A stretch of DNA of 64,000 bases, from contig CAVSJV010000017.1 of the NCBI GenBank assembly GCA_963728405.1, forward strand, positions 192,001 through 256,000, read 5' to 3'. Both the position numbers and the translations under genes were made by a program. The first letter of the stretch is position 1; every line of letters starts with the position of its first letter. A model generated the notes under the pieces. It saw only the letters and a list, made by a program, of their open reading frames with translations, did no database searches and was not told the DNA's origin. Shown here one piece after another: positions 1-64,000 of the stretch. The stretch comes from Methanomassiliicoccaceae archaeon (lineage in GTDB: Archaea > Thermoplasmatota > Thermoplasmata > Methanomassiliicoccales > Methanomassiliicoccaceae).

Positions 1-411
1 AGCGGACGGGGTGCACCTGGGCCAGGACGACCTGCCAGTGGCAGAGGCCCACCGCATCGCCCCTCCTGGGTTCATCATCGGGGCCTCCGTCCGAACTGTG
101 GAAGAGGCCATCAGGGCGGAGAAGGACGGGGCAGATTATGTTGCTCTAAGCCCCATCTTTGACACCGGCTCGAAAACAGATGCCGGCCCCGGCCAGGGAT
201 TGAGGGCCCTGAGAGCCTCCGAACAGCGGTGGCGGTGCCGGTCGTGGCCATCGGAGGGATCGACCGTAACAATGTGAGCGAGGTCATCGGGGCGGGCGCG
301 GACGGCGTGGCGGTCATCTCTGCGGTGCTTGGCCAGGCCGATGTGGAATCAGCAGCCCGGGACCTCAAGGCCCGGGTCGTGAAGGCCATGGGCGCAAGGG
401 CGAGGATGTGA
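1..411 (+). CDS. thiE: Thiamine-phosphate synthase, 5'-truncated by window edge, one frameshift near 215
   Basis: ADGVHLGQDD, IIGASV, GADYVALSPIF.T.SK in one frame, continuing as VPVVAIGGI...GADGVAVISA in the next frame. Confidence 0.9.
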
Positions 412-495
412 ACTTCCTTCCCCCCACACCCAAACGTTCCGGGACGGCCACAGGTTCATGACCCTTCGCGCTCTACCTTTCTGTGGGTTGCCAAG

Positions 496-747
496 ATGAC
501 CGATAAGAAGCCGACCATGCCCGGGGGTCTCACTCGGGAGGAGTTCAACGGCCTCCGGGAGGACCTCCAGCAGCTGTTGAGCGCTCATCCCCGCGCGAAG
601 TTCACCATGATCTTCCTGGACCGAGGAGGCCGAAGGACCGAGGATTGTTTCCGGGCCACGAAGTATGGACTTACCGTACATGAGGATGAGAAGCTGCTGT
701 ACGAGGAGTTCGGGGACGTTGTCGATGGCGAGGTCAGAAAGGGATGA
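496..747 (+). CDS. Small hypothetical protein (83 aa)
   Basis: ATG-started ORF with typical codon usage filling the gap; no recognised motif. Confidence 0.6.
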   Translation: MTDKKPTMPGGLTREEFNGLREDLQQLLSAHPRAKFTMIFLDRGGRRTEDCFRATKYGLTVHEDEKLLYEEFGDVVDGEVRKG

Positions 748-811
748 CTGAGAGATCCGAGGGAGGATCGGACTACGGCCCGGTCCTGCTCGAGCATAAG
801 GTGGGAAATGC

Positions 812-1870
812 TTGACCCATAAGCACTGGCGTCCGTTCATCTATATCGCTTGCTCTGCCGCGCTGTTCGGAGCGAGCGCTCCGATGGCAAAGCTGTTAGT
901 GCAGGATCTCTCGCCAGTGGCCCTGGCTGGTTTGCTTTATCTGGGCGCGTTCCTCGGATTGACCGTCTATCTTTCATTGTCCAGGGCGTTCTCTCACCGG
1001 GCAGAGAAGAAGGCCGAGCCCCTCCACAGGGTCGACCTGCCGTACCTGGTAGGGGGGATCGTGTCTGGAGGGATCATCGCCCCCATCCTTCTTCTGACCG
1101 GTCTTTCCACAGTCACCGGCTTCGCCTCCTCTCTCCTGCTCAACCTGGAAGGGGTGGCCACCGCCCTCATCGCATGGATTGCCTTCCGCGAGAGCATAGG
1201 AAAGAGGATATGGATCGCCCTGGCGTTCATGACCGCCGCCGGGGCGGTGCTCACGTTGGATACCGGCAACGGGGGGGCCTCTGCGCTGGGGGCCGGCATG
1301 ATCGCCTTGGCCATGGTATTCTGGGGGTTGGACAATAATCTCACCAGACAGATATCGGAGCGGGACCCTCGGCAGATCGCCATGCTCAAGGGGCTGGTGG
1401 CGGGGAGCGTGTCCCTGGGTTTGGCATTCTTCCTGGGCCAGGGGCCCGCTTTAAGTTCAGAGGTGCTCGTTGCCCTGGTCCTCGGCTCGCTGAGCTACGG
1501 CGCGAGCCTAGTATTGTTCATCCTGGCCCTGAGCGAGCTGGGCTCGGCGAGGACGGGTGCGTTCTTCAGCCTGGGCCCCTTCGTCGGCGCGGCCATATCC
1601 ATTCCGTTGTTGAGCGAGAACCCTGACCTTCTGATGATACCGGCCGGGGCGTTCATGGCCCTAGGAGCTTATCTGCTGCTCACTGAGCGTCACTCTCATC
1701 TCCACAATCATGAAAGGATCGTGCATACCCATGCTCATGTCGTTGACGAACGTCATCAGCACGACCACCCCACGAGCATCGAGGGAGTGCATGAACACGA
1801 GCACGTGCATGTGGAGGAATTGCACTCTCACGAGCATCTGCCGGATGCCGAGCACCGCCATGGGCATTGA
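812..1870 (+). CDS. DMT/EamA family transporter with His-rich C-terminal tail
   Basis: About 10 hydrophobic segments, WGLDNNLTR motif, tail HSHLHNHERIVHTHAH...PDAEHRHGH. Confidence 0.88.
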   Translation: MTHKHWRPFIYIACSAALFGASAPMAKLLVQDLSPVALAGLLYLGAFLGLTVYLSLSRAFSHRAEKKAEPLHRVDLPYLVGGIVSGGIIAPILLLTGLSTVTGFASSLLLNLEGVATALIAWIAFRESIGKRIWIALAFMTAAGAVLTLDTGNGGASALGAGMIALAMVFWGLDNNLTRQISERDPRQIAMLKGLVAGSVSLGLAFFLGQGPALSSEVLVALVLGSLSYGASLVLFILALSELGSARTGAFFSLGPFVGAAISIPLLSENPDLLMIPAGAFMALGAYLLLTERHSHLHNHERIVHTHAHVVDERHQHDHPTSIEGVHEHEHVHVEELHSHEHLPDAEHRHGH

Positions 1871-1957
1871 GATGCATCGTCTGTTCACGGACGATTCCAA
1901 TATACCATCGGAGGGCCGCTAATCTTTCTCCCAAAGGTTATTAAGCGGCTGTCTGTG

Positions 1958-3061
1958 ATGGGCCGAAAAGGTAAACTGGAGCGTGAAGCACTGCCCTCAC
2001 AATATTCGGCGCTAGATGCGATGTTCAACGGCGATATGGCATCGTCCAGTCTCCAGGGCTCCCATTTTTACCGCATGGCGCCGTTCCGCCTGCAGATCGA
2101 ATGTTCCATCAAATGCGCGGCCGATTGTTCCTATTGCTATGCTAAGGCCACTTCCATCGGCGAACCGCTTACCACACGCGAGATAAAAGGCCTGTTGCGC
2201 CGGGCCTCTAGCATAGGCATCAAGCAGATCGATTGGATGGGCGGAGATCCTCTGGAGCGGCCAGACTGGATCGAACTGTTGCAGGCCGCTCGGTACAATG
2301 GTATGACCAACAATCTGTGGACCTGCGGACCCCGTCTCAATGATATCGGCAGGGCCAAGTGGGTCCTGGACCTGACCCAGGGCGGCTACGTGATGATTCA
2401 CCTTGACTCACTGGACCCAGACGTTTTGCAATCGATGCGCTCGACCTACAACCCACTGACCACCCGGGAGACGTTGCGGGGAGTGGAGCTCCTCCTAGAG
2501 ATGGGCAAGCCTCCTGAGGAGATGGGCAACCTTCTAATGCAGACCGCCGCCCAGACCCCCAGGGACATCGGGGAGACAATGACCTACCTCTATCAGCATT
2601 ATGGCCTCCGGACCTGCCTCATGTCCCTCAAGCCGGTGGACGAGACCGGCAAACTGTATACGATGCTGCCCCGGGCCGAGGATGTCAACGCCGCCTATCA
2701 GATGCGGGACGAGCTGTTCCTTAACGGCCATAATATGGGGTGCCAGGACCTTCCTAAACAGTATTGCGGCTCCACCTTGTTCATCTCGATCGATGGACGG
2801 GTGTCCTCATGCTACTCCCTCCGCCGGAACCTGGGGTCAGTGCGCGAGCACACCTTGGAGGACATTATTTCGAGCAATTCATCGTCGCTGTTCTTCACCG
2901 GATTCAGGAAGGAGGAACATAATATCGTCTGCGGTTCGTGCGAAAGAGATCTGTGTTGGGGATGCCGGGCCAACGCCTTCTACTTCGGTGGAGGCGTTTA
3001 CTCGCAGGATCCCTTGTGCCCTCGGAGCGGGCGTTCCTCCAAGGTCGATCTGCCGTACTAA
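1958..3061 (+). CDS. Radical SAM protein with SPASM domain
   Basis: CAADCSYC (CxxxCxxC), GGDPL, C-terminal YCG...DGRVSSC...CGSC..LCWGCRA...DPLC. Confidence 0.9.
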   Translation: MGRKGKLEREALPSQYSALDAMFNGDMASSSLQGSHFYRMAPFRLQIECSIKCAADCSYCYAKATSIGEPLTTREIKGLLRRASSIGIKQIDWMGGDPLERPDWIELLQAARYNGMTNNLWTCGPRLNDIGRAKWVLDLTQGGYVMIHLDSLDPDVLQSMRSTYNPLTTRETLRGVELLLEMGKPPEEMGNLLMQTAAQTPRDIGETMTYLYQHYGLRTCLMSLKPVDETGKLYTMLPRAEDVNAAYQMRDELFLNGHNMGCQDLPKQYCGSTLFISIDGRVSSCYSLRRNLGSVREHTLEDIISSNSSSLFFTGFRKEEHNIVCGSCERDLCWGCRANAFYFGGGVYSQDPLCPRSGRSSKVDLPY

Positions 3062-3838
3062 TCGTAAAGGGCCGGTTCGAGCACGAACTTGCAGAAGTTG
3101 CTCTTGGTCCCGAAGCATTCCGAATGGGTCACGCGCAACGGCACTCCCGTCCGGCTATCGAAGATCGCTTCCATGATCCCCTCGTTGAGGATGCACAGCG
3201 TCTTTCCGACATCCGGCACATCGGACATGTCATAGTCGTCCTTCACGATGATCGTCAGGGGCACCAGGGAATAGACGTTCAGTTCCCCCAGATCATGCTG
3301 GATGTAGAACTCCTTCACCTCATCGATCAGTCCCTTGACCTCGGTCGATTTCATGTGCCGGGCCACCGAAACGCCGATCTGGCGGCCGATGTCCTTGAGC
3401 ACCGGGTCCATGTTGAGACCGATCGCCTCCACCCCGATAACCAGCGCTCTCAGCTCACCTTTTAGGAACTTGGTCGGCGAGCCGATGCTCTTATCAATGA
3501 TGCTGGTGACAGCCTTGGCCAGATCCTCACGCGGAACGACCGAGCTCCCCACTGGCTTGGACACGAGGTAGAAGATCTTACCGTCGGTTGTCGGAAGGAT
3601 CGTCCCTGGATGCCACCAGCCCTTCTTTGACCATCTTGTCCAGGTGGACGGATAACGTGGATTGCGCCTTCCCAGTCAGCTGGGCGATCTCTGACAGGCT
3701 CAGGTCCCGCCTCTGCAGCTCGCTCAATATCTTCTGTCGCACAGGATTGGATATCTGTTTCAACCCGGAGCTGGTAGAATAGACGTCGAGCGCAGAACTC
3801 TTCTTCATAGGGTTCGGTAGACTAATCGCTCCGTCCAT
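3058..3838 (-). CDS. ArsR-family HTH regulator with C-terminal V4R domain, one frameshift near 3580
   Basis: ISNPVRQKIL..L...SLSEIAQLTGKAQSTLSVHL; removing one T restores DNRRKIFYLVSKP into the V4R part (LCILNEG...HSECFG....CKF). Confidence 0.85.
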
Positions 3839-3859
3839 ATTATAACTTGACGATTGTTC

Positions 3860-3876
3860 GCTTAACGCTGTTAAGC
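3860..3876. promoter_or_regulatory. Perfect 7-3-7 inverted repeat, candidate operator
   Basis: GCTTAAC-GCT-GTTAAGC in the divergent intergenic region between the ArsR-V4R gene and mtnA. Confidence 0.45.
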
Positions 3877-3920
3877 CAAGCCTTTTCTATCACTGACAGG
3901 AATCACTTGAATGTCTTAAC

Positions 3921-4946
3921 ATGAGGGTCATCAAAGGTAAGAAGAGCATCGAAACGAGGGCGGTCTGGTATGAGGACGGCAAGGTCCGCATGATCGACCA
4001 GCGCATCCTCCCCCAGAGATTCCGGATCATTGATCTCACCGATCATCACGGTGTGGCCGAGTCCATCAAGAACATGACCATCCGGGGCGCGCCCTCCATC
4101 GGGGCGGCCGCCGCTTACGGAATAGCCCTGGCCGCAGTGAACAAAGAGAATGTCCAAAAGGCGGCCGAACTGATCAAGAGCACCCGTCCCACCGCCTACG
4201 ACCTATTCTATGCGGTCGACCACATGCTTCGCTCCCTGGAGCTGGGCGATGACCCGGTGGAAGCGGCCGATGGATACGCTGACCAGATCATAGAGCGCTG
4301 CCGTCTCATCGGCAAGTACGGCGCTCAGCTCATCGGGGACGAGCAGAACATCATGACCCACTGCAACGCCGGAGCCCTGGCAACGGTGGACATAGGGACT
4401 GCTTTGGCACCAATTCGGACCGCCTGGACCGAGGGCAAGCACATCTATGTCTACGTTTCCGAGACCAGACCCCGCCTACAGGGGATGCGGCTCACCGCCT
4501 GGGAGCTCTACAATGAGGGCATTCCCCATGCCATCATTGTCGATGGAGCCTCCGGCCATTACCTTCGCAAGGAGGTCAATATTGTCATAGTCGGCGCCGA
4601 CCGCATCGCCGCCAACGGGGACTTCGCCAACAAGATCGGTACCTTCGACAAGGCAGTGCTTTGTCGCGAGCTGGGTGTGCCGTTCTATGTGGCCGCGCCC
4701 ATCTCGACCTTCGACTTCTCCCTACCGACCGGCGATAACATCGTCATCGAGGACCGCTCCGAGGATGAGGTGACCTACGTTGGAAAGGAGAGGATCGCGC
4801 CCAAGGGGTCTCCGGCCCTGAACCCCTCTTTCGATATGACCCGGGCCAAGTACGTCACCGGGTTCATCACCGAGGCCGGCATCCTCCGGCCCGAGGAGAT
4901 CTCCAGAGTTCGCAAGGAGCAGTTCATGGAAAAGGGAGAACTATGA
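3921..4946 (+). CDS. mtnA: S-methyl-5-thioribose-1-phosphate isomerase (eIF2B-like family)
   Basis: IDQRILP, IRGAPSIG, TRPTA, THCNAGALAT, ETRPRLQG, GADRI..NGD.ANKIGT. Confidence 0.92.
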   Translation: MRVIKGKKSIETRAVWYEDGKVRMIDQRILPQRFRIIDLTDHHGVAESIKNMTIRGAPSIGAAAAYGIALAAVNKENVQKAAELIKSTRPTAYDLFYAVDHMLRSLELGDDPVEAADGYADQIIERCRLIGKYGAQLIGDEQNIMTHCNAGALATVDIGTALAPIRTAWTEGKHIYVYVSETRPRLQGMRLTAWELYNEGIPHAIIVDGASGHYLRKEVNIVIVGADRIAANGDFANKIGTFDKAVLCRELGVPFYVAAPISTFDFSLPTGDNIVIEDRSEDEVTYVGKERIAPKGSPALNPSFDMTRAKYVTGFITEAGILRPEEISRVRKEQFMEKGEL

Positions 4947-5569
4947 GCGATGGTGCGCTCCGCCAGATGCTGACAGACATAAGCAAGCTGGCCTACGATC
5001 GCCGGCTGACCTTTGGGGCCGGTGGCAACCTCAGCGCCCGTTTGGATGACGACACTATCCTGATCACACCTTCCGGTACGATCAAGGGGCTGCTGTCCCC
5101 GGAGCAGATGATCCGGGTCGACGCCCGAACGGAGAAGGCCATAGGGGGCGGGAAGCCGTCCATGGAGACGCCGTTCCATACTGCGCTCTATCGGGCTCGC
5201 CCCGACATCGGGGCGGTCGTCCACCTGCATCCGCCTTCCTGTACCGCACTGGCAGTGATGTCCCGAAACCTGAGATCGGCCATCACCCCGGAAGGGGTGC
5301 TGGTCCTAGGCGACTACGTACCTACAATCCAGTATGCCACTCCCGGTTCGGAAGAGCTGGCCCAGGTGATCGTTGACGGTCTTGGCAAGAGCAGTGTAGG
5401 CCTGCTGCAGAGCCATGGGGCACTGGCGGTGGGCAAGGACCTCATGGAGGCGTTCGGCCGGATGGAAACGATGGAGTACATCGCCACCCTCCAACTGAGA
5501 TGCGAAGAGCTAGGCGACCTGGAGGACCTGCCCGAGGAGGAGGTCGACCGGATGCTCATCAAAAAGTAG
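4943..5569 (+). CDS. Class II aldolase/adducin family protein (FucA/MtnB-like)
   Basis: GGNLSAR, ITPSG, KPSMETPFH..LY, VVHLHPP, LLQSHG. Confidence 0.88.
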   Translation: MSDGALRQMLTDISKLAYDRRLTFGAGGNLSARLDDDTILITPSGTIKGLLSPEQMIRVDARTEKAIGGGKPSMETPFHTALYRARPDIGAVVHLHPPSCTALAVMSRNLRSAITPEGVLVLGDYVPTIQYATPGSEELAQVIVDGLGKSSVGLLQSHGALAVGKDLMEAFGRMETMEYIATLQLRCEELGDLEDLPEEEVDRMLIKK

Positions 5570-5596
5570 ATGATTAGGCAAGGAGTGCGGTGTCCG

Positions 5597-6733
5597 ATGA
5601 TCCTGGTAACGAAGTGGTTCGGCGTGTTCATGGCCGATAAGGAAAAAACAAAGGTCGTAGGCCATGTTCTCTTCGAGAAAGACCCCAAGATCATCGCCGG
5701 CAAGCTCGCGTTGGTCCAAAAGGGCGAGATCCTTCCGGAGGAGGAGAAGCTGGCCCAGAAAAGGATGCGGGTCGCCGAGCCCCGCCTGTCCCCGTTGGGC
5801 AAGCCAGAGGTGTTCGACTCCGCGTTCATCAAGGCCGAGGACTACGGGTTCTCTCCTCAATTGATGCAGAAGGTGATGGTCGAGCTGGGCAAGATACGAA
5901 CCAGGGAGCCTCTCCCCGCAGACCGCTTCATCGTCCAGGCGGTAAGGGCGCTGGACGACACCATCGAGACGATCAACCTCATGAGCGAGCGGCTCCACGA
6001 GTGGTATGGGCTACACTTCCCCGAGCTGGCGGACTACGCCAACGAGGAGCGGTATGTTCGGTTCATCGCCGAGAAGGGAGCGCGGGAGGGCATCCTGAAC
6101 GCTCTGGACCTCCAGCTCGAGTCGGTAGGCTCGGAACTGGAGGAGAAGGACCTGGAAGTGGTGAAGGGGTTCGCCGCATCGCTGCTGCTCCTATATGGTG
6201 AGAAGGAACGCTTGGAAACCTACATCGCCGACCGCATGCAGGAGGCGGCCCCCAACCTTACCTCGATCGTAGGTGCTAGCCTGGGAGCGAGGCTCATCTC
6301 CATCGCCGGCGGATTGAAACGGCTGTCCCAAATGCCCGCGGGCACGGTCCAGCTGCTTGGCGCGGAGAAGGCACTGTTCGCCCATCTCCGGCAGGGGAAG
6401 AGACCGCCCAAGCACGGTATCATCTTCCAACATCCCACCATCCACCGCGCCCCCTATTGGCAGAGGGGAAAGATCTCCCGAACCATGGGCGGGAAGCTGT
6501 CCATCGCCTCCAAGGTCGACTATTTCAAGGGCGAGTTCGTGGGTGACCAGCTGAACGAGGACCTGGCGAAGCGGGTCGAGGAGGTCATAAAGAAGTATCC
6601 CGACCCGCCCAAGAGGGTGGAGAGGCCGCCCATGTCGAGAGGGCCGCCCCCGAGGGGAAGGGGACAGGGACAATGGCAGGGACGCGGCGGACCGGACCAG
6701 GGAAGGGGGCGGGGGCCCCCCCGGAGACGCTGA
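5597..6733 (+). CDS. nop5: Nop5 (Nop56/58) box C/D RNP protein
   Basis: [49 protein letters not shown]. Confidence 0.93.
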
Positions 6734-6821
6734 ACGCGGCCAGGAACCATGGGTGGTCGAGAGCGGTCTCCCGACTAAGCAAAATATTTATGTAGGCGGC
6801 GTTTTCCCTCAATTGATATTT

Positions 6822-7205
6822 ATGTGGACTCAGGCCGAGGTCAGGGAGCTCAAAGTAGGACGCTACATGCTCATCGACGATGAACCCTGCAAGATTATTT
6901 CCATCGACACTTCCAAGCCCGGTAAGCACGGCGAAGCCAAGAGCCGTATCGATGCTGTCGGACTTTATGACGGAAAGAAGCGCAGCGTTGTGCATCCAGT
7001 CAAGCACAAGGTGCAGATACCGATGATCGACAAGCGGAAGGGACAGATCCTGGCCATCGCTGGCGACGAAGCGCAGATGATGGACTTAGAGACCTTCGAG
7101 AACTTCACTCTCCCCATCGACCCCGAGCTCAAGGACCAGATGCACGCTGGCGAAGAGGTCATGTACATGGTGGCAATGGGCAAGAGGAAGATCACGAAGG
7201 TCTGA
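6822..7205 (+). CDS. eif5a: Translation factor aIF-5A
   Basis: [10 protein letters not shown] hypusination motif; ATG 6822 about 30 nt after an AT-rich TATA-like box. Confidence 0.96.
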
Positions 7206-7219
7206 AGCTGGTCTCTTCG

Positions 7220-8113
7220 ATGCCACTACCAGGAATCAATTTCCTGGGCGCCGGCGCGTCCTACGAGGAATCTAAGTTCGTTGTGGTCGGTGTTCCTTTC
7301 GACCGGACCACATCCTATCGGCCTGGGGCTCGCGCCGCACCTAATGCGATACGCGAGGCCTCCTACAATTTTGAGCAATACCTCTTCGAACATGATCTCG
7401 ATCTGACCGAGGTCAAGGTCCACGACATGGGCAACCTCCCAGATTTCGGCACCGTGGAGGAGATGGTCGAGGAAACGAGGAAGATGACCAAAAAACTGGT
7501 CGCCGACGATAAGTTCCCCATTATCTTGGGGGGTGAGCACACCGTATCGGTGCCGGCCATCGAGGCCTTCGACGATATCGGGGTCATCTCCATCGACGCC
7601 CATCTAGACTATCGCGACACCTACATGGGACAGAAGTACAACCATGCCTGCGTCACCAAGCGCGCATCAGAACATGTGAGCCGCGATAACATGCTGGTGT
7701 TCGGCGTGCGTTCCATTTCTAAGGAAGAGAAGACCGCCGGCAATATGCCCGAGTACATCGATGCATTCTCCATCGCCCAGGAAGGAGTGGAGAAGGCGTT
7801 CAAGAGAGCTCTCAATATCATCAAGAAGGACAGGATCTACCTGAGCCTGGACATCGATGGCATCGATCCGGCGTTCGCTCCCGGGACGGGGACCCCGGAA
7901 CCGTTCGGGCTGACATCCCTGGACGTCAAGAAGTGCATCAACATGCTCGGTCCACGCCTGGTAGGCTTCGATGTGGTCGAGATATCCCCGCCCTACGACA
8001 AAGGGAACACCGCTGCCCTGGGAGCGCGAATGGTCCAGGAGGCAGTGGCGGTGGCCTGGAAATACAAGAGCGGCGAGGCCAAGAGCGGCGGCCGCTGGTC
8101 CCTTAGATTCTAA
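7220..8113 (+). CDS. speB: Agmatinase
   Basis: GGEHTVS, DAHLD, SLDIDGIDPAFAPGTGTPEP. Confidence 0.92.
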   Translation: MPLPGINFLGAGASYEESKFVVVGVPFDRTTSYRPGARAAPNAIREASYNFEQYLFEHDLDLTEVKVHDMGNLPDFGTVEEMVEETRKMTKKLVADDKFPIILGGEHTVSVPAIEAFDDIGVISIDAHLDYRDTYMGQKYNHACVTKRASEHVSRDNMLVFGVRSISKEEKTAGNMPEYIDAFSIAQEGVEKAFKRALNIIKKDRIYLSLDIDGIDPAFAPGTGTPEPFGLTSLDVKKCINMLGPRLVGFDVVEISPPYDKGNTAALGARMVQEAVAVAWKYKSGEAKSGGRWSLRF

Positions 8114-9464
8114 CCCTTGACCAGGTCCCGAAGGACCTTCTCGCACTCCTCGGACCGTTCCTTGGCATCCTCGGGCGTTCTGGCCTCGGAGTACACGCGG
8201 AACAACGGCTCGGTACCTGACGGCCGCACTAGGGTCCAGCCGTCGTCATAGCAGATCTTGACGCCGTCGGTGGTGTCCACCCGCTGCGATGCGTAATACT
8301 CCACCAGCGCCATCAGCACCTTCTCCTTCCGCTCGTCCGGGCAGACCATCTTGCGCTTGTCCTGGCTGTACACCGGGATCCGGTCGACCAGCGTTGACAG
8401 GGGTCCGTCGCTCGGGCGACTATCTCGAGCATCTTGGCCACGGTCATGGCCCCGTCCCGGCAGAACTGGTGCTTCGGGAAGATCAGGCCGCCGTTCTCCT
8501 CACCGCCGAAGACCGCCCCCACCTCCATCATCTTGCGCGCTACGATCGGCGCTCCGACCCTTGTGTAGATCAACTCCCCGCCGGCGCGGCGGACGACATC
8601 CTCCACGGCCATGGATGAAGACACCGGCGTCACCACAATCCCGCCGTTGTTCTCGCGCACCATCGCTTCCGCCGTTATCGCGAGGCTCTTATCACCATAC
8701 ATGTAGCGGCCCTTGTCGTCAATGAATATGGTCCGGTCCGCGTCACCATCATGGGCGATGCCCAGGTCCGCCCCAGTATCGCGGACCATGGCGATCAGGT
8801 CCTTGAGATGGGACTCCACCGGCTCGGACGGATGACCGGGGAAGGTTCCCTGGGGATTGCAGTTGAGAGTGATCGCCCTGACATTAAGATCGTCCAGCAA
8901 TTGCGGAGTGGAGACCGCTCCGGCCCCATTGGCACAGTCCAGGACCACGGTGAGACCGGCGCCCCTAATGGCATCGGCGTCCACCAGGCGCATGACCGAG
9001 CCGAGGTAGGACTGCACTGCGCCGGTAGTTTGGCGCATCTGTCCCACTTCCCTCCAACCCATGGAGGTGAAGCTCTTGGTGAAATAGAGGCGTTCGATCT
9101 CCTCCTCCTTGGAGCGGGGCATCTCGGTGCCGTCGGAATCAACGCACTTGATCCCATTGAACTCTGGAGGGTTGTGGGAGGCGGTGATCATGATGCCTCC
9201 GGAGAGGCGATTGGTCTTGACGTAATACTGTACCACGGGTGTGGGGACCATACCAAGGTCGAGCACCTCTGCGCCGGCACACATCAGGCCCGACGACACG
9301 GCGCTCTTGATCATGGTGGCCGAGGTCCGGGAATCGGTGCCTACCGCCACTCGCCCCTTCATGAACGTTCCGATCGCCTTCCCCAGGTCCATGGCCAACT
9401 GGACGTTCATGTCCTTGTTGATTACGCCCCTGACCCCATTGGTTCCGAACAACTTCTCTGCCAT
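8110..9464 (-). CDS. glmM: Phosphoglucosamine mutase/phosphomannomutase, one frameshift near 8410
   Basis: LFGTNGVRG, ITASHNP, DGDADR, GGEENGG; C-terminal VRPSGTEP in the next frame. Confidence 0.85.
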
Positions 9465-9468
9465 TTGA

Positions 9469-10155
9469 TCACCGCGCCTTATGGGCCTCGGAAGTGAGCA
9501 GGATGTGTATAATGTCAGCGACGTCCTTGCATGAGTCAGCGGAGTTCTCGATGCCATGGAGCATGTCCCGGAGAAGGAACACTGCCCGGGGATCGATGTC
9601 CGAGAACAGTATCTCCTTCTTGGTGACGAAATATAGCTCGTCCAGCACATGCTCGAGCCTCTCTACCTCACGGGAGTGCTTGTTGGCCAGCTCGTGGTTG
9701 ACACCCAGGTTCTCGATGCTCGCCCGTAGCTCTTTGGTCGCTTTCTCCAGCTCGATAGTCATCTCATGGTAGTGGGACCAGAGGTTCACCGGGACCTTGA
9801 CCCCGGCCTCCAGAATAAGCTGCAGGTTCATGCCCGATTCCTTGGACCAGTCGGCGATGTAGTCCATGCGGCGGACCATGCGCATGAGGTCCTCACGCTC
9901 CTTGGCATCCATGTCGCCTTTGCTCAGTTCCTCGCTGATCCTCTCCTCGATGTTATCCGCTTCCTTCTCGGACAGTAGCATACGACCGAGCGCTTCCATG
10001 GCCTTTTCTTTGTCCGCACCGCATAACGCGGTAACGGCCTTGTTGAGTTCGGACACACTGTCCCCTACCGCTCGAACATGGTCTCTTATCCCGCTCATGA
10101 CCACCGACTCACGGCGTTTACCGAACCACTCCATTAACGATTTGCGTTCACTCAA
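9469..10155 (-). CDS. DUF47/PhoU-like protein
   Basis: Duplicated helical motifs EKEADNI...D.IAD and EHVLDEL...ENSADSCKDVAD. Confidence 0.82.
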   Translation of the reverse strand: MSERKSLMEWFGKRRESVVMSGIRDHVRAVGDSVSELNKAVTALCGADKEKAMEALGRMLLSEKEADNIEERISEELSKGDMDAKEREDLMRMVRRMDYIADWSKESGMNLQLILEAGVKVPVNLWSHYHEMTIELEKATKELRASIENLGVNHELANKHSREVERLEHVLDELYFVTKKEILFSDIDPRAVFLLRDMLHGIENSADSCKDVADIIHILLTSEAHKAR

Positions 10156-11233
10156 GTTTAATCGCCTCCGCCACGCCCTCGCGCGGTCTTGGATAAAGAA
10201 TTCCTGATCTCCGGCTCCATACCAGGCAGACGCCGTCGCCTATGTTATAGTCGCGGTCCTCCGACGTGGTCACGTCGAACTCCACGATATCTTCGCTGTC
10301 CGTTTCCACGGTGATACGGATGTAGGTGCCCATGAAGGTGATCTTTTCGACCACCGCGTGCAAGCCTTCGGTCGCCGGGTGCACCCGCTCCGGACGTATA
10401 GAGAGTACCACCGCGTCCCCGCTCCTGAACTTGGAGGGTTTCGCCTCCACCACCGTGCCGTCCCGAAGCTCGACCAGCGATAGCTCGGGCCTCCCCTCTC
10501 TCACCACTCCTTCCAGCAGGTTGGTCTCCCCCACGAAGTTGGCGGTGAATAGGTTCTCCGGTGCCTGATAAAGTCGCTCCGGAGTATTAACCTCCACGAT
10601 GCGCCCGTTCCGCATGAGCACGATGCGGTCGGAGACGGTCATCGCCTCCTCCTGGTCGTGGGTGACGTGGACGACCGTCAGCCCGAGGTCCTTGGTCAGC
10701 CGTCGCAGCTCGTAGCGCAGGTCCATCCGCACCCTCGTATCGAGTGCCGACAGCGGCTCATCTAGTAGCAGGAGCTTCGCTCCTGATGCCAGGGCCCGGG
10801 CCAGGGACACCTTCTGCTGCTCCCCCCCGGACAGCTCGCCAGGGAACATGTTCATCCGATCCAGGAGCTTGACCAGCTCGAGGTAGCGCTTGGGGACCTG
10901 CTCCACGTTCTCTCGGCCGATGTTACGCACGATAGGCCCGTAGGAGACGTTGCCCAGAGCAGTAAGGTGCGGAAAGAGAGCAATGTTCTGGAACACGTAG
11001 CCGATGTCCCGCTCCTCGACCGGTACGCCATCCATGTCCCTGCCCCCGATGAGCACCTTGCCCTTGGTCGGCCCCAGGATGCCGGCGATCATACGTATCA
11101 GGGTGGTCTTGCCGCAACCCGATGGTCCCAGGATGGTGACGTACTCCTTGTCCTCGATGGTCAGGTCGATATCAGCGGAAGCGACCACCTTTCCAAAGGT
11201 TTTACCGACGCCTATCAATTCCACCTTCGGCAT
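10148..11233 (-). CDS. ABC transporter ATP-binding protein (PotA/FbpC-like, TOBE domain)
   Basis: GPSGCGKTT, LSGGEQQ, LLLDEP, VTHDQEEA. Confidence 0.93.
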   Translation of the reverse strand: MPKVELIGVGKTFGKVVASADIDLTIEDKEYVTILGPSGCGKTTLIRMIAGILGPTKGKVLIGGRDMDGVPVEERDIGYVFQNIALFPHLTALGNVSYGPIVRNIGRENVEQVPKRYLELVKLLDRMNMFPGELSGGEQQKVSLARALASGAKLLLLDEPLSALDTRVRMDLRYELRRLTKDLGLTVVHVTHDQEEAMTVSDRIVLMRNGRIVEVNTPERLYQAPENLFTANFVGETNLLEGVVREGRPELSLVELRDGTVVEAKPSKFRSGDAVVLSIRPERVHPATEGLHAVVEKITFMGTYIRITVETDSEDIVEFDVTTSEDRDYNIGDGVCLVWSRRSGILYPRPREGVAEAIKLE

Positions 11234-12331
11234 CTAGTCCACCCTCAGCTCTTTTTCCAGACCGCCCTCTGGACATGAGAACACCGAGGCCTTCTCGATG
11301 CTCCAATTGATCCCCACCATATCTCCGACCTTTATCTGGTCCTTACGGCTGGCCGGCAGCTTGGCGGAGAACCTGCCGTGGTTCTCCACGCTGATGTCCA
11401 GATGGACGATGCGGCCTTCGAAGAGCGTTCGCTCCACCGTCCCCTGGAGGAACGCGTCGCTCTCCCTTACCACCCGGGTGTTACCCACCTTCACGGCCAC
11501 CACGGCCTTGGAATCGACCGGGAAGTCGCAGGGCCGGGCGAAGACCACCTTGCCCCATTCATCGCGGACCGAGGTCGTTCTCCCCTTCCCTGAGCACAGG
11601 ACCGTTCCCGCGATGAAGTTCGATTGCCCGAAGAACGTCGCCACGAATGGAGAGGTGGGATCATCGAACACTTCCCGGGGCTTGCCGATCTGGATGATGC
11701 GACCATTCCTGATGACGGCGATGCGGTCGGCCACTACCAGCGCTTCTTCCTGGTCGTGGGTGACGTGTATTACGGTCAGCCCGAGGGTCTTGGCCATGGA
11801 CCGGAGCTCCCGCCTCAGGTCGATCCTAAGCCGAGCATCCAGGGCTCGTAGCGGCTCATCCAGCAAGAGAACATCGGGATCGGTGGCCAGCGCGCGGGCC
11901 AGGGCGTTCCTCTGCTGCATGCCGCCCGACAGCTCCCACGGATAGGAATCGGCCCTCTTGGTCAGCCGTACCAGATCGAGCAATGAGACCAGGGTTTGTT
12001 CCTTGGCCGCTTCCGGAACGTTCCTGATCTCCGGGCCGAACAGGATGTTTTGGGCCACGGTCATGGTGGGGAAGAGCGAGTAGGTCTGGGCCAGGAGAAC
12101 GGCGTTCCGCTTCTCTGGCTCCAGGTCGGTGACGTCCCGATCGCCGAACAGGACCTTTCCCCCATCGGGACGGGTCAGGCCGGCCATTATGCGCAGCGCG
12201 GTCGTCTTCCCCGCCCCGGTGGGGCCGAGGAGACAGATATACTCGCCATCCTTGACCTCCAGGTCCAGGCCGTCCGCGGCCTTGATGCTGCCATAGTGCT
12301 TGCGGACCCCTTTCAGAGTGATGCTGGGCGT
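11234..12331 (-). CDS. ABC transporter ATP-binding protein; apparent ACG start codon
   Basis: Frame open upstream of track ORF to ACG at 12331, including Walker A GPTGAGKTT; LSGGMQQ, LLLDEP. Confidence 0.9.
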   Translation of the reverse strand, partial: TPSITLKGVRKHYGSIKAADGLDLEVKDGEYICLLGPTGAGKTTALRIMAGLTRPDGGKVLFGDRDVTDLEPEKRNAVLLAQTYSLFPTMTVAQNILFGPEIRNVPEAAKEQTLVSLLDLVRLTKRADSYPWELSGGMQQRNALARALATDPDVLLLDEPLRALDARLRIDLRRELRSMAKTLGLTVIHVTHDQEEALVVADRIAVIRNGRIIQIGKPREVFDDPTSPFVATFFGQSNFIAGTVLCSGKGRTTSVRDEWGKVVFARPCDFPVDSKAVVAVKVGNTRVVRESDAFLQGTVERTLFEGRIVHLDISVENHGRFSAKLPASRKDQIKVGDMVGINWSIEKASVFSCPEGGLEKELRVD

Positions 12332-13996
12332 TCAGACCACCTCGTGCCTGGTGAAGTATCTGAGGCCGAGCATGAAGATATAGGAGACGATGATCAGCAC
12401 GATGCACGCCAACCCCGCCTGGTAGAAAGAGTTGGCCTTCACGAGAGTTACGATGTACACGGGGGCAGTGGTGGAAGCACTGGCGCCCAGGACCGCCTGA
12501 GTCGCTCCGGTCTCCCCCAGGCTCCTGGTGAAGGCCATGATCGCCCCTGCCAGGATAGATCCCTTGATGAGCGGGTAGAGCACTCGTCTGAAGCTTTGGA
12601 TGGGTTTCGCCCCCAGGGTGCGGGCTGTCTCCTCATAAGAGGGATCGATCTCCTCGACCGCTCCCAAGACGTTCCTTACGACCAACGGATAGGTGAATGC
12701 GACGTGCGCCAGAATGAGGATGACAAAATCGACCACCGGGATGACACCTTGCTGCTTCCAGAATAATCCAAGGGAAATTCCCAGCGCCGCGGTCGGCACG
12801 ATCAGGGGGATATTGACCAGGACATCCAGTACATGCGAGGACCGCTTGTCCGGGTTCTTTGAGATATATAGGGCAAAGGGAATACCCAGCGCGATGTCGA
12901 TCAACGTCACGCTCCCAGCTACAATGAACGAGTAACCCAATGCGTTCCAGAAGAAGGTCCAATCCCCGCTGGTGGGAGTGGAAAACAGGACATAGGTGAA
13001 GATGAAGAACGAAGGTACTAGGACGAACATGGCCAGGAAGAACATGGCCGTACCGTCCTTGAGCTTGGGGAATATGCCTCGACTGAGCATCTTCTCTGGC
13101 ATGGGCCACACCCGCCGCAAGGGCAGGTGGACCTTCATTATCACGAGCTTAAGGACCACCAGCAGAACGAGGGCCAGGATGATGAGCAGGATGCTCACGA
13201 AGGCCAGCTCCGGCAAATACTGGTTCCCCCGCGGAGCTAGTTCACCAATGAGCGTCGGGCCGGTGTAGAATCCGCTCGATTGCATGGTAGCCAGGGCGAT
13301 CATCGTCCCGCCGGTCTCACTCATGCTCCGAGCGAAGCACAGGATGACACCGGTGGCGAGACCGGCCCGGAACAGCGGGAGCGTTATGGTCCGCGCCGCG
13401 GTCAGGCGGCTCGCGCCCAGTGTCCGGCCCGCAATCTCGTAGGTCTCATCGATCTCCTCCAGGATCGCGGTCAGCGACCGCACCATGTAGGGGTATGAGA
13501 ACACGATGTGCAGCAGGATGATTAGCAAGAACGGCGATGTCACAGCGAACGATTCCCCGGTCAGGAACTTAGTGATCCAGGCAACCGACAGGGGCGGCGC
13601 ATTGGGGGTCTGTACCCAGAATATGGCCGCCGAGAACCCCAGGGCGGCGGTCGGCACGGCCAAGGGCATGTCGATGAGCGTGTCCAGGAACCGCTTGCCA
13701 CGGAAGTCCTTCCGGACCATCATCCATGCTACCGGAAGACCGACCAAGAAGTCAATGAGGGTGACGATGCCGGCGATCATGAACGAGGCAGTGATGGCAT
13801 CGATGATGACCGCCATCACTTCTGGATCCTGAAGGACATTGATGTCAATGGCGTTCCAGTCCGTGAAGGCGTAGGTGAGGATGTAGATGGTCGGCAGAAC
13901 AACAAAGAACAGGAAGAAGGAAATGATGAACCAGGTCCATCCTTTACGGAACCTTTTACCGCTGACGAAATCGACGAGCCAGTCCCTTCGCTTCAT
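12332..13996 (-). CDS. ABC transporter permease with two fused TM modules (FbpB/ThiP/CysT-like)
   Basis: Two repeats of P..VPTAALG and EAA-like loops YEIAGRTLGA / YEETARTLGA. Confidence 0.9.
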   Translation of the reverse strand: MKRRDWLVDFVSGKRFRKGWTWFIISFFLFFVVLPTIYILTYAFTDWNAIDINVLQDPEVMAVIIDAITASFMIAGIVTLIDFLVGLPVAWMMVRKDFRGKRFLDTLIDMPLAVPTAALGFSAAIFWVQTPNAPPLSVAWITKFLTGESFAVTSPFLLIILLHIVFSYPYMVRSLTAILEEIDETYEIAGRTLGASRLTAARTITLPLFRAGLATGVILCFARSMSETGGTMIALATMQSSGFYTGPTLIGELAPRGNQYLPELAFVSILLIILALVLLVVLKLVIMKVHLPLRRVWPMPEKMLSRGIFPKLKDGTAMFFLAMFVLVPSFFIFTYVLFSTPTSGDWTFFWNALGYSFIVAGSVTLIDIALGIPFALYISKNPDKRSSHVLDVLVNIPLIVPTAALGISLGLFWKQQGVIPVVDFVILILAHVAFTYPLVVRNVLGAVEEIDPSYEETARTLGAKPIQSFRRVLYPLIKGSILAGAIMAFTRSLGETGATQAVLGASASTTAPVYIVTLVKANSFYQAGLACIVLIIVSYIFMLGLRYFTRHEVV

Positions 13997-14076
13997 TGTA
14001 CGAACCTTGGTCTATTGTCCGGTAAAGACTGAAGCGTTATAAATATGCTGGAATTGATGCGAAGGGCGTAATGATC

Positions 14077-15045
14077 TCATTGCCTGGCCAGGATCTCGTC
14101 CCTGACCTCGCGGTCTTTCTCTACGATGTAACCGGACCCGATGATACTGCCGTGGACCTTCGCTCCGCTCTCGATCAACGCGCCCCGGAGCACCATGCTC
14201 TCAGAGATCTCCGCCCCGCTGGAGACAAGGACATCGTCTTCCATGTAGACATGGGGGCCGATACGACAGCCTCGCAGATGAGCCCTCTGGAGCATGTTCA
14301 ATCCGAGCACCGCCGCGTTGTCCTCGGTGATGAGGTCGGGCGAGTTCCTTGCCCCTCCCAGGTCCAGCAGCACCCGCTGCGCCTTCAGCAGGGTCTCCCG
14401 GGTCCCGCAGTCGATCCAGTGGCCCTTGAACTCGTAGCCGTACAGGCCGCGATCCAGTACCTTGGGGAACACCTGCCGCTCGATCGATACCACGCCGTTC
14501 GGTATGTGTTCCAATATCTCCTTCTCGAAGATGTACACGCCGGCATTGATGGAGTTGGAGATGGCTTCCTCCCGCTTGGGCTTTTCCTGGAACTCGGTGA
14601 TCCTTCCCTGGCCGTCCTTGGCCACCACTCCGAAGGCCGAGGGGTCCTCGACCTGCCACAGTGCCATCGTGCCGATCCCGCCATGGGAGCGGTGGTGGCG
14701 CAGCATATCATTGAGGTCGATGGAGCTGACCACGTCACCGTTGAAAGCGATGAACGGGCCATCCAGGTAGCGGGAGACGTTCTTGATCGCGCCCCCCGTC
14801 CCCAGGGGCTGGTCCTCGTTGACCAGGATGATCTTCCGTCCCACGTCATGGGAGCGGAAGTACTCCTCCAGCGCATCCTTCATGTATGAGACGGCAAGGA
14901 TGACGGTGTCCACCTCACTAGGCAGGGGATCGATGATGTGGCTGATCAATGGTTTACCGAGCAATGGCACCAGCGGCTTGGGCATGCTATGTGTCAACGG
15001 CCTCAGCCTGGTGCCGAGGCCGCCTGCCAATATGAGCGCTTTCAT
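14077..15045 (-). CDS. NDP-sugar pyrophosphorylase (mannose-1-phosphate guanylyltransferase-like)
   Basis: LAGGLGTRLRPLT..PKP, PLGTGGAI, FQEKP, C-terminal hexapeptide repeats. Confidence 0.9.
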   Translation of the reverse strand: MKALILAGGLGTRLRPLTHSMPKPLVPLLGKPLISHIIDPLPSEVDTVILAVSYMKDALEEYFRSHDVGRKIILVNEDQPLGTGGAIKNVSRYLDGPFIAFNGDVVSSIDLNDMLRHHRSHGGIGTMALWQVEDPSAFGVVAKDGQGRITEFQEKPKREEAISNSINAGVYIFEKEILEHIPNGVVSIERQVFPKVLDRGLYGYEFKGHWIDCGTRETLLKAQRVLLDLGGARNSPDLITEDNAAVLGLNMLQRAHLRGCRIGPHVYMEDDVLVSSGAEISESMVLRGALIESGAKVHGSIIGSGYIVEKDREVRDEILARQ

Positions 15046-15079
15046 CCGTCCACGCGATAAGAAAGAGGGACCGATCTGC

Positions 15080-15295
15080 TCAGATCGGAGATATGCTCAC
15101 TACGTTGTTGCCGCGGAGTACTACAGTGCCCAGGCGCCGGGTCTGCTCGGAGGTGCGCTCTTCGGTGTCCTCCAGTACCATGTTCATGTAATCATCGTAG
15201 CCGACCAGCTTCCCTTCCAGGACCCTGGTGTCCTTGAGCAAGAGAGAGATCCGGTGGTCCATCGACTTCTCAAGCAGCGCGAGTGGCATTACCAT
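15080..15295 (-). CDS. Sm-like archaeal protein (Lsm/SmAP)
   Basis: GKLVGYDDYMNMVL (Sm1), LRGNNVVSISP (Sm2). Confidence 0.93.
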   Translation of the reverse strand: MVMPLALLEKSMDHRISLLLKDTRVLEGKLVGYDDYMNMVLEDTEERTSEQTRRLGTVVLRGNNVVSISPI

Positions 15296-15443
15296 AAATA
15301 ATCACTTGCTGTGGCATTGTAGGTATCGAATTTAAGCTTTTGTGCATCTAGCAGGCCGATATCTTAGCGACCTCAGTCGACCAAGCGTTATTTGACAGCG
15401 ATGATTGTCTCGTGCTCGAACGGTTGTGCGAAGAATGACGACC

Positions 15444-15950
15444 CTACTGCAAACGAGAGCGCTCTTCCATCCACTTCTTGACCGCGTTCTTGCTCGTCCC
15501 CTCGATGCCAAAATACTCGCAGAAGCGCTTGGTGGTGGTGAGCTGGAAGGTCTGTCCCTTCTTTTTGGCGGTCACCAGTCCGAGCTGGTGAAGCGTTCGG
15601 ACGTCATCATAGACCCGGCTGCCCAGGGACTTGGCCAGGTCGCTCTGCAATATGGGCTGGTGATAGGCCACCATCGCAGCAGTTCGAAGCACATCGTCCG
15701 GCACCTCTTTGGGTGCGAACTGCCGACCGAACGGGCGGTATGGCTCGCGGACGATGAGCGAGTAACCTAGACCGGTCTTGGCCACCTCGATGGCCGATCC
15801 TCGTTCATCATACTCCTGCTGAAGTTTCTTGAGAGCCTTCCTGACCACCGCTCCGTCCAGCTGGGTCTGGACCTCCATGTCCGAGATCTTCACCGGCTGG
15901 GACGACGAGAACAGGACCGCCTCGATGACGCGGACCGGGTCCAGGTCCAC
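15444..15950 (-). CDS. scpB: Segregation/condensation protein B
   Basis: IEAVLFSS..P, AMVAYHQPI.QS, TT..F..YFG; downstream of smc-scpA. Confidence 0.9.
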   Translation of the reverse strand: MDLDPVRVIEAVLFSSSQPVKISDMEVQTQLDGAVVRKALKKLQQEYDERGSAIEVAKTGLGYSLIVREPYRPFGRQFAPKEVPDDVLRTAAMVAYHQPILQSDLAKSLGSRVYDDVRTLHQLGLVTAKKKGQTFQLTTTKRFCEYFGIEGTSKNAVKKWMEERSRLQ

Positions 15951-15951
15951 C

Positions 15952-16863
15952 CTACATCACCGCTTCCTTGCTCCCCTGGACCGCCCGGGGGATAGGGACG
16001 GCAGGTATGTCCTCAAGGGTGCCGATGTCCCAGGCCATCTTGACCTCCAGCATGATCTTGCCAAAGGGCAGGTCGTCCTGCCACACCGAGATCTTGCCGG
16101 CGCGGGCCAGGAACAGTAGGGCCATGAACACGGTGACCAGGTCATCCCTTCCACCGTTCCAGATGTCCTCGAGATTAATGGCGCCAGAGCCGCACTTGCA
16201 GATCCTTTGCCAGACATCCTCGACGTCCCGTTCCATGTCGTCGTTGTGCGCCTTAGTGTCGAAGGCCGCGTTCAGCTTCAGGCGGTTAGCTTCCCTCAGC
16301 TTCTCCCTTAGGAGATTTTGCTGTTCCTCGCGCTGGGCATCCTCGAACGCGCCCAGCAGCTCGACCAGCGTGACCGGCCTGCTGCCATGGTGACGCACCA
16401 CCTCGTCCAGCTCGGCATCCTCTGGCAAGTAGAGGACGACACGAGGCTCCTCCGGCCGGAACAGGTCTAGGGATTCGAAGTCGATATCGCCGAATGACCA
16501 ATCGGACCGGGTCTCGGAGTTCGAGAGCACCTGCTCGCTCTGCATCCGCAGGATGGACCAGGCCATGAGCATCAGTTTGCCGGCCAGGACGAAGTTTACT
16601 TCCTTGTCCTTGACCTTCTCGGTGTACAATTTGGTGAACTGCATCAGGTCGATGTCCCAGGGATCCAGATCGTTCGAGAGGACCAGCTCGAAAACGGTCT
16701 CGATGGAACGGTCCAGGGGGTCCCGGGAAGAGACCGGGGACCCTGATTCCCTCAGCACGTTGAGGTAGCGGTCGATATTCTCCGCCCCGGCGTCCTCGTC
16801 GATCATGGCCTTATGGAACAGGAGGTGCCCGAGCACCCCTTCCGCGGCTGCGCACTCCATCAT
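15952..16863 (-). CDS. scpA: Segregation/condensation protein A (kleisin)
   Basis: LDPWDIDL, VTL.ELL.A, FMALLFLA..GKI...Q...FG. Confidence 0.88.
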   Translation of the reverse strand: MMECAAAEGVLGHLLFHKAMIDEDAGAENIDRYLNVLRESGSPVSSRDPLDRSIETVFELVLSNDLDPWDIDLMQFTKLYTEKVKDKEVNFVLAGKLMLMAWSILRMQSEQVLSNSETRSDWSFGDIDFESLDLFRPEEPRVVLYLPEDAELDEVVRHHGSRPVTLVELLGAFEDAQREEQQNLLREKLREANRLKLNAAFDTKAHNDDMERDVEDVWQRICKCGSGAINLEDIWNGGRDDLVTVFMALLFLARAGKISVWQDDLPFGKIMLEVKMAWDIGTLEDIPAVPIPRAVQGSKEAVM

Positions 16864-19800
16864 AATGTCTCCTCCAACTTCTCATCTGGTATCTTGAGTT
16901 CGGCCTGTAGGTCACTGACGTCGGAGATGTTCGGGCGCATAATGACATGCGATATCCCGCCCTCCTGCTTGGTGACCCCGATGATGTGATCGGCCTTGGT
17001 GAGAGTGATCTTCCTTAGCGATATCTGGACGAACTGAGCGGTCTTGGACGATTTCTGGACCCGCCTCGCCACCGTATCGGCGTTGATCCCATCCAGGAAC
17101 ATGTCCACCTCATCCAGCAGGTAGAATGGCGACGGCTGGTACTCCTGAATGGCGAAGATGAACGCCAGCGCGGTGAGCGATTTCTCGCCGCCGCTGAGCG
17201 CTTCCAGCCTCAGCACCTTGCCCTGCTTGGGCTTGGCCTTTATGGCCAGTCCGCCCTCGAAGGGGTGCTCCTTGTTCTCCAGGATCAATTCAGCCTCCCC
17301 GCCCTGGGAAAGGTCGGCGTAGGCACGCCGAAAGTTCGAGTTGACCGCCTCGTACACCTTGAGCAGGGAGAACTTCTTCTTCTCGTTCAGCTCCCCTTCC
17401 AGCTTGAGCAGGTCCCTGCGCTGCGCCTCCAGTCTCTTGGTCTCGGTGTCCAGCTCGTCGTGGCGCTGCTTCTTCTCGCCATAGTCATCCACGGCCTTGA
17501 GGTTCACGGGCCCCATGGAGTTGATGGCGTTCTCGCACTGTCGGATGGTGTCCTTCAGGGCGTCCAACGACGGCAGGGGATGTTCTATCGGCACGTTGAG
17601 CTGATTCAGCTCCTCATCCAGCTCTTTAATCCGGACCTGCCCTTGAGCTATGCGGGTGTTGAGGCCGACAATGATCTCGCCCTTGGTCTCCACCGTCCCG
17701 GTGAGGTTGTCCCTCTCGCTCTCGAGCGAGGTCTTCTCCCGGAACAATGCCTCTTTCTTCTGCCGCAGGCCGTTCATCTCCTGGCCCATGGAATCCTCGA
17801 TCTTCCGGTGGGCCAGCAGCTCGGTCCTCGAACGGGCTGCCAGGGTAGCGGCCTCCTCTCCCTCCCTCTGGACCCTGGCCATCTTCTCGGAGAGGACCTT
17901 CAGCGTGTCGACCAGCTCGTCAACGCGCTTCTGGGTGAGCTTTATCCTCGCTTCCAGAGTGTCCTTGGCCGAGCGCAGCTCGGACGTTTTACCAGTAAGT
18001 TCGGCGACCTCGGACTGAAGGGCCTTCAGCTTGACCGACATCTCCTTGGGAGCGAGCCTCTCCATCTTGGCCCGAGCCTCATCCCTCAGCGTCCTTCGTG
18101 AACCGAGCTCCTGAGAGGCCTGCTCGATATTCAGGACCATCTCAGCGATGGCAGCCTCGACCTGAACCAGCTCCATGGTCCTCTTTCCCTTCTCCTCCTT
18201 GGCCTGGGCCAACTTGGTGCGAAGCTCGTCCCGCTGTCCCTCCAGGGCCCGAAGGGTCACCGACGTCGCCCCGCCGGAGCCGGACAGCTCCCTTATCTTC
18301 GCTTCCAGGGCAAGCATGTCGGCGCGGACCAGCCGGAGATCGGCCAGCATCTTCTCCGAAGCCTGAATGGCCTGGTCCAGTTTGGCGGAGACCTCTTCCA
18401 GGCGCCCCTTCGATGCCGCGCCGAACTTCAGGTTAGATTGCTCGACAGTTACCACCGACCATGGCCCCCGACGCCTCGAGCAGCTCTCCACTCTGGGTCA
18501 CCAGCCGTACTCCCCCCATCAGCCTCCGTGCCTGGTCTAAGGTGTCTACCACGACGGTATCGCCCAGCACGTACCAGAAGGCGGAGCGATACCGCTCATC
18601 GAACCGCACCAGGTCTATGGCGAACCCCACCGCCTCTTTGGCGGCCATGATCGACTTGCCTCGGGGGCGTCCGTCGATCATCTTGTTGAGCGGAAGGAAA
18701 GTGGCCCGTCCAAGGCCGTTCCGCTTGAGGAACTGAATGCATTGGGAGGCCACCTCGTCGTCATCGACCACGATGGCCTGCATGCGGTTCCCGGCAGCAA
18801 CGTTCAGTGCGGTCTGGTAGTTGGGGTCGACCTCGGCCAGCTCGGCGATCGTGCCGTGGACGCCCCGGATGGCGCGCCCATCTCTGGCCTCTATGATCCC
18901 CCGGACCGCCCGGTTATATCCTCTGGCGATCTCTCCGGCGGCCTCTTCTTCGGCCTTTAGCCTGGAATGCTCCCTGGTCAGGGACTTGATGGCCTGGTCC
19001 AGCTCGTCCGATTCGCGGGACATCCTTGATTCAGCGCCCTTCTTCTGGAGGAACTCCTCCTGAAGCCCCTTCAGCTCCTTACTGGAGCCCTTGTCGTGGT
19101 CCCTGATCTCCTTGATCTTCCACTCCGCCTCGGTCACTCCAAAATCGTGGGTCTTGATGTCCTCATCGAAGGACGCAAGATCCACGGTCAGGCGCTCCTT
19201 GCGGCCTTCCAACCGCTCCCGGTCCATGTTCTGACGGTTTAGCGCTTCTTCCCTCTCGCGAACGTCCTTCTCTCGGTGAGCGATATCCTTCTCCAGGTCG
19301 GCCAGCTCCGCATCGCAGGCACTGATCTTACCATGGACCTCAGCGAGTTCACCCTTCTTCCGGGCCAGGTCCCTGGTGTCATTCTCTAGCTGAACGGCCT
19401 TCTCATCCCGTTCGACCACCAGCCCTTGGATCTCCTGGGATGTGGCCTTCCGCTCTTCGGACTTGGCCTCGCCCTCAGCCTGTAGCTCAGCGACGCTCTG
19501 CACCGACATGGCCGCACGGTCTTCGGACTTGGCCACCTGGACCTTGAGGGCGTCGATCTTGTCCTTCAGCTCCTTGAACTCATTCCCGCCCTTGGCCTCC
19601 AGCTCCTTGTCCACCTGGACCATGCTCTCATCCAGCTGCTTGACCCGCTCGGCGATCTGAACCTTTCGCTCCCTCAGCCGGTGGATCTCCGCCTCGATGT
19701 TCTGGATCTGCTTCCTAGTGCTACTGATCTCGACCTCGGCGGACTCCTTCTGACGGTAGGAGAATTGGGCCTTCGACCGAGTGAGCGTTTCCTTCATTCG

Positions 19801-20463
19801 AAGGTAGGTCAGGGCGACCTCTTTCTCCTGCTCTAACTGATCGATCTGGCGCTGAAGTTCGGACAGGATAATGGAGATGCGATCTATGTTTGCGTCGGCC
19901 TCGCCCCTTTCGCCCTGGGCCTTGCAGATCTCCTCATCGAACTTTGATATGCCGGAGATGTCATCCAGGATGCGGCGGCGCTCCAGGTTGGACATAGTGA
20001 CCACCCGGGTCACATCGCCTTGCTGGACGAAGTTGTAGCCGTCGGCACTGATGCGAGCGTTAGATAAAAGCACGTCGAACTCCGACAGGGACGATTTGCG
20101 GTCGTTGACGTAGAAGTAGGAGTTGTAGCCATCCCCCTCGGAGGCCATCTTGACCACCCGGGTCAAACGGACCAGGTCGTCATCGATGTGGATCATGCGG
20201 TCCTTGTTGTCAAAGACCAGGGAAACCTTGCAATGGTCGGCACCCTGCTTGTTGTTGCCGCCGTTGAATATGAGATCGGAGAGCTTTCCAGCACGGATGG
20301 CCCGGGAGCTCTTGGGACCGAGAACAAATAGAATGGAATCGGAGATGTTGGATTTGCCTGAACCGTTCGGTCCAGTGACCGCGGTGTAGCCCTCCAGAAG
20401 GGGCACGGTAAGCTTCTTACCGAAGGATTTGAAGTTCTCCAACTCTATCTGCTTAAGATACAT
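16860..20463 (-). CDS. smc: Chromosome segregation protein SMC, one frameshift near 18450
   Basis: NFKSF, GPNGSGKSN, hinge GRATFLPLNK, LSGGEKS, PFYLLDEVD. Confidence 0.95.
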
Positions 20464-21031
20464 TCGACCTCCGCTGTCGGAGGCGAAAGAGGGCGACCTA
20501 TGTAACTAGGTCCCTTTTCTCGCATCCCATCCTACTGGTCCGACGCGTGTCGGACGATAGAAAGCAATGGAATGTGGATATATAATGTTTATTGCAGGGT
20601 TTCTGACATCCACACTGACGAATGAGAACATATTTTCAACTTTTCCTAGCATATGAAATATTTGTTGATCATATCTTCATCGATCGAGCGGCCATATGGT
20701 CCGATCCTTTACATTTTCTAGGACACTTTGCTGGATGCTGCGCCCTGCTCGGTTTCGTAGATAGAGCGAGCAACCTTTTTAACCAAACCGCTGAAATAAT
20801 ATGGCTGGGCTGGCCGTGTTGGCCCTGCCCTGCCTCTTCTTCGTCCCCAATGCCACCATTCCTGTTGTCAACGAATTGAATGGCAGGGCGTCATCCCGCA
20901 GATCCAAGGAGCTAACGACCGATCGCACCGACCAAAAGGGGCCAGAAGATGAGATAAGGACCGAAGACCGATCAGGCCAGCCATGAAAAAGCGGCCAATA
21001 TTTTTAAGCACGAAGCTCCCCACGTCGATCG

Positions 21032-21922
21032 ATGAGCGGAGCCAATAGCGATGCTGAGGAACGCAACGATGATCTCACGGTGATCGTCCCGACGTGGAAC
21101 TCGGCGACCCGGCTTGAAAGGGCCCTCGATTCGGTGGAACGGAACCTACGTCCGGAAAAAGTGGTCATCATCGACCGGGACTCGGAGGATTCCACCACGC
21201 AGATAGCCCAGCGCCATGGCGCGGAAGTGCTGACCGACACCACGTCGCTGGGCTCCGCCAGGATGAAGGGCGTCCGGGCCAGTGAAACGGAATGGGTGTG
21301 CTTCGTGGATGACGATATAAGTATCCCGGAGGGCTTCGCTTTGAACGTCAAGGATGCGGTGGCCGATGACGTGGGGGCGCTGCAGGGCGCAGTGATATCG
21401 GTCCATCATCCCCATCGAGAGATGCTCATCGATGAGTACGAACGGCGATTCTCCGGCCAGAGTACCTACGACCTCCGCCCGGGCGAGCGCGGATTGACCT
21501 CGGCGACCATAATCAAGAAGGACATCATAGAGGACCTCGAGCTCGCGGACATCAACGCCTGGGAGGACTGGCTGATCACCCAGAAGGTCATCGATTCGGG
21601 CCATCGATGGATAGTGACCAAGCCCTATGTCGACCACTTCCACGAGTATGAGGACCTGGCCCGGAAGGGCGGTTGGAACGCCGCCGGAGTACTGAATCTT
21701 GCCAAGACCGGCCGTATGCCCCGAATGCAGGCCCTGAGATGGTACCTCAACATTGCCCTGGAAGCGGGGCAGAACGCTCTTCGGCTGACGATCAGGTTCC
21801 GCGATCCCAGGCTCTTCTTCCTGCAAACCAGACTGCTAGCGAATATCCTCCTAGCTCCCCGCCACATCTTCGGCGTGGTGCCCCGGAGGCCCCGGACGGC
21901 CAGGTCGCGATCAGCCCGTTAA
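21032..21922 (+). CDS. Glycosyltransferase family 2
   Basis: VIVPTWNS, IIDRDSEDST, FVDDD. Confidence 0.85.
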   Translation: MSGANSDAEERNDDLTVIVPTWNSATRLERALDSVERNLRPEKVVIIDRDSEDSTTQIAQRHGAEVLTDTTSLGSARMKGVRASETEWVCFVDDDISIPEGFALNVKDAVADDVGALQGAVISVHHPHREMLIDEYERRFSGQSTYDLRPGERGLTSATIIKKDIIEDLELADINAWEDWLITQKVIDSGHRWIVTKPYVDHFHEYEDLARKGGWNAAGVLNLAKTGRMPRMQALRWYLNIALEAGQNALRLTIRFRDPRLFFLQTRLLANILLAPRHIFGVVPRRPRTARSRSAR

Positions 21923-23017
21923 CTTGTGGTACTCCCGTATCAGGCGAGAACGCATGTTGGGCCAGTTGTACTCCCTTTCCGCCGCCGTCCTCCCGGCCCT
22001 TCCCCATCTGCGGCGCTGTTCGGGGTCGCGGAAGGCCTCGATGGCCCGGCGGTAGTCCTCCTCGCTCCAGTCGATGACCAGCCCGCAGCCCACCCGGCTG
22101 ACCAGCTCGCCGCTGGTCGTCCCCTTCGATGTGAGCACGGGGATACCCACTGCCATTGCCTCGTAGATCTTGGTCGGCGAGTTGCCCACATAGTTCTGGT
22201 TGGCCGGATCCAGGAGGCACAGGACCACGTCGCAGGCGGCCATCTCCCTGAGCATGGCGGGATGTTGCAGGAATCCCAGGAACTGTACCCTGGTGCCGTC
22301 GACCTCCCTCCTGACCGCTCCCTCCAGACGGCCCCACCCCGCCACCTTGTACACGCAGCGGTCCATGGTCTTGGAGACCCGAATGGATTCCTCGATGTAG
22401 CGCATCGGCTCCAGTGTGCCGACATATAGTAGAACGAGGTCGCGCTCCCTGAACTCGGGGAGCCCCAGCTCGGTGGGGATATCGATGCAGTTCTCTACCA
22501 ACACCACTCCATTACGGGCGTTCGGCCGCATATGAGCGGCATGGACCTCACTGACGGTGATGACCAGGTCCGCCCTCCGGGTCAGAGCGCCCTCCAACCG
22601 CTCGACCAGATGGGGGGTCCATCCAGGAAGGTCGATGGCGATCATCTGGGCATAGTTCTCGTGAGCGTCGAACACCAGGGGAACACGCTTCAGCCAGGAA
22701 ATGAAGAACCCCAATGGCAGAGTATCGAAGTCGTGGCTGTGGACGATGTCGACCTTCCGGCGTGTCGCCGAGAGCAGACCTCGGAGGAAGAACAAGGGAT
22801 AGAAGAGGGCGAAGGAGAGCATGCTCCCCGCCCAGCCTGTCCTGATCCTCTCGATATTGACGCCCCGGTAGTCCGAGCGGTCGGGGAACTTGTTCTCACG
22901 GTCCCATCCCAACACCGTGACATCATAGCCTTCGGAAACGAGTGCCTCGGCCTCCTTGGCGACCCGCGGGTCAGGCCGGAAACCGTTGGTTACCAGCATC
23001 AGGACTTTCTTGCCCAT
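21911..23017 (-). CDS. Glycosyltransferase family 4
   Basis: DPRVAKEA, HSHD, YVGTL, PTKIYEAMAVGIPV. Confidence 0.9.
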   Translation of the reverse strand: MGKKVLMLVTNGFRPDPRVAKEAEALVSEGYDVTVLGWDRENKFPDRSDYRGVNIERIRTGWAGSMLSFALFYPLFFLRGLLSATRRKVDIVHSHDFDTLPLGFFISWLKRVPLVFDAHENYAQMIAIDLPGWTPHLVERLEGALTRRADLVITVSEVHAAHMRPNARNGVVLVENCIDIPTELGLPEFRERDLVLLYVGTLEPMRYIEESIRVSKTMDRCVYKVAGWGRLEGAVRREVDGTRVQFLGFLQHPAMLREMAACDVVLCLLDPANQNYVGNSPTKIYEAMAVGIPVLTSKGTTSGELVSRVGCGLVIDWSEEDYRRAIEAFRDPEQRRRWGRAGRTAAEREYNWPNMRSRLIREYHKLTG

Positions 23018-23018
23018 C

Positions 23019-23981
23019 CTACGGCTCCTTGGCGACGTCCACGACGCGGCCTTCCGCCATTGACCGTTTGGCCGCCTCGATCATCTCCACCGTACGGACC
23101 CCGATCATGCCGGAGTTCCTTGTCTCAGTTAGAGGGTCGCCGATGGACTGCAGGAAGTGGACCAGTTCGGTCTGGATGGTATTATTGCGCTCGATCCCGA
23201 GCTTGTAGGTATAGCCGCTCTCATAGACCACTACCTCCTGACTGACCGCGTCGATGAGCGCGGAGCGGTTCTCACCAATGATCTCTATCTGCCGGACCTT
23301 GCGGGGCGCCAACCAGGAGATGGTGGTGTGGGAGATGGCCCCAGACGGCATCTCCGCACTGATGTAGGCGGCCTCCTCCATCTCCTTGCGGCGGTAGGCA
23401 TTCCCGGTGCAGGAGATCTTGATCGGCCAGGCATCGAAGATGAAGTTGGTGATGTCGAAGGTGTGCGGAGCGAGATCAACGATGACGTCGCGGTCCGGGT
23501 AGGCTGGCTCGAGGTTCATCCATACCAGCTGCATCAGGAACGGCCGGCCGAAGAAGTTGGACCTCATCAACCTGCGCACCTCGTTCATGGCGTTGTTGAA
23601 GCGATAGATATGACCGACCGACAGGGTGAGATTTCTCTCCTCGGCCAAGTCGACCAGGACCTTGCCCTCCTTGGAATCGAGGGCAATGGGCTTCTCCACT
23701 AGAACGTGCTTGCCAGCTTCCAATGCATCCTTGGTCGCCTGGAAATGCAGGCTGTTGGGCAGGCAGACATTGACCGCCACGATCGAGTCGTCCTCCAGCA
23801 CTTCACGATAGTCATGATGAAGGTTCTGTACCCCAAAGCGATCATGGCAGAACTCCAGGTTCTTGTCGAACTGGTCGGAGACGGCCTTGACCTTGACCCC
23901 TGGGATATGGCTATACTCGTCCACGATCTTCTTGCCCCAGTACCCTACTCCCAGGACGGCCACGTCGAAGCGCCTCATCAT
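23019..23981 (-). CDS. Gfo/Idh/MocA oxidoreductase (WbpB/WlbA-like)
   Basis: GVGYWG, GKHVLVEKP, GHIYRFN, DLAPH. Confidence 0.9.
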   Translation of the reverse strand: MMRRFDVAVLGVGYWGKKIVDEYSHIPGVKVKAVSDQFDKNLEFCHDRFGVQNLHHDYREVLEDDSIVAVNVCLPNSLHFQATKDALEAGKHVLVEKPIALDSKEGKVLVDLAEERNLTLSVGHIYRFNNAMNEVRRLMRSNFFGRPFLMQLVWMNLEPAYPDRDVIVDLAPHTFDITNFIFDAWPIKISCTGNAYRRKEMEEAAYISAEMPSGAISHTTISWLAPRKVRQIEIIGENRSALIDAVSQEVVVYESGYTYKLGIERNNTIQTELVHFLQSIGDPLTETRNSGMIGVRTVEMIEAAKRSMAEGRVVDVAKEP

Positions 23982-25069
23982 GCACCCCCTAGGTGTTCGC
24001 GTATCTGCTCGCAGATATAGTCGACCTCTTCGTCCTTCAGCGAGGGGAAGATCGGCAGGGAGAGCAGCCGGTTGGACAGGGCCTCGCTTTCCGGATAGGA
24101 ACCTGGACCAAAGCCGAAGGCGTCCTTATAGACGGGTTGCAGATGGATCGGCACGGGATAGTGGACCGCGGTGTCCACGCCCTTGGAACCCAAGTATCGG
24201 GCGAGGCCGTCACGGTCGTCGGCCTGGATGACGAAGAGGTGGAACACCGGGACGATGTCCTTGGTCCCGAGAGGCGGCAGCACGACCTCCGGGAGGTCCT
24301 TGAGCTTCTCCGAGTAACGGCGTGCGATGGCCCTCCTCCGCTCGTTCCAGGCGTCGAGATATCTCAGCTGCACCCGGCCGAACGCGGCATTGCTGGTGTT
24401 GAGCCGAGAGGTGAAGCCAAAGACGTCATGGACGTAGCGGGAGATGCGACCACAGTCCCGGAGCTTTCTCAGGTCATCGGCCAGCCTCTTGTCGTTGGTG
24501 GTGATCATACCGCCGTCGCCGCCTACGGTCATGTTCTTGGTCGAATAGAACGAGAAGCAGCCCGCATCCCCGATCGAGCCGGCCCTCTTTCCCTTGTAGA
24601 CCGCCCCATGGGCCTGGCAGGCGTCCTCGATGATCTTGACCTTATCGCCGGCGGCCTCCCTGATCTCGTCCATCGGGGCCGGGTTGCCGAAGAGGTGCAC
24701 CGGCATGACCGCTGCGGTGTTCTTGTTGGGCATGACCTCCCGGGGATCTAGATCGTAATCTTTGCGCGATGAATCGGCAAAGATGGGGGTTGCTCCGGCA
24801 TGCACGATGGCATTGGCGGTGGCAATAAAGGACAACGGCGTGGTGATGACCTCCCGACCACGGACGTTCAAGGCCATCAGGGTCAGGATCAGGGCGTCCG
24901 TCCCGGACGATACGGCGATCGCTTGCTCGGTACCAGTGTAACGGGCGAACTCTTCCTCGAATTTGAAAACACTCTCGCCGAGTACCATCCGCTCATTGCG
25001 CAGGGCATCGGTCATGGCCTCCAACATCTCGTTGGTGACCATCGGTCGGGCTAATGGAATCTTGTTCAT
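23978..25069 (-). CDS. DegT/DnrJ/EryC1/StrS sugar aminotransferase (WbpE-like)
   Basis: SSGTDAL, IIEDACQAHGA, FSFYSTKN...GDGG. Confidence 0.93.
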   Translation of the reverse strand: MNKIPLARPMVTNEMLEAMTDALRNERMVLGESVFKFEEEFARYTGTEQAIAVSSGTDALILTLMALNVRGREVITTPLSFIATANAIVHAGATPIFADSSRKDYDLDPREVMPNKNTAAVMPVHLFGNPAPMDEIREAAGDKVKIIEDACQAHGAVYKGKRAGSIGDAGCFSFYSTKNMTVGGDGGMITTNDKRLADDLRKLRDCGRISRYVHDVFGFTSRLNTSNAAFGRVQLRYLDAWNERRRAIARRYSEKLKDLPEVVLPPLGTKDIVPVFHLFVIQADDRDGLARYLGSKGVDTAVHYPVPIHLQPVYKDAFGFGPGSYPESEALSNRLLSLPIFPSLKDEEVDYICEQIREHLGGA

Positions 25070-25073
25070 TCGC

Positions 25074-25544
25074 TCACTTCCTCCGGATCTCCCGGGCCGG
25101 GTTGCCTACGACCGTCGCCCCGGAGGGCACATCCCGGGTCACCACCGCTCCGGCGCCGACCAGAGCGTTCTCCCCGATGGTGATGCCGCACACGATGACC
25201 GCTCCGGCGCCGATCGACGCACCTTTCTTGACCGTGGTGGGGACGATCTCCCAGCCTCCCGTCGCCTTGGGATAAAGATCGTTGGTGAAGACCACGTGGG
25301 GTCCGATGAACACCTCATCTTCGATAGTAACCCCGGTGGGTATGAAAGCAAAGGCCTCGACCTTACACCGATCGCCGATCCTGACTCCCCTCTGGACCTC
25401 GACATAGGCGGCGATCTTGCACTCGACCCCGATCTTACAGCCGTAGAGGTTCACGAAGTCTCGGACGACGGTGCCCTCCCCGATCTCGCAATTATCGATG
25501 GAGTAAAAATTAGCCAAGAGCTTCATTTCGGGCTTGCGAAGCAT
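25074..25544 (-). CDS. Hexapeptide-repeat N-acetyltransferase (WbpD-like)
   Basis: FIGPHVVFTND.YP, GASIGAGA, VGAGAVVTRDVP..VGNPAR. Confidence 0.9.
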   Translation of the reverse strand: MLRKPEMKLLANFYSIDNCEIGEGTVVRDFVNLYGCKIGVECKIAAYVEVQRGVRIGDRCKVEAFAFIPTGVTIEDEVFIGPHVVFTNDLYPKATGGWEIVPTTVKKGASIGAGAVIVCGITIGENALVGAGAVVTRDVPSGATVVGNPAREIRRK

Positions 25545-25776
25545 CTACTGGGCCATAAATATTTGGTGCTCTCTGGCATCGACGCCAACCTATCTGGAAC
25601 GCTGACAGAAGAATAAGGAGCGGCCCGATGGCCGGCCATTGCTCCTTTTTCTCCATGCACCCATAGGTGGATTCGGACGTTCTGAACTTCTTGGACAGTG
25701 GGATCTACCCCGCCCATGAGGGCAGGCCCCCATCCTGACATTCGTCACGATAATACCCCGGAAAAAGGTTCCCCGC

Positions 25777-26316
25777 CTACCATCTGAGATAGCATCGTCT
25801 CCGATGAAAACGGCCTGACCCGCCCTCTTGCGATTGTCCTGAGGTGCGCTTTTGCCGGCATTCCTCCATCAGCCGGAGGACCTCGTCCTTGGGCCGTTCC
25901 CATGACGCTATCCCTCCCTCCACGACCTTGATGCTAGGGTGGGGGGAGGCCTGCTCGAACGACGGAAGGCAGGACAGGAAGCCTCTGTTCCTTCCTTCCA
26001 GCTTGAAGCGCAGCAGGGCTAGTTCGTACTCGATCTGGCCGCTGGGCACCTCCATGGGATTACTTCCGGTGTGCTCACTTATCCTGCTTCGAGCGTAGCG
26101 ATAGCCGCGCCTTTGCCCTTCCGCCCATACCCCCAGCAGATAATCGTGGATCGCCCCCCACGGGTCGGCCTGTTCCAACACCCTTCTGGCCTGGGGATGA
26201 TTGCGATAGGCAACGGTGCGCCCCTCGATCACCCGCTGGGCCAGCAACGCCTCGCGCCACAGGCCGCCCAGTCCGGGGGGGTCGAGGTAACAGGGATGGA
26301 TGCTCCAGAGCCGCAC
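25777..26316 (-). CDS. Pyrimidine-dimer DNA glycosylase/endonuclease V family protein
   Basis: (M)RLWSIHP.YLD..GL..LWREALLAQ.V..G.T..Y.NHPQ; GTG start at 26316. Confidence 0.82.
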   Translation of the reverse strand: MRLWSIHPCYLDPPGLGGLWREALLAQRVIEGRTVAYRNHPQARRVLEQADPWGAIHDYLLGVWAEGQRRGYRYARSRISEHTGSNPMEVPSGQIEYELALLRFKLEGRNRGFLSCLPSFEQASPHPSIKVVEGGIASWERPKDEVLRLMEECRQKRTSGQSQEGGSGRFHRRRCYLRW

Positions 26317-26397
26317 GATGCCCCATTGGATCACCAATGGATAGTCCTGCTCCCGACATATCGTTTTATCTAATGGATATCATACCAGGGACCTGCT

Positions 26398-27213
26398 ATG
26401 TTAGTGAGCGTGGTCCTGAACGTCATGAACGAGGAACAGCATATCGCCGACCTCCTCGACAGTTTGGTCATCCAGGAACAGCCGGTAGAGATCATCGTGG
26501 TCGACGCCGCCTCGAAGGACCGCACCCAGGATATCGTCAGAAGGTACACCAAGCGGTATCCGTTCATCAAGATGTTCATCAAGCCCGGCACCCGCGGGGT
26601 AAGCACTAACTTCGGCATCTCCAAGGCAACCGGGGAGATCATCGCTTTCACCGGCGGGGATGATCTGGCCAATCCGAACTGGATCAAGGAGCTTCGCCGC
26701 ACCTTCAAGGAGGGGGCAGACATCGTGGCCGGCCGCTCCATAATGATCGGGCTGAAGGCCTGGGAGGACCTGGACCGGGTGGAGCTTTACCATAAGGGGT
26801 TCGACATCTCGTTCCCCTCGGCCAACATGGCCTTCCGCCGGAAGGTCCTGCAGAAGGTCGCGGGGTTCGACCCGTGGTTTATCACCGCCGAAGATATCGA
26901 TCTGAACTACCGGGCGGTGGATGCCGGTTACCACATCACCTATAATCCAGATGCCATCATCTATCGGAGGACCAAGTCCACCGTCTACGGATTCTTCAAG
27001 CAGGCCTTCTGGAATGGCGCGGGAAGGAAGCAGCTCACTCTCAAGCACGGAAACCTGTGGGGCAAGTACGACCCGCTCCGCATGTTCAAGCAAAAGATGA
27101 CTTTCTGGGCACTCACCCGCCTCTTCGTGGCCCTTCTGGGATACGTCGGCTTCAAGCTTTTCGACGACAGGGGGGCTTATGGCAAGAAAGGCGAGACTCC
27201 TCCCACCAAGTAA
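26398..27213 (+). CDS. Glycosyltransferase family 2
   Basis: IIVVDAASKDRT, ANMAFRR, GFD...AEDIDL; DxD replaced by GGD. Confidence 0.85.
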   Translation: MLVSVVLNVMNEEQHIADLLDSLVIQEQPVEIIVVDAASKDRTQDIVRRYTKRYPFIKMFIKPGTRGVSTNFGISKATGEIIAFTGGDDLANPNWIKELRRTFKEGADIVAGRSIMIGLKAWEDLDRVELYHKGFDISFPSANMAFRRKVLQKVAGFDPWFITAEDIDLNYRAVDAGYHITYNPDAIIYRRTKSTVYGFFKQAFWNGAGRKQLTLKHGNLWGKYDPLRMFKQKMTFWALTRLFVALLGYVGFKLFDDRGAYGKKGETPPTK

Positions 27214-27239
27214 ACCCTCCTCGTCGACGGCATCAGACC

Positions 27240-27497
27240 TCAGTCCCCTGGCGGTACGGTCTTAGCAGGGAGCATGGACCTTTCTTTCACAGCACCTTCG
27301 GACAGCTGGGTCAAAAATTCAGTCACCAGGGCAAGGATGATTGGTACGGCGATGACCATGGCCAGCGATCTCTTGTACGATAGCCTGCTGATGACATATT
27401 CAACGAGGGCGAAGACCACAATTGCCGGGAGGTGGGGGGCGACCTTGCGGATCACGTTCTTAGTAATGCTTACGACATCTTCCGTCCTCATGTCCAA
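27240..27497 (-). CDS. Small membrane protein, hypothetical
   Basis: Two hydrophobic segments, fills intergenic gap. Confidence 0.5.
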   Translation of the reverse strand: MDMRTEDVVSITKNVIRKVAPHLPAIVVFALVEYVISRLSYKRSLAMVIAVPIILALVTEFLTQLSEGAVKERSMLPAKTVPPGD

Positions 27498-27579
27498 TGC
27501 TTGAGCGGCGGCAATATATCATCGTTTCTGGCCTGCAACAGATTATAGTACACCCATTCCTTTTAGCCTATGATCTGCT

Positions 27580-28278
27580 TTGAAGCTGAGCGTCATCATC
27601 CCCACCCTCAACGAAGAGGAATGCATCGGCCAGGTCATCGACGAGGTCCATGCCGCCCTTAAGGGCAAGGGGCTCGACTACGAGATCATGGTGGTTGACG
27701 GCCGTTCCAAGGATCGCACCAGGGACATCGCCCGGAAGAAGGGCGCAGTGGTCGTGGAAGAGCCTCGCAAAGGCTACGGGCGGGCGTACAAGACCGGCTT
27801 CGAAAAGGCTCGCGGGGACGTCATCGCCACGATGGACGGTGACTGCACTTATCCTGCAGATATGATCGTGCCTCTTGTGGAGAAGCTTAAGGAAGAGAAC
27901 CTGGAGTTCATCACCACCGACCGTTTCGGGCACATGGAGGAGGGAGCCATGAGCACCATGCACAAGATCGGCAATCTGGGCCTCTCGTTCACCACCAGGC
28001 TACTGTTCGGACGAATAATACGAGACTCCCAGAGCGGCATGTGGGTGTTCCGACGGAAAGCGCTCAAGAAGATCAACGTCCAGGACGACGGCATGCCCTT
28101 TTCCGAGGAGATCAAGATCGAGGCTTTCCGTAAACTTCGCTCCAAGGAAGTGATGATTTCCTACCGTCGCAGGGTCGGCGAGGTAAAGCTATCCTCCTGG
28201 AAGGACGGCTGGAAGAACTTCAAGTTCCTATGGGTTAAGCGTTTCCTCAGCCCTCGAGATAAGTCTTTGCGATCCTGA
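27580..28278 (+). CDS. Glycosyltransferase family 2 (polyprenol-phosphate glycosyltransferase, DPM1-like)
   Basis: IIPTLNEE, VVDGRSKD, GYGRAY..G, MDGDCTYP, DSQSGM. Confidence 0.9.
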   Translation: MKLSVIIPTLNEEECIGQVIDEVHAALKGKGLDYEIMVVDGRSKDRTRDIARKKGAVVVEEPRKGYGRAYKTGFEKARGDVIATMDGDCTYPADMIVPLVEKLKEENLEFITTDRFGHMEEGAMSTMHKIGNLGLSFTTRLLFGRIIRDSQSGMWVFRRKALKKINVQDDGMPFSEEIKIEAFRKLRSKEVMISYRRRVGEVKLSSWKDGWKNFKFLWVKRFLSPRDKSLRS

Positions 28279-28780
28279 TCGTCTCACGCAAACTATCCTT
28301 GACCTTCGGATTATAGAAACTGGCAGCCGGATGGTACGCCGGGATGAGATCGATCTCCCGGCCCCCTATCTTGACCTTCAAGGGCTTGTTGACCTCGTCC
28401 TTCATGCTCACATCCCGCTTCAGCAGGTCCTTGGCCGCTGACCGGCCCAGGGTGATGATGACCTTCCGACCCTCCAGTTCATATTCCAGGCAGGGATAGC
28501 AAGCATCCATTTCCTCCTGCTTGGGCGGACGGTTGTTGGGCGGCCGGCACTTGACGGTGTTGGTGATGAATACGGTATCACGGGGTAGCCCTTCCTCCTC
28601 CAGCAGCTTGTTCAACACCCGGCCGGACGAGCCGACGAACGGTTTTCCGGCCGCATCCTCCTTGGCGCCGGGAGCCTCTCCAACGAATGCTACCGGTGAG
28701 GATGGGTCGCCGTCGGGCAGGACCACATTGGCCCGACCTTCGCATAACCCGCAGCGCTGGCAGTCCTTGTCCGGCCTCAT
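28247..28780 (-). CDS. udg: Uracil-DNA glycosylase family 4
   Basis: CQRCGLC Fe-S motif, VGEAPG..ED..G.PFVG, VKCRPPNNR.P, YHPA. Confidence 0.92.
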   Translation of the reverse strand: MRPDKDCQRCGLCEGRANVVLPDGDPSSPVAFVGEAPGAKEDAAGKPFVGSSGRVLNKLLEEEGLPRDTVFITNTVKCRPPNNRPPKQEEMDACYPCLEYELEGRKVIITLGRSAAKDLLKRDVSMKDEVNKPLKVKIGGREIDLIPAYHPAASFYNPKVKDSLRETIRIAKTYLEG

Positions 28781-29307
28781 TTTCGCAGGATCTCTTCGGC
28801 CGTGACCAGGGAGGATAGTTTGACACCCATGTCGCTCAACCTCTTCTCTCCGCCTTCCTGGCGGTTGACCACACACAACACGTTGGTGACGGTGCCACCG
28901 GCGGCGCGCACGATCTCGATGGCGTCGACGACCGAGCCAGCAGATGTGATGACGTCCTCGACCATCAGGACCGTCTCCCCGCTCCCCAGGGCGCCTTCTA
29001 TCATCTTCTGAGTACCGTGGTCCTTCTTCTCCTTACGGACCATGATATAGGGGATCTTGGTGCGGAGAGAGAGCGCCACAGCCAGGGGGATCGACCCCAG
29101 GACCACACCGGCGATCTTGTCAACATTAAGGGCGCGCATCTGGATCTCCCTAGCCATCTCGTCCGCTATGACCTCTAGCACATAGGGGTCGGTGCTCGCC
29201 TTCTTGATGTCGATGTAATACGGGCTCTTCTTGCCCGATGCCAGCGTGAAATCACCATACATCAGGGCGTTGCAGCGCACCAGCGCTTCTTTGATCCTTG
29301 CGTTCAA
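28777..29307 (-). CDS. pyrE: Orotate phosphoribosyltransferase
   Basis: GDFTLASGKKSPYYID, RKEKKDHG, VEDVITSAGS; likely TTG start just after carS stop. Confidence 0.93.
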   Translation of the reverse strand: MNARIKEALVRCNALMYGDFTLASGKKSPYYIDIKKASTDPYVLEVIADEMAREIQMRALNVDKIAGVVLGSIPLAVALSLRTKIPYIMVRKEKKDHGTQKMIEGALGSGETVLMVEDVITSAGSVVDAIEIVRAAGGTVTNVLCVVNRQEGGEKRLSDMGVKLSSLVTAEEILRK

Positions 29308-29308
29308 A

Positions 29309-29872
29309 TCACCACGGCTCCTTCTTCTTTCCGAGCTTAAATCCAATTATATTGACCACACGGTGCAGGATGGGGACGAACAGCAGTAGGGCAATTAGCG
29401 CCACGATGCTCTCCCCGTTGATGTAATGAGCGGTAAACCAGGCGGGGTAGAAGAGGGCGGTCAATCCCAGCCCCCCGACCACGAAGTCATACTGGTCCAG
29501 CAGTGGCGCCTTGTGCCCCCGCTCCATGCCGAGCCGGCGCTTGATGAACGCCCCCGTCATATCTCCCAGAAGGGAACCGAGCGCCATGACGAACACCAGA
29601 CCGACCCCTTGGGCCAGTTCCCCATACCTCCATAAGTCGGCAGAACCCAGGGCGTCGGTCGCCAAGATCATTCCGACGCCCAGAGCGGTGCCTGACGCTA
29701 CCCCGCCGACCAGGCCTCTCCAGGTCTTGCCATCGCCAAGGATGCGCTTTCCTTTCCAGGTACGGCCGAAATCGACCGGGGTGCCGCCCCCGAACAGCAC
29801 CGCCGCTGAATTGGGCAGCAACGCAGGAAGGAATAGGACGATCCCGCTGATAGCGACCAGCCACAGGTCCAT
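29309..29872 (-). CDS. carS: CDP-archaeol synthase
   Basis: GGGTPVDFG, RILGDGKTWRG, GD..GAFIKRRLG..RG..P.LDQ.DF, KKEPW. Confidence 0.92.
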   Translation of the reverse strand: MDLWLVAISGIVLFLPALLPNSAAVLFGGGTPVDFGRTWKGKRILGDGKTWRGLVGGVASGTALGVGMILATDALGSADLWRYGELAQGVGLVFVMALGSLLGDMTGAFIKRRLGMERGHKAPLLDQYDFVVGGLGLTALFYPAWFTAHYINGESIVALIALLLFVPILHRVVNIIGFKLGKKKEPW

Positions 29873-30142
29873 GAAGGCGGGATTGCTCACCGTGTAGATT
29901 ACACTTTTTCCCCTTAGGGGCTTTCCCGGCGCCGCCTCAGCTGGCGACGAAGAGGCAAATTCACGGCGGGGGGCCAGCGCCCATAGGACACGAGTTCGGT
30001 AGGAAGCGTGCATCGACCGATGGGTGAAAAAAGGCCCCTCCGGCACTTGGGACGAGGGACGGATGGAGGCCGCTACCGGTGGGGCCGGTGCATCCCGAAA
30101 TGTCCCAGGCCCCCTTCAGCGGCAAGGGTGAGAGAGCGTGGC

Positions 30143-30777
30143 TCACTCCGGCGCGCTGCCATCGGCCTTGGTCTTGTCCTCGGCCTTGACCACCTTGAAC
30201 AGCGGGACCACGGCCCGGCCCAGGGCCTCGTTGAGCACCTGGGCCATGGCCAGGTACACCGCGAACGCTCCCGCCAGTATGCCGACGTAACCAGCGAGCA
30301 CCTTGAGGTCCCCGGACGCGAAGGCCTCAGCACCGGCCAGTAGGAGGAGGACCACGGTCAACGCCACGAAGATCGGTCTGGAACACCCGGTTCGTGCCGA
30401 TCGTGCCAACGGTCAGGTATGCGGAGAACACGCCCCACAGGAAGAACAGCCAGGCCATGGCCTGGGGGGTTTCGGCGGAAGCGTACCCGATCTTGGGAGC
30501 GAGGAGGATGGCGACCATGATGATCCAGAAGAAGCCGAACGACGCGAACACGGTCGTCCCGAAGGTGTTGCCCTTCTTCCATTCCATGAGGCCCGGCGGT
30601 GAGCTGGGCGATACCTCCGAAGAAGATGCCCATGGCCAATATGGCCGCTCCCAAGGGTATGTATCCGGCGTTGTGCAGGCTCAGCAGAATGGTGGTCATC
30701 CCAAACCCCATCAGTCCGAGGGGGGCGGGATTGGCGGAACGGTCCTTGATCATCGTTTCGATTTCTCTCGCGGTCAT
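30143..30777 (-). CDS. satP: GPR1/FUN34/YaaH (SatP) acetate channel, frameshifts near 30594 and 30375
   Basis: [34 protein letters not shown] across three frames. Confidence 0.87.
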
Positions 30778-30860
30778 TTTGTTCGGACCATCAATTTTAT
30801 GTTGATATAAAAGCGAATCTGTCCTCAGAGAACATATCGGATCTTGGACAACGAATCCCA

Positions 30861-32759
30861 TCAGCGGGAACGCTGATCGAAGAAGTTCAGGACATCATTC
30901 ACCACGAACTCCGAACTGACCACATCCAGGCGGTCGGAGAACTGCGTGGCCCTGCGGTCCAGGATCACCGCCGCACCCACGTCGGTCTCCATCCTGATGA
31001 GGCGGCCAATGGCCTGCAGCAACTTCCTGGTGACCGGCGCCTTGACCGTGTATTCCCAGCCCCGGCCGAACTTGACCTCGTAGTAATGGAGCAGCGCCCT
31101 TTGCTTGGCCGTGGGCTTTGGGTAGGGGATGCCAGCGATGATAGCCGCCTCCAGTTCCCGGTCGGGGAAATCGATTCCCTCGCTTATCCGGCCGCCCATG
31201 ACCGCGAACAGCACCGCTCCCTCCTCGGCGGAGCCCTTGAACATCTCCACCGTCTCCATGAGCTCGTTCTGGGGCATGCCCCGACGCTCGATGTGGACCT
31301 TCCGGCGGATGCGGTGAAGTATGCCGTCGTGTAGGAAGCGGTCCATCAGTGCGTAGGAGGGGAAGAAGACCACGGTATTGCGGTCCAGGACGTTGCACAA
31401 CGATACGGCGTATTCCTCCATCCGGATGACGATGTCCTCGTCCTTGACGATGTCCTCGTAGCGCGTTGTCACATCCTCGAGATAGAACACCTTTCTATTC
31501 TCTGCAGGGAAGGGGGAAGGGAAGGTCATCATCGCCGAGCCCTTGGGAAGGCCGATGGAATCACGGTACTCGTTCAACGGCTGCAGCGTCCCTGACATGT
31601 GGACCGAGGCATGGGAGTCCAGGACCGCCCGGCAGGCCAGGGAGGGGTCCATGCAGTATGCTTCGAACGCCGGGTTCTCTCCCCCGACCACTAGTTTGAC
31701 GTAGCACTCCTCGTCCAGGTCCAGCCAGAAGAGCAGGAAGCCGCCCAGGGAGTGGATGTACGACCGCGGCAGGCGGCCCTGCCCCTTCTTCGCCTCCCTT
31801 ATGCTCTCTCCGTAGGCCATCATGGACTTGGCGGCATTGGCCAACCCGGTGGAGGTGGTGGTGAAGGCGGCCATGAGCCCTTCCTCGAGGAACGGGGGAG
31901 GGATGAGGCCATCGTCCTCAATAAGGAACTCATCCAAAGCTTCCCGCAATCGATTCCGGGCCGCTTCCACGAAATCGAGCACGCTGACGCCGTTCATCAC
32001 CTCGGGATCGCCATGCTCCTCGACCTCCTTCTTGACCAGGTCGAGCAGCCGTTCTGACAGCGAGACCGAACGGGTCTCCCGCGCGTACTCCGGAAGGTTG
32101 TGGGCCTCGTCCACCACGACTACCGCATCGGAGATGGGGATGTTCATCCAGTCCAGGAGGTTATTGCGGATGAAGGGCATGAAGAAGTAGGCGTAGGGGG
32201 CGGTGGCCACCGTGGCCTGGGGAAGGAGGTCCTTGGTAAGCTCGTGGGGGCACAACCCTTTCTCATCGCAAAAGGCCACGAACTCCTCGACCGTAGGCAG
32301 GTTCTCGTGGCAGTAGTGCTCGATGTCCTTGAAATCAGTGGCCAGAACGGCCTCGTAGAAGCGACATCCTCCCGGCTTGTTCTCCCGGGAGCGGGCCTTC
32401 CGCTCGGCGCACAGTTTGGACAGCTCTTCCGGCGAACCGGAACGCAGCTCCGGGTCCCTCAGGATCAGGGGGCAGGTGCTCTGCCTTCCCTGCAGGCCGA
32501 CCCCGAACACCGGCCTTAAGTTGTTGATCTTCCTCAGCTCGAGCATGACCTGGCGCTGCTGGGAGTTTGTTCTAGTGAGGTAAATGACCTTCTTGCCCTG
32601 CTCCAGGGCCACCTGCAGTGCTCCGGTAAGGGCACAAACGGTCTTCCCCGTCCCGGTGCCCGATTCCACCGCCAGATGGGTCTGTGACCTCACGATGGTC
32701 GATATGACGTTCACCAGTTCGGTCTGATGAGGGCGAGGGGAATAGGGAAAAAGGTCCAT
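30861..32759 (-). CDS. XPD/Rad3/DinG family Fe-S helicase
   Basis: SGTGTGKT, Fe-S cysteines, [30 protein letters not shown]. Confidence 0.92.
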
Positions 32760-32841
32760 CCGGCCAACTCAGGCCCTGGTTATAGATGATGGTTTCGGTG
32801 GGTATAGTGAAAAACAATATGAAGAGGGGGCGCTGCCCCGT

Positions 32842-33255
32842 TCACGCTTCCTTGCCACGCTGCCAGGCATCCTCGCCCAGTTCATCGTATACGGAGACGC
32901 TTCCCGAGGCGCCATCGGCTAATGCCTCTTTACCGTCAATGAGTTCGTGAATGCGCTCCTTGCGGAATAGCCAGTAATGGATCCTCCATTCACGACCGTC
33001 ATACAAGGTGGTCTCCTCCCTCTCGGTGGTAAGTATCCCGGTGTCCTCGAGCATGTAGAATGCATCCCTGTCCTCAGGCTCAAGAATATTGTCGATTATC
33101 CTCTCGCTGTAACCGAAGAAGTTGAGGATGTGCTGCGCCATTTCCTTGGCCTGCTCATCGGGCATTCCTTCCTTGTCGATGCCGTTCCGGATGGCAGTGG
33201 TCAACTCTTCCAATGTCAATGTGTTGTCTCTTCCGGCCTTCTCTTTCGTATTCAT
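32842..33255 (-). CDS. Conserved Thermoplasmata protein (DUF6015-like)
   Basis: LNFFGY..RIIDNILEPEDRD.FYMLED.GIL...EE..L.DGR.WRIHYW. Confidence 0.75.
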   Translation of the reverse strand: MNTKEKAGRDNTLTLEELTTAIRNGIDKEGMPDEQAKEMAQHILNFFGYSERIIDNILEPEDRDAFYMLEDTGILTTEREETTLYDGREWRIHYWLFRKERIHELIDGKEALADGASGSVSVYDELGEDAWQRGKEA

Positions 33256-33463
33256 GATTTTCCCCTCTGACTACCATCTGGCTTACGCCAGTACTCTAAG
33301 ACGTTTTACTATTGAGAGCTTCTTATATAAGCATTTATAGAGATAATTTTCGTTTTATAGAAATCACTAGAATCTTTCATCTAGCTCCTCCTACAGAAGT
33401 ATATGTTTCTCACCAAGCCCTATATGAACCGGGAAGTCCCAATTATCAATTGAGGTAACGTGA

Positions 33464-33751
33464 ATGATCGCTGAGTTCAGCGTGGTTCCGATCGGGGCAG
33501 GAGAGTCCGTGAGCCCCTATGTGGCCGAATGCTTGAAGATCGTAAGGGATAGCGGACTGAAGTACGAGTTCACTGCCCTTGCCACCATAGTGGAGGGCGA
33601 CTATGATCAGGTCCTGGGAACGATAGGGCTGTGCCACAAGAAGGTCCGCTCCATGACCGACCGGGTCATGACCACCATACGAATCGATGATCGGAAGGGA
33701 GCAGTGAACGAGATCGAGCGTAAGGTTAAAAGCGTGGAAGAAAAAATGTAA
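33464..33751 (+). CDS. MTH1187 family thiamine-binding protein
   Basis: AEFSVVPIG..SVS.YVA, T.VEG, RV.T.IRIDDR. Confidence 0.9.
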   Translation: MIAEFSVVPIGAGESVSPYVAECLKIVRDSGLKYEFTALATIVEGDYDQVLGTIGLCHKKVRSMTDRVMTTIRIDDRKGAVNEIERKVKSVEEKM

Positions 33752-33793
33752 AATTTAAAGGAAGAGGCATAGCCTCTTGTTATTGCTAGACGC

Positions 33794-35404
33794 TCAGATC
33801 TGCAGGTAATCCCGGTTGCCGAACTTGCTCAGTTCGACCGAGCGGACCTCTTGGAAACCTTTGACCGCCGCCATCTCCTTGACAACGGCCTCGCTGACCG
33901 GGTTATCCACGGAAACGAGCATGAGGGCCTTTCCACCCTTCTGGTCCCGACCCAGGCCCATCCGGGCGATGTTAATGCCCTTGCTGCCCAGCATGGTCCC
34001 GATGCGTCCGATTATGCCTGGCATGTCGGCATGCACGGACAACAGGAAATCGCCTTCCAGGGGCAGGTCCAGGTCATACTCATCGATGCCCAGAAGCCTC
34101 GGCTCAGAGCCGGGGAAGGCCGTACCGCGGACCTCTCTCTTGACCCCGTCCGATTGCAAGGACACCGAGATCATGTTAACATAGCGCTTGGATTCCTCGA
34201 CCTTGACCTCGACGATCTGGATGCCCTTTTCCTTAGCGATCAGCTCGGCGTTGATGATGTTCGGCTGCTCGCCCGAAAGGTTCGACAGTACGCCCATGAG
34301 GGCAGATACTGTCAGCATCTTGGTGTCCACCGTCGCCAGGTCCCCGTAGACGGTCACCTGGACCTTGGCCACCGGGGCGTCGGTCAGTTGTACCGCGAAC
34401 GCACCGAGGAGCTCGGCGACGGATATGAACGGTACCACCTTGGGGTCCATGCCCCTCACGGGGGCATTGACCGCGTTGGAGATACGCTTATCGAGCAGGA
34501 ACATCTTGACATGCTCGGCCATCTCCACCGATACCTTTTCCTGCGCTTCCTTGGTCGAGGCGCCCAGGTGAGGCGTCACTACGATATTGTCAAGGGTCAG
34601 GAGCTTGGAACCGGTAGGCGGCTCCTTCTCAAAGACGTCCAGCGCCGCGCCGGCAATCGTCTTGTTCTTCAATGCCTCGTAGAGCGCCTCCTCATCGATC
34701 AGCTCGCCCCGGGCAACGTTCAGTATGATGGCGTTGGGCTTCATCTTGGCGATGAGCTCCTTGCTGATCAGGTGATGAGTGCTGGGTGTGAGGGCGGCAT
34801 GGATGGTGATGACGTCAGCTTCTTCGATGACCTGCTCCAGCGGCATGAGGCGGACGCCCAACTTCACCGCGACCTCGGGCGATATGTAGGGATCGTAACC
34901 GACCAGCTTCATCTGGAAGGACTTGGCGCGCCTGGCCACTTCGCCGCCCACCCGGCCGATACCCACTATGCCCAGGGTCTTGCCGTACAGTTCGAAACCG
35001 GTGAACTTGGACCGCTTCCATTCGCCTTTCTTGAGGGATGCGTCGGCCCATACGACATTGCGGGCAAGGGACATCATCATAGCCATGGTGTGCTCGGCGG
35101 CGGAGATGATGTTGGCGGAGGGCGTGTTCATGACCAGGATGCCCCGGCGGGTAGCGGCCTTGACATCGACATTGTCCACACCGACGCCGGCCCGGCCGAC
35201 GACCTTGAGATTCTTCCCGGCCTCGATCACCTCGGCGGTGACCTTGGTGCCCGATCTTATGATCAGCGCATCATAGTCCCCGATGATCTTCATCAGCTCC
35301 TCGTGGGGGATGTTGGGCCGGATGTCCACTTGGACCTGACCGCCCCCCCTCAGCATCTTCAGGCCCTCTTCCGAGAGCTCGTCGGTAACCAGCAGTTTGA
35401 TCAT
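33794..35404 (-). CDS. serA: D-3-phosphoglycerate dehydrogenase with ASB and ACT domains
   Basis: GRAGVGVDNVD, GIGRVG, NVARGELIDE, TPHLGAST.EAQ, D.PGIIGRIG..LG...INIA. Confidence 0.95.
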   Translation of the reverse strand: MIKLLVTDELSEEGLKMLRGGGQVQVDIRPNIPHEELMKIIGDYDALIIRSGTKVTAEVIEAGKNLKVVGRAGVGVDNVDVKAATRRGILVMNTPSANIISAAEHTMAMMMSLARNVVWADASLKKGEWKRSKFTGFELYGKTLGIVGIGRVGGEVARRAKSFQMKLVGYDPYISPEVAVKLGVRLMPLEQVIEEADVITIHAALTPSTHHLISKELIAKMKPNAIILNVARGELIDEEALYEALKNKTIAGAALDVFEKEPPTGSKLLTLDNIVVTPHLGASTKEAQEKVSVEMAEHVKMFLLDKRISNAVNAPVRGMDPKVVPFISVAELLGAFAVQLTDAPVAKVQVTVYGDLATVDTKMLTVSALMGVLSNLSGEQPNIINAELIAKEKGIQIVEVKVEESKRYVNMISVSLQSDGVKREVRGTAFPGSEPRLLGIDEYDLDLPLEGDFLLSVHADMPGIIGRIGTMLGSKGINIARMGLGRDQKGGKALMLVSVDNPVSEAVVKEMAAVKGFQEVRSVELSKFGNRDYLQI

Positions 35405-36471
35405 TTCATCGTCTCCAGGACCTCGTCCATGTTCCTCAACAGGCCGCGGACCTCCTCGACCGTCAGGTCGCCCATGTGGCCCACCCGGAAGGTCGCGTCC
35501 TTGATGTCCCCGTAGCCGTTGGAGATCTCATAGCCGCGCTCCTTGAGGCCCTTGTTGAGCATGCTAAAGTCAATGTCGCCCCGGTTTATCACTGTGATGG
35601 TATCGGAGAGATAGCCCGGCTCGGCAAACACCCCATGGCGCTTCCGGGCCCAGGACCGCACCAGCTCGGCCATCTCCTGGTGGCGGCGGTATCGGGCGGC
35701 CATGCCTTCCTTAAGGATCCTTTCCAGTTGGAAGTCGAGGGCGTACATCAGGGACACCGGGGGGGTGGTGAGAGAGTAGTTCTTGTCGGCCATCTTCTTC
35801 ATCTGGATCAGGTCAAAGTAGTAGCCCTTGTTCGGCACGGTCTTGGCCTTCTCCAGCAGACGGTCGGAGCAGCAGATGATCGCTATCCCCGGGGGGAGCG
35901 CCAAAGCCTTCTGCGTGCCGAATATCAGGGCGTCCAGGTCCAGCTCCTTGATCTTGAGGTCCGAACCATAGATGGCGGTGACGCCGTCCACGAACATCAA
36001 TGGGTCGTGGTCCTTGCGGACCGCTCTGACCAGGTCCTTCACCGGGTTCAGCACGCCAGTGGAACTTTCGTTCGCGACCACGGCCACAGCCTCGATGTCA
36101 TCGGTCAGCTGGCCCTCCAGATCCGCCGGCTTTACCGCCTTGCCCCAGGCCCCGTTGAGCTTCTTGACCTCCTTGCCGTTCTCGGTACCGATGCCCTGCC
36201 AGCGGTCTCCGAATGAGCCGTTGGAGATGCCCAGCATCTTGCTCTTGACACCATTCCGTACGCACGCCTCGAGAAGTCCAGAGGCGGAGGCCGGGGACAT
36301 CATGATGTGCATGTCGGTGTCCAGGGTCTTGTGGAGCTTCTCCACAATGCGTTCCTGGAGCTGCTCGTACTCTTTGCTCCGATGAGTGATCATCGGCCTG
36401 GTCATGGAATCGAGGACCTCTTTGCGGACCTCGACCGGACCTACGGTGAACAGTGTGTGATTCACAGACAT
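35401..36471 (-). CDS. Class V aminotransferase, probable phosphoserine aminotransferase
   Basis: LFTVGPVEV, HRS, NESSTGV, VDGVT, GTQKALALPPG, FRVGHMG; overlaps serA start (ATGA). Confidence 0.88.
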   Translation of the reverse strand: MSVNHTLFTVGPVEVRKEVLDSMTRPMITHRSKEYEQLQERIVEKLHKTLDTDMHIMMSPASASGLLEACVRNGVKSKMLGISNGSFGDRWQGIGTENGKEVKKLNGAWGKAVKPADLEGQLTDDIEAVAVVANESSTGVLNPVKDLVRAVRKDHDPLMFVDGVTAIYGSDLKIKELDLDALIFGTQKALALPPGIAIICCSDRLLEKAKTVPNKGYYFDLIQMKKMADKNYSLTTPPVSLMYALDFQLERILKEGMAARYRRHQEMAELVRSWARKRHGVFAEPGYLSDTITVINRGDIDFSMLNKGLKERGYEISNGYGDIKDATFRVGHMGDLTVEEVRGLLRNMDEVLETMK

Positions 36472-36525
36472 CCCCCGAAAATCTCCCGGCGCTTCAGGCG
36501 CGAACAGGGCAGACAGGGGACATCC
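36466..36525 (-). promoter_or_regulatory. Hairpin sequestering the aminotransferase start codon
   Basis: GGAUGUCCCCUG (36525-36514) pairs 12/12, four G-U, with CGGGGGAUGUCU (36477-36466); inner GCGC-CUGAA-GCGC holds the uORF stop. Confidence 0.6.
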
Positions 36526-36673
36526 GATAACGTCCTCCACATCCGCATCCCGATCCGCATCCGTCGGCGGCGCTCGTCATGTCCAGCATGCGCTCTGCCC
36601 TTGATAATGCCAGATAAGGAAAATCCTGTATTGAGGGCATGACAGCATGTGGCATGTTGATTTCCGGTATCAT
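36494..36673 (-). CDS. Putative Gly/Cys/Ser-rich leader peptide (59 aa; alternative start 36655)
   Basis: Hand translation MIPEINMPHAVMPSIQDFPYLALSRAERMLDMTSAADGCGSGCGCGGRYRMSPVCPVRA*; TATA-like TTTATATT at 36690-36683. Confidence 0.55.
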   Translation of the reverse strand: MIPEINMPHAVMPSIQDFPYLALSRAERMLDMTSAADGCGSGCGCGGRYRMSPVCPVRA

Positions 36674-36692
36674 GAAGATATGAATATAAACT

Positions 36693-36721
36693 TTCCTATG
36701 CCATGCTGGCAGGCATAGGAA
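36693..36721. terminator. 10-bp inverted repeat, possible terminator of the CMD gene or operator
   Basis: TTCCTATGCC-n9-GGCATAGGAA, about 15 nt after the CMD stop and adjacent to the next TATA box. Confidence 0.45.
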
Positions 36722-36736
36722 TGGCGATAGAAAAGG

Positions 36737-37148
36737 TCACCTGATGGGCTGGGCCACTTTTGATGCTTGCTTTCCCATGTACTCGCCGATGCGGGCGACC
36801 TCCTCCTTGAACTTCTCCAGGTCGTAGTTCTGAGCGTGGATCATGGCGCTCCAACGCGAAGTGTAGCTGGCCAGGAACACCAGTTCAGAAAGCTCTTCCT
36901 CCGTGGCGCCTTGACCTTTGGCCATGGTAAGGTGCATCAGTTGACAATATGGGCATTTAATATTGGCCGCGATGGCCAGCCCTATCATCTCACGATATTT
37001 CGGAGGGATCGCCGATTCTCCGAACTGGTACTTCTTCATCAGCTCCCAGTCGTTCACCAGGACAGTCCTCAGGCAGCGCCTTGTAGAAGTCCGGGACGAA
37101 CCCAAAGGTCTTCTTTATGTCCTCCAATGTGTCTTCGTAGCTTCCCAT
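36737..37148 (-). CDS. Carboxymuconolactone decarboxylase/AhpD-like protein, one frameshift near 37063
   Basis: MGSYEDTLEDIKKTFGFVPDF...; IPPKYREMIGLAIAANIKCPYCQLMH (CxxC..H). Confidence 0.85.
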
Positions 37149-37195
37149 AAGGGCACCAGGACCTTACGTCTCCGCTGACGGCTAATATAGTTTCC

Positions 37196-37546
37196 TTATT
37201 TGGTCCCTTTCCGGACCGGAGCCTTGCTGGCCTTGCCCTTCACCAGCTTCTTGTCCCGCTCCTGCGCTTCCTTCAGCGATTCCAGCTGTACTATCTCGAT
37301 CTCGAAGATGTCGGCGCAGGGCAGCTCGGCGATGGTGTCGTCCAGGATCTCCTCGTTCTCCACGCTCATCACGAACGCCGCGGAACGCTGCCCGCTGAAG
37401 AAACCCCCGCTCAACATACCATCCTTCTCCATCCCCAGCAGCATATCGATACTGGGAAGGATCTTCATTTCAACGATCTCCCTGTTCTGCTCTTCGGTCT
37501 CGCCCACTCCGCCCTCGCTGAGCTTCATCAATACCAGGAATTCCAT
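37196..37546 (-). CDS. Muconolactone isomerase-like/DUF3303-like small protein, paralog 2
   Basis: MEFLVLMK...GGFFSGQRSAAFVM...LD..IAELP...FEIEIVQL. Confidence 0.65.
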   Translation of the reverse strand: MEFLVLMKLSEGGVGETEEQNREIVEMKILPSIDMLLGMEKDGMLSGGFFSGQRSAAFVMSVENEEILDDTIAELPCADIFEIEIVQLESLKEAQERDKKLVKGKASKAPVRKGTK

Positions 37547-37594
37547 GTTCTCACCGGACCACTTATGATTGTACTTGACGTCATCTTTTTCCCG

Positions 37595-37936
37595 TTATAG
37601 GCCTGCTGCGGACCTCATCTCGTTGACGATCCGGCGATCTCTCTCCAGGGCCGATGATATCCTTTGGACGGGGGCGACATCGACATCATACACATCCATC
37701 ATCGGCAGGCCGGCCAGTATCTTGTCCAGTTCCAGATTGTCCTCGGCCTCGAATATGAACGTCCCGGACCTCTGCCCCTCGAAAAAACCGCCCATTACCT
37801 TGTGGTCGCCCTCCATCTCCATCAATCTTTCCAATGACGGCATTAGCTGGTCGGTCAGCAGGAATGCGGCCTCCTCCGACGAACCACCATAGGATTCCTC
37901 CCTCAGCTTGAAGATCACGACGTACTGCTCGGCCAT
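37595..37936 (-). CDS. Muconolactone isomerase-like/DUF3303-like small protein, paralog 1
   Basis: YVVIFKL...GGFFEGQRSGTFIFEA....LD.ILAGLPM...DVDVAPV. Confidence 0.65.
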   Translation of the reverse strand: MAEQYVVIFKLREESYGGSSEEAAFLLTDQLMPSLERLMEMEGDHKVMGGFFEGQRSGTFIFEAEDNLELDKILAGLPMMDVYDVDVAPVQRISSALERDRRIVNEMRSAAGL

Positions 37937-37957
37937 ATCACAAGTTTGGCGCCGGGG

Positions 37958-40558
37958 CTATTTAGTTGTTCTATTCTTGATGGCCTTCAGTGCCTCCAAC
38001 CAGAAGGAGCCGACGATGGCCAGTCCGAGCGCCAAGGCCCAGTTCCCTGCGCTCAGAGCGGTGGTCTTTACCGCACCATAGAGGGGCGGCACCGTGGTCA
38101 CCGCTATCGCGAACAGGCCAGCGGCTAGAGCCCAGACCACCATGGTGCGGTTGGAGAGCGGACCGATCTCGAATAGCGAGCGGTCCTGGGAGCGCATGTT
38201 CAGAGCGAGGAGCGCATGACCGACCAGCCAGGTCACGAAAGCCATGGTCTGCGACGGGGCCAGATCATGGGTGCTGTTCCATGTCAAAAGATAGGCCGCC
38301 GTGACGGCAAAGATCAGGCCGAGGGAGCTGACGAAGATGCTCAGGACCATCGAATGATCCATGAACGATGCCTTGGGGTCGCGGGGCGGCCGTGACATAA
38401 GTGCGCCGTTCGACCGCTCGGCCACAAAGGCCGCCGCCGCCCCTAGGTCCATGAACAGCTCCAATAGAATTATTTGAACGGGCGTGAAGGGGATCGGCAG
38501 GAACGCAAGCACCGCTATCAGAGTGATGGCGATGAGGGCCACCTTACATGCCAAATAGTAACGTACCCCCTTTGTCAGGTTGTCGAACAGGACCCTTCCT
38601 TCCCTGACCGCCCGGGCGATGGTAGCGAAGTTGTTGTCCGCTAGGACCATGTCGGCCGACTCCCTGGCCACATCCGTGCCACCCTCCCCCATAGCGATCC
38701 CGATGTCCGCTGATGCCAGCGCCGGTGCATCGTTGATGCCATCCCCCGTTACCGCGATCCGTTCACCGTTCGCTCTAAGCGCCTTGACGATGCGCAGCTT
38801 GTGTTCCGGAGTCACTCGGGCATAAACCCTCTCCTCCCGGACGGCTTTTTGGAGTTCGGCATCGCTCTTACTGTCCAGGTCCACACCGGTAAGGACGTGG
38901 CCATCATTCTGCAGACCCACCTTTGCGGCTATGGAGACCGCGGTGAGGGGGTGGTCCCCGGTCAGCATTATGACCCTTATGCCCGCGGCCGAACAGGTTT
39001 CGATAGCGTTCTTGGCCTCGGGGCGGGGAGGATCGGCCAGGCCGATGAACCCTACGAACATCAGATCGGATTCGGCGCCCTCGATATCGATCCCATCGGT
39101 GCCCTCCTTCTCCGCCACGGCCAATACTCTCAATCCGCGGGAGGCCATGGCTGCCGCCTGCTCCAGGATATTGCCTCGTTCACCGCTACCCAGTGGTGCG
39201 GATGAACTGCCCTCGCCCATAGCGATGCATCGGGAGAGTATGCTCTCCGGCGAGCCCTTGGCCGCAACCCGATGTTTGCCGTCGGAATCATAGACGACCG
39301 ACATTCGTTTGCGGATGTTATCGAAGGTATGCTCGGTGATCAAGGGGTTCCTATCTCTTATCGCCGATACGTCGGTTCCGTCCCTTAGGGCCTCTTCTAC
39401 CAATGCGATATCCAGCGGGTCCCCTTCTACTTCACCCTTGGATAAGCGGGCGTCGTTGGCCAGGATCGCCAGGTGAAGTATCCGTTCCCTATGCTCAGCA
39501 GGAAATAATTCCTGGATCTGCATTCGATTGGTGGTGAGCGTACCGGTCTTGTCCGTACATATGACCGTGACCGCCCCCAGGGTCTCCACCGCCTGCAGCC
39601 TTTTGACCACCGCATTCTCCTTCGAAAGACGATAACCGCCAATGGCCAGGACCATAGTGATTATTATCGGCAGCTCCTCAGGAATGGTGGCGAAGGCCAG
39701 TGAGAGGGCGGTGAGCAGCATCTGCTGAGGGTCCTGGCCGTTCAGCAACCATCCCAGCAACGGGACCAGGACCGAGAACCCGATGGCGAGCAGCACCATC
39801 CACTTGGTCAGATCGTTCATGGTCCGCTGCAGTACGGTCTTAGGCGGATGTTCCTTGCGAGCCAGACCGGCAATCCGGCCGAGCTCGGTGCCCATTCCGA
39901 TGGCAGTGACCACCGCCGTGCCCCGCCCCCTGGTGACCACGGTCCCTGCGAATACTATGTCGGTCCGTTCGGCCAGGGCAACCCTGGCGGGGACCGGGGC
40001 AATGGCCTTCTCCTGAGCGGCCGACTCTCCAGTCATTGCGGCCTCTTCGACCGACAGGCCATAGGATTCCAGCAGCCGCGCATCAGCGGGTACTCGGCGG
40101 CCCGACTCCAGAACAATGATGTCCCCGGGCACTACTTCCTCGACCTTGATCTCGATGTCCTTTCCATCCCGACGCACCGTGGCGGTCGGTTCCGACAGAC
40201 TGTTCAGGGCCTCGATGGTCCTTTCCGCCCTGATCTCGTTGTAAATCTCCACGAATACCAGGGCGATGATCACCGCAAAGATGGTCAGGGAGTCCTCGAG
40301 CTTGCCCCAGAATGAATATAGAACGCCGATGGCGAACAACAGCAAGATCATCGGTTCAGTGAGCTCATGGGCCGCCTCCGACCACCAGGGCAGCTCCCTC
40401 CGTTCGGACAACCGATTCTTTCCGAACCTCTCGGAACGGACCTTGGCCTCTTCGGTAGAGAGGCCATCCGCATTTGAACCCAGTCTGGCGAGGACGGCCG
40501 CTCCGTCCATGGACTGCCAGGCCTCCCTCTCGGCCATGTTCCCGGACGGCACGATCAC
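37958..40558 (-). CDS. P-type cation-transporting ATPase (type II, Ca2+-like)
   Basis: TGES, IPEELP, DKTGTLT, KGSPE, DPPR, TGDH, GDGINDAPAL. Confidence 0.93.
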   Translation of the reverse strand: MIVPSGNMAEREAWQSMDGAAVLARLGSNADGLSTEEAKVRSERFGKNRLSERRELPWWSEAAHELTEPMILLLFAIGVLYSFWGKLEDSLTIFAVIIALVFVEIYNEIRAERTIEALNSLSEPTATVRRDGKDIEIKVEEVVPGDIIVLESGRRVPADARLLESYGLSVEEAAMTGESAAQEKAIAPVPARVALAERTDIVFAGTVVTRGRGTAVVTAIGMGTELGRIAGLARKEHPPKTVLQRTMNDLTKWMVLLAIGFSVLVPLLGWLLNGQDPQQMLLTALSLAFATIPEELPIIITMVLAIGGYRLSKENAVVKRLQAVETLGAVTVICTDKTGTLTTNRMQIQELFPAEHRERILHLAILANDARLSKGEVEGDPLDIALVEEALRDGTDVSAIRDRNPLITEHTFDNIRKRMSVVYDSDGKHRVAAKGSPESILSRCIAMGEGSSSAPLGSGERGNILEQAAAMASRGLRVLAVAEKEGTDGIDIEGAESDLMFVGFIGLADPPRPEAKNAIETCSAAGIRVIMLTGDHPLTAVSIAAKVGLQNDGHVLTGVDLDSKSDAELQKAVREERVYARVTPEHKLRIVKALRANGERIAVTGDGINDAPALASADIGIAMGEGGTDVARESADMVLADNNFATIARAVREGRVLFDNLTKGVRYYLACKVALIAITLIAVLAFLPIPFTPVQIILLELFMDLGAAAAFVAERSNGALMSRPPRDPKASFMDHSMVLSIFVSSLGLIFAVTAAYLLTWNSTHDLAPSQTMAFVTWLVGHALLALNMRSQDRSLFEIGPLSNRTMVVWALAAGLFAIAVTTVPPLYGAVKTTALSAGNWALALGLAIVGSFWLEALKAIKNRTTK

Positions 40559-40967
40559 TCACTTCCTCCTCAGGACCAATTATGGGTGCCGGGCTCATTA
40601 AAAATAGCTATACGAGATCATTGAAAAGAGCCGAAAGGGGAGTGGAGTCAATCTGGAGGATTGAAGTGCGAGCATGCCACCAAACCCCGTTCCGGGTTAA
40701 GACCAAAAATCCATTCAACAGTAATAAGTCTACCGCAATGAACTATCGTTATTATTGATGTCTGGTGAGGTCCAGTCATCGATAGCTGACCTTATCGAAC
40801 GATGAGCGCCCGTCCAAAATTCGCTCCGCTCCAAGAAGGGGGGTCGAAATCGGGGAGGGGGCGCTCTTCGATCGATATGGGGAAGACACCAGTGGGAGCG
40901 GGTCCCGCCAGCGATATTTCCTCAGGAGCACTCTTTTTCTATCCGCCCCATTGTCGCCTACAACGTC

Positions 40968-42578
40968 TCAGTCATGCGCCCCCGCGCGGCCGTTGGTCCT
41001 GCTCTCATCCTCGGTCTCGGTACGATCGAGCATGCATCCTACGAACAGGGCGCCTATGGAGATCGGGAGCGCGATGACTATGGGGTCGACCGCTTGCCAG
41101 GGCATGCTTAGTACGGCGGGAGTGCCGAAAAAGAACTGACTGAGCCCGAGGGCCGACGATTCCTTGACGTGTACGAAGGCTGTCCAAACGAACCAACTTA
41201 TGCTTCCAAGACCGAGGGACAGTTTGGCAGCCAGTGCCGATGGTCTCTTACTGAACAGCCCATGAACGAAGGCCGGCAGGAAGGCGCAGGCGCACAACCC
41301 CATGAACATGGCCGTCGCCCTTGCAATGATGCTTCCGGGCATGATATACGCGAGACCCACGCTCGCTACTATCATGACTACAGCTCCCACCTTGTTCGCT
41401 CTTAGAGAAGGAGCCATGAGCGCAGATGAGGAGGCCCGGCCCCTCTTGATGTGCGCCCATAGATCAAAGCCAGCAGTGGTACCCATGGCATGGAATATCG
41501 CGCTCAGGGTGCTCATGGCCGCGGCCAGCAGGACGAGCATGAAGATCACTACGAACAGATCGGGCATGGCCGAGTTAATGAACAACGGCATGATGTTATC
41601 GGCATTATTATTGGCCGCCACGATCGAGATCTTGCCCAGGGTGTTGTAGAAGTAGACATTGGTCAGAGGCCCGACAGTATAGACGATGCCCGTTGTGAGC
41701 AGTATGAATAGTCCACCTACCGGTATTGCTCGGTTAAGGGCCTTGTCATCCTTAGCGGTCATGAATCGGACCACCAGCTGGGGCTGGGCCAGCACACCGA
41801 TGCCCACGCCCATTATGATGGTGGTGATCAGGGTCAGCCATATTTCTGAACCGAACTGCGGCATGGCCGTCCAGCTGGTCATCCCCTTGCTAGTCAGAGA
41901 GGCAGGAATCTGCGGAGAGAGATTGGACAAGTTAGTGAAGGCAGTGGTGGGGTCCCCCAGGAGCAGGAAGGTAAGGAAGAGTAGGACGACCATGCCCACG
42001 ATCATGATGACGCCTTGCATAGCATCAGTGTACATGACCGCGATGAGACCGCCGAATATGACATATACGGCAGTAATGACAGCAAAGGCCAGGAGGGCGA
42101 GGTTGAAATCGACCCCCAAGGTGGTCTCTACGAACCTCGAGCCCCCGATGAGCACCGCAGCCGCATAAAGAGGCATGGCGATCAGAATGATGATGGCAGA
42201 GGCGTACTGCATGAAAGATGAATTGAACCGCTTGCCCATCAGGTCGGGAAAGGTGACCGCCTTCAACCGCTTTCCGAGCTGCCTGGTCCGCTTGCCGAAC
42301 ACGATGAACGCCAGCAGTATACCTACTCCGATGTTGAGCATGGCCAGCCAGATCAAGCCCATACCGTAGAGGGCGGCGATGCCCCCAAAGCCTACGATGG
42401 CAGAAGTGCTGATGAACGTTGCCCCATAGGAAAGACCTAGGATCCAGGGATGGATCTTACGGCCGGCCAGCATGAAGTCCTCGGAGGCCTTGGTCTTCTT
42501 GTAACCCAGATAGCCGAGAAACAGGGTAGCCGCGATATAGATGGTGGCGAAGGCCCAGAATGTGGTGGTGTCGATCAT
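40968..42578 (-). CDS. Sodium:solute symporter family protein
   Basis: ATFISTSAIVGFGG, GGLIAV.YTDA.QG, AQPQLVVRFM, AAAMSTLS. Confidence 0.92.
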   Translation of the reverse strand: MIDTTTFWAFATIYIAATLFLGYLGYKKTKASEDFMLAGRKIHPWILGLSYGATFISTSAIVGFGGIAALYGMGLIWLAMLNIGVGILLAFIVFGKRTRQLGKRLKAVTFPDLMGKRFNSSFMQYASAIIILIAMPLYAAAVLIGGSRFVETTLGVDFNLALLAFAVITAVYVIFGGLIAVMYTDAMQGVIMIVGMVVLLFLTFLLLGDPTTAFTNLSNLSPQIPASLTSKGMTSWTAMPQFGSEIWLTLITTIIMGVGIGVLAQPQLVVRFMTAKDDKALNRAIPVGGLFILLTTGIVYTVGPLTNVYFYNTLGKISIVAANNNADNIMPLFINSAMPDLFVVIFMLVLLAAAMSTLSAIFHAMGTTAGFDLWAHIKRGRASSSALMAPSLRANKVGAVVMIVASVGLAYIMPGSIIARATAMFMGLCACAFLPAFVHGLFSKRPSALAAKLSLGLGSISWFVWTAFVHVKESSALGLSQFFFGTPAVLSMPWQAVDPIVIALPISIGALFVGCMLDRTETEDESRTNGRAGAHD

Positions 42579-42579
42579 C

Positions 42580-42696
42580 TCAATCCTCTTCCACAAGCTC
42601 GTTCCGCTTCCACCATCCGTAGATGATGCAAACTATCGCCAAACCAATGGCCAGGCCGTACCCGGTCAATATCCAAGGGTCATCAATGCCAAACAT
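42580..42696 (-). CDS. Symporter small accessory membrane peptide (38 aa)
   Basis: MFGIDDPWI..GY.L.I.....CIIYGWWKRN, directly upstream of the symporter. Confidence 0.8.
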   Translation of the reverse strand: MFGIDDPWILTGYGLAIGLAIVCIIYGWWKRNELVEED

Positions 42697-42843
42697 GGGC
42701 CTCTTCCTTCTTTTGTCACCTAGAAAGGGATGCCTAGGATTGCGATACGGTCCCCCTTTCCTCCGGTTTCTGGAATCACAGTTCGAGTATATTAAGTGTG
42801 CCGTGTTAGTCCGGCTCACGCTAGCAATTAGCAGCGTTATGAT

Positions 42844-43275
42844 TCAAGTGAACTGAGATATCTCAAGTAGCTTCGCACCAGCATCCAGCAGCTTCTTGAC
42901 CGCGGTGTCGATCTCCTCCACTCGCATGATCAATAGGGCACATTTGCGGCCGGAGTAAGCATAGGAATATTCGATATTGATCCCCGCCTCTCCTAGGATA
43001 TTGATGGCCTCGTAAAGTCCACCCGGGCGGTCCTCCATCTCCACGGCGAGCACATCGGTGTACCGTACCGTAAACCCGATGGAGCGAAGCTTCTCCAGGG
43101 CCTTTTCCGGCTTGTCGACCAAGGTCCTGATGACCCCATAGCCGGCACCCTCGGCGATGGAGAAGGCGAAGATGTTGACATTCTCCTCCTTCATGGCCTT
43201 CGCGACCGCCGCCAGTCGCCCGGGGCGGTTCTCCGAGAAGATGGATAGCTGCTTGACGTGATAATTCTCGTACAT
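42844..43275 (-). CDS. Tandem ACT-domain protein
   Basis: QLSIF.ENRPGRL, DRPGGL, INIEYSYA; typical partner of the CoA ligase. Confidence 0.9.
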   Translation of the reverse strand: MYENYHVKQLSIFSENRPGRLAAVAKAMKEENVNIFAFSIAEGAGYGVIRTLVDKPEKALEKLRSIGFTVRYTDVLAVEMEDRPGGLYEAINILGEAGINIEYSYAYSGRKCALLIMRVEEIDTAVKKLLDAGAKLLEISQFT

Positions 43276-44573
43276 CAGATGTCCCTCTTGTCCACCACAA
43301 ATTTCGATTTACCTTCATATCTGGGCAGAGTGCCCGGCTCCACCAGCTCCACCGTCGCTCCAACATTAAGAGCGTTCTTCAGACGATAGGATATCCTTTC
43401 TCTGATGTCCATCAGCTGGATGATGTTGTCGGTGAACGCCTCCCGCTTCAGCTCGACCTTCACCAGCATGGAGTCCAACGCTCCCTTGCGCTCCACAACG
43501 ATCTGGAAGTGCTCTCCGACCTCTGGCACGGACAAGAGGGTGTGCTGGACCTGCGATGGGAATACATTGATGCCACGGATGATGAGCATGTCGTCCACCC
43601 GGCCGTAGATGCGCTGGATGCGTGGATGACTGCGACCGCAGGGACATGGCTCCGGATCGATGGACGAGATATCCCCGATCTTGAACCGGACGATGGGCAG
43701 CGCCTCCTTCTGCAGCATGGTGATCACCAGCTCGCCCCTTTCCCCGGGCGCCACCGGCTCTCCTTGGGGATCCAGGACCTCGATGTAGGCGAGGTCCCCC
43801 CATACATGTATGCCGTTCTGCTCCGAGCACTCCGTGAAAAGCGGCCCTGACAGTTCCGAGGTCCCGTAACAGTTGTACCCTTTGACCCCAAGCCACCCCT
43901 CTATGCGGTCCCTCATCTTTACCGACCAGGGCTCCCCGCCCAATAGGCCGACCTTCAGCTTGGTGTCCTTCTTGATGGACACCCCCATCTTCTCCGCCAC
44001 CTCACCGAGATGGAGGAGATAGGAAGGCGTGGCGGCCATGGCAGTGACCCCGAGGTCCTGTATGAGCTCGATCTGCCGTTCGGTGTTGCCGGTGGAAGCG
44101 GGGACTACGGCCGCCCCGATCCTCTCCGCAGCGTAGTGGAATCCCAGCCCTCCGCTGAACAGACCGTAGGTGTTGCTAACCTGAATCACGTCGTCGGAGG
44201 TGAGCCCGATGGAGCTCAGGGACCGGCCGAGCGAAGTCGCCCAGTTGTCGATATCGTTCCGGGTGTAGCCGACGATGGTAGGTTTTCCGGTCGTTCCAGA
44301 AGACACGTGGTAGCGCACGACCTCCTTCTTCGGTACGGCAAATATCTTATCGGGGTAACCCTCCCGGAGATCCTTCTTTCCCATGAACGGCAGCTTTCTG
44401 ACATCTTTGAGGCTTCTGATGTCGTCAGGGTGCACGTTCGCCGATCTCATCTTGGCATGGTAGAAATCGTTGAAAGAGTACAATCTGTAGGCGAGGGTCT
44501 TCATGAGCCGATATTGGAGGGCTTCGAGCTCCTCCGGCGGCATGTTCTCGATGCGGGGTTCCCAGCACACCAT
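43275..44573 (-). CDS. paaK: Phenylacetate-CoA ligase family protein
   Basis: HVSSGTTGKP, YGLFSGGLG.HY, YG.SELSGP, GRVDDMLIIRG.NVFPSQ; SD GGTGAT before ATG. Confidence 0.9.
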   Translation of the reverse strand: MVCWEPRIENMPPEELEALQYRLMKTLAYRLYSFNDFYHAKMRSANVHPDDIRSLKDVRKLPFMGKKDLREGYPDKIFAVPKKEVVRYHVSSGTTGKPTIVGYTRNDIDNWATSLGRSLSSIGLTSDDVIQVSNTYGLFSGGLGFHYAAERIGAAVVPASTGNTERQIELIQDLGVTAMAATPSYLLHLGEVAEKMGVSIKKDTKLKVGLLGGEPWSVKMRDRIEGWLGVKGYNCYGTSELSGPLFTECSEQNGIHVWGDLAYIEVLDPQGEPVAPGERGELVITMLQKEALPIVRFKIGDISSIDPEPCPCGRSHPRIQRIYGRVDDMLIIRGINVFPSQVQHTLLSVPEVGEHFQIVVERKGALDSMLVKVELKREAFTDNIIQLMDIRERISYRLKNALNVGATVELVEPGTLPRYEGKSKFVVDKRDI

Positions 44574-44785
44574 TGGCATATCACCATGAGGGGCGGTCGG
44601 TGTTGTAAGAAGATCCGTGACCAGACCGCCCCGCAACGGCCAGCACCCGATCTTTGGCCGGCCTGACTGACCCGGCTCAGTGTGTTAGGTGATAGCATGT
44701 AGCATTAATAGAGTTTGTCGAAGTGAACATATACCGTCGCATTTGGGCGGAACATTCATTGCCAAGGCATCGTTATCTTATCCTC

Positions 44786-45082
44786 ATGGTCGACAAGCTC
44801 GATTACCTGTACGCGATGATCGATGATCTCGATGATGACCTTTCAGCGATGCAAGAGGACCTGGAGACCGTCCTGGAACTCCTCGAGGAGGGGGACGTCA
44901 AGAAAGCCAAGATCATCCTGGAAGAGATGAACAACTTCCTGGCTGATTTCCTCGAGCCCGAAGAGTGCGTTGACGAGGAGTGCGAGTGCGTGGTCATTGA
45001 GGAGGAGCCTGAAGAGGAGCCGGCCAAGAAGCCCGAACCCAAGAAGGGCGGGAATCCCAAGCAGGCGCCCAAGAAGAAGTGA
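44786..45082 (+). CDS. Small, highly acidic hypothetical protein with Cys cluster and basic tail
   Basis: Helical N-terminus, EECVDEECECVVIEEE, KKPEPKKGGNPKQAPKKK; T-tract after the stop. Confidence 0.7.
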   Translation: MVDKLDYLYAMIDDLDDDLSAMQEDLETVLELLEEGDVKKAKIILEEMNNFLADFLEPEECVDEECECVVIEEEPEEEPAKKPEPKKGGNPKQAPKKK

Positions 45083-45173
45083 GGGTTGTCCCTCCGTTCT
45101 TCCATCGCCTCGCCCCATTTTCATTTTTTATCAGGCGAGGCCGCACACTTACTGCTTTCCGATCAATTTTAAT

Positions 45174-46232
45174 TTAGATGGTACAGTGGTCGGTGGAACA
45201 CTTGAGCACCAGATCCTCGACCACCGATGTAGCACGATCGACGTCCGCGGCGGTGATCCCATAGTGCGTAACCATCCTGATCAGGTGCGGACCGAAGGTG
45301 GAGACGGCCAGTCCGCTCTGTCCGGCGCGGGCCTGGAAGTCGGTGGGTTCGAGCCCTGTCCCCGAGATGTCGACCACCACGATATTGGTCTGGACCGTGG
45401 ACATGTCGATCTTTAGCATGTCCAGGACGCTCAGCGCCTTGGCCAGCTTTTTGGCGTTATCGTGATCCTCCTTCAACCTGGAGACCATCTTGTTCAGGGC
45501 CACGATGCCCGGCGCGGCGATAATGCCCGCCTGACGCATCCCGCCGCCCAGCATCTTGCGGTTCTTGCGCGCTGCCTCGATGAACTCGGTGCTGCCGACC
45601 ACCATGGAGCCGATCGGGCAGCTGAGGCCCTTGGACAGACAGAACTGGATCGAATCGACATGCCTGGCGTAGTCGCTAACCTTGATATCCAAGGCCACCG
45701 CGGCGTTGAATATCCTTGCACCATCAATGTGCACCTTCATGCCCAGCTCGTGGGCCGTCCTGGCGACCTCGGCCACTTGGGACGGCTTCCAGCAGGTGCC
45801 CCCGGCCCGATTGTGGGTGTTCTCGATCTCCAGCAGCTTGGAGGGCGGGAAGTGCAGGTCTTTACCTCTGGCCGCTTCCCTGACCTGCTGGCCGGTGAAG
45901 ATACCGTGGTCACCCCTGATCAGGCGGGGAATGGTACCAGCCACCGCGGAGATGCCCCCTACCTCATAGAAGTATAGGTGGGCTTCCGACTCCAGGATTA
46001 TCTCGTCGCCCGGGCGGCAGTGAGACATCACCGAGACCAGATTTCCCTGGGTCCCGCTCGTTACCAGTAAGGCGGCCTCCGTTCCGAACATCCTGGCCGC
46101 CAGCTCCTGAAGCCTGTTCACGGTAGGATCGTCTTGGGATACGTCATCGCCCAGCTCGGCCTGGGAGATCGATTCCATCATCTCCGGGGTGGGCAGGGTG
46201 ACCGTGTCGCTCCTGAGGTCGATGAGCTTCAT
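45174..46232 (-). CDS. ltaE: Low-specificity L-threonine aldolase
   Basis: DLRSDTVT.PT, SGTQGNL, ENTHN, HIDGARIFNA, CLSKGL..PIGS, GGGMRQAG. Confidence 0.93.
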   Translation of the reverse strand: MKLIDLRSDTVTLPTPEMMESISQAELGDDVSQDDPTVNRLQELAARMFGTEAALLVTSGTQGNLVSVMSHCRPGDEIILESEAHLYFYEVGGISAVAGTIPRLIRGDHGIFTGQQVREAARGKDLHFPPSKLLEIENTHNRAGGTCWKPSQVAEVARTAHELGMKVHIDGARIFNAAVALDIKVSDYARHVDSIQFCLSKGLSCPIGSMVVGSTEFIEAARKNRKMLGGGMRQAGIIAAPGIVALNKMVSRLKEDHDNAKKLAKALSVLDMLKIDMSTVQTNIVVVDISGTGLEPTDFQARAGQSGLAVSTFGPHLIRMVTHYGITAADVDRATSVVEDLVLKCSTDHCTI

Positions 46233-46324
46233 TTAGATTTCTCCGACCACTCTGACGAGCGTGGTCGGACCGTTGAGCCCAACTTCATTAATAACTATTG
46301 CGTTACAAGACAATTGAGTCAATA

Positions 46325-46741
46325 TCATTTCTTCCCGGCCTTACCTATCTTCCTCAGATTGACCAACTCCTCTTCGACCTCGTGAATGCAGACGCTTCGC
46401 CGAGCATCATTTCGCTCCAGTCCACTGAGAGATAACAAAAGGATCACGAAAGCCGCCAAGCTCAGGGCCCCGGCGTACAGAATTACCAACAGCAGATCGC
46501 CCAGCGCTAGCAGTGCGATCGGTAACAGGATGGCCTCGGCCAGCAGCATTACGGTCAGTGCGTCCAGTTCCCTCCGGACGATATCCTGGAATTCCTTCGA
46601 ACGATCCTGCTTACGACGCTCATTGACAAGAGCCAGTTCCAGCTTGACCCGGGCGGCCTGAGCGAATGCCCCCGACATACTGCCATCAAGCGACACAGCC
46701 TGTTTCACACTAACCTTCACCGAATCGGCCGAGGGGACCAT
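46325..46741 (-). CDS. Hypothetical membrane protein
   Basis: Two hydrophobic segments; no recognised motif. Confidence 0.5.
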   Translation of the reverse strand: MVPSADSVKVSVKQAVSLDGSMSGAFAQAARVKLELALVNERRKQDRSKEFQDIVRRELDALTVMLLAEAILLPIALLALGDLLLVILYAGALSLAAFVILLLSLSGLERNDARRSVCIHEVEEELVNLRKIGKAGKK

Positions 46742-46803
46742 ATAACTTCCCGACGGGTTGAGAACTGAGATATAGCAATGAGGCCCATCCCGGCGACGAG
46801 ACG

Positions 46804-46986
46804 ATGAAGAGACAGCTCCTGGATATCCTGGCCTGCCCGGTCTGCAAGTACCATCCGCTTCAGTTAGAGGCCACCATAGAAAATGATAAGGGCGTGGCGG
46901 AGGGCAAACTCACCTGCCCCCGGTGTAGGATCGACTATCCGATCATCGATAGCATCCCTGACCTGATACCGCCCGATACGAAGTAG
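46804..46986 (+). CDS. Trm112 family methyltransferase activator
   Basis: LLDILACPVCK..PL, G.L.CP.C...YPI.D.IP.L. Confidence 0.9.
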   Translation: MKRQLLDILACPVCKYHPLQLEATIENDKGVAEGKLTCPRCRIDYPIIDSIPDLIPPDTK

Positions 46987-46990
46987 TGGT

Positions 46991-48146
46991 CTAGAGCTTG
47001 GCCAGCGCTTCCTTCATCCTGGTCATTCCTTCTTTGATGTCCTTTCTGGAACAGGCATAGGAGACGCGGAAATGCCCTTCTCCGGACGGACCAAAGGCCG
47101 AACCAGGCGTAACGGCGACATGCGCCTTCTCCAATAGATAGGCGGCCATGTCCTCTGAGCCAATCTTCGCATCGTACGAAGGGAAGAGGTAGAAGGCGCC
47201 GGCAGGCTCCGGGCAATGTAACGATGGTATCTCTTTTACGAGCGACATTATGAGGTCTCGGCGGGCCCGGAACTCCTCGACCATCTTTTCGACGGACCCC
47301 TGGGGACCGTTGAGCGCCTCAACTCCCGCCTTCTGGACAAAGGATGTGACGCAGGTCAATGAATGGGTCTGGAGAGTGTTCAGCGACTTGATGATCGGGA
47401 CCGGTGCCACAGCCCAGCCCAGCCTCCAGCCGGTCATGGCATAGGTCTTGGAGACGCCGTTCACGGTGATGGTTCGCTCGAACATGCCGTCCAAGGCAGC
47501 AATGGAGTGGTGCTTCCCTTCGAAGATGACCTTTTCGTAGACCTCATCGCTCAGGACCAAAAGGTCATGGTCCTTTGACAGGTCGGCGATGCCCTTTACG
47601 TCCTCTTCGGTGAGCACCGAACCGGTCGGGTTGGCCGGGGAATTGAGAAGGACCATCTTGGTCTTGGGGCCGATCTTCTCGGCCACCTTCTCGGGGGTCA
47701 TCCGATAGGCGTATTCGGCATCCAGATGGACGAACTTAGGTATCCCGCCTGCCAGCCGCACGCACGCTTCGTAGGTGCCCCAGGTCGGGATCGGGAAGTA
47801 TTACCTCATCGCCCTCGTCGATCATGGCCAGCATGGTCATGAAGATCGCTTGCTTTGTGGGGGTGATGAGCACGTTGGCGTCGGTGCACGGGATGCCGTT
47901 ATCCTTCCGGGCCCTCTCCGCCACCGCTTTTCGTAGTTCCGGGATGCCGGCCGATGGAGTGTAATGAGTGAAATGATCATTGAGCGACCTGATGCAGGCC
48001 TCGTTGATGTTGTCTGGAGTTGCGAAATCAGGCTCTCCCATAGAGAAGGAGACTATGTCAGCTCCTTCCTGCTTGAGCTTGCTCACAATGTTCGCTATCT
48101 TTACTGTCCCCGACTCGGGCACGGTGCTCAGGCGCCTAGCAGCCAT
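46991..48146 (-). CDS. Class I/II PLP aminotransferase (aspartate aminotransferase-like), one frameshift near 47787
   Basis: [41 protein letters not shown]. Confidence 0.9.
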
Positions 48147-48274
48147 CGGACCAAGGAATACGGAGAACCCATTTTATGCTTTCCGTGACCGGCCCAGGGC
48201 ATTATCGGATTCATAGGGGCATTCTAGAAATTTTCAAATACGAGGCAGGAATAACCAGCCATCGGTGTATTAAA

Positions 48275-49183
48275 ATGCCTTTCGAGTTGGACATGTCCAA
48301 GCTCCGGTACGGGACCGACCTCGTGAAGAGAGGATTCGCCAGGATGCAGCAAGGGGGGGTCGTCATGGACGTAACCAACGCTGAGCAGGCCAAGATCGCC
48401 GAGGAAGCCGGTGCGGTGGCGGTCATGGCCCTAGAGCGCGTTCCTGCCGACATCAGGGCGCAGGGTGGCGTGGCCAGGATGTCTGACCCGGCCATGATCG
48501 AACAGATCATCGATTCCGTGACCATCCCCGTTATGGCCAAGTGCAGGATCGGCCACTTCGTGGAAGCGCAGATCCTCGAGTCGCTGGGAGTCGACATGAT
48601 CGACGAGTCCGAGGTGCTGACCCCGGCCGATCCGTTCTATCACGTCATCAAGAGCGGGTTCACCGTCCCCTTCGTTTGCGGCGCAAGGGATCTTGGCGAA
48701 GCGTTGAGACGCATCGACGAGGGAGCGGCCATGATCCGGACCAAGGGGGAGGCCGGCACGGGTAACGTGGTCGAAGCGGTCCGCCACCAGCGGGTCATCA
48801 TGGGCAAGGTCCGCGAACTGAAGGGCAAGGATGAGGATGAGCTCCGGTCTGTGGCCAGGGAAATCCAGGCGCCGTTCTTACTGGTAAAAGAGGTCGCTGG
48901 GCTCCAGAGGCTGCCGGTGATCAACTTCGCTGCGGGGGGCATAGCCACCCCGGCGGACGCCGCGCTCATGATGCAGCTCGGTTCGGACGGGGTGTTCGTC
49001 GGCTCCGGCATCTTCAAGTCCAACAATCCAGCCGAGAGGGCCAAGGCCATCGTAGAAGCGGTCACGCACTACGACGACCCCGCGGTCATCGCCAGCATCT
49101 CCAAGAACCTAGGAGAGGCCATGAGGGGAGTGGAGATTTCCACCATCCCCGCAGACCAGCGCCTGCAAGAGCGGGGCTGGTGA
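48275..49183 (+). CDS. pdxS: Pyridoxal 5'-phosphate synthase lyase subunit
   Basis: [47 protein letters not shown]. Confidence 0.96.
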
Positions 49184-49209
49184 GAAACCCTTTTTCCTTT
49201 TACAAATCT

Positions 49210-49869
49210 TCAGTGGTTCGGATTGTTGACGATCTTGGGCACCGACTGCAATACCTCGGAAACGACTTCGGGTGCTCTCATCTGCCGCGGCCCCAGGGAC
49301 ACTTTGACATCAGCGATCTTGTATACTGGGCTCTTGTAATCGCCCTCCGGGAACCCGCCGATAATGGCCAGCACCGTGCCGGTGGACCGGGTCTCGAACA
49401 TCTCCTTGATGGACCGCTCCTGACCTGATGGGGTCAGAGCGACCACCAGGTCCGCACCCAGGTCCTGGATCAGTTCCTTGAAGCTACGAGAAGTAACCTG
49501 GAACCCCGGAACGCTTCCCCCCTTCAGGAGTGTGCCCATGTCGTTCAGGAATTTGATGTAGTTGGGCGGGATGTCCGCGCCGGGCTCGACCTCGATGACC
49601 TTGTCCCCGCGGGTGTGGACGTAGACCCGCAGCACCCCCTTACGGTTTGGTATGGAGTTCTGGCACAGCGACAGACAGTTGTGCACGATGTCCGCCCTTC
49701 CCCGCCTTCCGCTCTCCGGCAGGGTCTTGACCAGGTCGTGATGGAAGTATGCGTCCAGCACAGCTAAGGAATGCATGGACTGGACGGCCTCCAGCTCCTC
49801 ATCCTTTTCCGCCTTGATCTCAGGCACCAGTTCAAGCTCGGCGTCGGCGAGGACTATGACGACTTTCAC
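49210..49869 (-). CDS. nep1: Nep1/Emg1-like SPOUT rRNA pseudouridine N1-methyltransferase
   Basis: LADAELELVP, LDA..H, RRGRADIVH, VYVHT, IGGFP.G. Confidence 0.78.
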   Translation of the reverse strand: MKVVIVLADAELELVPEIKAEKDEELEAVQSMHSLAVLDAYFHHDLVKTLPESGRRGRADIVHNCLSLCQNSIPNRKGVLRVYVHTRGDKVIEVEPGADIPPNYIKFLNDMGTLLKGGSVPGFQVTSRSFKELIQDLGADLVVALTPSGQERSIKEMFETRSTGTVLAIIGGFPEGDYKSPVYKIADVKVSLGPRQMRAPEVVSEVLQSVPKIVNNPNH

Positions 49870-50939
49870 GATACTACATCCTCTAGCTTGTTCATCACAC
49901 TTGCGTCCTTGATCTCCCTAGCGATGCGCTGCCCGGTGCTCATCCCCGGCTCGATCAGGTCGGAGTATGGTGAGCCCGTGATGAACGGATTGGTCCCGGC
50001 GACGATACGACAGGATATCTCGAAGACCTTGAACTCCAGCTTGTCGGTGACGATGGATTCCAGGCAGAACGGACCGATCAGGCCTCCGAACAGCTCGTAG
50101 CTCTTCTGGATGACGCTTTCCCCCATCTCGAAGACCTTGGATAGCAAGCTCTCCCGTATGACGATGGGGATGTTACCGGTGACCACCAGCGAGGGAAACA
50201 TACCGTGCTTCTTCAGTTCCTCCGTCGATCCCAGCTTGTACAGTTCGTCGATGTTGCTCTCGTCCCGGCGGTCCATGGACAGTAGCTCCAGGGAGCCATT
50301 GCCGACCCGGTAGCCGCGCTGATGCACCGGGGAGTAGAAGTAGTGCAGGTAGTACCTAGTGCCCAGGATGTACTCCTGAATGGTGTAGGATTCCTGGCTC
50401 AGATCAATGCCCATCTTGAACTCCATGTAGTCCTTGGCGATGAAAAAGCCCCTGCCGCCCTTGGCCCCGTTGTACTTGACAAGCACGGGCTCCTTGATCT
50501 CCTTGGCGTCGGCGATCCGCTTGGGCATCTGGATGCCCGCTGACTCCAGCCAAGAGCGCTGGGTGTCCCGGTCCTCTTCCCACTTGAGCACGGCCCGGTT
50601 GCCGAAGGTGGGCACTTCCATGGCCTCGAAGCGCCGCGTTCCCATGTACTCCACGAAGGAGCCATGGGGGATGATTATGACGTTCCTCTCGACCAGCTCA
50701 TCGGCCTTGTCCACGAAGTCATCGTAGCTGTCGAAACGAAGGATCTCATCCGGCTTGGCCAGCGGAAAAGCATCATAGAATTTGGTCTTCTGGTTGACCG
50801 CCAGCCCTAGCGTCTTGAACCCTTCCTTCTTGGCCCCGTTGAAGATCTGAAGGGAAGTATGCGAGCATAAGGTGGCGATGGTGATGTCCTTTGGATCGTA
50901 ATCCTTGAGAAGCTCGAGTATCTTTTTCTTCGGGACCAT
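49866..50939 (-). CDS. purP: PurP family formate-dependent AICAR ligase (ATP-grasp)
   Basis: IATLCSHTSLQI..GAK.EGF, PHGSFVEY, GAKGGRG, VTGN.P...RESLL, GPFCLE, FEIS.RI.AGTN. Confidence 0.9.
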   Translation of the reverse strand: MVPKKKILELLKDYDPKDITIATLCSHTSLQIFNGAKKEGFKTLGLAVNQKTKFYDAFPLAKPDEILRFDSYDDFVDKADELVERNVIIIPHGSFVEYMGTRRFEAMEVPTFGNRAVLKWEEDRDTQRSWLESAGIQMPKRIADAKEIKEPVLVKYNGAKGGRGFFIAKDYMEFKMGIDLSQESYTIQEYILGTRYYLHYFYSPVHQRGYRVGNGSLELLSMDRRDESNIDELYKLGSTEELKKHGMFPSLVVTGNIPIVIRESLLSKVFEMGESVIQKSYELFGGLIGPFCLESIVTDKLEFKVFEISCRIVAGTNPFITGSPYSDLIEPGMSTGQRIAREIKDASVMNKLEDVVS

Positions 50940-51002
50940 AAGAACAGATTTCGAACCTTTATGATAAACTTTTCCTAGGTCACTTTATGATGGGCTCTGG
51001 GG

Positions 51003-51540
51003 TCAGACCAGCTGAACTCCCAAGAGCAGGAACGAGTCAGTAGACCGCAACCGCCCGGGTAATCCCCGCCAGGAAGTTGGTCAGGGCGAACCACCGGAGC
51101 TTCATCACGCCCTCTTTGTTGAATAAGGCGAAGAGGTAGATGGGCACGGTGTCCACCATGAGAGGTATGCTGAGTATCACATAGAGGCCGACATAGCGGG
51201 CCCAGGCCACAAAGCGTCGCATCAGCTCCAGGAACCAACGGAAGAATCGGCGCTTCGTAGTTAGGCGATCGAAACTATTGTTCAACCTGTCCCCCAAAAG
51301 GAAGACGATGACGGCCCCGACCGCCTTTCCCGACCCCAGCACCAGGGCCTTTATCACGATGGAAGTTTCCGGACTGAAGAACAGGCCGATCTCCACCGGA
51401 ATGGGAAGAAAGACCGTAGCGGCTACCGCGTAGATGAAGAAGACAACACTATAGGCCACCGGGTCTTTGGACAGGCCCTTCAAGAAATTGGATGAGGCCT
51501 TGGATAGGGTCCACGCATCAAGGAGCAGGTTAGATAGCAA
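51003..51540 (-). CDS. DedA/VTT-like membrane protein, paralog 2 (probable frameshift near 51035)
   Basis: LPIPVEIGL..SPET...YVGLY.ILSIP...DTVP.YLF; shifted frame ends SFLLLGVQLV*, matching the paralog's FYLLGVKLI*. Confidence 0.7.
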
Positions 51541-51560
51541 TAACGATTACGGTCAGCGGG

Positions 51561-52091
51561 TCAGATGAGCTTGACGCCCAGCAGGTAGAAGATCGCCAAG
51601 AAGATCAGGGCCCGGGTCACTCCAGAAAGGAAACAGACCACGGCGAACCATTTCATCTGGAAGACCCCCTTTTCGTTGAACACCGAGAAGAGGTACAGAG
51701 GGACGGTGTCGGGGAAAATGGGTATGCTCAGGATAATATAAAGGCCGACATAATGCAGCTTGGCCACCAACCATTCGGACCAGTTGACCAGATAATTGAA
51801 CCACCGCCACCGCGAGGACCACACCCTTAGCTTTTCGCCGACCGTCAGGCCGATATAGAATACCAGGATGGACCCGATCATCTTGCCCAGGCCCATGATG
51901 AGGGCCTTTACTAGGACGGGCGTCTCGGGGCTGAAGAGCAGGCCGATCTCCACCGGAATGGGCAAGATGATCGCTGCCAAGATGGCATAGATGAAAAAAA
52001 TGATGCTAAAGCTGAAAGGATCGCTCGCACTAACCTCCAGAAAGTGCACTAGGCCATCGATGAAAGAAGCGATCCCTGAGGCCAGGTCCAT
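51561..52091 (-). CDS. DedA/VTT-like membrane protein, paralog 1
   Basis: Hydrophobic; LPIPVEIGLLFSPETP, GK.IGS, LSIPIFPDTVPLYLF. Confidence 0.7.
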   Translation of the reverse strand: MDLASGIASFIDGLVHFLEVSASDPFSFSIIFFIYAILAAIILPIPVEIGLLFSPETPVLVKALIMGLGKMIGSILVFYIGLTVGEKLRVWSSRWRWFNYLVNWSEWLVAKLHYVGLYIILSIPIFPDTVPLYLFSVFNEKGVFQMKWFAVVCFLSGVTRALIFLAIFYLLGVKLI

Positions 52092-52214
52092 TTACGGCGA
52101 CACCTCCCTTCACGTAGAAATCATTTTGCTCCTCGTTTAGATATTATCCAGACATTTTTCGCGGTGGGCAATATATTTAAGTTAGATAGCAGATTACACC
52201 CGACAGGGAATCTA

Positions 52215-52829
52215 ATGGCGCCGAAGGCAAGCAGTGACAAGGACGACTGGATGAAGCAGTTGGACGCCGAGCTGGATAAGCAGACCCAGGACATCATGAA
52301 GGACGCGGCCGAGCTGCAAACCCAGATGGGCGCTGTCAACAAGACACTCATCTTCGATTTTGACCAGATCAAAGACCGGTTCGACAAGCAGAGGGTGTTC
52401 TTGACCATGGAGCCGCAGAGGAGCGTGTACGCTCAGCAGGACGATACCCAGGAGAAGTGGACATTCAAGCCCGACTTCCGGCCAGAAGAGGTCCGCAACA
52501 TTCAGCTCATCGACCGTACCCAGGAACAGGGTCGCATGGGCGACTCTCTAAAGGTATGGTACTACAATGACAACGGCGCTGTTCGTCTTCGTATGATCTT
52601 CGAGTACTGCGAGGGAGAGCATTACTACAAGTACGCCGGATGGAAGCGCGTGTTCGGCCAGTTCGTAGTGTATGATGCGGCCCTCAGCGATGTGGACATG
52701 GATGACATCCATGACAAGATGGCCATCGTGGTCAAGTCCTGGTTCGAGAGCCACCTTCGCCACAACCGCGAGGTACTCATCAGCATGCTCAAGGCCAACT
52801 TCGAGAAGGGCGAGACCTTCACCGAGTAG
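52215..52829 (+). CDS. Hypothetical soluble protein (204 aa)
   Basis: Strong coding-like codon bias, TATA-like TATTTAAG upstream, T-rich tract downstream. Confidence 0.8.
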   Translation: MAPKASSDKDDWMKQLDAELDKQTQDIMKDAAELQTQMGAVNKTLIFDFDQIKDRFDKQRVFLTMEPQRSVYAQQDDTQEKWTFKPDFRPEEVRNIQLIDRTQEQGRMGDSLKVWYYNDNGAVRLRMIFEYCEGEHYYKYAGWKRVFGQFVVYDAALSDVDMDDIHDKMAIVVKSWFESHLRHNREVLISMLKANFEKGETFTE

Positions 52830-53227
52830 GCGCTTTAGCTTTTCAAACCCTTTCCAGATCCTTGTTTTTATATTGCACTTTCACTCGTTTTTCCTCTGAC
52901 ATTCGTTGCTGGCCACTCCCGACCGGTAAGCACTTTCGGAACGCCCCGAAGCATCCTTTTGACTTATCCGAGCAAGTAGTTCTCGGCGAAACGAGGGGGG
53001 AATGAAAACGAGCACTTTCAGTTACCTCCCCTCAAGACATATATATACTCCTCCGCAATCGCGAGAATGTACGGTCGGAACGATCGGAATTCACGCTCGT
53101 GGACATCGTGTAAGACCTCCTCCGAGAGGCGATGGTGGATGAAGCAAGAAGCTCTGTCCGAAAGGGCAGTGTAGTTCACTAATAGCGGATATTGGTAAGC
53201 CCTGACTTCATCAATCGAGGTTTTGAC

Positions 53228-54580
53228 ATGATGAACAAAGAAGAGATCGCACCCCATGTGAATGAAATTGCCAGGGTGCTGGAAGGCAAGGTAAAGGAGC
53301 AGGATATCGAGAAAGACCTGGACAACTACCTCAACGTATACCGGATGTCCCTGGAAGCCTCCAAGCGCCACATCGTGCGCAAGTACGGCGGCGACCCCAA
53401 CGCCCTGACCAAGGGCGAGAGAAAGATGCTCTCGCAGCTCGGCCTGAGCGAACAGAGCGTGGACCTCTTGGTGAGGGTCATGTCCTCCAACACCCGCGAG
53501 GTGATGGTGGGCGGGAACCCCAAGACCATCCAGTCCGGAATACTTGCTGATGAGGCGGGCAACACCGTCAAGTTCACGGTGTGGGACGTTTCCAAGGCCG
53601 ATCTGAAGGCCGGGGAGAACTACCTCATCCGCTACGCCTACACTAAGGAGTGGAGCGGCCAGCCAGAGGTGCATTTGGGCAACCGAGTGGTGATCGAGCT
53701 GCGCCCCCAGGACGAGGTTAAGGTCCCCGACAGCGTCACCGTCCCCCTGGGCAGTGGCGGCAGTTACTCCGCGCCCATCGTGGCCAAGATCTCCGAGCTG
53801 CGGGAGAACATGAACAACATCACCTTGACCGGGAGGATCCTCTCGCTGAAGCCGAAGGAAGTAGAGACTCCCTCGGGCAAGAAGGCCATGTTCACCGGCA
53901 TCATCGCTGATGAGACCGGCAAGGTAGAGTTCACCGCCTGGCATGACTTCGCGCTCAAGGAAAACGAGGTCATCACCATCACCAATGCCTACGTGAAGGG
54001 CTGGAAGGGCATTCCCCGGCTAAGCTTCGGGGAGAGGGGGCAGGTCACCAGGCCCAAGGTCAAGTTCCCCACCGAGGCCGAGCTCTCGCAAGCGGTCAAG
54101 AAGAGCATTGAAGAGCTGGAGCGGTCCGGAGGGGCATCGGACGTGGTGGTCACGGGAACGGTCGTGGACATTAAGAAGGGCACAGGTCTGATCTTCCGTT
54201 GCCCAGAGTGCAACCGGGTGGTGCAGAAGGGGCTGTGCCAGGTGCATGGCAAGGTCCAGCAGGTCCCGGACCTCAGGATCAAGGTCGTGGTGGACGACGG
54301 GTCTGCGGCCATCACCGCGATCATGAAAAAGGAGGTTACCGAGCGCATCACTGGCATCACCTTGAAGGAGGCGCTGGATGAGGCCAGGGAGACCATGGAC
54401 CCCGAGGCAGCCGGTCATCGTTTCGAAGAGAAGCTTCTGGCCAAGCCGATCGAGCTGCGCGGCAATGTCATCTCTGATGAATATGGTCTGTCGATGAACG
54501 TGTCGGAAGCGAGAATCGTCGTCCCGGACGTCAAGACCGAGGCTGAAGCCCTCCTTAGCAAGATCGAGGTGGTCGGATGA
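53228..54580 (+). CDS. rpa: Replication protein A large subunit (multi-OB-fold, Zn finger)
   Basis: G.LADE.G..KFTVWD and GIIADETG.VEFTAW OB folds; GLIFRCPECNR...C..HG. Confidence 0.9.
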   Translation: MMNKEEIAPHVNEIARVLEGKVKEQDIEKDLDNYLNVYRMSLEASKRHIVRKYGGDPNALTKGERKMLSQLGLSEQSVDLLVRVMSSNTREVMVGGNPKTIQSGILADEAGNTVKFTVWDVSKADLKAGENYLIRYAYTKEWSGQPEVHLGNRVVIELRPQDEVKVPDSVTVPLGSGGSYSAPIVAKISELRENMNNITLTGRILSLKPKEVETPSGKKAMFTGIIADETGKVEFTAWHDFALKENEVITITNAYVKGWKGIPRLSFGERGQVTRPKVKFPTEAELSQAVKKSIEELERSGGASDVVVTGTVVDIKKGTGLIFRCPECNRVVQKGLCQVHGKVQQVPDLRIKVVVDDGSAAITAIMKKEVTERITGITLKEALDEARETMDPEAAGHRFEEKLLAKPIELRGNVISDEYGLSMNVSEARIVVPDVKTEAEALLSKIEVVG

Positions 54581-55464
54581 AGACCAGGGAAGTAGCGTGG
54601 CGGGTGTTCGCCTCGGAGTACAATGCCTCCACCTTGGAGATCAAAGGCGAGGGGGAGAAGGCGCCGTCCTATGTGGTCACACCCCTCGGCGCCATGGTGA
54701 ACCGCATGTTCGTCGTCGGCCTGCTGACCGACCTCCAGAACCTGGGCACCGAGCAGGAACCGTACTGGCGCGCCCTCCTATCCGACGGGATGAGCAAGTA
54801 CTACCTCTTCGCCGGGAAGTACAACCCCGAGGCGACGGTAGTACTATCGAAGCTTCAACCGCCGGCCTACGTAGCGGTGGTGGGCAAGAGCCGCACCTAC
54901 TCCCCAGAGGATGGGAAGATCTTCGTGTCTGTCCGTCCGGAGAAGATCGTGGCCGTGGACGAGGGGGTCCGCGACAACTGGGTGTTGGAGACCGCGAGGT
55001 CCACGCTGCGACGCATCGACTGTGTCGAGGAGGCCCTCCAGATGGAGAACCCCACCATCGAGGACCTTGTCAAGCTTGGATACAACCAGGCGCTGGCTGA
55101 CGGAGTGGTCAGGGCGCTGCCGCACTACAAGGATGTGGACCTGAATCGCTATCGCGGCATGGTCCTAGAAGCTCTTGAGCAGTTGCTGCCGGAGCGTTCC
55201 GGCGATCTGCCCATCCCCGCCGATGCCCCTTCTGCCGGCCCGGAGGAGATCGATGATGAGCAGGATGATGAGGACAAGGAAGAGGTCGTCCTCAAGCTCA
55301 TCGACAAGCTCGACAAGAACAAGAAGGGCGCCCCCCTGGCCGACCTGATCAAGGAAGCGGCCAAGGTCGGGATAGGTGAGGCCGAGCTAGAGGAGATCAA
55401 CAACTCCCTGTTGGACAAGGGCCTGATCTACGAGCCGACCATCGGCAAGATGAAGCGCATCTGA
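54577..55464 (+). CDS. RPA-associated/RPA32-like subunit with C-terminal winged helix
   Basis: REVAWRVFA.E, P.YVVTPLGA.VNR.FVVG.LT, VRPE; C-terminal LLDKGLIYEP..G. Confidence 0.88.
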   Translation: MKTREVAWRVFASEYNASTLEIKGEGEKAPSYVVTPLGAMVNRMFVVGLLTDLQNLGTEQEPYWRALLSDGMSKYYLFAGKYNPEATVVLSKLQPPAYVAVVGKSRTYSPEDGKIFVSVRPEKIVAVDEGVRDNWVLETARSTLRRIDCVEEALQMENPTIEDLVKLGYNQALADGVVRALPHYKDVDLNRYRGMVLEALEQLLPERSGDLPIPADAPSAGPEEIDDEQDDEDKEEVVLKLIDKLDKNKKGAPLADLIKEAAKVGIGEAELEEINNSLLDKGLIYEPTIGKMKRI

Positions 55465-55533
55465 GCGCTCATCAAATCTTTTTCTTATTTCTATTATTTA
55501 AATAAATAGAAAGGGAATGTGAAAGGGTTTGTT

Positions 55534-56424
55534 CTAGATCCTCTGAGTTGCGCTCACCAGGGCGTCCTCGAACTCCCACTCGTTCTTAAAGTGCTCGTTG
55601 AGGTCCTTGATCAGCACGTAGGCCCAGTAGATGGCGAACAGGCTGATGATGATGGTGATGATGATGTAGAGCAAGAAGCTCCTCTCCTTGACCGGCCTCC
55701 ACATCGGGGGCATGATGTTCCCCATGCCGACCTGGCTACCTGCATATTGGGCGTTCTGGGCGAAGGCGTAGAACCTGCGGTCATGCGCCGGGGTAGAAGT
55801 TCGTGAGCCAGTAGCCGATGAGGATATAGGCTACGATATTGATCACCGGGATGATGCATAGGATGGTCCACAGCAGGGCGTCCTGGGGCTTCTCGGTGGC
55901 CAGTCCTTCGCGGTCGATGCCTTCCATGGCCTGGGTGTACTGGTAGACCTGGTATCCCGCCCCCTTCTCCTCGCCCTTGAACCTGAAGTAGTCGATAATT
56001 GACCGGCGTAGAGCAGCCTCCCTGGCCAGGTGCAGATTATGCCTCTTCAGCAGCTTGTAGATCAGCAGCAGGACGATGATAGCTAGCCACGATAGCCACA
56101 GCCGATCGAGACGAAAATCCGGCGAATAATTGACGAAGATATCCTAGGATGCTGACTCCGAATGATCAAGAGGACGGCGATGATCGGCAGCAAGACCCAC
56201 CACTCGGGGATGATCTCATCGGTGTGGCCTCTCTGGCTGACGGCCTCGATGATCCTCTGCTTGGACTGTTCGGACGTCTGCCAGCTCTGGGCAGGCATGG
56301 GTCCGGGGATCGGCGCCGGTACGGCCTGAGGCATGCTCAGGTCATTGCCGCAGTTGGCGCAGTACCTGGTGCCAGGCTGGACGGGGGCATTGCACTTCGG
56401 ACAATAGCTAATGTCATTGCTCAA
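55534..56424 (-). CDS. Zinc-ribbon plus DUF4234-like membrane protein, about 3 frameshifts
   Basis: CPKC...YCANCG; hand-joined frames give LLIYKLLKRHNLHLARE...RSFLLYIIITII..FAIYW.Y.LIKD.N.HF. Confidence 0.7.
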
Positions 56425-56442
56425 GCTTTGACCTCCTTGATA

Positions 56443-57300
56443 TTATAATAGAAATTGAAATAGAACAAGCCGGCTTAACTTTATGCTTAACGATGTGATC
56501 AAGATAGCGGCGTAACCGACCACCTCGGTCATGGGGACTACATCACCGGAGGTAGCGTAGTTCAATAGCCTGGCATGCTGGCCACCGCAAGCCAGCATCG
56601 TGGTCATGACCGGCCCGTAGCCGCACATGGACACGTCCTTCCGGATCACCGTGTCATATACGCCTTCTGCGTCCATGGCTAGGATCTTTTCGATCACCGC
56701 GTGGTCCTGCTTCCTGGCCTCGGCCGCCGGCACATAATGGGAGAAGTCGGTGGACGCAATGAACACGACGTCCTTTCCTTTACAGGCATTGATCAGTTCC
56801 TCGGCCACCTCTTTGGCCGTCTCGAAGTCCTGGGCGGCCATGGCCACCGGAACGAACTTGGCCTTGTCGCTGAAGAACTGGATGAACGGTAGCTGGACCT
56901 CGATGGAGTGCTCATAACGGTGCGCCAGCGGATCGTCCGTCACCAGGTGGCCCAGGCGGCCCACGATGTCCTGATCTATCTCGACACGGCCAAGGGGGGT
57001 CTCGAAATCCTCGGTGGTCATGGCCACCGGCGAACCGAAGGCGCTATGGTTCGGCCCCAGGACGACGAACGTCTCGGGGAAACCATCCTTGGCCAGAGCA
57101 GCATAGGCATGAGCGGCCACCGGCCCGGAGTAGGTATAACCGGCATGAGGGACCACCATGCCGACGATGTCACGCGGACCGTTCTCGTTCAGCATAGGTG
57201 CTCCGCCGACATAGGATTCGAAGAGACGCTCGATCTCCTGTCTGACCTGCTTCTCGCTTCGAGGATAGAATTTTCCTGCCACGGCCGGAGCTCTCATCAC
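56443..57300 (-). CDS. MEMO1 family protein (AmmeMemoRadiSam protein B)
   Basis: RAPAVAG.FYP, PHAGY.YSG, GPNH, EHSIEVQLPF, ASTDFSHY, SMCGYGP, VVGYAA. Confidence 0.92.
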   Translation of the reverse strand: MMRAPAVAGKFYPRSEKQVRQEIERLFESYVGGAPMLNENGPRDIVGMVVPHAGYTYSGPVAAHAYAALAKDGFPETFVVLGPNHSAFGSPVAMTTEDFETPLGRVEIDQDIVGRLGHLVTDDPLAHRYEHSIEVQLPFIQFFSDKAKFVPVAMAAQDFETAKEVAEELINACKGKDVVFIASTDFSHYVPAAEARKQDHAVIEKILAMDAEGVYDTVIRKDVSMCGYGPVMTTMLACGGQHARLLNYATSGDVVPMTEVVGYAAILITSLSIKLSRLVLFQFLL

Positions 57301-57399
57301 GATCGAGTGAAATGAGGAGACCGTATAATATTTCTAATTAGTCAAGGACGCCCCCGTTCGAGAGGGATTTGTCGCTCCACATTATACTGACGCGTCATG

Positions 57400-57766
57400 A
57401 CGGGCAACCATCGGCGGCTGGACGGTGCAGCTGTGGAACGAGGACGGGACCGTCCTGCTGAGGTCAGTGACCTCCCGCGGAACCGGGGGGACTTCTTCTT
57501 TAGAACGTGCGCATCGGCGACTACCCGATCAAGGAGATCACGCCCAATGAGTACAGTAGCATATCTCCGGCCTCGGTGCCAGTGTACGTCGCCTATGGTT
57601 CATCCAACTATGCGGGTTCACCAATCAGCAAGGGGCCATGGAGTCCGCCACTACTGGAACAATGTTTCCTGGTGTCGGTTCTTCCGCCCTCCTGTTGCTG
57701 GTGCCGCTGCTACTGTACGTTCCGGTGGTCCTCCTCCGGCCGCGCAGGAACAGGAACTCGGCCTGA
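57400..57766 (+). pseudogene. Remnant of a cell-surface protein (CnaB/SdrD-B-like domain plus C-terminal TM anchor)
   Basis: Joined frames: GGWTVQLWNEDGTVLLRSVTS / GDFFF / NVRIGDYPIKEITPNEY...VYVAYG / FTNQQ...LLLLVPLLLYVPVVLLRPRRNRNSA*; no clear start. Confidence 0.55.
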
Positions 57767-57934
57767 ACCAAAGCCACAATGAGGGGCGAAAGCCCTCCTT
57801 TCCTTCACTTTTTTTCTATTCCACCCAGTAGCTGTGGGCTTGGAGTATGGCGAGCAATGGTAGCACAGATGGAACGATAATATAGAAAAGAAGAATTGGT
57901 CTCGCCCAACAAAGGGACGAGATAAAAGGTGTTT

Positions 57935-58546
57935 TCAAAGGGACGCTTCGAAATCATCCATGGTGAGCTTGAACTCATCATAGGTCTTGATCAGGCCCTT
58001 CTCCTTGAGGATCTCCCTGGTTAGCAGCCAGTAGACGCATGCCAGCGCCCGGCGGCCCTTGTTGTTGGTAGGGATGACCAGGTCGACGTTCCTGGTCTCG
58101 TTGTTAGCGTCGCACAGGGCGACAATGGGGACCCCGATGTTCATGGCCTCAGCGACGGCCTGCTGGTCGGCGGCGGGGTCGGTCACCAGGAGCACTTCGG
58201 GCTCGAGGTACTCGGGGAGCATGGGGTTGGTCATGGTGCCGGGAACGAACCGTCCGGCGAAGACCTTGGTCCCGATGGTCTTGGCGAAGACCTTGGCCGG
58301 CTTCTGACCGTACTGCCTTGCCGACGACACCAGGATGTGGTCTCCAGGGAAGCGGGCCAGGAACTTGGCCGCGGCCCGGATGCGGGCGTCGGTCTGCTTG
58401 ACATCCATTACGTATAATCCGTCTGACCTGACCTTGAAGATGAACTTCTTCATGTCAGCGCTCTTCTGTTGGGTACCAATGTGGACGCCCGAGGTCAGGT
58501 AAACATCCTCGGGGACCAGAAGCTCGGTCTTGATTTCATCGCTCAT
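57935..58546 (-). CDS. rps2: 30S ribosomal protein S2 (uS2)
   Basis: [29 protein letters not shown]. Confidence 0.97.
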
Positions 58547-58555
58547 CTAAAAACC

Positions 58556-58729
58556 TCACGTGTCTCTTTTCACGGTGATAGGGAGCACATCCCTATCGTA
58601 TTCGAGCCTGGCAATCTCCACCGGGTCGATCATTCCCTCGGGTATATCGATAAGGACGGGCGCGCCTAAGGATACCTGCAAAGACCTGGCACCGATGATA
58701 CGCGCCTTCTCAAATCTAGTGTATTTCAT
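58556..58729 (-). CDS. rpoK: RNA polymerase subunit K (Rpo6)
   Basis: [14 protein letters not shown]...GAP, LPITV.R. Confidence 0.95.
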
Positions 58730-59081
58730 AATGGCACCACGCGGGAGTGGCCTGATATTAACAGTCCGCTTATAAACCTTTTGCAAGGTGTAGAATCGAC
58801 ATCCAGATACAGATTTGCCATGCTTCTCATTCCATTTTTTTACACATCACCTATACCAATTTTTGGGTGTGACCAATATGTTTGGTAATCACACGATAAA
58901 GGAAGACCCTCATAAGCCTTTTCAATGCTAGGTGAGGAGAAGCACCGGCCCCCATCGACCACCTCAAATGACGATCGCTCTACAAATAAGCGTACTCTCA
59001 GTATGAAATCAGTCCACGGGCCGGCCTGTGTGGCTCGATGATGTAGCGATCCGCGCTCAAGGTTTTTGGAAATGACCTAAG

Positions 59082-59573
59082 TCACTTATTCATCTTTCCC
59101 CGCAGGTACGGTACCAGGCCGCCCCCTTCAAGGATGGCCAGTAGGAAGTCGGGAGGCGGCACGAACCGCATCGTCTCACCGGTGCGCTCGTTCTTGATCG
59201 TTCCCTTGGCCAGGTCGATGACGACTGTATCTCCGTGGCTCAAACAGCGGGCGGCCTCGGGGCAGATGATGATGGGCAGCCCCACGTTGATGGCGTTACG
59301 GTAGAAGATGCGGGCGACGCTGCCGGCGATGATCGCACCGACCCCCGCCGCCTTCAACGCCAACGGCGCCTGCTCTCTCGAAGAGCCGCAGCCAAAGTTG
59401 CGTCCAGCAACGATGATGTCGCCCTTCTGTACGCTCCGGGCGAAGGCAGGGTCGACGTCCTCCATGGCATGGGCCGCTAGATGAGCAAGGTCGTAGTTAT
59501 CGAGGTATCGGCCCGGTATGATCAGATCGGTGTTGATGTGATCGCCGTACTTCCAGATCATTCCACTGAGCAT
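59082..59573 (-). CDS. Isopropylmalate isomerase/homoaconitase small subunit
   Basis: GDHINTDLIIPGRYL, GRNFGCGSSREQA, ARIFYRNAINVGLP, GGL. Confidence 0.9.
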   Translation of the reverse strand: MLSGMIWKYGDHINTDLIIPGRYLDNYDLAHLAAHAMEDVDPAFARSVQKGDIIVAGRNFGCGSSREQAPLALKAAGVGAIIAGSVARIFYRNAINVGLPIIICPEAARCLSHGDTVVIDLAKGTIKNERTGETMRFVPPPDFLLAILEGGGLVPYLRGKMNK

Positions 59574-59574
59574 C

Positions 59575-60830
59575 TCAAAGCCTCCGGGGGTCGGTTATCT
59601 CGCCCTTCAGCGCGCTCGCCGCCACCGTCTCCGGGGAAGCGAGATACACCTCTGCGTTCGGGGAGCCCATCCGTCCGCGGAAGTTCCGGTTGGTGGTGGA
59701 GATACATCTCTCGCCGGAGGCCAGAAGGCCCTGGTGCCCTCCCAGGCAAGGTCCGCACCCGGGGTTCACGATGACCGCTCCGGACGTGGCCAACGAGGCG
59801 AGCAATCCTTTCTCCGCCGCCTCGATATATACCTCCCTCGATGCTGGCACCACGATGAACCGGACATCCCGGGACACCTTGCGACCGCGCAGCAATGCCT
59901 CGGCCGCGGCAAGATCCTCTAGTCGCCCGTTGGTGCAGGATCCTAACACGGCCTGGTCGATCTTCGATTCCCTCGACCTTGCGAACGTTGACCACATTGT
60001 CGACCTGGTGCGGACAAGCGACCTGGGGCTGTAGCCCTTCGACGTCCATTTCAACCTCCTCGTCGACCTCGGCGCCGTGCTCCCAGAAGTTGCCTTCCCA
60101 CTTCTTGTCGGTGCGCTGCGACAACCAGTCAAAGGTCTTACGGTCCGGAAAGCAGACTCCGGCCTTGGCCCCCATTTCGATGCTCATGTTGCTGAGTACC
60201 ATCCTCGAGGCAATGCTCATGCGGCAGATGGTGTCGCCGACGAACTCGACGCACTTGTAGTCTGCCCCATCCGCGCCAAGGGCTCCGATGAGGTGCAGGA
60301 TGACATCCTTCGATGACACATGGGAGTTAAGCTTGCCCCGCAGGTGGATGCGCATCGTCTCCGGCACTTTGAGCCAGATCTCGCCCGTTGCCCAGACCGC
60401 GGCCATCTCGGTAGCGCCGATCCCGGTGGCAAAAGCTCCCAGCGCCCCATAGGTGGTGGTGTGGGAGTCGGTGCCGACGATCAACATGTTCGGAAGGACA
60501 TGTCCCTTTTCCGGCAAGACCTGGTGACAGATGCCCTCGCCCAGATCGTAGAAGAAGGGTAGTTGTTCTTCCCTGGCGAACGTACGGACCTCCTTGTGCC
60601 CCTCCGCCGTCTTGATGGTGTTGGCGGGGATGCGATGGTCAAAGAGGATCACTACCTTGCTGGGGTCCCAGATACGTCTTCGCGCCCATATCCCGGAACG
60701 ATCTCAATACCAAAGCGGAGTTCTCGTGGGACATGGCCAGGTCCACCTTGGCGTTAACGATGTCCCCGGTGCACGCGCGCCTACCGCTGGCGCGGGAGAG
60801 AACCTTCTGGGCAAAGGTCATGGACGGCAT
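59575..60830 (-). CDS. Isopropylmalate isomerase/homoaconitase large subunit, frameshifts near 60677 and 59963
   Basis: [49 protein letters not shown]. Confidence 0.9.
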
Positions 60831-61070
60831 CGGCCTTGCTAAGCACTGTTCGGATAAATCTCTATCGTCACCATTGACGTTCGAAGCGATGGTGCTGGCC
60901 TGGGCCGACAGGCTTATCTGGCCCGAATTACAATAGTGAAAATATCTTGGTGGCCCTCGCCTTATATGAACAGATAATTGATAAACTTCGAAAAATCGCT
61001 ATAAGAGCATGGTTTCTCGTTTTATTACTATTTCAATGCGTAATCCATCTACGATTGTCGAAGGTGAAAT

Positions 61071-61090
61071 TCGATAATGATTTATATCGA
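61071..61090. promoter_or_regulatory. Inverted repeat overlapping the putative acs TATA box
   Basis: TCGATA-n8-TATCGA overlapping TTTATA at 61081-61086. Confidence 0.4.
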
Positions 61091-61130
61091 TTCATATTTC
61101 CTTACCTCGTAAGGTTCAGGAGAATTTGGC

Positions 61131-62849
61131 ATGGAGGAAACCATACCGTCCAAGCACAAAGGAAATCTCCAGGATTATGAGAACGCCATTAAGGAGTTCA
61201 CCTGGTCATCGGTCGACAAGGAGTTCGACTGGTCCAAGGGCGGACCCTATAATGTGGCTCGCGAGGCCATCGACCGGCACGCTCAGAACTGGAGAAAGAA
61301 CAAGATTGCCCTGTACTCGATAACCGCCAATAATGAGGTGCGCAAGTATACCTTCGGCGAGATGTCCGAACTCACTAGTCGGTTCGCTTCCGGCCTAGAG
61401 AAGCTCGGTGCCGTCAAGGGAGACCGCATCTTCGTATTCCTGGACCGAACTTCGGAATTGTATATGGCAATGATCGCCATCACTAAGATGGGGGGCATCG
61501 CCGGACCGCTGTTCTCTGCCCTGGGCCCCGAAGCTGTCAAAGACCGCGCCCTTGACTGCAGCTGCAAGTACATCATTACATCCCCGTACCTCTACAAGAG
61601 GATCGAGTCGATCATGGACGACCTCGTGGACGTCCAGAAGTACATCATCGTCGGTGACGACGCTGGTCTGGGGGGCAACACCGTCAAGTTCGATGAAATA
61701 ATGGCCTCTGGGGACCCCAACTATCAGCCAGTGAACATGGCGCCTACAGAGCCGTACATCATCCACTACACCTCCGGTTCCACCGGTAAGCCCAAGGGCG
61801 TGCTGCTGGGCCACAAGTCCATGATCCAGCAGTGGTTCACCTCGAAGAACGTCCTCGACCTTAGGGAGGAGGACACTTACTGGTGCACCGCCGACCCAGG
61901 CTGGGTCACCGGAACATCCTATGGCATATTCGGCCCCTGGTACCTGGGGACGACCATCGTCTCCTACGAGGGCCGCTTCGACGCCCGGGTGTGGTACACC
62001 ATCCTACAAAAGTATGGCATCACGGTCTGGTACACCGCCCCGACCGCGCTCAGGATGTTAATGCGCGCCGGGGACGATGTGATCAAGGAGTTCGACTTCT
62101 CGAAGCTACGCCATATATGTTCGGTCGGCGAGCCTCTCAACGCGGAGGTCGTTCGCTGGGCCATGAGGACCATCGACCGCCGTATCCACGACACCTGGTG
62201 GCAGACCGAGACCGGAGCGCAGCTCATCTGCAACTATCCCTGCATGACTGTCAAGCCCGGCTCGATGGGGAAGCCGATTCCGGGGGTCATCGCCGCAGTT
62301 GTCGACGAGAATGGTGTCGAGGTTCCGCCAAAGCAGGAAGGCTTCCTGGCCCTGCGCCCGGGCTGGCCATCCATGATGCTCGGCATCTGGAGGAACACCC
62401 CGAGGTTCAAGGAGTACTTCAAGGTCCCCGGCTGGTACATCGCCGGCGACCAGGCCTACAAGGACGAAGAGGGGTACTTCTGGTTCCTCGGTCGCGCTGA
62501 TGATGTCATCAAGACGTCGGGAGAGAGACTGGGACCGTTCGAGGTCGAGTCGGCGCTCATCGAGCATCCGTCCGTGGCCGAAGCAGGCGTCATCGGCAAG
62601 CCCGATGAGCTGAGGGGCGAGATCGTCAAGGCGTTCATCACCCTGCGACCCGGACAAAAGCCATCCGACGATCTCAAGGAGGATATCACCAAGTTCGTCA
62701 AGACCCGGCTGGCCTACTACGCCTACCCTCGAGAGATCGAGTTCGTCGAGTCCCTGCCCAAGACCCGGTCCGGGAAGATCATGCGGCGGGTGCTCAAGGC
62801 CAAGGAGCTTGGGCAGCCGCTCGGTGACCTGTCGACGCTCGACGAGTAA
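61131..62849 (+). CDS. acs: AMP-forming acetyl-CoA synthetase
   Basis: YTSGSTGKPKG, WCTADPGWVTG, DTWWQTETG, GRADDVI, LPKTRSGKIMRRVL. Confidence 0.93.
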   Translation: MEETIPSKHKGNLQDYENAIKEFTWSSVDKEFDWSKGGPYNVAREAIDRHAQNWRKNKIALYSITANNEVRKYTFGEMSELTSRFASGLEKLGAVKGDRIFVFLDRTSELYMAMIAITKMGGIAGPLFSALGPEAVKDRALDCSCKYIITSPYLYKRIESIMDDLVDVQKYIIVGDDAGLGGNTVKFDEIMASGDPNYQPVNMAPTEPYIIHYTSGSTGKPKGVLLGHKSMIQQWFTSKNVLDLREEDTYWCTADPGWVTGTSYGIFGPWYLGTTIVSYEGRFDARVWYTILQKYGITVWYTAPTALRMLMRAGDDVIKEFDFSKLRHICSVGEPLNAEVVRWAMRTIDRRIHDTWWQTETGAQLICNYPCMTVKPGSMGKPIPGVIAAVVDENGVEVPPKQEGFLALRPGWPSMMLGIWRNTPRFKEYFKVPGWYIAGDQAYKDEEGYFWFLGRADDVIKTSGERLGPFEVESALIEHPSVAEAGVIGKPDELRGEIVKAFITLRPGQKPSDDLKEDITKFVKTRLAYYAYPREIEFVESLPKTRSGKIMRRVLKAKELGQPLGDLSTLDE

Positions 62850-62859
62850 ACGCTTTCTA

Positions 62860-62882
62860 ATCCTCTTTTCTTTATTTTATTT
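62860..62882 (+). terminator. Oligo-T archaeal terminator after acs
   Basis: CTCTTTTCTTTATTTTATTT shortly after the stop codon. Confidence 0.5.
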
Positions 62883-63130
62883 GGCAGCGAGAACCCTTTG
62901 AGGAACTGATCCAAGATATCTTCATCATCTCCGCCCAAGTGTTCGGCCCGCTGTAGAGCTTCGCATCAGGGTAGAACGGGACCTACGTATGATCGGAATG
63001 AACAGTGACCCCAGGCACATGATGGGTTCGCCTACCCTGATCAATCTGAAAGCCTTTTCCTTTGATTATTCCAAATCATAGATATATTTAGATCATTTAA
63101 AAAACGGGAAGGGGTTTCTTGACCGCAATC

Positions 63131-63524
63131 TTATAAGAGGTCCTTGGGAACCTTGGCGAACAGCTCCTTCCAGGAGACGAAGCCAATCATCTTGCCGCTC
63201 TTGTCGACGACAGGCAGACGGCGTACGTTCTTCTTGTTCATGAGGTTCAGCGCCTCGGACACCTTCATGTCGATCGGAACGGTGGTCACTGGGGAGCTCA
63301 TGACCTCGGAAACCTTGAGGTGCAGGAACTTAGACTGGTGGGTCATATAGTGACGCAGTACAGTCCCTCTCGGTGAAGATCCCTATGATCTTATCACCCT
63401 CATCAATTACGATCACGCTCCCCTGGTCGTGCTCCACCATCAGCTCGATGGCGCTTTGAACGGAGTCCTCCGGGGAGACGATTTCCATTTTCTGGACCAT
63501 GTAATCCTTAACGAGCGCGGCCAT
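63131..63524 (-). CDS. CBS-pair protein, one frameshift near 63362
   Basis: VKDYM, IIGIFTERD, VSEVMSSPV, VRRLPVVD..G..IG. Confidence 0.88.
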
Positions 63525-63719
63525 TGTTCTCAAAACATAATACGGCGAACGATTGATAAACTAATGGGTCCGAGGGCCTCCCGGGTCGAAGGATATTATC
63601 GACATTCTACGAAATGTGGATGCGGAAGGGAACGTCCAAACTCTTAAGGACGTGGAGTCCACGTTCGAAGCGTGACCCGGACATACGATATCTCAGGCGA
63701 GGAGGGCTCGGATGCCCTT

Positions 63720-64000
63720 ATGGGCCAACCGTCCTCTGATGGCGCAGGGTTTTCCCCGGCGACCTCGCCCAGGGAGCTTTGCCTAGTGACCCCATCCTGT
63801 CGCCGGGCCTGGGACAAAGCTTCGTTCAAACCCATACCGGCCGGGAGCGCATTCACCGGGCCGTTCTCCCGTAAATGCCAATCCTACGCCGAGAGGTTCT
63901 ATCCTGGTGCATGGTGTATCCTGGACGCACGCAACGGCTTCCTGTTCCCGGACGAAGTCATACGAAGGCAACACCACGCCTGCCTATTCCGACCTTGGAC
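63720..64000 (+). CDS. DUF6884-like protein, runs off the window end
   Basis: Hand translation: LCLVTPSCRRAWDK...AGSAFTGPFSRKCQSYAERFYPGAWCILDARNGFLFPDEVI; GGAGG upstream. Confidence 0.6.
   Translation, partial: MGQPSSDGAGFSPATSPRELCLVTPSCRRAWDKASFKPIPAGSAFTGPFSRKCQSYAERFYPGAWCILDARNGFLFPDEVIRRQHHACLFRPW

Follow-up and report, generated by a model that had tools for sequence, protein, structure and literature searches.

A conserved upstream ORF and a covarying RNA rod as a candidate ribosome-operated switch of the aminotransferase-serA operon in Methanomassiliicoccales

The operon composed of a class-V aminotransferase gene and serA in a Methanomassiliicoccaceae archaeon (GCA_963728405.1, contig CAVSJV010000017.1) is preceded by a leader which, on balance, we regard as probably a translational attenuator operated by the position of the ribosome. 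The leader combines (i) a short upstream ORF (uORF), (ii) conservation of its reading frame, (iii) a three-tier RNA rod (P1-P2-P3), which contains covarying base pairs and the SD of the aminotransferase gene, (iv) a uORF stop codon placed in the apical loop of this rod, and (v) an exclusive link with the aminotransferase-serA operon. The analyzed DNA (the window) comprises 64,000 nt (positions 192,001-256,000 of the contig), and the features distinguished within it are listed in Table 1. Every element described in the first-pass annotation of this DNA, i.e., a TATA-like box, an ORF, a Gly/Cys/Ser run, a stem and a stop codon in its loop, is present in the sequence, although the start codons of the uORF and of the aminotransferase gene had to be redefined and the proposed direction of the regulation is reversed in our model.

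Table 1. Features of the leader and of the downstream operon (coordinates refer to the window).
Feature	Coordinates	Strand	Description
TATA box TTTATATT, leader promoter	36683..36690	-	Preceded by a purine-rich, BRE-like AAAG
Upstream in-frame ATG	36671..36673	-	Just 16 nt past the TATA reference point; opens a 59-codon ORF (36673-36494)
Conserved uORF	36494..36655	-	53 codons + TGA; peptide MPHAVMPSIQDFPYLALSRAERMLDMTSAADGCGSGCGCGGRYRMSPVCPVRA
Gly/Cys/Ser block GCGSGCGCGG	36533..36562	-	(GGA NNN) repeats with GGA GGA at the end
Decoy SD (anti-anti-SD) GGAGGACGUU	36529..36538	-	GGAGGA; 5' arm of hairpin H1
Anti-SD strand CGGAUGUCCCCU	36515..36526	-	5' arm of P1; 36516-36524 doubles as 3' arm of H1
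Rod interior	36481..36514	-	P2, 36514-36507 with 36487-36481; P3 hairpin, 36501-36489
P1 3' arm	36465..36476	-	SD GGGGGAU, spacer and first base of the GTG start
Class-V aminotransferase gene	35401..36465	-	Pfam PF00266; start set at the conserved GTG (36465-36463)
serA, D-3-phosphoglycerate dehydrogenase	33794..35404	-	ASB and ACT domains; TIGR01327 and Pfam domains

No NCBIfam equivalog matched the aminotransferase above its cut-off, and the gene context suggests that the protein acts as a phosphoserine aminotransferase. The assignment of serA is based on a TIGR01327 score of 659 bits (cut-off 454); its start overlaps the aminotransferase stop (ATGA), and it was found directly 3' of the aminotransferase gene in all 30 loci compared. 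The aminotransferase start (36465) is GTG, ATG or TTG in 44 of 45 relatives, while a second in-frame ATG (36471) was found only in the family represented by the window. Concerning the direction of the pathway, the best matches to the SerB and SepRS models scored below the respective cut-offs (89 bits vs. 144, and 61.5 bits vs. 380.65). Glycine, cysteine and one-carbon units derive from serine.

The motif RNAAGKTTTATAT is located upstream of every related leader inspected. The uORF starts with the second in-frame ATG (36655), which lies 32-34 nt past the TATA reference point in 45/45 relatives. The first-pass annotation had distinguished a 59-codon uORF; such an ORF does exist, but its ATG has an equivalent in 11 of 29 relatives and is probably located outside the transcript, so that 53 codons remain from the conserved start. 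The presumed position of the transcription start site (TSS) would make the uORF leaderless or near-leaderless, and its conservation suggests that it is translated. A histogram of TATA-to-ATG distances for 2895 long open frames showed no peak, the TATA matches being too few to calibrate the TSS. The sole evidence for co-transcription of the uORF and the operon is one RNA contig of a relative, assembled from a metatranscriptome and spanning 36272-36628, which shows no start and may represent DNA carry-over. Small parts of the region were recovered from two RNA runs only, as contigs from which no start, end or level can be read.

The uORF is open in all 45 orthologous leaders of Methanomassiliicoccales (47-64 codons) and ends with TGA, TAG or TAA; its absence from relatives, or that of the Gly/Cys/Ser run, which the first-pass annotation had named as grounds for abandoning the idea, was therefore not observed. 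In 29 sequences, the uORF frame contains no stops in 1557 codons, vs. 18-60 stops in the other five frames. The distances from the ATG to the decoy SD take 13 values, of which 11 are multiples of 3 and cover 42 of 44 sequences. Indels within the uORF preserve the frame (multiples of three), whereas those located 3' of it do not. No third-position excess was detected over the whole uORF. The absence of stops and the indel pattern indicate a short upstream ORF kept open by selection. Compared with the neighboring gene, the uORF is enriched in Cys (4.2-fold), Ser (2.4-fold) and Gly (2.0-fold), and the rare codon GGA constitutes 60% of its Gly codons, vs. 10% in that gene. Codons for amino acids of the pathway are thus concentrated in the leader.

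The block has a common layout in 44 leaders, with Gly at offsets -8, -6, -4, -2, 0 and +1, and Ser or Cys at -7, -5, -3 and -1. Gly, Ser and Cys account for 81% of the 11-codon block (the closing zone of the model presented below), and Ser makes up 24% of the tail of the uORF (the opening zone), where no leader lacks a Ser codon. Synonymous variation, the search for which had been suggested by the first-pass annotation, has its counterpart in a codon-like pattern within the block: in 6 of 8 codons (offsets -8 to -1), the third position varies more than the other two, and at one block position Ser is encoded by both the TCN and AGY families in different lineages. The anti-SD region has the reverse pattern of variation. 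Within the block, GGA recurs five to six times with 3-nt spacers and a strict 6-nt period, and the third position of these triplets is nearly invariant, which fits a constraint at the RNA level as well as at the codon level. The GGAGGA of the decoy SD forms one arm of the predicted hairpin H1, which is present in the minimum free energy (MFE) fold of the leader in the window and, when folding is local, in the MFE structures of 43 of 44 leaders. Pairing in H1 amounts to 75.8 and 87.2% in two registers, compared with 40-64% for slid controls, and cognate arms pair better than swapped ones by 2.3 kcal/mol. Covariation in H1 is weak, with no significant pairs. Any GGA-GGA pair complements an anti-SD, and H1 could partly be a by-product of this complementarity; we infer that it acts as a functional competitor of the rod.

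In the window, P1 comprises 12-13 bp (36526-36515 with 36476-36465) and is present in the local MFE, whose z-score is -2.23 (4 of 200 shuffles fold as well). The fold of the full 226-nt leader, taken alone, is unexceptional (z = -1.11), and the strength of the case lies in the comparison across genomes and not in the single sequence. Covarying pairs, also proposed as a check in the first-pass annotation, were found in P1: of its 12 pairs, 5 are changed on both sides, 96.1% of the alignment cells are paired, and none of 500 shuffles was as good as the real alignment. In a second set of 25 leaders, 95.3% of the P1 cells are paired. The downstream SD and start are thus predicted to be paired in a conserved helix. 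The earlier claim that this stem covers the region before the start together with the AUG holds for the SD and start as such, but the conserved start codon is the GTG at 36465. P3 consists of a GCGC/GCGC stem and a 5-nt loop that contains the uORF stop (TGA, 36496-36494), and the stem sequences of P2 and P3 vary between lineages. The position of the stop in the apical loop, noted already in the first-pass annotation, recurs in relatives: it is fully unpaired there in 36 of 44 leaders, vs. 513 of 2200 shuffles. The z-scores of the rod average -4.5 and are below -2 in 40 of 44 leaders, and the distances from the stop to the SD and to the start are 19-29 and 31-40 nt, respectively. The uORF therefore terminates within the structure hiding the downstream start, as is expected for translational coupling.

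The following model is proposed for the leader. Transcription would begin a few bases 5' of the ATG at 36655, so that the 53-codon uORF would be a leaderless first cistron. The pyrimidine-rich strand, composed of the anti-SD (36526-36515) and the tract 3' of it, would have two pairing options: backward, with the GGA-repeat/decoy-SD strand, giving H1 and leaving the SD free, or forward, with the SD proper plus the initial G of the GTG, giving the rod and hiding the SD. The ensembles of H1 type and of rod type differ by about -7 to +10 kcal/mol; the folds are thus predicted to be nearly iso-energetic, and the position of the ribosome would choose between them. A ribosome on the block would cover the decoy, which would lock the rod and switch the operon off. 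The 5' strands of all three tiers of the rod would be occupied by a ribosome that is translating the Ser/Pro-rich tail or terminates in the apex. The SD would then be single-stranded about 20 nt ahead of this ribosome, and the operon would be switched on by fresh initiation or re-initiation.

Both effects were obtained in a ribosome-masking simulation of 44 leaders, i.e., an equilibrium model with bacterial-like footprints which ignores co-transcriptional kinetics. With the P-site on the block, opening of the SD was predicted to cost +3.6 to +8.1 kcal/mol more, and the rise exceeded +1 kcal/mol in 73-93% of the leaders. With the P-site at +2 to +11, the predicted cost changed by -2 to -3.6 kcal/mol. 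Smaller and larger footprints gave the same outcome, and opening was predicted only with the A-site at least 1-2 codons beyond the last Gly. A stall would accordingly disrupt the SD helix at the tail codons and close it at the Gly/Ser/Cys block; the tighter closure is predicted because the block is itself the competitor strand for the anti-SD. Since the position of the ribosome would open or close the SD, the output of the operon would track where ribosomes dwell. Regarding the amino-acid logic, our guess is that a shortage of Ser-tRNA prolongs the dwell in the tail and de-represses the operon, while a slow GGA block would reset or maintain the closed state. For the block itself, the simulation predicts that a shortage of Gly, Ser or Cys turns the operon off, which is opposite to the biosynthetic need.

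It is with respect to this polarity that our model departs from the first-pass annotation, according to which a ribosome stalled by starvation on the Gly/Cys/Ser block would open the stem that sequesters the start and thereby induce the operon, in the manner of ermC/cat. This would be the physiologically sensible response, and the simulation with the largest footprint (P-15 to P+17) is not entirely hostile to it: with the last GGA in the A-site the effect is neutral (+0.4 kcal/mol), and one codon further the SD opens (-2.2 kcal/mol), which places the tipping point precisely at the two invariant GGA codons. Nevertheless, the block ends 6 nt 5' of the P1 stem, and with A-sites at all other block codons closure becomes tighter by +2 to +8.7 kcal/mol for three footprint sizes. 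We consider such a polarity improbable. A sensor acting in trans on the GGA triplets, either an amino-acid-activated multimeric RNA-binding protein resembling TRAP or HutP, or a small ligand, is another candidate: the bound factor would mask the decoy, the rod would close the SD, and translation of the uORF would merely counteract or reset this state. The strict 6-nt period of the GGA triplets with their nearly invariant third base speaks for such a factor, as does the strong closure of the SD predicted for a masked GGA strand, through which the end product would properly repress the operon. At trpE, TRAP favors the formation of a hairpin that sequesters the SD. Left unexplained by a trans-acting factor are the conserved open frame, the frame-preserving indels and the stop in the apex. 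Moreover, position 3 of the spacers is less conserved than positions 1 and 2, a codon-like pattern; the genes adjacent to the leader are not shared between families (7 loci spanning families); the element is single-copy and hence defines no regulon; it has no Rfam match; and no sign of folding is seen in its 5' part (mean z = -0.67; below -2 in 4 of 44 leaders). A factor of this kind therefore seems unlikely to us.

The leader could also operate without any sensing of amino acids, by constitutive translational coupling, in which the leaderless uORF only delivers ribosomes that unfold the rod, and the abundance of Gly, Ser and Cys follows incidentally from the need for a purine-rich strand that mimics the SD. 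The apex stop and the spacing between stop and start suit unfolding and re-initiation, and a GGA-(U/A)(G/C)N pattern by itself gives mostly Gly, Ser and Cys. Plain coupling, however, needs neither a competitor hairpin matched to its own anti-SD nor nearly iso-energetic alternative folds, and the use of both TCN and AGY codons at one Ser position of the block also argues against it; we consider this explanation improbable. Finally, the open frame is conserved and the motif in the window copy contains four Cys residues, as might be expected if the uORF encoded a functional small Gly/Cys-rich protein (e.g., metal- or redox-active) that is co-transcribed with the operon by chance. Yet the peptide is poorly conserved outside the block, the number of Cys residues drops to zero in some relatives (e.g., GSGRGRGG), no Pfam or NCBIfam match was found, and the C-terminal part is constrained as RNA and not as codons; a protein function is thus very improbable. 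The ribosome-position-operated attenuator remains our preferred reading.

Several other candidate mechanisms were rejected. A programmed +1 frameshift joining the uORF to the aminotransferase frame is contradicted by a comparison of 40 relatives, at least 10 of which have that frame closed no more than 14 codons from the start; in this check, open frames of 357-370 aa compare with a match of 356 aa. Transcription termination at the U-run 5' of the SD was discarded, as this run comprises 0-6 nt and is not conserved among the leaders, and no conserved hairpin followed by oligo-U was found as an alternative fold. An aptamer-like 5' domain found no support in the z-scores given above or in the result of alifold, which returned no consensus for 44 sequences. 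A possible helix between two CATGCC-type boxes in the 5' part was noticed by eye only. As for a neighboring regulator, the small muconolactone-isomerase-like genes located upstream are kept only in the window's family, and the neighbors of the leader in other families are unrelated (7 loci chosen to span families).

Among known systems, the closest parallel is offered by mycobacteria, in which ribosomes stalled on leaderless polycysteine sORFs free a sequestered SD (Canestrari et al., bioRxiv 10.1101/834739). The systems share a leaderless sensory uORF placed first, a run of codons for amino acids of the pathway, an RNA duplex that conceals the downstream SD, sensing by the ribosome and a translational read-out, all of which are predicted for the archaeal leader (10.1101/834739). 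The mycobacterial sORF, in the same account, is bacterial and senses one amino acid, unlike the archaeal Ser leader, and its Cys codons pair with the SD region, so that a stall frees the SD (10.1101/834739). In the Ser leader, the partner of the run is the anti-SD, so that three strands are involved; according to the simulation, stalling on the run would close the SD, and only stalling further on would open it. As another difference, the archaeal uORF extends across the entire 5' side of the structure that hides the SD and ends at its apex. The ermC/cat systems, as summarized in the same preprint, are similar in that a stall in a leader ORF decides between alternative hairpins and thereby the pairing of the SD (10.1101/834739). 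They differ from the Ser leader in being triggered by a drug and the nascent peptide, not by tRNA charging, and in having a leader ORF that ends before the SD-sequestering helix. We know of no archaeal example of translational attenuation of the ermC/cat type.

The serC RNA element of alpha-proteobacteria (Rfam RF00517) precedes a serC-serA operon; its final hairpin was proposed to hide the ribosome-binding site, and its effector is given as unknown (PMC1273637). As presented there, the element is a short two-stem structure without a uORF, and the Ser leader shares with it neither sequence nor a model match. A cmscan search of 36300-36900 against Rfam 15 (including serC RF00517 and glycine models; E up to 10) returned only a spurious SNORA55 hit (13.8 bits; gathering threshold 45). 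TRAP (trp) and HutP (hut) of Bacillus are attenuation proteins that bind triplet repeats in RNA. The Ser leader resembles their targets in having triplet repeats with short spacers beside alternative structures, one of which is able to hide the SD, but its repeats lie inside a conserved reading frame, and no such protein is known to us or was found here. With the trp, his and ilv attenuators it shares a leader peptide rich in amino acids of the pathway and alternative RNA folds; unlike them, it lacks a terminator, and its read-out is access to the SD.

Searching 151 genomes of the order with a model of the leader gave matches in 60 at E ≤ 0.01, of which 44 were convincing. Each genome contains one strong match, always at the aminotransferase-serA operon, any extra matches being weak (E 2e-4 to 9e-3), and no match at E ≤ 1e-5 was found in 150 other genomes of the class. 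In the same genomes, order-wide, a canonical-looking Val/Ile/Leu leader peptide was observed 5' of ilvB (30/30). The ribosome-masking simulation showed no clear SD effect for the ilvB leader of this genome and gave no clue on its polarity. Given the presence of this leader in the same genomes, sensory leaderless uORFs seem to be in use in the order.

Control of amino-acid biosynthesis in cis by leader peptides is textbook biology in bacteria. Full-text literature searches for leader-peptide attenuation in archaea surfaced no case. It is tentatively possible, if rather doubtful at present, that Methanomassiliicoccales run a set of leaderless sensory uORFs, including the leaders of the serine operon and of ilvB, which would be the first ribosome-mediated amino-acid attenuation described in archaea, with the Ser leader representing a new three-strand, two-zone design of opposite polarity. 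Were this the case, dwelling on the GGA block would close the SD and dwelling in the Ser-rich tail would open it, by which the cell could tell a shortage of Ser from a shortage of its products. The comparative support for the candidate is unusually good (45 genomes, covariation and frame conservation), and the leader would control a central pathway, that of serine, in an order of methanogens from gut and soil. The leader may serve as a mutable system for asking whether archaeal ribosomes sense metabolites, how leaderless first cistrons feed SD-dependent downstream cistrons, and how a switch can be built from an SD, an anti-SD and a decoy SD, and the ilvB leader suggests that the principle may be used more than once in these genomes.

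The class-V aminotransferase gene and serA form the operon downstream of the uORF (see table). The serA product scored 659 bits against a cut-off of 454 on its PGDH equivalog, and no NCBIfam equivalog exceeded its cut-off for the aminotransferase. From the operon context and from work on methanococcal enzymes, we infer that the latter is a phosphoserine aminotransferase. A strong orthologue was found in 40 of 41 related genomes, and serA directly follows the aminotransferase gene in 30/30 loci. Searches with SerB and SepRS models returned sub-threshold matches only.

Features of the leader, its surroundings and the second candidate leader
Feature	Position	Strand	Basis or remark
BRE/TATA-like element AAAGTTTATATT	TATA 36690-36683	minus	read from sequence
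In-frame ATGs	36673 and 36655	minus	read from sequence
Run GGA TGC GGA TCG GGA TGC GGA TGT GGA GGA	36562-36533	minus	read from sequence
uORF stop TGA	36496-36494	minus	read from sequence
81-nt folding region	36535-36455	minus	13-bp stem
Candidate starts of aminotransferase gene	36463-36471	minus	G-run SD abuts ATG 36471 and lies 4-6 nt 5' of GTG 36465
Class-V aminotransferase gene	downstream of uORF	minus	Pfam PF00266
serA	overlaps aminotransferase gene by ATGA	minus	TIGR01327 (PGDH equivalog)
CATGC-type boxes	36580-36655	minus	four boxes
Relative's metatranscriptome contig	36272-36628		about 94% alike
Three small genes	36737-37936	minus	directly 5' of leader
866-aa ORF	37958-40558	minus	resembles P-type cation ATPase; weak SerB HAD match
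Thiamine-binding-protein-family gene	33464-33751	plus	PF01910; convergent to serA
Val/Ile/Leu uORF	G000:C17:76602-76673	plus	23 codons; locus L092/L093

Upstream regions were inspected for all 40 aminotransferase orthologues, and the same leader was present in 29; the 11 lacking it comprise four from one genus of the same family, four from one genus of another family and three from a third family. A covariance model built on 28 leaders gave matches at E <= 0.01 in 60 of the 151 sampled genomes of the order, 44 of them convincing, with one strong match per genome; 16 of the 44 were new, all directly 5' of the same aminotransferase gene. Among 150 other sampled genomes of the class, none matched at E <= 1e-5. 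The total set comprises 45 leaders, and the element is single-copy and exclusive to the aminotransferase-serA operon. An Rfam search of the window's leader found no match; Tandem Repeats Finder (TRF) detected a 6-nt repeat in it. The sole expression datum is the metatranscriptome contig of a relative, which bridges the aminotransferase gene and the uORF past its Gly/Ser/Cys block; its start is not visible and it may be DNA.

In 45/45 leaders an ATG located 32-34 nt past the TATA reference point opens a frame of 47-64 codons, which ends with TGA, TAG or TAA 24-34 nt 5' of the codon 1 position of P0001 (the aminotransferase of the operon). The first-pass annotation had placed the start of this uORF at the first ATG (36673). 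Its frame was retained, but since that ATG follows the TATA by a mere 16 nt and occurs in just 11/29 relatives, the conserved uORF is the 53-codon one starting at 36655. The frame contains no stops in 1557 codons of 29 leaders, as against 18-60 stops in the other five frames, each of which has at least one stop in 11-26 of the 29. Between the ATG and the GGAGG motif, 13 different spacings occur (105-147 nt); 11 of them, covering 42/44 leaders, are multiples of three, and in the two remaining leaders the motif was matched elsewhere. The spacings from the uORF stop to the SD and to the start fall equally into all three residue classes. Length changes thus keep the reading frame within the uORF but not beyond it. 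The ATG is so near the TATA that an SD has no room, so the uORF is presumably a leaderless or near-leaderless first cistron; a genome-wide histogram of TATA-to-ATG distances was uninformative on the start site. A frameshift reading of the locus was also tested and rejected.

The 5' part of the uORF carries, in the window and at the same place in relatives, four CATGC-type boxes, which result in many Met codons (6/53 in the window); in many leaders two of these boxes, GUCAUGCC and GGCAUGAC-like, show mutual complementarity. Pairing of the start AUG is predicted in 34/44 leaders, and this 5' domain as a whole gave no fold signal (mean z -0.67). In three leaders from one family of relatives (loci L026, L029 and L030) the uORF stop is TAG. 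TAG readthrough is possible in pyrrolysine-using relatives; by eye, the L026 frame, if read through, would reach a TGA overlapping the GTG start (GUGA).

The run of Gly, Cys and Ser codons pointed out by the first-pass annotation recurs, with the uORF, among relatives. Codons were tallied in 44 leaders, with offset 0 placed at the 5' GGA of the invariant GGA-GGA doublet. Gly occupies offsets -8, -6, -4 and -2 in 22, 36, 38 and 38 leaders, Ser or Cys offsets -7, -5, -3 and -1 in 30, 35, 28 and 22, and Gly offsets 0 and +1 in 44 and 43, respectively. Entropy peaks at the third position in 6/8 block codons (offsets -8 to -1), and third positions are least variable in the anti-SD region 3' of the block. 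Ser is encoded by TCN at -5, by AGY at -3, and by both families, in different lineages, at -7. Judging from this third-position entropy and the Ser codon families, the block looks selected as codons. GGA makes up 151/253 (60%) of Gly codons in the uORFs vs. 77/766 (10%) in the neighbouring aminotransferase genes, and its third base hardly varies at the four 3'-most Gly positions; the choice of GGA is additionally explicable at the RNA level.

The true start of the aminotransferase gene is probably GTG 36465 rather than ATG 36471: a GTG, ATG or TTG is found at the former position in 44/45 leaders and this is the only start position kept across all families, ATG 36471 being confined to the window's family. 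The region around it forms an SD-hiding rod of three tiers (P1, P2 and P3). In the window, the 81-nt region folds with a 13-bp stem, in which CGGAUGUCCCCUG pairs with CGGGGGAUGUCUG (z -2.23; 4/200 shuffles as good); the whole 226-nt leader alone is unremarkable (z -1.11). The RNAalifold consensus is P1, the pairing of the anti-SD strand with the SD and start. Over 28 leaders, 96.1% of the cells making up its 12 pairs are formed; five of these pairs are changed on both sides (24 cells), none of 500 shuffles was as good on four of five measures, and slid controls were just 42-65% paired; in 25 leaders outside the window's family pairing was 95.3%. The proposed stem over the pre-start region was recovered, and the P1 3' arm takes in the SD (GGGGGAU and variants) together with the first base of the start codon (GTG 36465 in the window). 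Inside P1, a pyrimidine tract pairs with a GGRAG motif (P2), and the loop of a small hairpin (P3) contains the uORF stop. This codon was fully unpaired in an apical loop in 36/44 leaders, as against 513/2200 shuffles, and the surrounding stem sequences vary among lineages. The rod as a whole has a mean z of -4.5, with 40/44 leaders below -2, and we regard it as firmly supported.

Alternatively, the anti-SD strand can pair on its 5' side with the GGA-GGA pair and the few bases after it, forming a competing hairpin (H1), which is the local MFE in 43/44 leaders and longer in many, where GGA repeats pair with the pyrimidine tract. H1 pairing reaches 75.8% and 87.2% in the registers of two groups against 40-64% in slid controls; no significant covariation was found in either register. 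In swap tests, both inflated by the relatedness of the leaders, cognate decoy/anti-SD pairs were on average 2.3 kcal/mol better (of 1612 swaps 70% were weaker and 28% stronger) and cognate anti-SD/SD pairs 4.6 kcal/mol better (81% of 1646 swaps weaker). When the anti-SD is constrained to pair on one side or the other, the gap between the upstream and downstream ensembles ranges from about -7 to +10 kcal/mol, each being the favoured one about as often. H1 is moderately supported as a competitor, and on these models the decoy SD, the anti-SD and the SD would together form a balanced switch of three strands.

A ribosome footprint (P-site -12 to +14) was masked at each codon of 44 leaders, and the extra free energy keeping the SD-to-start window unpaired was calculated. 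The opening cost, on average 11.9 kcal/mol with no ribosome, rose by 3.6-8.1 kcal/mol with the P-site at offsets -5 to 0 (block; a rise above 1 in 73-93% of leaders) and fell by 2.0-3.6 kcal/mol at +2 to +11 (anti-SD, tract and P3; a fall above 1 in 52-64%). Footprints of -11/+11 and -15/+17 shifted the crossover by about one codon and otherwise changed nothing. The geometry agrees: a ribosome at the stop codon would cover the 5' strands of all three tiers of the rod, with the SD 19-29 nt past that stop. In 42 leaders, codons of the closing zone are 52.6% Gly, 18.0% Ser and 10.2% Cys; in the opening zone Ser accounts for 23.9%, with one or more Ser codons in every leader, Pro for 12.4%, Gly for 3.3% and Cys for 2.9%.

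On balance, we lean towards the leader being a translational attenuator operated by ribosome position. Translation of the uORF as far as the rod apex would expose the SD, either by coupling or through re-initiation; a ribosome lingering in the Ser-rich tail would extend this exposure, and one lingering on the slow GGA block would close the SD. The first-pass annotation had assumed the opposite polarity, a ribosome stalled on the block melting the stem. This is improbable: by the masking results, the block hinders formation of the stem and covering the block would lock it, so that the stall-on-block trigger is unsupported. Plain coupling without sensing is likewise doubtful.

A TRAP/HutP-like factor acting on the GGA repeats is unlikely, if slightly less so. 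That the uORF, open as it is in every leader, encodes a functional small protein is very improbable: its peptide is poorly conserved outside the block and no excess third-position variability was found over the whole uORF (29 leaders), as expected for a leader peptide with a 3' half that also serves as structured RNA. For the favoured attenuator, shut-off when Gly or Cys runs short would be the reverse of simple feedback, which could be reconciled if (i) sensing actually lies with the Ser codons of the tail, (ii) the block is a programmed pause resetting the closed fold, or (iii) the operon is licensed, not repressed, by charged tRNAs.

As to the neighbouring genes, one of the three small genes upstream of the leader belongs to the carboxymuconolactone-decarboxylase family (PF02627) and has a CxxC motif. 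The two others, in tandem, weakly match the muconolactone-isomerase-like PF02426 (29.6 bits, above the cut-off of 26.7, and 21.3 bits, below it); they stand 5' of the leader in the inspected genomes of the window's family and are absent there in other families.

Among described systems, the nearest is the mycobacterial attenuator with leaderless polycysteine sORFs, in which stalled ribosomes block an SD-hiding duplex (10.1101/834739). The present leader is of the same kind but differs in four respects: it is archaeal, it serves another pathway, it combines three strands, with the codon run lying on the anti-anti-SD one, and its uORF terminates at the apex of the sequestering rod. The alpha-proteobacterial serC element likewise lies 5' of serC-serA, with proposed RBS hiding (PMC1273637); it lacks a uORF and does not resemble the present leader. 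Titles and abstract openings returned by full-text literature searches contained no archaeal leader-peptide attenuator.

Scanning the window's genome for a TATA, an ATG 31-38 nt later and, opened by that ATG, a short ORF that precedes a long one yielded 48 candidate short ORFs. One of them, MPSGATKSSIVSSVLSVVVVLIR, stops 51 nt 5' of the TTG start of an acetolactate-synthase-like (ilvB-like) gene. With its orthologues (L094-L122), a uORF ending 50-61 nt 5' of the gene and containing a Val/Ile/Leu run (e.g., GVVVVLIR, AVVIIIS or VGIIIR) was found in 30/30 loci, each followed by a conserved hairpin (GAGGCAUCCAG...UGGGUGUCCUC). A masking simulation of the ilvB leader revealed no clear effect on the SD. 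This uORF looks like a classical branched-chain leader peptide, an order-wide candidate, and it raises the prior that ribosome-sensed leaders serve in this order.
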